Shown here: in pieces, positions 1 to 32,000 of the stretch
Position numbering within the stretch: position 1 is the first letter of the stretch
How the letters are laid out: each line of letters opens with the position of its first letter
From: Erysipelothrix inopinata
GTDB taxonomy: Bacteria; Bacillota_I; Bacilli_A; Erysipelotrichales; Erysipelotrichaceae
Length of the DNA: 32,000 bases
Direction of reading: 5' to 3'
Assembly: GCF_014396165.1 (NCBI RefSeq)
Contig: NZ_CP060715.1
Span: 1,860,001 to 1,892,000 of the forward strand
The notes under the pieces: generated by a model
Told to the model about the DNA's origin: nothing
The model's input: only the letters and a program-made list of their open reading frames with translations
Databases searched by the model: none
Program-made: the position numbers and the translations under genes

Positions 1-117
1 TTCCTACAGAGTGCATTTTTTGTTTAAATACAATTTTGATTGTTGAATTTAGAGCATTTGCACTCTTAGAGCGATACTTAACTATCTACGATACAAAACA
101 GGATAAGTGATATTTTT

Positions 118-750
118 TTAACAAAAATCGATTATTCGAACTTTTTCTTCGTAGTACTCGATTGTTGCGATATCATCGAGTGACGCTATCTTATGCTGAT
201 TCATAATTTCCTCAATATAGGACTCATCCTTACCAATTTGTTTTAAGTTCTCTGTATAAATCACTTTATCAACGACAAGAAGGATTGGAAATTTTTGGCT
301 TTCCTCCTTAGTAATCACGACAAGTTGCCCATTTTGTTCCAACTGAGCATGAAATATAGATTGGATATCCACTATTCCTTGGAGCCTCAACTTGAGATAC
401 AAATCAGATAAATTAATTTTAGCTTTCTCAACGCCGCTTCTTACAATTGCGCCATCTTCGATTACAGTAATTGTTGAACCATCCAGTGTTTTACGAAACC
501 AATTATTCTTCTTTCTTAAAAAATTAACGGAGAGCGAAATCACTGCCCACGACGTCATGACAAAAACAAAATCTAAAACAGTAATCGAACGTGAATATAA
601 AACACCTCCAATAATACCACCCAGAATATAGTTTTGAATTTGATCAATGGGTGACATTGGGGCTAAATTAGATTTCCCCGATATTTTCATTACCGCTACA
701 GCATAAACAACACCAATTACGAGTTTTAAAAAGACATTAAGATAATCCAT
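118..750 (-). CDS. DUF421 (YetF/YrbG-like) membrane protein
   Basis: Track ORF 118..777. N-terminus MDYLNVFLKLVIGVV...KISGK plus a soluble C-terminal domain resembles DUF421. Start trimmed to ATG 748-750 because AGGAGG (755-760, minus strand) sits just upstream. Confidence 0.7.
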   Translation of the reverse strand: MDYLNVFLKLVIGVVYAVAVMKISGKSNLAPMSPIDQIQNYILGGIIGGVLYSRSITVLDFVFVMTSWAVISLSVNFLRKKNNWFRKTLDGSTITVIEDGAIVRSGVEKAKINLSDLYLKLRLQGIVDIQSIFHAQLEQNGQLVVITKEESQKFPILLVVDKVIYTENLKQIGKDESYIEEIMNQHKIASLDDIATIEYYEEKVRIIDFC

Positions 751-802
751 AGTTCCTCCTAAAAAAAGACTGTCCAAACAAGGACAGCCTTAAAGTCATA
801 AA

Positions 803-1087
803 TTATTTCTTTTTGTTTTTGAAGTAATAGAGCAATCCAATAACTACAACTGCTACAATACCTGCAGTAATAAACATTGCTTTCCAAGATCCAAAGACTG
901 TTACAGCTAAGTAGTTTACGATAGCTAAGATAAGTCCTAGACCTCCAATAATAATATAAAAACTTTTTGGCTCAATCTTTAAAGTTTTAGAGATGAATTC
1001 TTTTTTACTCTGTGCAAAGTATCCCCCTACTAAAATTAAAGCTGTCACAACAATGATTAGCCAGTTCAAATCAAAGAACGTTCCCAT
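803..1087 (-). CDS. Small integral membrane protein (94 aa, 3 predicted TM, Lys-rich C-terminus), unknown function
   Basis: ORF with an ATG start preceded by AAGGAGAA. Strongly hydrophobic. No family recognised. Confidence 0.55.
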   Translation of the reverse strand: MGTFFDLNWLIIVVTALILVGGYFAQSKKEFISKTLKIEPKSFYIIIGGLGLILAIVNYLAVTVFGSWKAMFITAGIVAVVVIGLLYYFKNKKK

Positions 1088-1143
1088 ATGTTTTCTCCTT
1101 AGTTATTATTCTAATTCTATTTTAACTTTCATTATCACAAAAT

Positions 1144-2388
1144 TCAAGACATACTCTCGATAGGTTTGATTTCATCCATTTTGCGTTGCTCTCTCTTAAG
1201 TTCGCCTTTTTTCTCAATGGATTTTACGAAGGGATACCAGATCATCATTGATATTCCTAGGTTCACTACTACAAGTAATAAAGCACCCAAACTCTGTGTC
1301 ATCATCCATGCACTAATACCTATTGGCATGTACCACATACTAAAGGCTGTAGTTGGTGCAGGTGCGATTCCTATTTTCACAAACAGATACGTAATGATGG
1401 GCAATACTAACCCATTGATCCACATTGGTATCATCAAGGTAGGATTCCATATTACAATTCCAAATGATACAGGTTCGCTAATATTTAAGACACTAGGGAC
1501 GATAGAAGCCATTCCAAGAGTTTTGAGTGATTTGGATTTGGAGAAAAGTAACAAGAGTGTTAATCCAAGAGTAGCACCTTTCCCACCCAAATTAATATAA
1601 GCAATCCAAGTTTCATTGGTGAAAATATTTTGAGCTCCTGCAAGAGTATTCATAAGTATAGCTCCATTAAATACAGGATTTACAATCGGAGCCATAACCC
1701 AATTACTAATTCCCATAGAATAAAACACAACTGGTAAGAAACTCAAAATTACAAATCCAAAGAAAGTTTGAGCAATACTTTGAAGTGGCATTAACATGTT
1801 CACCATATACTTGTAGAGATCAAACTCTAAGAAAATAACAATAAACCATGCCGTAAATACAGCGACCAAGATTGGTAATACAGAATCGGTTCCATCAACC
1901 AGTGTCTCTGGAAAATTCTTAAAATATTTGGTTATCGTAAACTTTTCAAAAAGAATAAATATCTTAGCCGTAAATGTTCCCGCAATAATAGCGACAAACA
2001 TGCCTCCCGCACCGAAGTTAGAGAATTGGTAAACATGTCCCATCTCAGTAACAATGGGGTTTACTAAAATCATATAAATTGAGATTCCGGTACACCCTGC
2101 AATGTACTTATGACGCGAGTCATCCTTCAACATTAGCGTATAATAAGGAATCATATAAACCATGAATAGTGAAATTAAACCATACGTGTAAAGTCGAATA
2201 TCAGAAAGATCCAAAAGCCATGGTACATGGGCATATACCACCATGTATACTGAAATAACACTCCCAACAAAGATCATTGGCAGTGTTCTTAATTTTGCTT
2301 TATAGAGACCCTGAATCCAATAGTTTTCAGAGAGTCTATTCATGAGTGGTGACAGTTTAATCGTCACCCAGTCAATGAACCATTTCAT
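1144..2388 (-). CDS. PTS EIIC permease, lactose/cellobiose (type 3) family. Orphan: no EIIA/EIIB in the window.
   Basis: 414 aa polytopic protein. N-terminal pattern L-SPLMNRLSEN-WIQGL...LPMIFVGS is typical of EIIC type 3. AGGAGG lies 5 nt upstream of the ATG. Confidence 0.72.
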   Translation of the reverse strand: MKWFIDWVTIKLSPLMNRLSENYWIQGLYKAKLRTLPMIFVGSVISVYMVVYAHVPWLLDLSDIRLYTYGLISLFMVYMIPYYTLMLKDDSRHKYIAGCTGISIYMILVNPIVTEMGHVYQFSNFGAGGMFVAIIAGTFTAKIFILFEKFTITKYFKNFPETLVDGTDSVLPILVAVFTAWFIVIFLEFDLYKYMVNMLMPLQSIAQTFFGFVILSFLPVVFYSMGISNWVMAPIVNPVFNGAILMNTLAGAQNIFTNETWIAYINLGGKGATLGLTLLLLFSKSKSLKTLGMASIVPSVLNISEPVSFGIVIWNPTLMIPMWINGLVLPIITYLFVKIGIAPAPTTAFSMWYMPIGISAWMMTQSLGALLLVVVNLGISMMIWYPFVKSIEKKGELKREQRKMDEIKPIESMS

Positions 2389-2401
2389 AATGACCTCCTG
2401 A

Positions 2402-2432
2402 TAAAAAAAGCAAACAGTCGCAACTATTTGCT
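2402..2432 (-). terminator. Weak rho-independent terminator or attenuator between the hydrolase gene and the EIIC gene
   Basis: Stem AGCAAA/TTTGCT (2409-2414 / 2427-2432), 12-nt loop, and a run of 7 U on the minus strand (A-run 2402-2408). It directly abuts the EIIC SD. Confidence 0.35.
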
Positions 2433-2439
2433 TCTACGT

Positions 2440-3384
2440 TTAAACTTTAATGATTTCGTTTCCATCTAAATCAAAGTCATTCAGATTAACAACTTCAGTA
2501 TTTAGGCTATCATAAAGACGATAGTAGTATGTTTGGGTATTTGAAATCATATATGCTGTATATTGTGTATAATCAATTGTCTTACGTTGTGTTACAACAC
2601 TTCCTTTAGGAATATCCACATTATTAAGAATGTGGGATGCAGCAACAACGAGTTCTGCTTCATTCGCTGCTTTTTTAGTGCTTAGTTTTGAATAAAGTGC
2701 TTTAACAAAACGTGATGGTGGAGTAAGGTCTCCTGGAAGTCCGAAGGTTCCACTTCCTTGTCCAAACGCTTTAAAGTTTTCACCGTAAATTGTACGTGGC
2801 TCAACTTGTGCTGGATCAAGTCCAATATAACTTCTCACATTTGTTTTGTGCCAGCCGTAATCAGGACTGTTTGTAAGAACTCCCAGCTTATTTTCATAAA
2901 TCTTAATTCCATCTTCAAGAGGTTCTACGATAATTGAATTTCCTTCAATATCTTGGAATACCCAGTGAAGGGGTGGAATCATTCCTAAGAACTCTAGCTT
3001 TAGTTCAACAAGATGATGTGTTTGAAACACTTCTTTAACATCTTCAACTGTTTTACATTTTGCAAGCATCCACATGACGATATCATTAGGAGCAATTGAC
3101 TTTCCTTCAACTACTGTACTTTCGTAAGTTGCGTAACCTTCGAAATATAGAGCAGCGGCAGTAAGTCCATGTTCATTGATACCATCAGCAAGTGCAAAGA
3201 CACCAATGTTTTTAGAGAGACCTAGAAATGCATAATGATGTTCTAATGGTTCATTAAACGCAAAATTCAATTTGAAATTACGAGGATAAACCATCATTTC
3301 AGGATCGAGTGCAAACGAAAAGTCCATGGTTCGTGCCATAAGCACTGTATTATCACTACTTTTTAAAGTTATATTTGTACACAT
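2440..3384 (-). CDS. Choloylglycine hydrolase family Ntn-hydrolase (bile salt hydrolase / penicillin V acylase type)
   Basis: Starts MCTNITL (Cys2 nucleophile). Has Arg18 and Asp21 (ARTMDF), LTNSPDY, and GLPGD..PPSRF motifs. 314 aa. AAGGAG SD. Confidence 0.85.
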   Translation of the reverse strand: MCTNITLKSSDNTVLMARTMDFSFALDPEMMVYPRNFKLNFAFNEPLEHHYAFLGLSKNIGVFALADGINEHGLTAAALYFEGYATYESTVVEGKSIAPNDIVMWMLAKCKTVEDVKEVFQTHHLVELKLEFLGMIPPLHWVFQDIEGNSIIVEPLEDGIKIYENKLGVLTNSPDYGWHKTNVRSYIGLDPAQVEPRTIYGENFKAFGQGSGTFGLPGDLTPPSRFVKALYSKLSTKKAANEAELVVAASHILNNVDIPKGSVVTQRKTIDYTQYTAYMISNTQTYYYRLYDSLNTEVVNLNDFDLDGNEIIKV

Positions 3385-3398
3385 AAGCGTCTCCTTCT

Positions 3399-3917
3399 TT
3401 AAATTCCTTTAATCATTTTATTAATACCGGTACCAATAAATCCAATTCCAATTGCAACAACTAAAAACGATTCAGCAAGTGATGGATTAAACAACATATA
3501 GACACAGTAAGCAATCACCATAACATCAATTACGATTGTCAATAAACGTACCCATGTACGGGAAATGAATCGCGCAAATTGAAGTTGAAGTGCTGAATCC
3601 ATTAAAATCCAGAATATTAATAGGTAAGCAAGAATTGTTGTACTTTGAATGAAATCTCCAAACAGGAACATCAATCCTAACAATCCCACAAGAATCGCTT
3701 CAACTAATAAAATTGATCGTAATGTGAGAACTTCCGGGGTATTAAATGCAGCAATCAATAGCACAACACCCGAAATTGTCATTACCCATCCAATGACTAA
3801 TGAGATTGATGCTAGTGTCGTAACAGGATGATTCATAACCCAAAATCCGAATGCTACATATACAACTCCAAACAGTACTGTTCCAATTCGTTGCCACAGA
3901 GTTCTATCTTCTATCAT
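3399..3917 (-). CDS. HdeD/DUF308-family membrane protein
   Basis: Repeated hydrophobic DUF308-like segments (VLFGVVYVAFGFWVMNHP...). Start trimmed to ATG 3917 (MIEDRT), which is preceded by AAGGGGG. Only 14 nt separate it from the downstream hydrolase gene. Confidence 0.62.
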   Translation of the reverse strand: MIEDRTLWQRIGTVLFGVVYVAFGFWVMNHPVTTLASISLVIGWVMTISGVVLLIAAFNTPEVLTLRSILLVEAILVGLLGLMFLFGDFIQSTTILAYLLIFWILMDSALQLQFARFISRTWVRLLTIVIDVMVIAYCVYMLFNPSLAESFLVVAIGIGFIGTGINKMIKGI

Positions 3918-4061
3918 GACTCTGTCACCCCCTTTCTTACCTATTATAAAACACATTTTATTACTTGTGTGAAATATTCATAAAATTAGCACAAAAGTGC
4001 GCAAAAAAACTATCATTGGAAACAAGGTATGGTAAAATATTAATGAAAGGGAGAATTGATT

Positions 4062-4706
4062 ATGTTTAACAAAGAAAAACTTACTAAGAACTACGGGGCA
4101 ATTGTCATGATTGGTTTAGTAGGTACCTTAATTTCGAGTATTTTAAACTTTTTTATGGCTGGAACTTCAAGTTCGAATCATCCATTCATTTATCTGCTTT
4201 TAACACTTGCAAGTTTTGTTGTTACCTTCTTCTTTGCTGTATTCATTGAAACAGTAGCCATCCATGCATACCGTAATGATGATGCCATCACTATGGACAA
4301 CTTTAAAGCAGCATTTGAACATGTTAATTGGGGTACTGCATTAAAGATTAACTTCATTGCATCATTCCTCATTGCTATCGGTCTTCTATTATTTGTTATT
4401 CCTGGTATCTACTTGTCATTAGCATTTTCATTTATCGGATTTTTACTTTACGATGAAAAAGGACATAGTAATCTTATCAAACGAAGTATGGAACTAACAG
4501 ACGGATACAAGCTTAAGATCCTATTAGGAGGTATTGTTATTTCAATCCTTACGGGAGCTGTATCGAGTATCTTTGGTCTCTTTATTAAAGAACCAGCACT
4601 AATACGAACACTCGCAAGTCTTGTAACATTACTCGCACAACCAATCTATATCAACTATATTCTTGATATTTATATTGAGGCTTACGACCAAACTGTTGTC
4701 GAATAA
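4062..4706 (+). CDS. DUF975-like polytopic membrane protein
   Basis: Pattern VIPGIYLSLAFSFIGFLLYDE...SMELTDGYKLKILL resembles DUF975. ATG 4062 is preferred over TTG 4056 (GGGAGA SD 7 nt upstream). Confidence 0.5.
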   Translation: MFNKEKLTKNYGAIVMIGLVGTLISSILNFFMAGTSSSNHPFIYLLLTLASFVVTFFFAVFIETVAIHAYRNDDAITMDNFKAAFEHVNWGTALKINFIASFLIAIGLLLFVIPGIYLSLAFSFIGFLLYDEKGHSNLIKRSMELTDGYKLKILLGGIVISILTGAVSSIFGLFIKEPALIRTLASLVTLLAQPIYINYILDIYIEAYDQTVVE

Positions 4707-4724
4707 TCTGTTGGTAGAATAAGA

Positions 4725-4756
4725 AAGTCTAGGAATTAATCCTAGACTTTTTTTAT
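4725..4756. terminator. Bidirectional rho-independent terminator between convergent genes
   Basis: Perfect 10-bp stem AAGTCTAGGA / TCCTAGACTT (4725-4734 / 4740-4749), 5-nt loop, T-run on the plus side, A-rich 5' flank. Confidence 0.78.
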
Positions 4757-5772
4757 CGGCGGGTATTTAGAAATTCAATCAGACTTTCAAACATGACTTT
4801 AGATGGTTCTTGGGTTAAATCAAAGAAGTAATCATGATTAAGTTCGTAATTACTATCCGTCCAATAAACAGTAGTGACTGAGATTTCATTCTCTTTTAAT
4901 TTGTTTTCCATATCAAAAGATTGATATCTTAAAGGATCGGCATCCCCTACGGAAATAAAGGACTGAGGGAAATCCTGATTGACATGCTTAAGTGAAGATA
5001 ATTCATCAATTCGTTCGAATTTCTGATATCTCTTGGTTCCTGTGTAACTCCAAGCAAACATATCAAATCCTGGAAAACCTGCATCGCCCACGGTATCAAA
5101 ATTATAAACACCATTGAGAAGCAGCAATCCTTTTAGTTGGTTTGGCATAATAGTCTCAATAGATTTAAATTCATGTTCATAATCTGATTTATTGGTAATC
5201 ATAGAACCTAATTGGGCTGATATTTGTGCTCCGGCTGAATTACCGCCAACAAAAATTTTAGTATTATCGATTCCCAATGATTGCGCATTCTCATTCAGAT
5301 AATTCAAGCCTGCTATCGCTTGATAGATTGGTGTCGGATACTCGTATTTGGGAGCGAGTGAGTAGTCCAATGCCGCAACTGTATAACCACGAGAGGCTAT
5401 CAGTTTAGAATAGGATTTGAGTTGTGCTGCATCTCCAATAATCCATCCACCACCATGAATAAAATAAACTAGCGGTTTGAGGGTGTTATCACCATTATCA
5501 TAAATCGTAATTTTTGCATCAGGATAGCCTTCGACAGGAATCATAATCGGTTCATGTTCTACAATTGATTCCACATCGGTTTGATAATCACCCAGTTTCA
5601 CGACATCATTATTAAGTTTATTCAATGACTTAAACATCGTTGCAAATGGTTGCGGTGTGAATATGTTGGCTACATATAGTGATCCAAATATTAGTATGAT
5701 GACACCTAATAGTATTCCCATGACTTTCATTATTCTCCTTACTATCTTATTTTTACTATGTTCTTTGGCCAT
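4753..5772 (-). CDS. Membrane-anchored alpha/beta hydrolase (esterase/lipase, HGGG class)
   Basis: N-terminal TM anchor, oxyanion motif FIHGGGW, nucleophile elbow GNSAGA. Confidence 0.8.
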   Translation of the reverse strand: MAKEHSKNKIVRRIMKVMGILLGVIILIFGSLYVANIFTPQPFATMFKSLNKLNNDVVKLGDYQTDVESIVEHEPIMIPVEGYPDAKITIYDNGDNTLKPLVYFIHGGGWIIGDAAQLKSYSKLIASRGYTVAALDYSLAPKYEYPTPIYQAIAGLNYLNENAQSLGIDNTKIFVGGNSAGAQISAQLGSMITNKSDYEHEFKSIETIMPNQLKGLLLLNGVYNFDTVGDAGFPGFDMFAWSYTGTKRYQKFERIDELSSLKHVNQDFPQSFISVGDADPLRYQSFDMENKLKENEISVTTVYWTDSNYELNHDYFFDLTQEPSKVMFESLIEFLNTRR

Positions 5773-5856
5773 AAGTTCTTGCTCCTATTATGTATATGGC
5801 TAGCATAGACTAGTTTTATTAACTCATGGTAAACAAAATCTTGCAATACTAAACCA

Positions 5857-5902
5857 ACAAAAAATCCTGGTTTCGAGATATTTGCTCTCAAAAAACAGGA
5901 TT
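5857..5902 (-). terminator. Rho-independent terminator of clpB
   Basis: Long imperfect hairpin (AATCCTG 5863-5869 pairs with CAGGATT 5896-5902, extended by about 7 further pairs), followed on the minus strand by TTTTTTG. Confidence 0.6.
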
Positions 5903-5911
5903 TTATATTGA

Positions 5912-8458
5912 TTAGTTTAAGACTTGAGGTTTTTGAACGATAATAAATTCAGAACCTTCTGCATCGACCAACAATGTTGTATCATCGGCTACATCATCTT
6001 CGATGATGAGATAAGCAATGCGTGTTTCGATTTCACTTTGAATGAATCGTTTCATTGGTCGCGCACCAAATGTAACATCACTACCTTGAGCAACAATTAA
6101 TGCAAGTGCAGCATCAGTAACTTCAAGATTGAGATTGCGTCTTTGAAGTCGTTTGTTGAGTTCTTCCATGAATTTTCTAGCTATATCTGTAAGAACTGTA
6201 TCATTCAATGCATTAAAGATAATGATATCATCGATACGATTGATGAATTCTGGTTTGAAGTGATTTCTAACAGCATTCATATAGTGATCGTTTCGAGTGT
6301 TTAAATCTGTCTCAAATGCAAATTGGCTTCCTAAGTTTGAAGTCATGATGATGATCGTATTTTTAAAGTCTACGGTTACACCCTTACTATCAGTAATATG
6401 TCCGTCATCTAGAATTTGAAGTAGCACATTGAATACATCAGGGTGTGCTTTTTCAATCTCGTCAAGTAAGACAATTGAATACGGGTAGCGACGAACAGCT
6501 TCAGTGAGTTGGCCACCTTGTTCATATCCCACATATCCTGGAGGCGCACCGATGAGTCGTGACACACTGTGTTTCTCCATATATTCACTCATATCGATTC
6601 TAATGATACGATTTGAATCATCAAAGAGTTGACGTGCTAACACACGGGCAACTTCCGTCTTACCAACTCCGGTAGGTCCAAGGAACATAAAGGAACCTAA
6701 CGGTCTATTCTCATCTTGAATTTGTGCTTTTGAACGAAGAATTGCATTGGTGACCGCTTGAAGAGCATCATCTTGACCTTTTACATCTCGGCCTAATTCG
6801 GATTTAAGATTGAGTAGTTTTTCTCGTTCTGTTGCAACAAGTTTTGTGATATCAATTTGTGTCCATTTGGAAACAATTTCCGCAATTAATGATTCTGTGA
6901 CAACTTCTTGAATCATACCATCTGATTTTTCATTATCGATGCTCTCTTTAATTTTCTTTTCAAGAGCAGGAATTGTTTCATATTGAAGGCGAGCTGCTTC
7001 TTCATAGCGTGCTTCATTTTGAGCCTTTTCAAACTCAAGTTTTGCTTTTTCAAGTTCTTCTTTGGCACCTTTTACACCATCAAGTTGATTTTTTTCATTT
7101 TCCCATTTCGAATACATAGTTTGATACGTTTCTTTGAGATTGCTGAGCTCTTCTAGAATTTCATCCAGTCTTTCAAGTGTACGACTATCTGTTTCTTTCT
7201 TAAGTGCCATTTCTTCGATTTCGAGTTGACGAATTTTGCGATTCATCTCATCGAGTTCTTCTGGCATAGATTCCATTTCTACACGTATTGAAGCGCATGC
7301 CTCATCAATTAAATCTATCGCCTTATCTGGTAAGAATCGATCCGTAATATAACGGTCTGAAAGTTTGGATGCAGCAATGATGGCTTCATCAAGAATTTTA
7401 ACCCCATGATGCGATTCAAAGCGATCTTTTAAACCTCTTAGAATTGAAATTGTATCTTCAACTGTTGGTTCACTGACTGTGACACGTTGGAAACGACGTT
7501 CTAATGCAGCATCTTTTTCAATATGTTGACGATACTCATTAAAAGTTGTTGCACCAATCATATGGAGTTCACCCCGTGCAAGCATTGGTTTAAGTAAGTT
7601 CGCAGCATCCATGGAACCTTCCGTCTTGCCAGCACCTACTAAGTTATGAACTTCATCAATAAAGAGAATGATGTTACCATCCGAAGCCTGAACTTCATCA
7701 AGTACCGCTTTTAAACGTTCTTCAAATTCACCACGATATTTAGCACCTGCAATTAATGATCCCATATCAAGTTCAATTAACTGTTTATGCTTTAAGCTGA
7801 AAGGAACATCGCCACGCATGATTCGCCAAGCAAGTCCCTCTGCAATTGCAGTTTTACCAACGCCAGGTTCACCTATTAGGATTGGATTATTTTTAGTTTT
7901 ACGCGATAGTATTTGAATCACACGACGAATTTCTTCATCACGACCAATAATTGGATCAATTTTTCCATCTCGTACATCTTGGACCAAGTCACGACCATAT
8001 TTTAAAAGAGCATCAATTTGATTTTCTGCAGTCGGTGTATCAACGGTCATTCCTTTACGATGATCAAGCATTACTTCTTCAATTTTTTTAATGTTGAATT
8101 GTTGAAGTGCTGGGGTTACCTCCAAAATTGCGAGGAACAATGCATAAATAGAGATATAAGTATCTCCTTGTTTTTCTGCCCATTTTTGTGCTTTATCAAG
8201 TGCTTTTTGTACAGAGGAATCCATTCCCATTTGTGCACCTTGAACGCGTGGTAATTTTTGGAGTTCTTGATCTAGCACAGATTGAATATGTGTCTTAGAA
8301 ACTTCTGCTTCTTCTAAGATTAAATCTAAATCTTGCGAGTTTAAGATTGCTTTCGCAATATGGTAATTAGAAACAGCATTATTTTGCATTGATGTCGCAT
8401 AGTTGACTGCTTCCATTAATATTTGTTGCGCTTTTTCTGTTAAATTTTCGTAGTTCAT
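5912..8458 (-). CDS. clpB: ATP-dependent chaperone/disaggregase ClpB
   Basis: Two AAA+ modules (GEPGVGKT and GPTGVGKT Walker A) separated by a long coiled-coil middle domain. The track start GTG 8467 is part of the AGGAGGTG SD, so the start is set to ATG 8458 ([11 protein letters not shown]). Confidence 0.95.
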
Positions 8459-8473
8459 TCTGTTCACCTCCTA

Positions 8474-8500
8474 TTAGCAGTTGACTACTTAGAGTGCTAA
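8474..8500 (-). promoter_or_regulatory. CIRCE (HrcA operator) immediately upstream of the clpB SD
   Basis: Minus strand reads TTAGCACTC-TAAGTAGTC-AACTGCTAA against consensus TTAGCACTC-N9-GAGTGCTAA. Left arm 9/9, right arm 7/9. Confidence 0.72.
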
Positions 8501-8528
8501 TGCACTTGTTAAAGAAAAGTGATTTGCA

Positions 8529-9620
8529 TCACTTAAACGCCTTCTTAAAACGGTCAAAGACGGAATCACCTTTCACTTCTCTTAGTTCTTCATATTGTTC
8601 ACGTTCTGCACGTGATAATTTTGTTGGAACTTCAAGTTTTACTTCTACATATTGATCACCTAAGCGACCTGTTCTTAAATCTTTAACACCTTTTTCACGC
8701 AATCTAAATTTAGTATTTGGTTGCGTTCCAGCAGGCACTGTTAATTTCACATCACCATAAGCTGTAGGAACATCAATTTCCGTACCCAATGTCGCATCAA
8801 TAACTGATAACGGCACTTGAATATGAATATCATTACCTTCACGTCTAAAGTGTTTGTGAGTACCTACGATTATTTCGATAAATAGATCCCCATGAGGGCC
8901 ACCATTAATACCACGATCACCTTTACCAGCAACACGTAGTTGTTGACCAGTAACAATACCAGCAGGAATCTTAATATCTACATTCACTTTCTTAGTATTG
9001 TATCCTTTACCATGACACTCAGAACACTTCTTGGTAATTGTTTTACCTTTACCACCACAATCAGGGCATACTGTTTGTGATTGGAATGTACCAAATGGTG
9101 TTCTTTGTTGCGTTACAGTTTGACCTGTACCACCACATCGCGCACATGTTTTGATATCATCTTTGCTGTGTGCACCTGAACCATGGCATGTATGACACTC
9201 CTCATCGACATTAAGTTGAACCGTCTTTTCCGCACCAAAAATTGATTCCATAAAATCAATTTTCATGCTCATAAAACGATCTTGACCTTGTTGAGGCGCG
9301 TTAGGATTACGGGATTGTCCACCGCCGCCGAAAAACGAGCTAAAGATATCGCCGAAATCATCGAAACCTCCGCTGAATCCACCAGCTCCACCATTTTGGT
9401 CGAATGCTGCGTGACCGAATTGGTCATAAGTGCCACGTTTTTGTGAATCACTTAATACATCGTAAGCTTCCTGTACTTCTTTAAACTTAGCTTCAGCACC
9501 ATCCTCTTTGTTAACATCAGGATGGTACTTTTTAGCTAAGGAACGATACGCTTTCTTAATTTCAGCATCGGTGGCAGATTTACTGACTCCTAATACTTCA
9601 TAATAATCTTTTTTTGCCAT
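8529..9620 (-). CDS. dnaJ: Co-chaperone DnaJ
   Basis: J-domain with HPD (KKYHPDVN), G/F-rich linker, four CxxCxGxG zinc-finger repeats. Confidence 0.96.
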
Positions 9621-9641
9621 AATCTACCTCCGCTAAAGCAA

Positions 9642-11992
<2,351 letters not shown>

Positions 11993-12015
<23 letters not shown>

Positions 12016-13030
12016 CCTGACCACCTTTCCCATATACTTCTTCAACCATCTCTGAAACATAGTTCATGAGTGATACGACACGACCATATTCCATACGGCT
12101 CGGTCCCACAACCATTAATTGATGTTCTTCATCATCAATCGTTGTTAATTTACTGGATACAACAGCCATATCATCAAGCCAGATCATTTCACTATGTTCA
12201 CTGGATTGTAATGGTGTATGTTTATGGCCTTCAGAAATTTCACGCCATAACTGACTGTTTTCTAGCATATCCATCAATTGTCTTAATTTACCTATATTCT
12301 CAAACTCAGGTTGATACAACATGTTCTTCTCACCACTGAGATAGACTTCATCTTGAGCAAACTTAACGAATGCATTTACGAATGCCTCAAACAATGCTTC
12401 ATACTGTACAAGTCTTGCGGATAAGATAGGTCTTAAACCTTCCATCTTATCAACGATTTCTGAAAGCACTGTTCCTTTAAGACGCTCATTTAAGATTGAA
12501 GTACATGACTCAATATCCTCAACGGTAACTTCTGTTTCAAAGTTGAAGATACGATGCTCTGCATGACCTGTTTCAGTTACAAAGACTGCCATTGCACTTA
12601 ACTCGTTTAATGGAATCAATTGTACTGAACGAAGTTTTTCATCCATAGCACTTGGTCCTAAGACAACCGTTGTTAATTTCGTCATTTGAGATATGATATC
12701 ACCACTCTGACGGATTGCTTCTTCAATACCCAAACGTCGATCCGAGAAAATTTGAGCAATGGCTAATTCAACAGCCTGATTGCTTTCATCTTCCATGAGA
12801 TGTTCAACATAGAATTGATATCCTTTTGTTGAAGGAACACGACCACTCGATGTGTGTGTTTTCTCAAGAAGCCCAATTTTTTCCAAGTCCGACATTTCAT
12901 TTCTTATCGTTGCAGACGAGTAAGGTAAATTGAATTTATCAATTAACGTCTTTGAACCAACCGGTTCAGCAGTATTAATAAACTCTTGAACAATCGCTTT
13001 AAATATCTCTATTTTGCGCGGTGTCAACAT
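11993..13030 (-). CDS. hrcA: Heat-inducible transcription repressor HrcA
   Basis: N-terminal winged-helix MLTPRKIEIFKAIVQEF..EPVGSK. Located upstream of grpE-dnaK-dnaJ. ATG 13030 is preferred because AGGAGG lies 9 nt upstream, inside the longer track ORF. Confidence 0.92.
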
Positions 13031-13074
13031 AGTTTCTCGCCTCCTAGAAAGCACCATTTTCTGTGCCTAATAGT

Positions 13075-13103
13075 ATTGTATAATAATCGTTTAGCACTGT
13101 CAA
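13075..13103 (-). promoter_or_regulatory. Sigma-A type promoter of the hrcA operon
   Basis: Minus strand reads TTGACA (13103-13098), 17 nt, TACAAT (13080-13075). The -35 box lies inside the CIRCE spacer. Confidence 0.65.
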
Positions 13104-13117
13104 GGGTTTAGTGCTAA
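13091..13117 (-). promoter_or_regulatory. CIRCE (HrcA operator) overlapping the hrcA promoter
   Basis: TTAGCACTA-AACCCTTGA-CAGTGCTAA, 8/9 match in each arm to TTAGCACTC-N9-GAGTGCTAA. Confidence 0.85.
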
Positions 13118-13160
13118 AAGTGAAAAATTATCTTCTATTCACAACTCAATCGACTTCCAC

Positions 13161-13189
13161 AAATAGAAAAGAGCACCTAAATGGTGCTC
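13161..13189 (-). terminator. Rho-independent terminator after the 49-aa ORF
   Basis: Stem GAGCACC/GGTGCTC (13171-13177 / 13183-13189), 5-nt loop, then TTTTCTATTT on the minus strand. Begins 4 nt after the stop codon at 13193. Confidence 0.6.
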
Positions 13190-13192
13190 AAT

Positions 13193-13342
13193 CTACTGAG
13201 ATGAATCTTTCAATAAAAATATACCCAGAATCAAAATAAGAATTCCTGTGTTAATATAGAAAGCTCGAATTTGATTTTGAGACAAGAGCAAGACAGACAT
13301 CGTCACACCGTAACTTATTAAAACAATCGACTTATGAATCAT
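13193..13342 (-). CDS. Unannotated 49-aa two-TM peptide (candidate immunity protein): MIHKSIVLISYGVTMSVLLLSQNQIRAFYINTGILILILGIFLLKDSSQ
   Basis: Hand translation of the minus strand. ATG 13342-13340 begins 1 nt after the TGA (13346-13344) of the upstream peptide gene. TAG stop at 13195-13193, followed by a terminator. Below the 60-aa cutoff of the ORF track. Confidence 0.45.
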   Translation of the reverse strand: MIHKSIVLISYGVTMSVLLLSQNQIRAFYINTGILILILGIFLLKDSSQ

Positions 13343-13343
13343 T

Positions 13344-13688
13344 TCAATAAAATTTCCGATACGTTCCTAAGTAATTAACGACAAATGCCGCACCCAGTCC
13401 TACGATACCCGAAAATATCGGTCCACCCATTGTATTCGCAATATTCATGATACTACCACCCACATTTCGAACAAGTAACCCTTTCCCAGCATTTAAATAT
13501 TGGAGTGCATAGGGGCTCGTTTTACCTAGAGTTCTACTTATTGTATTCACAATGGTATAAACAGCAGCACTTTTTTTAGCCAGACCATAAAGGTTTTTTC
13601 CTAAAATTGCGGCATCAAAGCCTCCCCCAATCTCAATCATTTCTTCATGTCCCAGCAGGACAGCATTACTTGGGTACACTAAATCCAT
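13344..13688 (-). CDS. Double-glycine-leader peptide precursor (114 aa), candidate class II bacteriocin-like peptide
   Basis: The leader MDLVYPSNAVLLGHEEMIEIGGG has L(-12), E(-8), M(-7), I(-4), G(-2), G(-1). The 91-aa mature part has 6 K, 3 R, 1 D, 0 E, no Cys, and a Gly-rich hydrophobic C-terminus. GGAAGGAAG SD. Confidence 0.6.
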   Translation of the reverse strand: MDLVYPSNAVLLGHEEMIEIGGGFDAAILGKNLYGLAKKSAAVYTIVNTISRTLGKTSPYALQYLNAGKGLLVRNVGGSIMNIANTMGGPIFSGIVGLGAAFVVNYLGTYRKFY

Positions 13689-13744
13689 TAAATCTTCCTT
13701 CCTTTTATGTCACACCTCTAAGTACGCATGTCCTCATAGGTTCC

Positions 13745-13774
13745 TAAAAAAAAAGAAGTTGCATTCAACTTCTT
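13745..13774 (-). terminator. Rho-independent terminator after the TM2-domain gene
   Basis: 9-bp stem AAGAAGTTG/CAACTTCTT (13753-13761 / 13766-13774), 4-nt loop, run of 8-9 U on the minus strand. Confidence 0.72.
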
Positions 13775-13775
13775 A

Positions 13776-14138
13776 CTATATCATCAATAATTGGTTCAAA
13801 TTATAATCACGTACACGGCCTTGAATTTGGAAAATATCAATCAACCAAAGTAAACCACACAGACCACCTGTTACCAACTTAAGTAATCCCATTCCGATAT
13901 CTCCCATCAAGAATCGATCCAGCCCAAACTCACCAAAAAATATTGAGACAATTAACATCATCGTCGGATCTTTAAACTGCATAGACATTGCAAAGAGAAA
14001 TTGATGATCCGTCATTCCCATTAGTCGATTGTGAACAAACGGAATTTGTGCGTTATCAAAATACTTTCCGTTATTCATTAAAAACATACGGACTTCACGT
14101 TCGCGTAAATCACGCATTGTATCGTTAGATTCAGTCAT
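13776..14138 (-). CDS. TM2 domain-containing membrane protein
   Basis: C-terminal FGEFGLDRFLMGDIGMGLLKLVTGGLCGLLWLIDIF matches the TM2 pattern (G.DRF..G....G..KL.T.GG.G.W...D). Start set to ATG 14138 (MTESND), 7 nt after AGGAG. Confidence 0.75.
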   Translation of the reverse strand: MTESNDTMRDLREREVRMFLMNNGKYFDNAQIPFVHNRLMGMTDHQFLFAMSMQFKDPTMMLIVSIFFGEFGLDRFLMGDIGMGLLKLVTGGLCGLLWLIDIFQIQGRVRDYNLNQLLMI

Positions 14139-14182
14139 AGAAACACTCCTTCCGTTTTTATAAGTATATTTTATCACGCTCA

Positions 14183-14527
14183 TTAAGGGATGTATAGAAA
14201 TATGGCTCTATAAAGAAATACGACAACAAAAACAGTCGTTAATATAAAGAGTAACTTTTGGCTTCGTTTCGAATTTATCCAATCCGCAAGAACCATTACA
14301 TACAAAGGCGCTAACCAAAAGAGTGGATGAAAGTATAAAGCATCTGAGATGTTTAAATTCAAAAAGGAAATCCAAGCACGACTCATTCCACAAAAGGGAC
14401 ATGGAAGATGAAATACAAACCGACTTAAACATCCGATTTGCAGGATATTAATGACCCCTACAAAAATCAAGGCCAGAATTACGAACTCTCGATTTTTTCG
14501 AGTATTCCAATTCTTAAATGCATTCAT
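14183..14527 (-). CDS. DUF2752 domain-containing membrane protein
   Basis: CPFCGMSRA motif (CP.CG.TR-like) followed by hydrophobic helices. Start set to ATG 14527 (MNAFKNW) behind AAAGGTGG. Confidence 0.7.
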   Translation of the reverse strand: MNAFKNWNTRKNREFVILALIFVGVINILQIGCLSRFVFHLPCPFCGMSRAWISFLNLNISDALYFHPLFWLAPLYVMVLADWINSKRSQKLLFILTTVFVVVFLYRAIFLYIP

Positions 14528-14666
14528 GATTTGACCACCTTTCGTTGTAATTGTTTTCACACCCTCTGAAATATTTACATATTTACCTGAAAACTGTTTC
14601 ACTTTGTGTTAAATTATGTTACCATCTTCAACATAGAAGGAAATTATATATTAAGGAGTGATTTAT

Positions 14667-15857
14667 ATGGAAGTTTTTATGAACAGCTTTGTCATCGACA
14701 ATAGCTTCTTCTATTTTACCATTATTATGATGGTATTTGCGATTGGAGATTGGGTTGGTATTTTATCAAAAGCCAAGATTTCATCAGTATTTGTGGTAAT
14801 GCTGGTATTTCTTCTTGGTTTCATGTTTGGTATCTTTCCAGAAGATATCGTGGAAAAGGCAAAATTAACGCAACTTGCGAGCATGGCTGCAGCCATCCTT
14901 ATATTCCACATGGGAACCATGATAAATCTCAAACAATTGATTGCGGAATGGAAAACAGTAGTTACAGCAGCATTATCCATGGTGGTTGTGGGTCTTGCAT
15001 GTTTATTATTAATCCCAGTTATTGGTAAAGAAAACGCAATTGTCGCAATTCCGGTATTAAATGGCGGTATTATTTCGACACAAATTATGTCCCAAGCAGC
15101 AACACAAGCTAATTTAGAGATAGCTGCTGTGTTCGCAGCCATACTTTATGCCGTAAAGAAATTTGCCGGATCGTATCCCGCATCCTTTGTCGGTATGAAA
15201 GAAGCAAAATCAGTACTTAATGATTATCGAAATAATCCAAAACAAACAGTAGCTAAAGAGAACATGACTGAAAAAGCAGGATTCGCACAAACACATGAAC
15301 GTTATTTTACTGATTTCACGTGTCTAATGATTAGTGTTTTATTCGCTTGGTTATCGGTCTCCCTTAACAAAATATTCCCAAGTATTAATTATTCGCTTTG
15401 GGCACTCGCTTTCGGAGCAATTCTCGGATATAAAAAATGGGTTCCAGCCAAGATACTCGAAAAAGGAAAATCATCCGGATTTTTCTCAATGTTAGTGTAC
15501 GTCTCAATCCTCCCTTCCCTTGCAAAGGTTAAACTCTCGGATTTGGGAACTCTTGGTTTTTATATCGTTATTACACTCGCTGTCACAATTCTTGTTCTTT
15601 ACCTCGTCTTCTCTGTACTTCCGGGATGGAAATTGGTTAAGTCCAAGCACCTCGCATTTGGTATTTCTTTATGTCAATATCTTGGTTTTCCCGCAACATA
15701 CTTGATTGCTCAAGAAATATCAAAATCAGTTACAGATGATGAAACAGAACAACAAGTTGTCTTGGATCATATTATGCCAAGTTATGTTGTTGCTGGTATG
15801 GCTACGGTCACAACTTTATCGATTGTTGTCGCAAGTTTCTTAGTTAATTATATTTAG
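14667..15857 (+). CDS. Uncharacterised polytopic transporter-like membrane protein (about 396 aa), co-transcribed with the GGT-family gene
   Basis: About 10-12 hydrophobic segments split by a hydrophilic central loop. AGGAG lies 8-9 nt upstream of ATG 14667. Only 9 nt separate it from the next gene. I could not assign a family by eye. Confidence 0.6.
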   Translation: MEVFMNSFVIDNSFFYFTIIMMVFAIGDWVGILSKAKISSVFVVMLVFLLGFMFGIFPEDIVEKAKLTQLASMAAAILIFHMGTMINLKQLIAEWKTVVTAALSMVVVGLACLLLIPVIGKENAIVAIPVLNGGIISTQIMSQAATQANLEIAAVFAAILYAVKKFAGSYPASFVGMKEAKSVLNDYRNNPKQTVAKENMTEKAGFAQTHERYFTDFTCLMISVLFAWLSVSLNKIFPSINYSLWALAFGAILGYKKWVPAKILEKGKSSGFFSMLVYVSILPSLAKVKLSDLGTLGFYIVITLAVTILVLYLVFSVLPGWKLVKSKHLAFGISLCQYLGFPATYLIAQEISKSVTDDETEQQVVLDHIMPSYVVAGMATVTTLSIVVASFLVNYI

Positions 15858-15866
15858 GAGGTTATT

Positions 15867-17480
15867 ATGAAATTTGATCCATATATGTATCGTTACCCCT
15901 CTCGTAGAAATCTCGTTTACGGAAAAAACGGGATGGTAGGTAGCGCCAGTCCGCTCGCATGTCAAATCGGATTGGATATTATGAAAAAAGGTGGTAATGC
16001 CGTTGATGCGGCGATAGCAACCGCTGCGGCACTCACCGTCGTTGAGCCCTCTGGAAACGGAATTGGGGGCGATTGCTTTGCAATTGTTTGGATTGAAGGC
16101 GAAATGTATGGCCTCAATGCAAGCGGTGCTGCTCCCTTGAAAATGACCTCTGAAGCCATCCAAAGTAAAGGTTACAAAGAAATTACAAAGTTTGGTTTGG
16201 ATCCTGTATCCGTACCAGGTGTTCCAAGCGGCTGGGCTGCTTTATCAGAACGCTTTGGCAAGCTTCCCCTAAGTGATGTCTTAGAACCCGCTGCAAAATT
16301 AGCCGAAGAAGGCTTCCCAGTATCTGTGAATGTTTCCCGATTATGGAATCGTTATTATAAAATATATAGCAATGCATTGAAAGACTACCCTGTACTTCAA
16401 ACATGGTTCGATACTTTCTGTCCGAATGGGCATCCCCTTCAAGCTGGTGAACTTTTCAAATCAGAAGGACATGCGAAAACACTTCGTGAAATTGGCGCTA
16501 CAAACGCCGCATCATTTTATACAGGAGCAATCGCTGATGAAATCGATGCATTCTCACGTGAACATGGAGGTTTCATTCGCAAAGAAGACCTTGCAAACCA
16601 TCAAGTAGAATGGGTTAAGCCTCTCAGCGTAAATTATCGTGGCTACGATGTATGGGAACTCCCTCCCAATGGCATCGGAATCATGGCCCTTATGGCACTC
16701 AACATCCTTGAAAATTTCGACTTGAAAGGTAAAGAAGAAACAGATACCTATCACTATCAAATCGAAGCGATGAAACTTGCATTTTCAGATGGTATGGCTT
16801 ATATTGGTGAACCTTCATCAATGCGCGCTGATGTTGATACACTAATTTCCAAGGAATACGCAAAACAAAGAGCCGCCCTTATCCAAGAAGGTGAATCCTT
16901 GACGCCAAGTCCTGGTGAGCTTGATAAAGCAGGTACTGTATATTTTTCAACCGCTGATAAAGATGGCAACATGGTTTCGTTTATTCAAAGTTGCTACACC
17001 GGGTTTGGTTCAGGTGCAGTAGTCCCAGGATACGGCATTAGCCTCCACAATCGAGGCTGTCAATTCACCCTTGAACCCAACCACCCCAACGAATTAAAAC
17101 CCGGTAAACGTCCACTTCATACCATTATTCCTGGATTCATTACCAAAGATAATCAACCAGTCGGACCTTTTGGTGTTATGGGTGGCCCCTTGCAACCTCA
17201 AGCACATATGCAGGTCGTAAGTAGTATGGTTGATTTCCATCTTAATCCTCAGGATGCATTAGATGCTCCTCGCTGGCAATGGGTTAGTGGTAAAAAAGTT
17301 CAAGTTGAACATGCACTTCCATTTCACATCACCGAAGCATTGATGCGACGAGGTCATGAAATTGAAGTCCTCAATGAAACAATCATGTTAGGTAGAGGTC
17401 AAATAATCATCCGAAACAAAGACGGTGTTCTTGTCGGAGGAACCGAACCAAGATCTGATGGATATCTTGCTGTCTGGTAA
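15867..17480 (+). CDS. Gamma-glutamyltransferase family protein, no signal peptide (cytoplasmic, YwrD-like)
   Basis: GGNAVDAAIA, the autoprocessing-site context GTVYFSTADKDGNMVSFIQS, and GVMGGP motifs. The N-terminus MKFDPYMYRYPSRRN is hydrophilic. AGGAGG SD. Confidence 0.9.
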   Translation: MKFDPYMYRYPSRRNLVYGKNGMVGSASPLACQIGLDIMKKGGNAVDAAIATAAALTVVEPSGNGIGGDCFAIVWIEGEMYGLNASGAAPLKMTSEAIQSKGYKEITKFGLDPVSVPGVPSGWAALSERFGKLPLSDVLEPAAKLAEEGFPVSVNVSRLWNRYYKIYSNALKDYPVLQTWFDTFCPNGHPLQAGELFKSEGHAKTLREIGATNAASFYTGAIADEIDAFSREHGGFIRKEDLANHQVEWVKPLSVNYRGYDVWELPPNGIGIMALMALNILENFDLKGKEETDTYHYQIEAMKLAFSDGMAYIGEPSSMRADVDTLISKEYAKQRAALIQEGESLTPSPGELDKAGTVYFSTADKDGNMVSFIQSCYTGFGSGAVVPGYGISLHNRGCQFTLEPNHPNELKPGKRPLHTIIPGFITKDNQPVGPFGVMGGPLQPQAHMQVVSSMVDFHLNPQDALDAPRWQWVSGKKVQVEHALPFHITEALMRRGHEIEVLNETIMLGRGQIIIRNKDGVLVGGTEPRSDGYLAVW

Positions 17481-17485
17481 CAATA

Positions 17486-17527
17486 AAAGCTGTAGTGAAC
17501 TTAATATCATTCACTACAGCTTTTACT
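17486..17527. terminator. Bidirectional rho-independent terminator
   Basis: Perfect 14-bp stem AAAGCTGTAGTGAA/TTCACTACAGCTTT (17486-17499 / 17510-17523), flanked by an A-run and a T-run. Lies between convergent genes. Confidence 0.82.
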
Positions 17528-17536
17528 TTGTATGTT

Positions 17537-18376
17537 TTAACTTGCATCAACCCAAAGATGATATTTATGACACTTTAAGCAACGAAACAGATAACCACAA
17601 AGATGACCATCCTTTGTAAGATAAGGTCGAATATCTTCATATTCATTTCGTCTTTCATAAGCTTCAATAACTTCATCCGCGATATCCATGTCTTCTAACT
17701 CTTCAGTTCCGACAGTTCCTAAATAAGCACAATAATCATCACAGCACGTCAACCAGTTTTCTCCTTGCCAACTAATATAACCTGGAGTTCTTTCAAATAA
17801 CTCGCTGTATTTCTCTTTATCGATCAGCTCATTGGATTCTGCACTTTGAGAAAAAGTAGCCTTATATTTTAAGGCAGCAGTTCCATCCGCAATACACCCA
17901 GGACAAATATGTTCAACATTCTCAATGCAGTAAGGCATACTCGAATAGATTACCATCGTTTCTTTGGTACATGCCGGACATACTTCCGACTCATCAAGTA
18001 TTTCAAAAGCACCTGTTCGTAAAGGATTGGGATGATATTTAAATGTTGGAATCTGGTAACGCAAATTTTTGTTCTTTATTTCCTCTTCTGTCTCGATGTA
18101 CTTGGACAGAAGATTTCCATAATTTTTGTTCAAACCTGCAATTTTCGTATACGTCTTCATATTGCTTGTATCTTGTTTATTTATAGTCTTTCCAAGCAAC
18201 TTATATGCTGAGTGATACATCTTCAGGGATAAATAAGTATTATTGAGTGTATCGTTATCTGTGCCGTCAAGTTCCAATTCATCCTTCAATCGCGATAATT
18301 CATAATAAACATCAACTTTTGGAGAATGCGTTTCAAGTTCTTTTACTAACTCTAAGTACCGATTTTGAAACGTCAT
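17537..18376 (-). CDS. CbrC (UPF0167) family protein with an N-terminal helical extension of about 100 aa
   Basis: Residues from about 102 to 279 follow the CbrC pattern: FKYHPNPLRTG...CPAC...ICPGCIADG...TPGYISWQGENWLTCCDD...YLFRCLKCHKY. The monocistronic gene lies between two hairpins. Confidence 0.72.
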   Translation of the reverse strand: MTFQNRYLELVKELETHSPKVDVYYELSRLKDELELDGTDNDTLNNTYLSLKMYHSAYKLLGKTINKQDTSNMKTYTKIAGLNKNYGNLLSKYIETEEEIKNKNLRYQIPTFKYHPNPLRTGAFEILDESEVCPACTKETMVIYSSMPYCIENVEHICPGCIADGTAALKYKATFSQSAESNELIDKEKYSELFERTPGYISWQGENWLTCCDDYCAYLGTVGTEELEDMDIADEVIEAYERRNEYEDIRPYLTKDGHLCGYLFRCLKCHKYHLWVDAS

Positions 18377-18423
18377 AGATTTTTCCTTCTTTCTTTTATT
18401 TATACTATTTTACCGTTTAATAA

Positions 18424-18477
18424 AATTGACTGCAACGACTCTAGATTTTTGAATCAGAGTTTTAATTGCAGTCAATT
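18424..18477 (-). terminator. Large hairpin downstream of ppdK (probable terminator with a poor U-tract)
   Basis: Perfect 12-bp inverted repeat AATTGACTGCAA/TTGCAGTCAATT (18424-18435 / 18466-18477) with a 30-nt interior that contains a 5-bp inner stem. No clean T-run on either side. Confidence 0.45.
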
Positions 18478-18482
18478 AAATG

Positions 18483-21080
18483 TTATTTAGTTTGTGCTAC
18501 ACAAATTCGAGCAATTGGAACTCTAAACGGTGAACAAGACACGTAATTAAATCCCAACTTCTTAAAGAATTCGATAGAACGTGGATCACCACCGTGCTCA
18601 CCACAGACACCAATTTTAATGTCAGGTTTTATTGAACGTGCTTTATGATAAGCAAGCTCAATGAGTTGCCCAACACCTTCAGTGTCTAACGAAGCAAAAG
18701 GATCCTTTGTAATGATTCCCAATCGATCATAATCTCTTAAGAATTCACCGGCATCATCACGAGAGAATCCAAATGACATTTGAGTAAGGTCATTGGTTCC
18801 AAACGAAATGAAATCAACACTTTTCGCAATTTGATCTGCCATGACACAAGCTCTTGGTAACTCGATCATCGTTCCAACACGATAGTTGAGCGATAACTCA
18901 TGCTCATTAATAATTTTATCTGCTAATTCACGAATTCTCATCGCTAGGAAATTAAATTCTTTCACATCTCCTACTAGAGGAATCATGATTTCAGGTTGCA
19001 CATCGTAACCTTCTGTTTTCTTCACTTCTAGTGCAGCTTCAATAATAGCCCGTGTTTGCATCATCGCAATTTCAGGATAACTAATAGCAAGACGGCAACC
19101 ACGATGACCCATCATTGGGTTATATTCGTGTAAAGAACGAATGACAGTTTTAATATCAGATACCCCCATTGACATGATACTTGCCAATTCCTCAATTTCT
19201 TGAGTTGTCGTTGGCATAAATTCATGAAGTGGTGGATCGAGATAACGAATGGTTACGGGTAACTCTTTCATGACACTAAAGATATCTACGAAGTCTTGAC
19301 GTTGAATTGGCAAGAGTTTTTCGAGTGCTTTTTCACGTTGAACTGTCGTTTGACTGAGTATCATTTCGCGCATAGCACGGATTCGATTCTTTTCAAAGAA
19401 CATGTGTTCTGTTCGAATAAGACCAATGCCTCGTGCACCGTATTCCAATGCTTTTGCAGCATCTTTTGGTGTATCCGCATTTGTATATACTTTTACGGTA
19501 GCCAGTTCATCTGCCCATGTAAGTAATGTTTTAAACTCATCCGACAAGAGTCCTGGTTGAGTTCCAATACGTCCTTCATATACAAAGCCTGTGCTACCAT
19601 CAATGGAGATAAGATCTCCTTCACGATAAGTTTTACCTTTTATGATTGCTGTTTTATTTTCTTTGACCGCAACTTCACTACATCCTACAATACAAGATTT
19701 ACCCATACCACGCGCAACAACTGCTGCATGAGATGTCATCCCACCTCGACTTGTAAGAATACCACTTGATACATGCATTCCTTCAATATCTTCAGGAGAT
19801 GTCTCAAGACGCACAAGGATACATGGTGTTCCCTTTTCAAAGTATTTAAGCGCTGTAGTTGCATCAAATACAATGGCACCACTTGCAGCCCCTGGTGATG
19901 CAGGAAGCCCCTTCGCAATCATATCCGCAACTGACAATGCTTTCTCATCAAATTGAGGATGTAATAACCCTTCAAGGATTTGCGTATCCAATTGGTTAAT
20001 CGCTTCTTGTTTGGTGATAATACCTTCCTCAACCATATCGTAAGCAATCTGTACTGCCGCTTGAGCTGTACGTTTACCATTTCTTGTTTGCAACATAAAG
20101 AGTTTTCCTTTTTCAATCGTAAACTCCATATCTTGCATATCACGATAATGATGTTCTAATTTTTGAGATAAATCATAGAATTCTTGATAAGCTTCTGGCA
20201 TTGTTTTTTCAAGTTGATCGATAGTTAATGGCGTATGAGTTCCTGCCACAACATCTTCACCTTGAGCATTAAATAAGAATTCACCATAAAGCATCTTCTC
20301 TCCGGAAGCAGGGTTACGTGAGAAAGCAACACCCGTTGCACAACCTTCCCCCTTGTTTCCAAAGACCATTTCCTGAATATTTACAGCCGTTCCCCACGAT
20401 TCAGGAATATCATGCATCTTACGGTAATAAATTGCACGAGGATTATTCCATGAACGGAAGACAGCTTCAATAGCTTCCATTAATTGTACTCGTGGATCTT
20501 GAGGGAATGGTTCATTTGCATGATACTCATATATAACTTTATAGCGACGTACAAGTCCCTTTAGAGCATCCAAATCCAAATCATGATCCGAGTCAATGCC
20601 TGTTTCTTTTAAAACAAACTCTAATTCTTGATCAAAATATTTCTTATCAATCTCTTTCACAACATCTGCATACATCTGAATTAAACGTCTGTATGAATCA
20701 AATGCTGTTCTGGCATCATCTTGCGCCATAACTTCCACAACGTCATCAGTTAGTCCTAAATTAAGGACAGTGTCCATCATTCCAGGCATGGATGCACGTG
20801 CACCACTTCGAACTGAAACTAATAGAGGATTATGTGTTCCCCCAAATTGCTTGTTAGATACTGCTTCCAAGCGTGCGAGTTTTTCAAATATTTCTTTTTG
20901 AATACTCTTAGAAATTACTTTGTTTTCTTTGTAATAATCATTACAAGCTGCAGTTGATACAGTGAAACCTTGAGGTACAGGAAATCCTAATTGCGTCATT
21001 TCCGCTAAATTTGCGCCTTTACCACCAAGGACATCACGCATTGCTGCATTACCTTCACTAAACATATACACAAATTGCAT
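18483..21080 (-). CDS. ppdK: Pyruvate, phosphate dikinase
   Basis: 865 aa. N-terminal ATP-grasp GGKGANLAEM, phospho-His region GGMTSHAAVVARG, C-terminal PEP-utilising TIM barrel. AGAGGAGG SD. Confidence 0.95.
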   Translation of the reverse strand: MQFVYMFSEGNAAMRDVLGGKGANLAEMTQLGFPVPQGFTVSTAACNDYYKENKVISKSIQKEIFEKLARLEAVSNKQFGGTHNPLLVSVRSGARASMPGMMDTVLNLGLTDDVVEVMAQDDARTAFDSYRRLIQMYADVVKEIDKKYFDQELEFVLKETGIDSDHDLDLDALKGLVRRYKVIYEYHANEPFPQDPRVQLMEAIEAVFRSWNNPRAIYYRKMHDIPESWGTAVNIQEMVFGNKGEGCATGVAFSRNPASGEKMLYGEFLFNAQGEDVVAGTHTPLTIDQLEKTMPEAYQEFYDLSQKLEHHYRDMQDMEFTIEKGKLFMLQTRNGKRTAQAAVQIAYDMVEEGIITKQEAINQLDTQILEGLLHPQFDEKALSVADMIAKGLPASPGAASGAIVFDATTALKYFEKGTPCILVRLETSPEDIEGMHVSSGILTSRGGMTSHAAVVARGMGKSCIVGCSEVAVKENKTAIIKGKTYREGDLISIDGSTGFVYEGRIGTQPGLLSDEFKTLLTWADELATVKVYTNADTPKDAAKALEYGARGIGLIRTEHMFFEKNRIRAMREMILSQTTVQREKALEKLLPIQRQDFVDIFSVMKELPVTIRYLDPPLHEFMPTTTQEIEELASIMSMGVSDIKTVIRSLHEYNPMMGHRGCRLAISYPEIAMMQTRAIIEAALEVKKTEGYDVQPEIMIPLVGDVKEFNFLAMRIRELADKIINEHELSLNYRVGTMIELPRACVMADQIAKSVDFISFGTNDLTQMSFGFSRDDAGEFLRDYDRLGIITKDPFASLDTEGVGQLIELAYHKARSIKPDIKIGVCGEHGGDPRSIEFFKKLGFNYVSCSPFRVPIARICVAQTK

Positions 21081-21107
21081 AGATTTTTATTCCTCCTCTA
21101 TACGAAC

Positions 21108-21129
21108 ATTATACATGTAAGCGCTTTAC
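21108..21129 (-). promoter_or_regulatory. Putative ppdK -10 box (TATAAT) with an adjacent cre-like palindrome
   Basis: Minus-strand TATAAT at 21113-21108. TGTAAGCGCTTTAC (21116-21129) matches the CcpA cre consensus TGWAANCGNTNWCA at 12 of 14 positions. No convincing -35 box. Confidence 0.35.
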
Positions 21130-21147
21130 GTTGTGTGAAATCGTGAA

Positions 21148-21177
21148 GAAAAAAGTAGAAATCATCGTGATTCCTAC
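21148..21177 (-). terminator. Rho-independent terminator of the licD / P-type ATPase unit
   Basis: Stem GTAGAAATCA/TGATTCCTAC (9 of 10 pairs), 3-nt loop, followed by TTTTTTCTTC on the minus strand. Confidence 0.65.
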
Positions 21178-21186
21178 TCCAGTCAT

Positions 21187-23496
21187 TTATTGAAAATAAT
21201 TCTTTGTTTTAAGATAAGATTCAAACACTTTATGATATAACAACAAGATTACAGTACTTAGCGCTGTCAGTGCAATACATAACTGTGTTTCAATTGGATT
21301 AAGGTGTACGAGCATTAACTGACGATAGAAGACGTAACAAACACTAATCAAGCAAAAGCTAGATAAGAGAAGGACTCCGACACGCTTAAGATCCATTGGA
21401 TGGAACGCACGTACTACTAACATAAATGATAAGTACACTGTTACAAAGTAAATCATTGTATGTCTTACGGGTAGTGGCAATGGTAAGAGTAAGATGATGA
21501 CAAATAAGGTAGCCATTGTCATACCATTTGGAATAATATTCCGACATATTTCTACCATAATATTGCCTTTAGGTTTCGTATAATTACTTTCAAATGTCAC
21601 AAACGTTGATGGCATTCCTTCTACAAACATACTCATTACTGAAATTTGTAGTGGTGTAAATGGATACGATGTATTCATTACGATTGATACGATGGCTAAT
21701 AAGAATGTAAGTAACGTTCCAAGATAATACATTGACGCCGATCGCGAAATGTTATTTGTAACGAGTCGCCCTTCCATGACAACATCAACCATTGTTTTAA
21801 ATTCGTTATCTAAGAGAATGATTTGCGCTGCTTGGCGGGCTGCTTCGCTACCGCCACCCATGGCGATCGAACAATCCGCTGAACGAAGCGCAAGAACATC
21901 ATTAACCCCATCTCCTACCATCGCAACACGTTCTCCATTTTTCTGAAGAAGCTTAACCATAGTTTGTTTTTGATATGGTGAAGCACGACCTATAACATTA
22001 TAGTTCATAACAGCATATTCTAATTCTTCATCCGTAGTACACTCACTCACATCATAAGCACGGTGCCCATTGATAATTCCTGTTTTAGAAGCGACAGCGG
22101 TAAGTGTCTTAATGTTGTCTCCCGAAATAACTTTAACGATGACTTCATTGTTTTTAAAGAAGTCGAGTGCATCATACACATCTTCACGAATTGGATCCGA
22201 TATGATGATAACTCCGTAAGGTTTGAGACTTGTTGGTTTATCTGTTGAACGGATAAACTCAGGAGTGAATGCCAATAAAAGCACTCGAGCACCCTGTGAT
22301 TGATAGTTTAAAGCTTCATCAGGCAGGATGTAGTTCGGAATTAAAAATTCAGGCGCTCCAACAAAGATAGTTCCTAAATCATCAAAGCACATGGAACCCC
22401 ATTTTCTTGAAGAAGAGAACGGTGTCGTGTGTGATGGTTCAGATGTATGATCTGTTTCCACATATTTCTTCATCGCAAGGGTTGTGAAGTCTGTATCACG
22501 GGTGTTGCTCATATATCGTGACATCATATCACTGACGGACTCTAAAGATTCAACATTGATAATCTTCTCGACTGCCATTTCGCCCTTTGTTAACGTCCCA
22601 GTCTTATCAATACATAGGACATCAACTTTCGATAATGTTTCAATTGAGTATATTTCCTGAACAAGCGTTCGCTGTTTTCCTAATCTGAAAACACTGACTC
22701 CAAACGACAGGCTCGTCAAGAGAATAAGACCTTTTGGTAAAAGTCCCAACAATACAGTCGACGTTGATAACACTGTGAATCGAAGGCTTTCGCCACGAAT
22801 GACCATAGATTGGAACACAAGAATGATACCAATTGGGAGAACTATACGAACGCACCAACGTGTGACACGCATAAATGCTTCCATTAATTCCGATTTAACA
22901 GGTTCATGTTGTCGTGCTTCAACGGTAATCTTTTGTGCAAAGGAATCCTTACCGACACGAACAACCTGAGCGACACATGTTCCTGATGTCACAAAGCTTC
23001 CCGATAGCAGTTCAGAACCAGGGTATTTCATGACAGCTTCAGACTCTCCAGTAAGGAGTGACTCATTCATTTCAACATTGTCTTCAACGACAACAGAGTC
23101 TGCTGCTACTTGATCTCCAATTTGTAAATAAAGATAATCACCCAACACCACTTCTTCCGGCGATATTTTTATCAGTTTACCATCACGGATAACTTTTGTA
23201 TCAGCCGCAATTAAGATATTTAGATTTTCAACGATTTTCTTCGATCTAATTTCTTGATAGGAACGAATCCCAATGTTCATAATAATAACATTGAGAAAGA
23301 ATACAGATAAATATTCTTGAACCGCGATTAAGAATCCTGCAATGATAACATTGTAAAGATTGAACAGATTAAAAGTATGACCCAATACAATTTGCAGGTC
23401 ACTTTTATTTTTCTGTTTGGGAATGGTATTAACATGTCCCAAATCAATTTGTTCTTGTACTTGTTGTTGCGTTAATCCGCGATGTTTTGATTCCAT
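21187..23496 (-). CDS. P-type (E1-E2) ATPase, P2-like architecture with an atypical TM4 motif PKGL
   Basis: TGES (LTGESEAV), phosphorylation site CIDKTGTLT, hinge MVGDGVNDVLAL. TM4 reads LLPKGLILL. Confidence 0.9.
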   Translation of the reverse strand: MESKHRGLTQQQVQEQIDLGHVNTIPKQKNKSDLQIVLGHTFNLFNLYNVIIAGFLIAVQEYLSVFFLNVIIMNIGIRSYQEIRSKKIVENLNILIAADTKVIRDGKLIKISPEEVVLGDYLYLQIGDQVAADSVVVEDNVEMNESLLTGESEAVMKYPGSELLSGSFVTSGTCVAQVVRVGKDSFAQKITVEARQHEPVKSELMEAFMRVTRWCVRIVLPIGIILVFQSMVIRGESLRFTVLSTSTVLLGLLPKGLILLTSLSFGVSVFRLGKQRTLVQEIYSIETLSKVDVLCIDKTGTLTKGEMAVEKIINVESLESVSDMMSRYMSNTRDTDFTTLAMKKYVETDHTSEPSHTTPFSSSRKWGSMCFDDLGTIFVGAPEFLIPNYILPDEALNYQSQGARVLLLAFTPEFIRSTDKPTSLKPYGVIIISDPIREDVYDALDFFKNNEVIVKVISGDNIKTLTAVASKTGIINGHRAYDVSECTTDEELEYAVMNYNVIGRASPYQKQTMVKLLQKNGERVAMVGDGVNDVLALRSADCSIAMGGGSEAARQAAQIILLDNEFKTMVDVVMEGRLVTNNISRSASMYYLGTLLTFLLAIVSIVMNTSYPFTPLQISVMSMFVEGMPSTFVTFESNYTKPKGNIMVEICRNIIPNGMTMATLFVIILLLPLPLPVRHTMIYFVTVYLSFMLVVRAFHPMDLKRVGVLLLSSFCLISVCYVFYRQLMLVHLNPIETQLCIALTALSTVILLLYHKVFESYLKTKNYFQ

Positions 23497-23508
23497 AATT
23501 TCACGATC

Positions 23509-24327
23509 CTATAGTTTAATATCATCAATGTGTTTGGGTTTACGTGCTCTTTCAGGTGGTAACTCTTCGTAGTGTTCACCATAATTCGCAACTAAAAATT
23601 CATGTTGGTTACCGGGTACAGGAAGGACATGTCCTTCAAAGACACCGTCTACCGGAGGGAAATAATCTGTGAATTGAATGCGTCGATCTTTAATACCTTC
23701 ATACGGCCATGTAATTGCAATGGCAGCATAAGGTGAATTTGCTTTCTGATTCTTGTCATTGTAGCGACGCGCTCTATTAACATAGTGACGTTTTAATGCG
23801 ACGGGATTAATCCCAATGTTTTCAATGAAAACAAGCAATCCCATCAAGAAAATGGAGTAAGCAATTTTTGATTGTTGAACCCATTTCTTTGTAGAGACAT
23901 GCGAGATAATAAAGATATCAATAAATAATCCATCTCCATCACATTTATTTCGAAGTAAGTAATTTTGTTCTTTGATGTAAGTACCCTTCATTCTAAATTT
24001 TAATGCAGGGATAGTTACATTATAACGAGTGTCATTTTCAAAACAGTGATAATAATATGAACTTTCATCCGTTATTTCTTCACTCAAAGCAATTAAAAGT
24101 TTGTCGTAGTTTTCGTAGTCCATCATAACATCTACATCATCATCCCAAGGAATAAATCCTTTATGGCGATGTGCTCCAAGTGCTGTACCATAACCAAGTG
24201 AATATTCAATATCATGTTTTTTACAAATTGCATCAAAATCCAAGAGAATTTTCAAGATTAATTCTTGAGTATCTCGGAGCATTATTTTGCTTCCGTCTTC
24301 ATTAACTTTTAATACATAATCTTCCAT
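23509..24327 (-). CDS. LicD-family (phosphocholine/phosphoalditol) transferase
   Basis: The motif YSLGYGTALGAHRHKGFIPWDDDVDVMM is characteristic of LicD. 272 aa. Only 12 nt separate it from the ATPase start. Confidence 0.8.
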   Translation of the reverse strand: MEDYVLKVNEDGSKIMLRDTQELILKILLDFDAICKKHDIEYSLGYGTALGAHRHKGFIPWDDDVDVMMDYENYDKLLIALSEEITDESSYYYHCFENDTRYNVTIPALKFRMKGTYIKEQNYLLRNKCDGDGLFIDIFIISHVSTKKWVQQSKIAYSIFLMGLLVFIENIGINPVALKRHYVNRARRYNDKNQKANSPYAAIAITWPYEGIKDRRIQFTDYFPPVDGVFEGHVLPVPGNQHEFLVANYGEHYEELPPERARKPKHIDDIKL

Positions 24328-24440
24328 ACATTACCCTCTAATCGTTTCTATTATATATAAATTTATTCACTTATTTCTTACACTTATGTCACGTTCTTTT
24401 CAAGTGTATCATATCTTTAATACAATATAAACAAAAAGGG

Positions 24441-24983
24441 TTACCCCTTTTCATAATATCTTACAACTGTTTTACTATATTTTTTTAAATTAACACAACC
24501 AAATCCTGAGATTTTTTCTGGAAGATCATATCTTAAATCTGTTTCAACGATTATAAGCCCCGACTCTTCGACAATTTGATTATCTATAATCATCTTAATG
24601 ATTGTCTCTGTATGTTCATATGCATACGGAGGGTCGATAAAGATATAATCAAATGTTTGTGGTAATTGTTCAAGTATTTTTAGACTGTCTCCTTTAATAA
24701 GTTGACAGTTTTCATTTTCATTGAAAGCATCTATATTTTTTTGAATCATCTTTGAAGCGCGAATATCTTTTTCAAGAATGGTTACGCGTTTCATACCGCG
24801 ACTTAAAGCTTCGAGTGACATTGCCCCACTTCCTCCAAAAACATCGAGAAAGGTTTCATCATTAAAGTAGGGTCCAATTTTACTAAAAATTGCTGCACGA
24901 ACTTTGTCAGATGTAGGACGCGTTGTCATTCCTTTTAAAGTTTCAATATTTCGTGATCCGTATTTTCCGGCAATTACTCTCAT
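24441..24983 (-). CDS. rsmD: 16S rRNA (guanine966-N2)-methyltransferase RsmD
   Basis: MRVIAGKYGSR...TRPTSDKVR..IF...FGGSGA...FIDPPY motifs. Its start ATG overlaps the upstream TGA (ATGA). Confidence 0.85.
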   Translation of the reverse strand: MRVIAGKYGSRNIETLKGMTTRPTSDKVRAAIFSKIGPYFNDETFLDVFGGSGAMSLEALSRGMKRVTILEKDIRASKMIQKNIDAFNENENCQLIKGDSLKILEQLPQTFDYIFIDPPYAYEHTETIIKMIIDNQIVEESGLIIVETDLRYDLPEKISGFGCVNLKKYSKTVVRYYEKG

Positions 24984-26197
24984 TGTTGTACCACCTTTTT
25001 TTGTTTAGCAAGTGTTTGTTCACGATGGTATCGTGCAATTACATTTTGAACCAATCCAATCGCAATCATTATTGCAAGACGACTGGATCCTCCAGATGAG
25101 ATGAAAAGTAACGGAACACCTGTTAACGGAATAAAGGCTGATAAACCACCCACATTAAAGAAGAAGTGAATCATGATATACGCCGCGGTACCCACGAGTA
25201 TAATTTTATCTTTTTCGCTTTTGACTTTGAATGCATATTTAAACATATTATAGATTAGGATACCGTAGCCAACAATGATAATTCCAAATCCAACAATCCC
25301 TAATTCTTCAATTACGATGGCTAAGATGAAGTCAGTGTTTGCTTCTGGAATATAGCCGTATTTCATCAAACTATTACCATATCCTAAACCAAACCAACCC
25401 CCTTTAGTCATTGATACAAGACCATAAAAGATTTGCATACTATTACCATAAATATCGTGAAGTGGATCCGCACTTGTTTGAAAACGCGCTAGCATATAAG
25501 GCTTCCCAATCTTCGTAAAGATACTTTCAATCATTTTAAACCCAAAGGGTGTATCGATAAAGAACAGGAATGCGAATGCGAAGAGAAGCAATCCAAACAT
25601 CCATTTTTGCGTCTTCGTAAGTTTTGAATTCGATGGAACGAGAATACAGAGATAACCAATCCCCAAGATTACAACCGCTGACCCCAAATCAGACTGCAAG
25701 ACTGTAATAACCCCTACAGCAAATAGAATAAATAAGACTGGAACCATTAAGAGTTGCCACCACTTCTTATCTCTTTCCCCTCGCTTATCACCTAACGTAT
25801 AAGCAACAGTCAGAATAACAATAATCTTCGTGAACTCACTCGGTTGAATCGTCATAAACGGAAGTTGAATCCATGCTTTTGCACCATTAACTCCTGAGAA
25901 GGCCAGTGGAACAAAGAGCATAACCGCTGTAATTCCTAATATAAAATAGAAATATTTACCAAATAACTTCATTGAAAAGTTACGAGCAACGAAAACCATT
26001 AAGATATAAGATATTATTACAAAGATAAATTCTTTGATTCCCGCTATCATTAAAGATTGAGTGGTTGATGTTGTACTCATACTTGCTGAAATAATCATTA
26101 CCACACCAAAAAGATTCAATGCAAGAATCGTTGCATGAATTAATTTACTATAACCTGTCGGCATTTTTAAAGAAATCTTATTTTTTTTCATAGCCAT
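24980..26197 (-). CDS. FtsW/RodA/SpoVE (SEDS) family peptidoglycan polymerase
   Basis: 10-TM SEDS pattern (QPSEFTKI, GSA..ILGIGY, PLTGVPLLFISSGGSS). The start is ambiguous between ATG 26197 and ATG 26191. No SD. Confidence 0.85.
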   Translation of the reverse strand: MAMKKNKISLKMPTGYSKLIHATILALNLFGVVMIISASMSTTSTTQSLMIAGIKEFIFVIISYILMVFVARNFSMKLFGKYFYFILGITAVMLFVPLAFSGVNGAKAWIQLPFMTIQPSEFTKIIVILTVAYTLGDKRGERDKKWWQLLMVPVLFILFAVGVITVLQSDLGSAVVILGIGYLCILVPSNSKLTKTQKWMFGLLLFAFAFLFFIDTPFGFKMIESIFTKIGKPYMLARFQTSADPLHDIYGNSMQIFYGLVSMTKGGWFGLGYGNSLMKYGYIPEANTDFILAIVIEELGIVGFGIIIVGYGILIYNMFKYAFKVKSEKDKIILVGTAAYIMIHFFFNVGGLSAFIPLTGVPLLFISSGGSSRLAIMIAIGLVQNVIARYHREQTLAKQKKVVQQ

Positions 26198-26268
26198 ATA
26201 ATACCATAAAAATGGCGAAAGACTTCCAAAAAAGTCAGAAATGCGTTAATATACTATAAAGAGTTTGT

Positions 26269-26298
26269 TTTACATCTTTGTAAATAATATCTCATAAT
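26269..26298 (+). promoter_or_regulatory. Putative sigma-A promoter of def-rnj
   Basis: TTTACA (26269-26274), 18 nt, CATAAT (26293-26298), 37 nt upstream of the def ATG. Confidence 0.4.
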
Positions 26299-26335
26299 AT
26301 ATTTTTTTAATGTTTATTAGAAATAGAGGCAACCT

Positions 26336-26908
26336 ATGAATAGAATCACTATGGACAATATTGTCCAAGACCCAAACCCTGTTCTGCGTCAAAAAGCAGA
26401 GTGGGTATCTTTTCCTTTGCAATCTGATGATATTGAAGCTATTGAAGCTATGATTCAATATGTTAACGATTCAAGGGACGACGAATTGGCTGAAAAGTAC
26501 AATTTACAACCTGCCAATGGTATTGCAGCACCACAAATCGGTATTTCAAAACAAATGACAGTCGTTGTTGTGGAAGTTCCAACCAAAGATGGTGGCGTTA
26601 CTGAAGTGTCTTATGCACTTATTAATCCGAAAATCGTGTCACATGCTGTGAAGCAAGCAGCGTTATCATATGGCGAAGGATGTTTATCCATTAGTGAAGA
26701 ACACCCTGGCCTTGTTCGTCGTGCACAACGCATCACGATCGAAGCTTACGATTATATTACAAAAAAAGATGTGCGAATTGTCGCTAAAGACATGCTCGCA
26801 ATAGTATTACAACATGAAATAGACCATTTAAACGGCGTACTCTTTTATGATCACATCGATCAAAATAATCTCTGGGTAGCTGAAGAGGGTCTTAAAATTA
26901 TAGAATAG
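26336..26908 (+). CDS. def: Peptide deformylase
   Basis: The three PDF motifs: GIAAPQIG, EGCLS, HEIDHLNG. Confidence 0.93.
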   Translation: MNRITMDNIVQDPNPVLRQKAEWVSFPLQSDDIEAIEAMIQYVNDSRDDELAEKYNLQPANGIAAPQIGISKQMTVVVVEVPTKDGGVTEVSYALINPKIVSHAVKQAALSYGEGCLSISEEHPGLVRRAQRITIEAYDYITKKDVRIVAKDMLAIVLQHEIDHLNGVLFYDHIDQNNLWVAEEGLKIIE

Positions 26909-26916
26909 GAGTCATT

Positions 26917-28767
26917 ATGACAGAAACTAATTTTAAAATAAAAAAATCTGATACCCTCGTCTATGCACTTGGGGGTCTCAATGAAGTCGGGAAAAATATG
27001 TACTGTATTGAAAACGACGATGAAATCATCATTATCGATGCAGGTGTTATGTTCCCAGAAGATGATTTATTGGGTGTTGACTATGTAATCCCCGATTTTT
27101 CACATCTCATTGCTAATCAAAAGAAAATTAAAGCATTAATTATTACTCACGGTCACGAAGACCATATAGGAGGCATCCCCTTCTTATTACAACGTGTAAA
27201 TATTCCTAACATTTATGCACCTAAATTTGCGAAAGCTCAAATTGAAAGAAAACTTGAGGAACGCAAGATCCGTACAAAACATAAAATCATCGAAATTAAC
27301 GCAGATTCAACAGTTAAAACAAAACATTTCGTGATTGGGTTCTTTAACGTTGTGCACTCGATTCCTGATGCACTCGGCGTTTTAGTCAATACACCAAACG
27401 GACGTATCGTATCGACAGGTGACTTTAAATTTGACTTGACACCAGTTGGTGAAAATCCAAGTTACCAAATTATGTCCTATATGGGAGAAATCGGTGTAAC
27501 ACTTCTCATGAGCGATTCAACAAATGCTCAAGTAAGTGGCTTTTCCATTAGTGAACGTGATGTTGCTAAAGAAATCAACCGTATCTTTAAAAAAGCAGAT
27601 GGACGCATTATCATTGCGACATTCGCTTCAAACGTCTATCGTGTTCAACAAATTATCGAAGCAGCGATTGCATCCGATCGCAAAATCGCAATTTTTGGAC
27701 GTTCAATGGAAAACGTTGTTGGAATTGCTCGTAAACTCGGACATATTGAAGCTTCCGATAAAAACTTCGTGAATGCCCATCAATTAAGCAAACTCCCTGC
27801 TGAAAAAGCTTGTATTATCTGTACAGGTAGCCAAGGAGAACCTCTTGCTGCGTTGAGTCGAATTGCAAATGGAACTCACCGTCAAATTAATATTATGCCT
27901 GGCGATACTGTGGTCTTCTCATCCAGTCCAATCCCTGGGAACGCAACAAGCGTATCTCATGTTGTAAACCAATTGACACGAGCAGGTGCTAAAGTTCTTA
28001 CAAACTCACCACTTAACTCACTTCATACAACAGGTCATGCTTCTAAAGATGAACAAACACTGATGTTGCAATTGATTAAACCAAAGTACTTTATGCCAAT
28101 GCACGGTGAGTACAAGATGTTGAAAACTCACAAACAAACTGCTATTGAAACTGGAGTTCCTGAGGAAAATGTGTTTGTATGTTCAAACGGTGATGTTATC
28201 GCACTTCGAAACGAGAAAGCATATCAAACCGACTTGAGACTTCAAGCAGACGACATCTATGTTGATGGTAATGATCAAACAGGCCTCTCAACTGCAGTTA
28301 TTAAAGACCGTAAAATTTTATCTGATAGTGGCCTTGTCTCAGTTGTCGTAACCATCGACTCTCGTCAAAATAAGATTCTATGTAAACCAAGTATTGTAAG
28401 CCGTGGGTTTGTCTTTATTAAAGAAAACCAAACACTTCTAAAAGAAGCTGAACAAGTCGTTTACGATGCACTTAAGAAAAAAATGCAAAAGAAAGTTACT
28501 TTCGGAGAAATTAAAAACACAATCCGCGGCTCTCTTGAACCATTCTTATACAAACACACACAAAGAAATCCCCTTGTTATTCCAGTTATCTTAAACCAAA
28601 GAAGTGATACACCGCTTCCAAAAGTTAATGAAAAACCTCAAAAACAAAACAAGCCAAAAACAAAACCAAAACAAAATAAAACTAAAGATGCAGCTGAGCA
28701 AAAACCTAAGGCTAATAAACCAAAACAGCCGAAGAAAAAAGCTCCAAAAGTAAATGAAGAAGCATAA
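26917..28767 (+). CDS. rnj: Ribonuclease J with a 55-aa Lys/Pro/Gln-rich C-terminal tail
   Basis: Metallo-beta-lactamase HGHEDHIGG, beta-CASP and C-terminal domain. The tail occupies 28600-28764. Confidence 0.92.
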   Translation: MTETNFKIKKSDTLVYALGGLNEVGKNMYCIENDDEIIIIDAGVMFPEDDLLGVDYVIPDFSHLIANQKKIKALIITHGHEDHIGGIPFLLQRVNIPNIYAPKFAKAQIERKLEERKIRTKHKIIEINADSTVKTKHFVIGFFNVVHSIPDALGVLVNTPNGRIVSTGDFKFDLTPVGENPSYQIMSYMGEIGVTLLMSDSTNAQVSGFSISERDVAKEINRIFKKADGRIIIATFASNVYRVQQIIEAAIASDRKIAIFGRSMENVVGIARKLGHIEASDKNFVNAHQLSKLPAEKACIICTGSQGEPLAALSRIANGTHRQINIMPGDTVVFSSSPIPGNATSVSHVVNQLTRAGAKVLTNSPLNSLHTTGHASKDEQTLMLQLIKPKYFMPMHGEYKMLKTHKQTAIETGVPEENVFVCSNGDVIALRNEKAYQTDLRLQADDIYVDGNDQTGLSTAVIKDRKILSDSGLVSVVVTIDSRQNKILCKPSIVSRGFVFIKENQTLLKEAEQVVYDALKKKMQKKVTFGEIKNTIRGSLEPFLYKHTQRNPLVIPVILNQRSDTPLPKVNEKPQKQNKPKTKPKQNKTKDAAEQKPKANKPKQPKKKAPKVNEEA

Positions 28768-29578
28768 ACGTCGCATTATCTTTGTCTTGGTTCTGGCTTT
28801 AATATCAACCTATCTGTTTTTTGAGATGACTCAGTTTGCCCCGAATCGATATAAATTAAGAATCGAAACGGTTCAATCCGAAAAAATACCCGAACAATTT
28901 AATAATGTCTCAATTGCTTTCTTTTCAGATATTTATGGTGATACTGAACATTTGAAACAAGCCATTGAATCAATCAATGATTTCAATCCCGATATTATTA
29001 TTTTTAATGGGAATCTCTTCGATACGATTCCTACTGAAGAGCAAGGAAATGAGTATACTGCATTATTCAAATCAATGAAGTCTAAACTAGGAAAATTTGC
29101 AGTCCTTGGTAATAAGGACTATGAACTTTCATTTGAGACTTCACAAAACATCCTTAATAAAGCTGATTTTAGAGTCTTGAGCAATCAAGCTCTGACCATT
29201 CATAATGGTGATGACGCTCGAATTAAGCTAACGGGTTTAGATTCAAACACTCTTAATAAAGAAAGTTTAGATTCCATCTTAACCGAAGATGACTCTGAGC
29301 TATTCGATATTGTGTTTGCTCATAACCCCGATATTATTGATAGCCTTTCCAGTAACTATATTGATTTATTTCTTGCTGGAAAATCGTTGGGTGGACGTGT
29401 TGTAATTCCGTTTGTTGGACCTATTTTGGATTCACCAAAGCACTACAAACGAATCTCTAAAGTCAATGACACCCCACTCATTATTACTTCAGGACTTGGA
29501 CTTGATGATCCAGAACTCAGACTATTCTCTAATCCTGAAACTGTTATCGTTGTCTTAAAATCCGGCAATAAAAACTAA
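28754..29578 (+). CDS. Membrane-anchored metallophosphoesterase (YkuE-like)
   Basis: N-terminal TM anchor, FSDIYGD and GNKDY calcineurin-like motifs. The ATG overlaps the rnj 3' end by 14 nt. Confidence 0.75.
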   Translation: MKKHKRRIIFVLVLALISTYLFFEMTQFAPNRYKLRIETVQSEKIPEQFNNVSIAFFSDIYGDTEHLKQAIESINDFNPDIIIFNGNLFDTIPTEEQGNEYTALFKSMKSKLGKFAVLGNKDYELSFETSQNILNKADFRVLSNQALTIHNGDDARIKLTGLDSNTLNKESLDSILTEDDSELFDIVFAHNPDIIDSLSSNYIDLFLAGKSLGGRVVIPFVGPILDSPKHYKRISKVNDTPLIITSGLGLDDPELRLFSNPETVIVVLKSGNKN

Positions 29579-29580
29579 AA

Positions 29581-29619
29581 AGAATCAGTACCGCAATAAT
29601 GCGCTACTGATTCTTTTTG
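29581..29619 (+). terminator. Rho-independent terminator
   Basis: 10-bp stem AGAATCAGTA/TACTGATTCT (29581-29590 / 29605-29614) plus 3 inner pairs, then TTTTT. Confidence 0.78.
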
Positions 29620-29630
29620 TGAGGAAAAGA

Positions 29631-29660
29631 TTGACTTCACTATATACATCGTAATACAAT
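29631..29660 (+). promoter_or_regulatory. Putative sigma-A promoter of the padR operon
   Basis: TTGACT (29631-29636), 18 nt, TACAAT (29655-29660). Confidence 0.5.
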
Positions 29661-29667
29661 GTATATA
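29641..29667. promoter_or_regulatory. Perfect 9-bp inverted repeat, probable PadR autoregulatory operator
   Basis: TATATACAT-N9-ATGTATATA spans the promoter spacer and the -10 box. It contains ACAT/ATGT half-sites of the kind used by PadR-family proteins. Confidence 0.55.
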
Positions 29668-29681
29668 GTAAGGAGATGTAT

Positions 29682-30032
29682 ATGATAGATAAAGAAATGC
29701 TCAAAGGAATTATGAAAATACTGGTTCTAAAAGTAATTAGCCTTGAAGATACTTATGGATACGACTTAATAAAGACATTAAAAATGTTGAGTCATGATCT
29801 TATCGATATCAAAGAAGGAACTCTCTATCCGATACTCCATAATTTTGAAGCTCAAAAAGATATTCGAAGTTATTGGATAGAAAGTGATAAAGGTCGCAAG
29901 CGCAAGTATTATTCAATAACCGACAAAGGATTGCAAACACTCACCGAACTAACATCGCAATGGCAGCTGTTAGAAGAAGCCACTCACTTAATATTGGAGG
30001 GAAATCATGGAACCGTTAAGAAAAATAGCTAA
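29682..30032 (+). CDS. PadR family transcriptional regulator
   Basis: The winged-helix signature YGYDLIK....S......EGTLYPILHNFE...I..YW.......RKYYSIT. ATG 29682 lies 6 nt after AGGAG. Confidence 0.87.
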   Translation: MIDKEMLKGIMKILVLKVISLEDTYGYDLIKTLKMLSHDLIDIKEGTLYPILHNFEAQKDIRSYWIESDKGRKRKYYSITDKGLQTLTELTSQWQLLEEATHLILEGNHGTVKKNS

Positions 30033-30318
30033 AGATGCTACTAAAAATATTGATGATGTTTTTGAACGTAAGCAAGCGGAAACCGAAATCTATACTTCCC
30101 TTATGGACGCCTACGATCACGAAATGCTACAACAGAACAATTCCGAGAAGGCAATCCAGACAGTCGTTGATAATTTTGGCTACGAAGATCAAATGAGTGA
30201 TGAATTAAAACAAGCACACTTGAGAAAACTCGGCTTAAAACAAATTCTATACCTTTGTTCAGCAACATTAGTCTTCTTCATTCTGTTATATTTACTTGTT
30301 TTTTGGCTGTTTAGCTAA
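30007..30318 (+). CDS. PadR-associated small protein: helical soluble N-domain plus a C-terminal TM anchor
   Basis: GGAGGG SD. Overlaps padR by 26 nt. The architecture resembles DUF1700-like partners of PadR. Confidence 0.5.
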   Translation: MEPLRKIAKDATKNIDDVFERKQAETEIYTSLMDAYDHEMLQQNNSEKAIQTVVDNFGYEDQMSDELKQAHLRKLGLKQILYLCSATLVFFILLYLLVFWLFS

Positions 30319-30330
30319 GGAGGATTTAAA

Positions 30331-30666
30331 ATGATTAAAAAATACTTATTCTGCCTTTCCGTTTATCTTCTAGTGTTTTTAGGCCTTGCTTCTTTCATTC
30401 TAAACAAAGTAGAGAGTGGTTTTGGGGTCATCATCATGAGTCTCATTATCTCTAATAGTTTAGCTGTGTTAATTGTAAGTATGTTTATGTCTTATCGATA
30501 TGGATTTGATTATATCCACACCATTCTTATGTCCTTGATTTATTTAATCTCAGTCTATGTTGTCTTTAATGAATCTGCTTTGTTTTACCTCCCCTTCTAC
30601 CTCCTCATTGACTTCGTTGGCTTCGGGATAGGACGACTCATAAGAAACACACGTCAACCATCATAA
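30331..30666 (+). CDS. Small polytopic membrane protein (111 aa, 4 TM), unknown function
   Basis: AAGGAGG SD 7 nt upstream. Hydrophobic throughout. Confidence 0.5.
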   Translation: MIKKYLFCLSVYLLVFLGLASFILNKVESGFGVIIMSLIISNSLAVLIVSMFMSYRYGFDYIHTILMSLIYLISVYVVFNESALFYLPFYLLIDFVGFGIGRLIRNTRQPS

Positions 30667-30708
30667 AAAACTGTAAAGTGAGGAAAATTTCCTTATTTAC
30701 AGTTTTTT
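30665..30708. terminator. Bidirectional rho-independent terminator
   Basis: Stem CTGTAAA/TTTACAG (30671-30677 / 30696-30702) with an inner AGGAAA/TTTCCT stem, A-run 5' and T-run 3'. Lies between convergent genes. Confidence 0.7.
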
Positions 30709-30711
30709 TGT

Positions 30712-31254
30712 TTAAAAATCGTATTTTAGCGCATTTTCATTTTCAATACTTATAACGCGTTGCTCCAAATCTCGTGCAAGTGTTTTTAATCTAAAGTGAA
30801 CATCATCTTCTACGATTGTATCTTTGTAGAAGTCTCTCCCCTCAAGAAAGACGTACTTCTCAATCGTAGATGCTTTCATATAATTCAAGATTGGTTTCAA
30901 TTGATATTCAGCTACTAAATAATGACGTGGAGACCCCGCGGTTACAACCATACCAATCGGTTTGTCCTTAATCGAATCAATGGGGAGCAAATCAAAGATA
31001 TTCTTCAGCGCTCCGGGAATCGATGATTGATATACCGGAGTTCCCACAACAATACCATCTGCTTCAAATATCATTTCTATAATTCTCTTGGTATCACCTT
31101 CATAGTCTCGAAAATCACGACCATCAGCAAAATCTAAAGTTAGCTCACTCAAATCCACAATCTGATACTCAACAGAATCTGAGAATGCGATATTATTCAG
31201 TGCTATCTTTGTCTTTGATCCAAATACTGATCCAACAATTCCGAGTATTTTCAT
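30712..31254 (-). CDS. NAD(P)H-dependent FMN reductase
   Basis: Flavodoxin-like MKILGIVGS..GSKT... and TPVYQSSIPGALKN motifs. AGGAGG SD inside the upstream gene end. The start directly follows the upstream TAA. Confidence 0.8.
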   Translation of the reverse strand: MKILGIVGSVFGSKTKIALNNIAFSDSVEYQIVDLSELTLDFADGRDFRDYEGDTKRIIEMIFEADGIVVGTPVYQSSIPGALKNIFDLLPIDSIKDKPIGMVVTAGSPRHYLVAEYQLKPILNYMKASTIEKYVFLEGRDFYKDTIVEDDVHFRLKTLARDLEQRVISIENENALKYDF

Positions 31255-32000
31255 TTATACTTCCTCCTTTTCTTGACGTATTCTTATTTCTTCACGTACT
31301 CGAGGAGCTATCACTTTACCAATGACTTCAATGTTATATTTCACTTGTTCCCATGGCATACCACCCAAATCAAGTTGAAGCATAATACGATCATTTTTAT
31401 AGATATCATATTGGTACAAGATTTTTTCAATGATTGTTTCAGGTTCTCCGACAAGAATCACATTACGAACATCGAGAGCATCAACGTAAGCCTCACGATT
31501 AAAGCCACGTCCATTTGCATTTTTAAAGGTATGATCAATATATTTGTAAAAGTTTTTAAATGCTTCCTGGTCAGTAGGCGCAGTATGAAAGAGGTTCGTA
31601 ACCCCTACTTTCATGGCATCTGTATAGGAGTGATGAAGTCGGAAGTTTTCTCGATAAGTTTTTACAGAATGATTAAACAAGGTTGCAGGACCCGCAAGCG
31701 TTGCAAGCATCATAGGAACACCTTGTCTACCAGCAAGTACTGCGCTGTAAGGAGGACCCCCTACTGCTCTCCAAATTGGAAGTGACCCTTGATGAGGCTT
31801 TGGATATAATACCGCTTCATTTAACGGTGCTCGAAAGTGGCCACGCCAAGATATAGGTTGTTTTTTATTCAATTCGAGGAGTAGTTCGAATTTTTCTTCA
31901 AACAATGCCTCATAGTCTCTAACGTTATAACCTAAGAGCTCAAAGAGACCTATTCTTGACGCTCTTCCGCCAACAATTTCTGCACGTCCATTCGACATCA
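31255..32000 (-). CDS. LLM-class (luciferase-like) flavin-dependent oxidoreductase, 5' end outside the window
   Basis: The frame is open to the window edge. The visible 247 aa look like the C-terminal two thirds of an LLM TIM-barrel. It is paired with the FMN reductase gene. Confidence 0.75.
   Translation of the reverse strand, partial: MSNGRAEIVGGRASRIGLFELLGYNVRDYEALFEEKFELLLELNKKQPISWRGHFRAPLNEAVLYPKPHQGSLPIWRAVGGPPYSAVLAGRQGVPMMLATLAGPATLFNHSVKTYRENFRLHHSYTDAMKVGVTNLFHTAPTDQEAFKNFYKYIDHTFKNANGRGFNREAYVDALDVRNVILVGEPETIIEKILYQYDIYKNDRIMLQLDLGGMPWEQVKYNIEVIGKVIAPRVREEIRIRQEKEEV

Follow-up and report, generated by a model that had tools for sequence, protein, structure and literature searches.

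An orphan rtg-type double-glycine peptide gene and a candidate immunity gene in Erysipelothrix inopinata

Introduction

How would a peptide with a double-glycine export leader function in a stretch of chromosome that encodes no exporter for it? The question is raised by two tandem minus-strand open reading frames (ORFs) of Erysipelothrix inopinata, one of 114 aa (13344..13688, stop included) and one of 49 aa (13193..13342), which lie upstream of hrcA-grpE-dnaK and have a DUF2752-TM2 operon as their other neighbour. A preliminary description of the 32-kb stretch of DNA analysed here (the window) had read the two ORFs as a candidate bacteriocin and its immunity protein, while singling out two features as unusual, namely a mature peptide of 91 aa and the lack of a dedicated exporter.

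Double-glycine (GG) leaders are N-terminal, 15-30 residues long, and have Gly-Gly (or GA/GS) as their last two residues, -2 and -1. Their consensus places hydrophobic residues at positions -4, -7, -12 and -15 (PMC7018657). The pneumococcal C39-peptidase transporter RtgAB, which secretes RtgC and RtgG experimentally, relies less on these four positions, and secretion through it is promoted by the region from -22 to -18 with its proline at -18 (Wang et al. 2020, mBio, PMC7018657). Until now, rtg-type GG peptides had been described only in Streptococcus pneumoniae.

Results

Layout of the locus

The features of the locus, in the order of transcription, are as follows.

13753..13774, minus strand: terminator-like hairpin and T-run that closes the DUF2752-TM2 operon and forms the 5' boundary of the pair; a hairpin is found in the related locus L010 too, with a different inner stem and loop
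13708..13730, minus strand: upstream element CATGCGTACTTAGAGGTGTGACA, invariant in the window and at the Erysipelothrix loci L001 and L010, and unique within the window
13694..13702, minus strand: Shine-Dalgarno-like GGAAGGAAG, 5 nt ahead of the 114-aa ATG, conserved in L010 and with one change in L001
13620..13688, minus strand: rtg-type double-glycine leader MDLVYPSNAVLLGHEEMIEIGGG, codons 1-23, with predicted cleavage after G23
13347..13619, minus strand: cargo, codons 24-114, 91 aa, cationic, Cys-free and predicted to be all-helical (stop codon at 13344-13346)
13193..13342, minus strand: 49-aa two-helix membrane ORF, candidate immunity protein, with 49 codons in all three lineages
13171..13189, minus strand: terminator-like hairpin (7 bp, 5 of them GC) and T-run, 3 nt past the 49-aa stop; the stem is kept in L001 and L010

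Because hairpins stand both at the end of the upstream TM2 gene (13774..13753) and past the 49-aa stop (13189..13171), the pair is bracketed by terminators. The second of these hairpins also separates the pair from the hrcA promoter. A functional link to the TM2/DUF2752 operon was rejected, since a terminator intervenes and the loci of relatives have no such neighbours. A sigma-70 scan between the upstream terminator and the 114-aa start returned no promoter-like sequence, which counts against the explanation that we prefer below; CATGCGTACTTAGAGGTGTGACA, together with a TTAGGA placed 17 nt before TACTTA, may be an activator-dependent promoter or an operator. ComX and SigH boxes considered upstream of the 114-aa gene were dropped as poor matches by eye, pairing of the T-run with the ribosome-binding site in the folded 5' region was not significant (z = -1.4), and an Rfam search of 12900-14300 gave no match.

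A Pfam scan of the ORFs of at least 100 aa across the 32 kb detected no C39 ABC exporter, no HlyD/LcnD-like accessory protein and no Rgg or LytTR regulator, in agreement with the preliminary description. The absence of exporter, accessory protein and quorum regulator from the window is a further point against our preferred explanation.

A constrained gene with a double-glycine leader

WP_187533643.1, the 114-aa product, has the annotation 'hypothetical protein' and is encoded by a real gene under strong purifying selection. Across three Erysipelothrix lineages with the same synteny its dN/dS is 0.04-0.05, based on 31-43.5 synonymous versus 6.5-9.5 non-synonymous differences per pair, whereas off-frame values are 1.2-3.8; a chance ORF is thereby ruled out. 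Divided by part, the ratio is 0.03 for the cargo and 0.10 for the leader, three times the cargo value.

With cleavage placed after G23, the leader presents L(-12), E(-8), M(-7), I(-4), G(-2) and G(-1), the last two being G22-G23, and contains one Asp and three Glu, just as had been described; to this we add that both ORFs lie on the minus strand. Its segment from -22 to -18 reads DLVYP and so includes P(-18). At the hydrophobic consensus positions the leader carries I(-4), M(-7) and L(-12), none of which changes between the three Erysipelothrix lineages, and Ala at -15. What variation exists among the lineages is confined to non-consensus positions. When the first 35 residues of each ORF were screened for a loose double-glycine-leader pattern, one of the 157 mechanical ORFs of the window matched, against an average of 0.05 hits in each of twenty shuffled windows, which is more than chance.

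Our recount of the 91-aa remainder agrees with the earlier one (6 Lys, 3 Arg, 1 Asp, no Glu or Cys) and gives a charge of +8, a pI of 10.06 and a mass of 9.6 kDa. The N-terminal half of this cargo is amphipathic; toward the C-terminus come a hydrophobic stretch rich in Gly (about residues 86-109) and the conserved motif LGxYRxFY. The AlphaFold2 model of the 114-aa protein, of moderate confidence (mean pLDDT 66), predicts an all-helical cargo behind a leader that is disordered except for a short helix at 16-19. A Foldseek comparison of this model with the PDB produced nothing below E 4.7, and the family profile, searched against PDB sequences, only noise (E >= 0.33). Pfam gave no match to the window protein at E up to 1 and NCBIfam no usable match, so that the curated cut-offs of PF10439 (Bacteriocin_IIc) and of the NCBIfam class II bacteriocin models are not reached. 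Among the relatives, 5 of 19 have sub-threshold PF10439 matches (best E 0.0043) and one has TIGR03949 at E 0.45.

An rtg-type leader on an unrelated cargo

By its sequence, the leader belongs to the published rtg signal-sequence class. It is identical to rtg leaders, such as that of RtgC (MELVLPNNYVDLEQEEMMYLDGG; Rtg sequences from PMC7595303 S1 Table), at 11-12 of 23 positions and shows overall homology to MELVLPNNYVxLExEEMMYLDGG. BLASTP against four Rtg sequences gives E values of 2e-6 to 1e-4, and the profile of the family described below scores RtgC, G, T and W at 42-56 bits. Leader length, P(-18), EEM at -9 to -7 and the terminal GG are all shared, as is the motif at -22 to -18, which is DLVYP in E. 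inopinata and ELVLP or ELILP in RtgC, E, G, K, M, T, V and W. The likeness extends beyond the leader: the cargo is long (91 aa here, 78-103 aa in Rtg peptides), an immunity-like hypothetical gene lies downstream, and relatives stand in rtg-like loci, of which one (L009) has a transporter gene with a divergent Rgg gene and another (L018) an RtgW homologue in the same array. The mature size that had been thought unusual is therefore normal for peptides of the Rtg type.

The differences are equally clear. The E. inopinata leader, unlike those of Rtg peptides, has Ala at -15 and Gly at -3. Its cargo is not detectably related to those of RtgC, G, T and W, the four covered by this comparison: a mature-only profile stays below 7 bits and mature-only BLASTP is not significant. 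The host is Erysipelothrix rather than Streptococcus, neither RtgAB nor an Rgg/SHP pair is nearby, and non-streptococcal cassettes contain an extra protein of about 155 aa between transporter and accessory gene.

Relatives beside C39 transporter cassettes

An exhaustive HMMER and profile search of 5.8 billion proteins identified about 18 relatives of 105-132 aa. The GG motif is invariant in all 20 family sequences. The leader consensus positions are likewise invariant or conservatively kept throughout the 20, with Glu or Asp at -8, Met, Ile or Leu at -7, Leu, Ile or Val at -12 and mostly Leu or Ile at -4, and Pro at -18 is nearly invariant. Position -15 is Tyr in 16 of the 20 members versus Ala in Erysipelothrix, whose leader, with Gly in place of Asp or Glu at -3 as well, diverges more than any other in the family; this too weighs against our preferred explanation. 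The net charge of the cargo is always positive (+3 to +12).

Wherever the contig extends upstream, and with the exception of one orphan locus, the relatives follow a C39 ABC transporter, the ~155-aa protein and an LcnD/HlyD-like protein; five distinct contexts place relatives next to a C39 ABC transporter and an LcnD/HlyD-like accessory protein. In Natronobacillus azotifigens (L004/5/6) and at L007, L008 and L017 the peptide gene sits directly behind a Peptidase_C39 ABC transporter, the ~155-aa protein and an AprE/LcnD-like protein, while at L009 it sits within such a cassette. Regulators at these loci include LytTR two-component systems (L007, L008) and the divergent Rgg gene of L009. Peptides with related leaders occur behind the same cassette on plasmids of Bacillus thuringiensis and Clostridium estertheticum (L015, L016). 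Two arrays (L002, L018) combine several different cargos with one common leader; in L018, a family member is in one array with a 46%-identical RtgW homologue, and the two have identical leaders. The orphan clade P0003/P0005 (L003) has a divergent leader, and the orphan relative at L003 lacks any downstream small ORF, the latter counting against our preferred explanation.

The single-protein scan of representative genomes yielded one relative only (L010), tblastn of plasmids with the window protein found nothing, and the relatives listed for the ~155-aa cassette protein, 120 in number, include none named as Erysipelothrix. A literature search with the leader motif as text had no match, and one for Erysipelothrix bacteriocins gave annotation-level mentions only.

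An ordinary uncleaved membrane protein was rejected on leader conservation and the transporter linkage of the relatives. These sequence features strongly support a double-glycine-leader precursor, destined for a C39-peptidase ABC exporter, as the product of the 114-aa gene.

The downstream 49-aa ORF

The 49-aa ORF begins one base past the stop of the 114-aa gene (TGA-A-ATG), contains two hydrophobic stretches (residues 2-20 and 24-46) and has a terminator right behind it, as had been noticed before; its translation may be coupled to that of the 114-aa gene. Its start, stop and length are kept between L010 and the other two lineages at 15-17% nucleotide divergence. In-frame dN/dS across the three lineages is 0.27-0.31 versus 0.8-2.2 off frame, although these ratios are noisy because each pair offers only 4.5-13.5 non-synonymous and 4.5-11.5 synonymous differences. 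The ORF is probably a real gene. Its ribosome-binding site is weak and its constraint moderate only, which count against our preferred explanation. The preliminary description had fairly called the ORF untracked: one draft assembly (L014, GCA_030149845.1) includes it among its gene calls, but it is uncalled on Logan contigs and, as far as our collection shows, has no entry among the proteins of the complete E. inopinata genome.

Among known immunity families, Pfam gave only Imm17 (E 0.22, 11.9 bits versus a cut-off of 25) and NCBIfam none; no homologue was found outside the genus, and the ORF does not align with the 45-aa ORF of L018. Small membrane ORFs of 45-84 aa follow most relatives, with a positional match in L002, L004, L007, L009 and L018, and those of L002 and L007 have the same 1-nt stop-start spacing as the E. 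inopinata pair. No similarity was detected among these downstream ORFs or to known immunity families, and the lack of any such similarity in the 49-aa ORF is another point against our preferred explanation. The 49-aa membrane protein probably protects the producer. Of the original proposal of a bacteriocin/immunity pair, the GG precursor is borne out by leader conservation, C39-linked relatives and the rtg-type leader, while the argument for the immunity half is one of position.

Discussion

We favour, with moderate confidence, the explanation that the pair is an orphan rtg-type double-glycine peptide locus encoding an exported bacteriocin precursor and a membrane immunity protein. According to this model, the 114-aa product would be the precursor. 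An RtgA-like transporter, presumably encoded elsewhere in the genome, would use its C39 peptidase domain to read the anionic 23-residue leader of this product through P(-18) within DLVYP (-22 to -18), L(-12), E(-8), M(-7), I(-4) and G(-2)G(-1). The leader would be cut after G23 during export, and the 91-aa, +8, cysteine-free helical peptide with its Gly-rich hydrophobic C-terminus would most likely insert into the membranes of competing relatives, which would make it an unmodified class II-type bacteriocin. The 49-aa two-helix protein, produced by coupled translation, would most likely protect the producer. The 114-aa product, a precursor in the rtg class, on which little work has been done, is probably a bacteriocin; against this stands that the literature knows of no antimicrobial activity for any rtg-type peptide.

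The same exported peptide could have a non-killing role, for instance in signalling, adhesion, biofilm formation or host colonisation, as with pneumococcal VP1 and BriC, and the 49-aa product would then be a receptor, a modulator or an unrelated membrane protein. Apart from acting as bacteriocins, GG peptides are tied to biofilm formation, colonisation and dissemination, the rtg locus confers a colonisation advantage on the pneumococcus while no function is assigned to Rtg peptides in the literature, and the fixed chromosomal site and strong constraint in three lineages would fit such a role. We nevertheless consider it unlikely, since a cargo of 91 aa with a charge of +8 and a Gly-rich hydrophobic stretch is unlike known pheromones, the window shows no receptor kinase next to the pair, and the pairing of each relative with its own variable small membrane ORF, together with arrays of different cargos under one leader, is the usual layout of bacteriocins and their immunity genes. 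More doubtful still is the idea that only the 114-aa gene is real and that the 49-aa ORF is a non-coding 3' region left open by chance. Its weak ribosome-binding site, its omission by most gene callers, the noise in its dN/dS and its confinement to the genus would all be accommodated, but a chance ORF would hardly keep its start, stop, 49-codon length and two hydrophobic helices at the divergence observed, nor separate in-frame from off-frame ratios; moreover, the terminator stands behind this ORF rather than behind the 114-aa gene, and small membrane ORFs occupy the same place in five relatives' loci.

A different doubt concerns export itself. If the genome had no matching transporter, the orphan peptide or its precursor might work at or within the membrane of the producer itself, opposed by the 49-aa protein, or the pair might be kept mainly for immunity. 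The lack of an exporter in the 32 kb, the divergence of the leader and its higher dN/dS relative to the cargo point in this direction, as do the divergent leader of the other orphan clade and the RtgAB-negative pneumococci, which mostly retain rtg GG peptides with no obvious secretion route and for which a secretion-independent function has been suggested by the authors of that work. What makes this reading improbable to us is that the recognition positions -18, -12, -8, -7, -4, -2 and -1 are invariant in the three Erysipelothrix lineages while neighbouring positions vary, a pattern expected only if a peptidase domain still reads the leader. In addition, at least one E. rhusiopathiae genome has genes with the annotation 'Bacteriocin ABC transporter', and GG peptide genes distant from their transporter are common. 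A more elaborate version, to which we give little credence, has E. inopinata lacking an RtgAB-like transporter and the pair as a domesticated, export-independent descendant of a bacteriocin/immunity module, the peptide acting in the membrane of its producer with the 49-aa protein as antagonist. Such a peptide might be a holin-like or stress-linked effector, encoded immediately ahead of the CIRCE-controlled hrcA operon.

Returning to the exported bacteriocin that we prefer, the missing exporter is less unusual than had been supposed. Pneumococcal CibAB, BriC and BlpK-out are orphan GG peptides whose export depends on a transporter with its gene at another site (PMC7595303), and rtg peptides in RtgAB-negative pneumococci are further documented cases of unlinked GG peptides. 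Like the genes for CibAB, BriC and BlpK-out, the E. inopinata gene lies far from any C39 transporter (within the 32-kb window) and has its own terminators; unlike the E. inopinata peptide, they use ComAB/BlpAB-type leaders that lack the rtg N-terminal motif.

Our results indicate that the rtg leader class with its distal P(-18) motif is spread across Bacillota, from Erysipelothrix to Natronobacillus and, as related leaders, to plasmids of B. thuringiensis and C. estertheticum. The class is linked to a conserved cassette that consists of a transporter, a ~155-aa protein and an LcnD-like protein, and carries at least one cargo family, of about 20 members, that is described in no database. The E. 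inopinata peptide would be the first candidate bacteriocin of the rtg kind in a genus that includes animal and human pathogens, and because the pair is small, unmodified and cysteine-free it offers a convenient model for asking whether rtg-type cargos are bacteriocins. No new principle or new kind of system is involved; the proposed mechanism is standard class II bacteriocin biology.

With unmodified class II bacteriocins, among them lactococcin A (with LcnC/LcnD/LciA), the Blp pneumocins and the PF10439 family, the pair shares an anionic GG leader, a cationic Gly-rich hydrophobic cargo, the lack of modification genes, a small membrane protein gene directly downstream and, in the relatives' loci, a C39 ABC transporter with an LcnD-like accessory protein. 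In contrast to them, it matches no PF10439 or NCBIfam bacteriocin model, and its cargo is about twice the usual class II length of 25-60 aa. Closer in size are the class IIa microcins of Enterobacteria, with mature peptides of 88 aa for microcin V and 90 aa for microcin L. These differ in being Gram-negative and TolC-dependent and in having 15-residue leaders, and no sequence relation to them was seen (no Pfam match at E up to 1). Besides mature size, the E. inopinata pair resembles them in its GG leader, its proposed C39 ABC export, its unmodified Gly-rich peptide and its adjacent small candidate immunity gene.

The gene pair and its surroundings

By sequence, the 114-aa gene of the window, followed by a 49-aa ORF, is an rtg-type double-glycine (GG) peptide gene with an undescribed cargo family, in a genus new for this class and in an orphan position. 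Bracketed by terminator-like hairpins, the pair is followed by the hrcA promoter with its CIRCE operator and then by hrcA, grpE, dnaK, dnaJ and clpB.

Features of the pair and its neighbourhood in the window
14658-15857, plus: 399-aa multi-helix membrane protein, no Pfam family, adjoining a gamma-glutamyltranspeptidase gene (pairing kept in the related loci L010-L014)
13776-14602, minus: DUF2752 (139 aa) and TM2-domain (135 aa) genes with a one-base overlap, a two-gene membrane-protein operon immediately upstream of the pair; gene callers put the TM2 start 15 codons later, giving 120 aa
13774..13753: terminator-like hairpin closing the DUF2752-TM2 operon
13708-13745, minus: invariant non-coding sequence CATGCGTACTTAGAGGTGTGACA, just upstream of the ribosome-binding site
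13344..13688, minus: 114-aa ORF
13193..13342, minus: 49-aa ORF, beginning one base past the TGA of the 114-aa ORF
13189..13171: terminator-like hairpin, beginning 3 nt past the stop of the 49-aa ORF
13075-13117, minus: CIRCE-like inverted repeat TTAGCACTA-N9-CAGTGCTAA before hrcA, overlapping a near-consensus sigma-70 promoter (TTGACA-17-TACAAT); a standard heat-shock operator lying just past the pair's terminator

Re-reading of both ORFs bore out the preliminary description of the pair, every residue count being correct on recount, and a loose GG-leader pattern matches one of the 157 mechanical ORFs of the window, against a mean of 0.05 matches per shuffled window. WP_187533643.1 / QNN60515.1 ('hypothetical protein [Erysipelothrix inopinata]') has exactly the sequence of the 114-aa protein, which also occurs on several Logan contigs; 95%-identical versions occupy the same site between the TM2 gene and hrcA in two more lineages (L001 and L010, the latter a MAG named Erysipelothrix sp.).

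Pairwise comparison among these three Erysipelothrix lineages marks the 114-aa gene as clearly coding, with 31-43.5 synonymous and 6.5-9.5 non-synonymous differences per pair and a dN/dS of 0.04-0.05 in frame and 1.2-3.8 off frame. The 49-aa ORF is probably a real gene: it shows 4.5-11.5 synonymous and 4.5-13.5 non-synonymous differences per pair (dN/dS 0.27-0.31 in frame, 0.8-2.2 off frame), and its start, stop and 49 codons are kept in all three lineages though L010 differs by 15-17% in nucleotides from the other two. It is annotated in one NCBI draft (L014, GCA_030149845.1) and not elsewhere. Its ribosome-binding site is weak, and the 1-nt spacing of its TGA-A-ATG junction recurs identically in the homologous loci L002 and L007, which suggests translational coupling to the 114-aa gene.

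A conserved leader before a variable cargo

Pfam and NCBIfam scans gave no usable match for the 114-aa or the 49-aa ORF. An exhaustive HMMER search over 1.84 billion representatives returned only three distant relatives of the 114-aa protein (32-35% identity), which a profile search raised to about 18 proteins of 105-132 aa. In the family alignment the leader (positions counted back from the predicted cut after G23) is far better conserved than the cargo, with the consensus MELVLPxNYVELExEEMMYLDGG followed by WS. Across 20 family sequences the GG is invariant, P(-18) nearly so, and -12 is L/I/V, -8 E/D, -7 M/I/L and, in 18 of the 20, -4 L/I; the cargos span 82-99 aa with a net charge of +3 to +12, and most members end in LGxYRVFY.

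Judged from its residues, this family leader is the same signal sequence that rtg GG peptides of pneumococci carry, for instance RtgC MELVLPNNYVDLEQEEMMYLDGG and RtgG MELILPNNYVDLEQEEMMYLDGG (FIG S3, PMC7018657). The window leader MDLVYPSNAVLLGHEEMIEIGGG is identical to rtg leaders at 11-12 of 23 positions and keeps DLVYP at -22 to -18, where residues including P(-18), unusually distant from the cleavage site, promote secretion by RtgAB (PMC7018657). Wang et al. (PMC7018657) showed secretion of RtgC and RtgG by RtgAB, which consists of a C39 transporter and a ComB/BlpB-like accessory protein; ComAB and BlpAB did not secrete the two efficiently. The cargos of the window family, by contrast, have no detectable relation to those of RtgC, G, T or W. 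The 91-aa mature size had been called unusual; Rtg cargos span 78-103 aa, from the full sequences in S1 Table of PMC7595303, and the window cargo is therefore of normal length for the class.

Among the three Erysipelothrix lineages the leader varies at -19, -17, -11, -10, -6 and -5 and is unchanged at -18, -12, -8, -7, -4, -2 and -1; this absence of variation from the recognition positions supports continued use of the leader. Counting against it, the Erysipelothrix leader, with A at -15 and G at -3, has diverged more than any other in the family, and its dN/dS is 0.10, three times the cargo value.

Export cassettes and orphan positions

Apart from the orphan L003, every relative whose contig extends upstream is linked to a cassette of three genes, which encode a Peptidase_C39 ABC transporter (~735-745 aa, split in L007), a protein of ~155 aa and an AprE/LcnD-like protein.

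Cassette loci, with coordinates of the ~155-aa protein where available
L004, L005, L006, Natronobacillus azotifigens: no extra features given; L004 7677-8144
L007, metagenome bin: LytTR regulators; 8196-8663
L008, NCBI MAG: LytTR response regulator and kinase; 8165-8626
L009, Logan contig: divergent Rgg regulator, peptide and its small ORF inside the cassette; 4351-4827
L015, related-leader peptide: 6164-6637
L016, related-leader peptide: 6304-6801
L017, JGI metagenome: no extra features given; 2475-2951

The same cassette, followed by 110-113-aa related-leader peptides (..LPxNYV..EMEYxDGG, Pro again at -18), lies on two plasmids, B. thuringiensis pBTHD521-5 and C. estertheticum pCF007-D; the RefSeq labels there are 'peptidase domain-containing ABC transporter' and 'HlyD family efflux transporter periplasmic adaptor subunit' for the cassette genes and 'hypothetical' for the peptide.

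The soluble ~153-165-aa protein is conserved in every C39 cassette linked to this leader class, usually between the transporter and the LcnD/HlyD-like gene; descriptions of the pneumococcal rtg locus do not mention it. At least 421 proteins belong to its family, which has weak Pfam matches to DUF5085 and GyrI-like; some of them carry the annotation 'AraC family transcriptional regulator', 'GyrI-like small molecule binding protein' or 'effector-binding domain-containing protein'.

As had been claimed, no C39 exporter, accessory protein or regulator accompanies the pair: a Pfam scan of the ORFs of 100 aa or more in the 32-kb window found no C39 transporter, LcnD/HlyD-like protein, Rgg or LytTR regulator. 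Orphan status, which had also been called unusual, has precedents: GG peptides without an associated transporter have been noted, and rtg peptides persist in most pneumococci that lack RtgAB (PMC7018657). L003 is a second orphan, among metabolic genes and without a small ORF after the peptide. The only hint of an Erysipelothrix exporter is indirect: an island of E. rhusiopathiae WH13013 bears genes with the annotation 'bacteriocin ABC transporter'.

Proposed function and expression

The comparative evidence lends good support to the core of the earlier interpretation, namely that the peptide is of the GG type, is exported by a C39 transporter and has an immunity-like partner. In L002, L004, L007, L009 and L018 the peptide is followed by an ORF of 45-84 aa that encodes two or three hydrophobic helices and has no detectable similarity to the 49-aa ORF or known families. 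We propose that an RtgA-like transporter, encoded at another site in the genome, would recognise the precursor by its rtg-type leader, that cleavage after G23 would release a 9.6-kDa peptide (pI 10.1), and that the producer would owe its protection to the 49-aa two-helix protein; killing and immunity are what we infer for the two products. Wang et al. (PMC7018657) could not determine what the Rtg peptides do; since most of the peptides are followed by immunity-like genes, they speculate on a bacteriocin role. A 2026 review offers nothing further on their function.

In an AlphaFold2 model of the 114-aa protein (mean pLDDT 66, cargo about 70-80) the leader is disordered and the cargo all-helical, its N-terminal half amphipathic and its residues from about 86 to 109 forming a Gly-rich hydrophobic stretch; a PDB fold search with the model gave no match. 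Such a modelled cargo would fit a membrane-active peptide.

Between the upstream terminator and the start codon, a sigma-70 scan found no sigma-70-like promoter. A 23-nt stretch there (13708..13730) is invariant in the three lineages and unique in the window, and the non-coding region at 13708-13745 has no Rfam match. Its hexamers TTAGGA and TACTTA, which do not match sigma-70, keep a 17-nt spacing around a variable spacer, and we regard the stretch as a candidate activator-dependent promoter or operator; the pair might also be expressed by read-through.

One leader is common to different cargos in L002 (11-575), where a second, unrelated cargo (..MMYLDGG then KRYSGAQGW..) behind this leader lies directly upstream of the family member and has a 79-aa membrane ORF of its own. 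In L018 (27-5497), as in L019, at least three rtg-type peptides with differing cargos form an array and carry the identical leader MELVLPNNYVEIEEEEMMYLDGG: the family member, a second 114-aa peptide likewise ending NNRVFY, and a homologue of RtgW (46% identity across the full length), with small and large multi-helix membrane ORFs and AprE-like gene fragments in between.

Synonymous divergence is mosaic around the window pair. Against L001, dS is 0.53 in the 114-aa gene and 0.12-0.20 in the TM2 gene, the 49-aa ORF and hrcA, a pattern suggestive of recombination or allele exchange in the peptide gene alone; against L010, it is 0.12 in hrcA and 0.68 in the TM2 gene.
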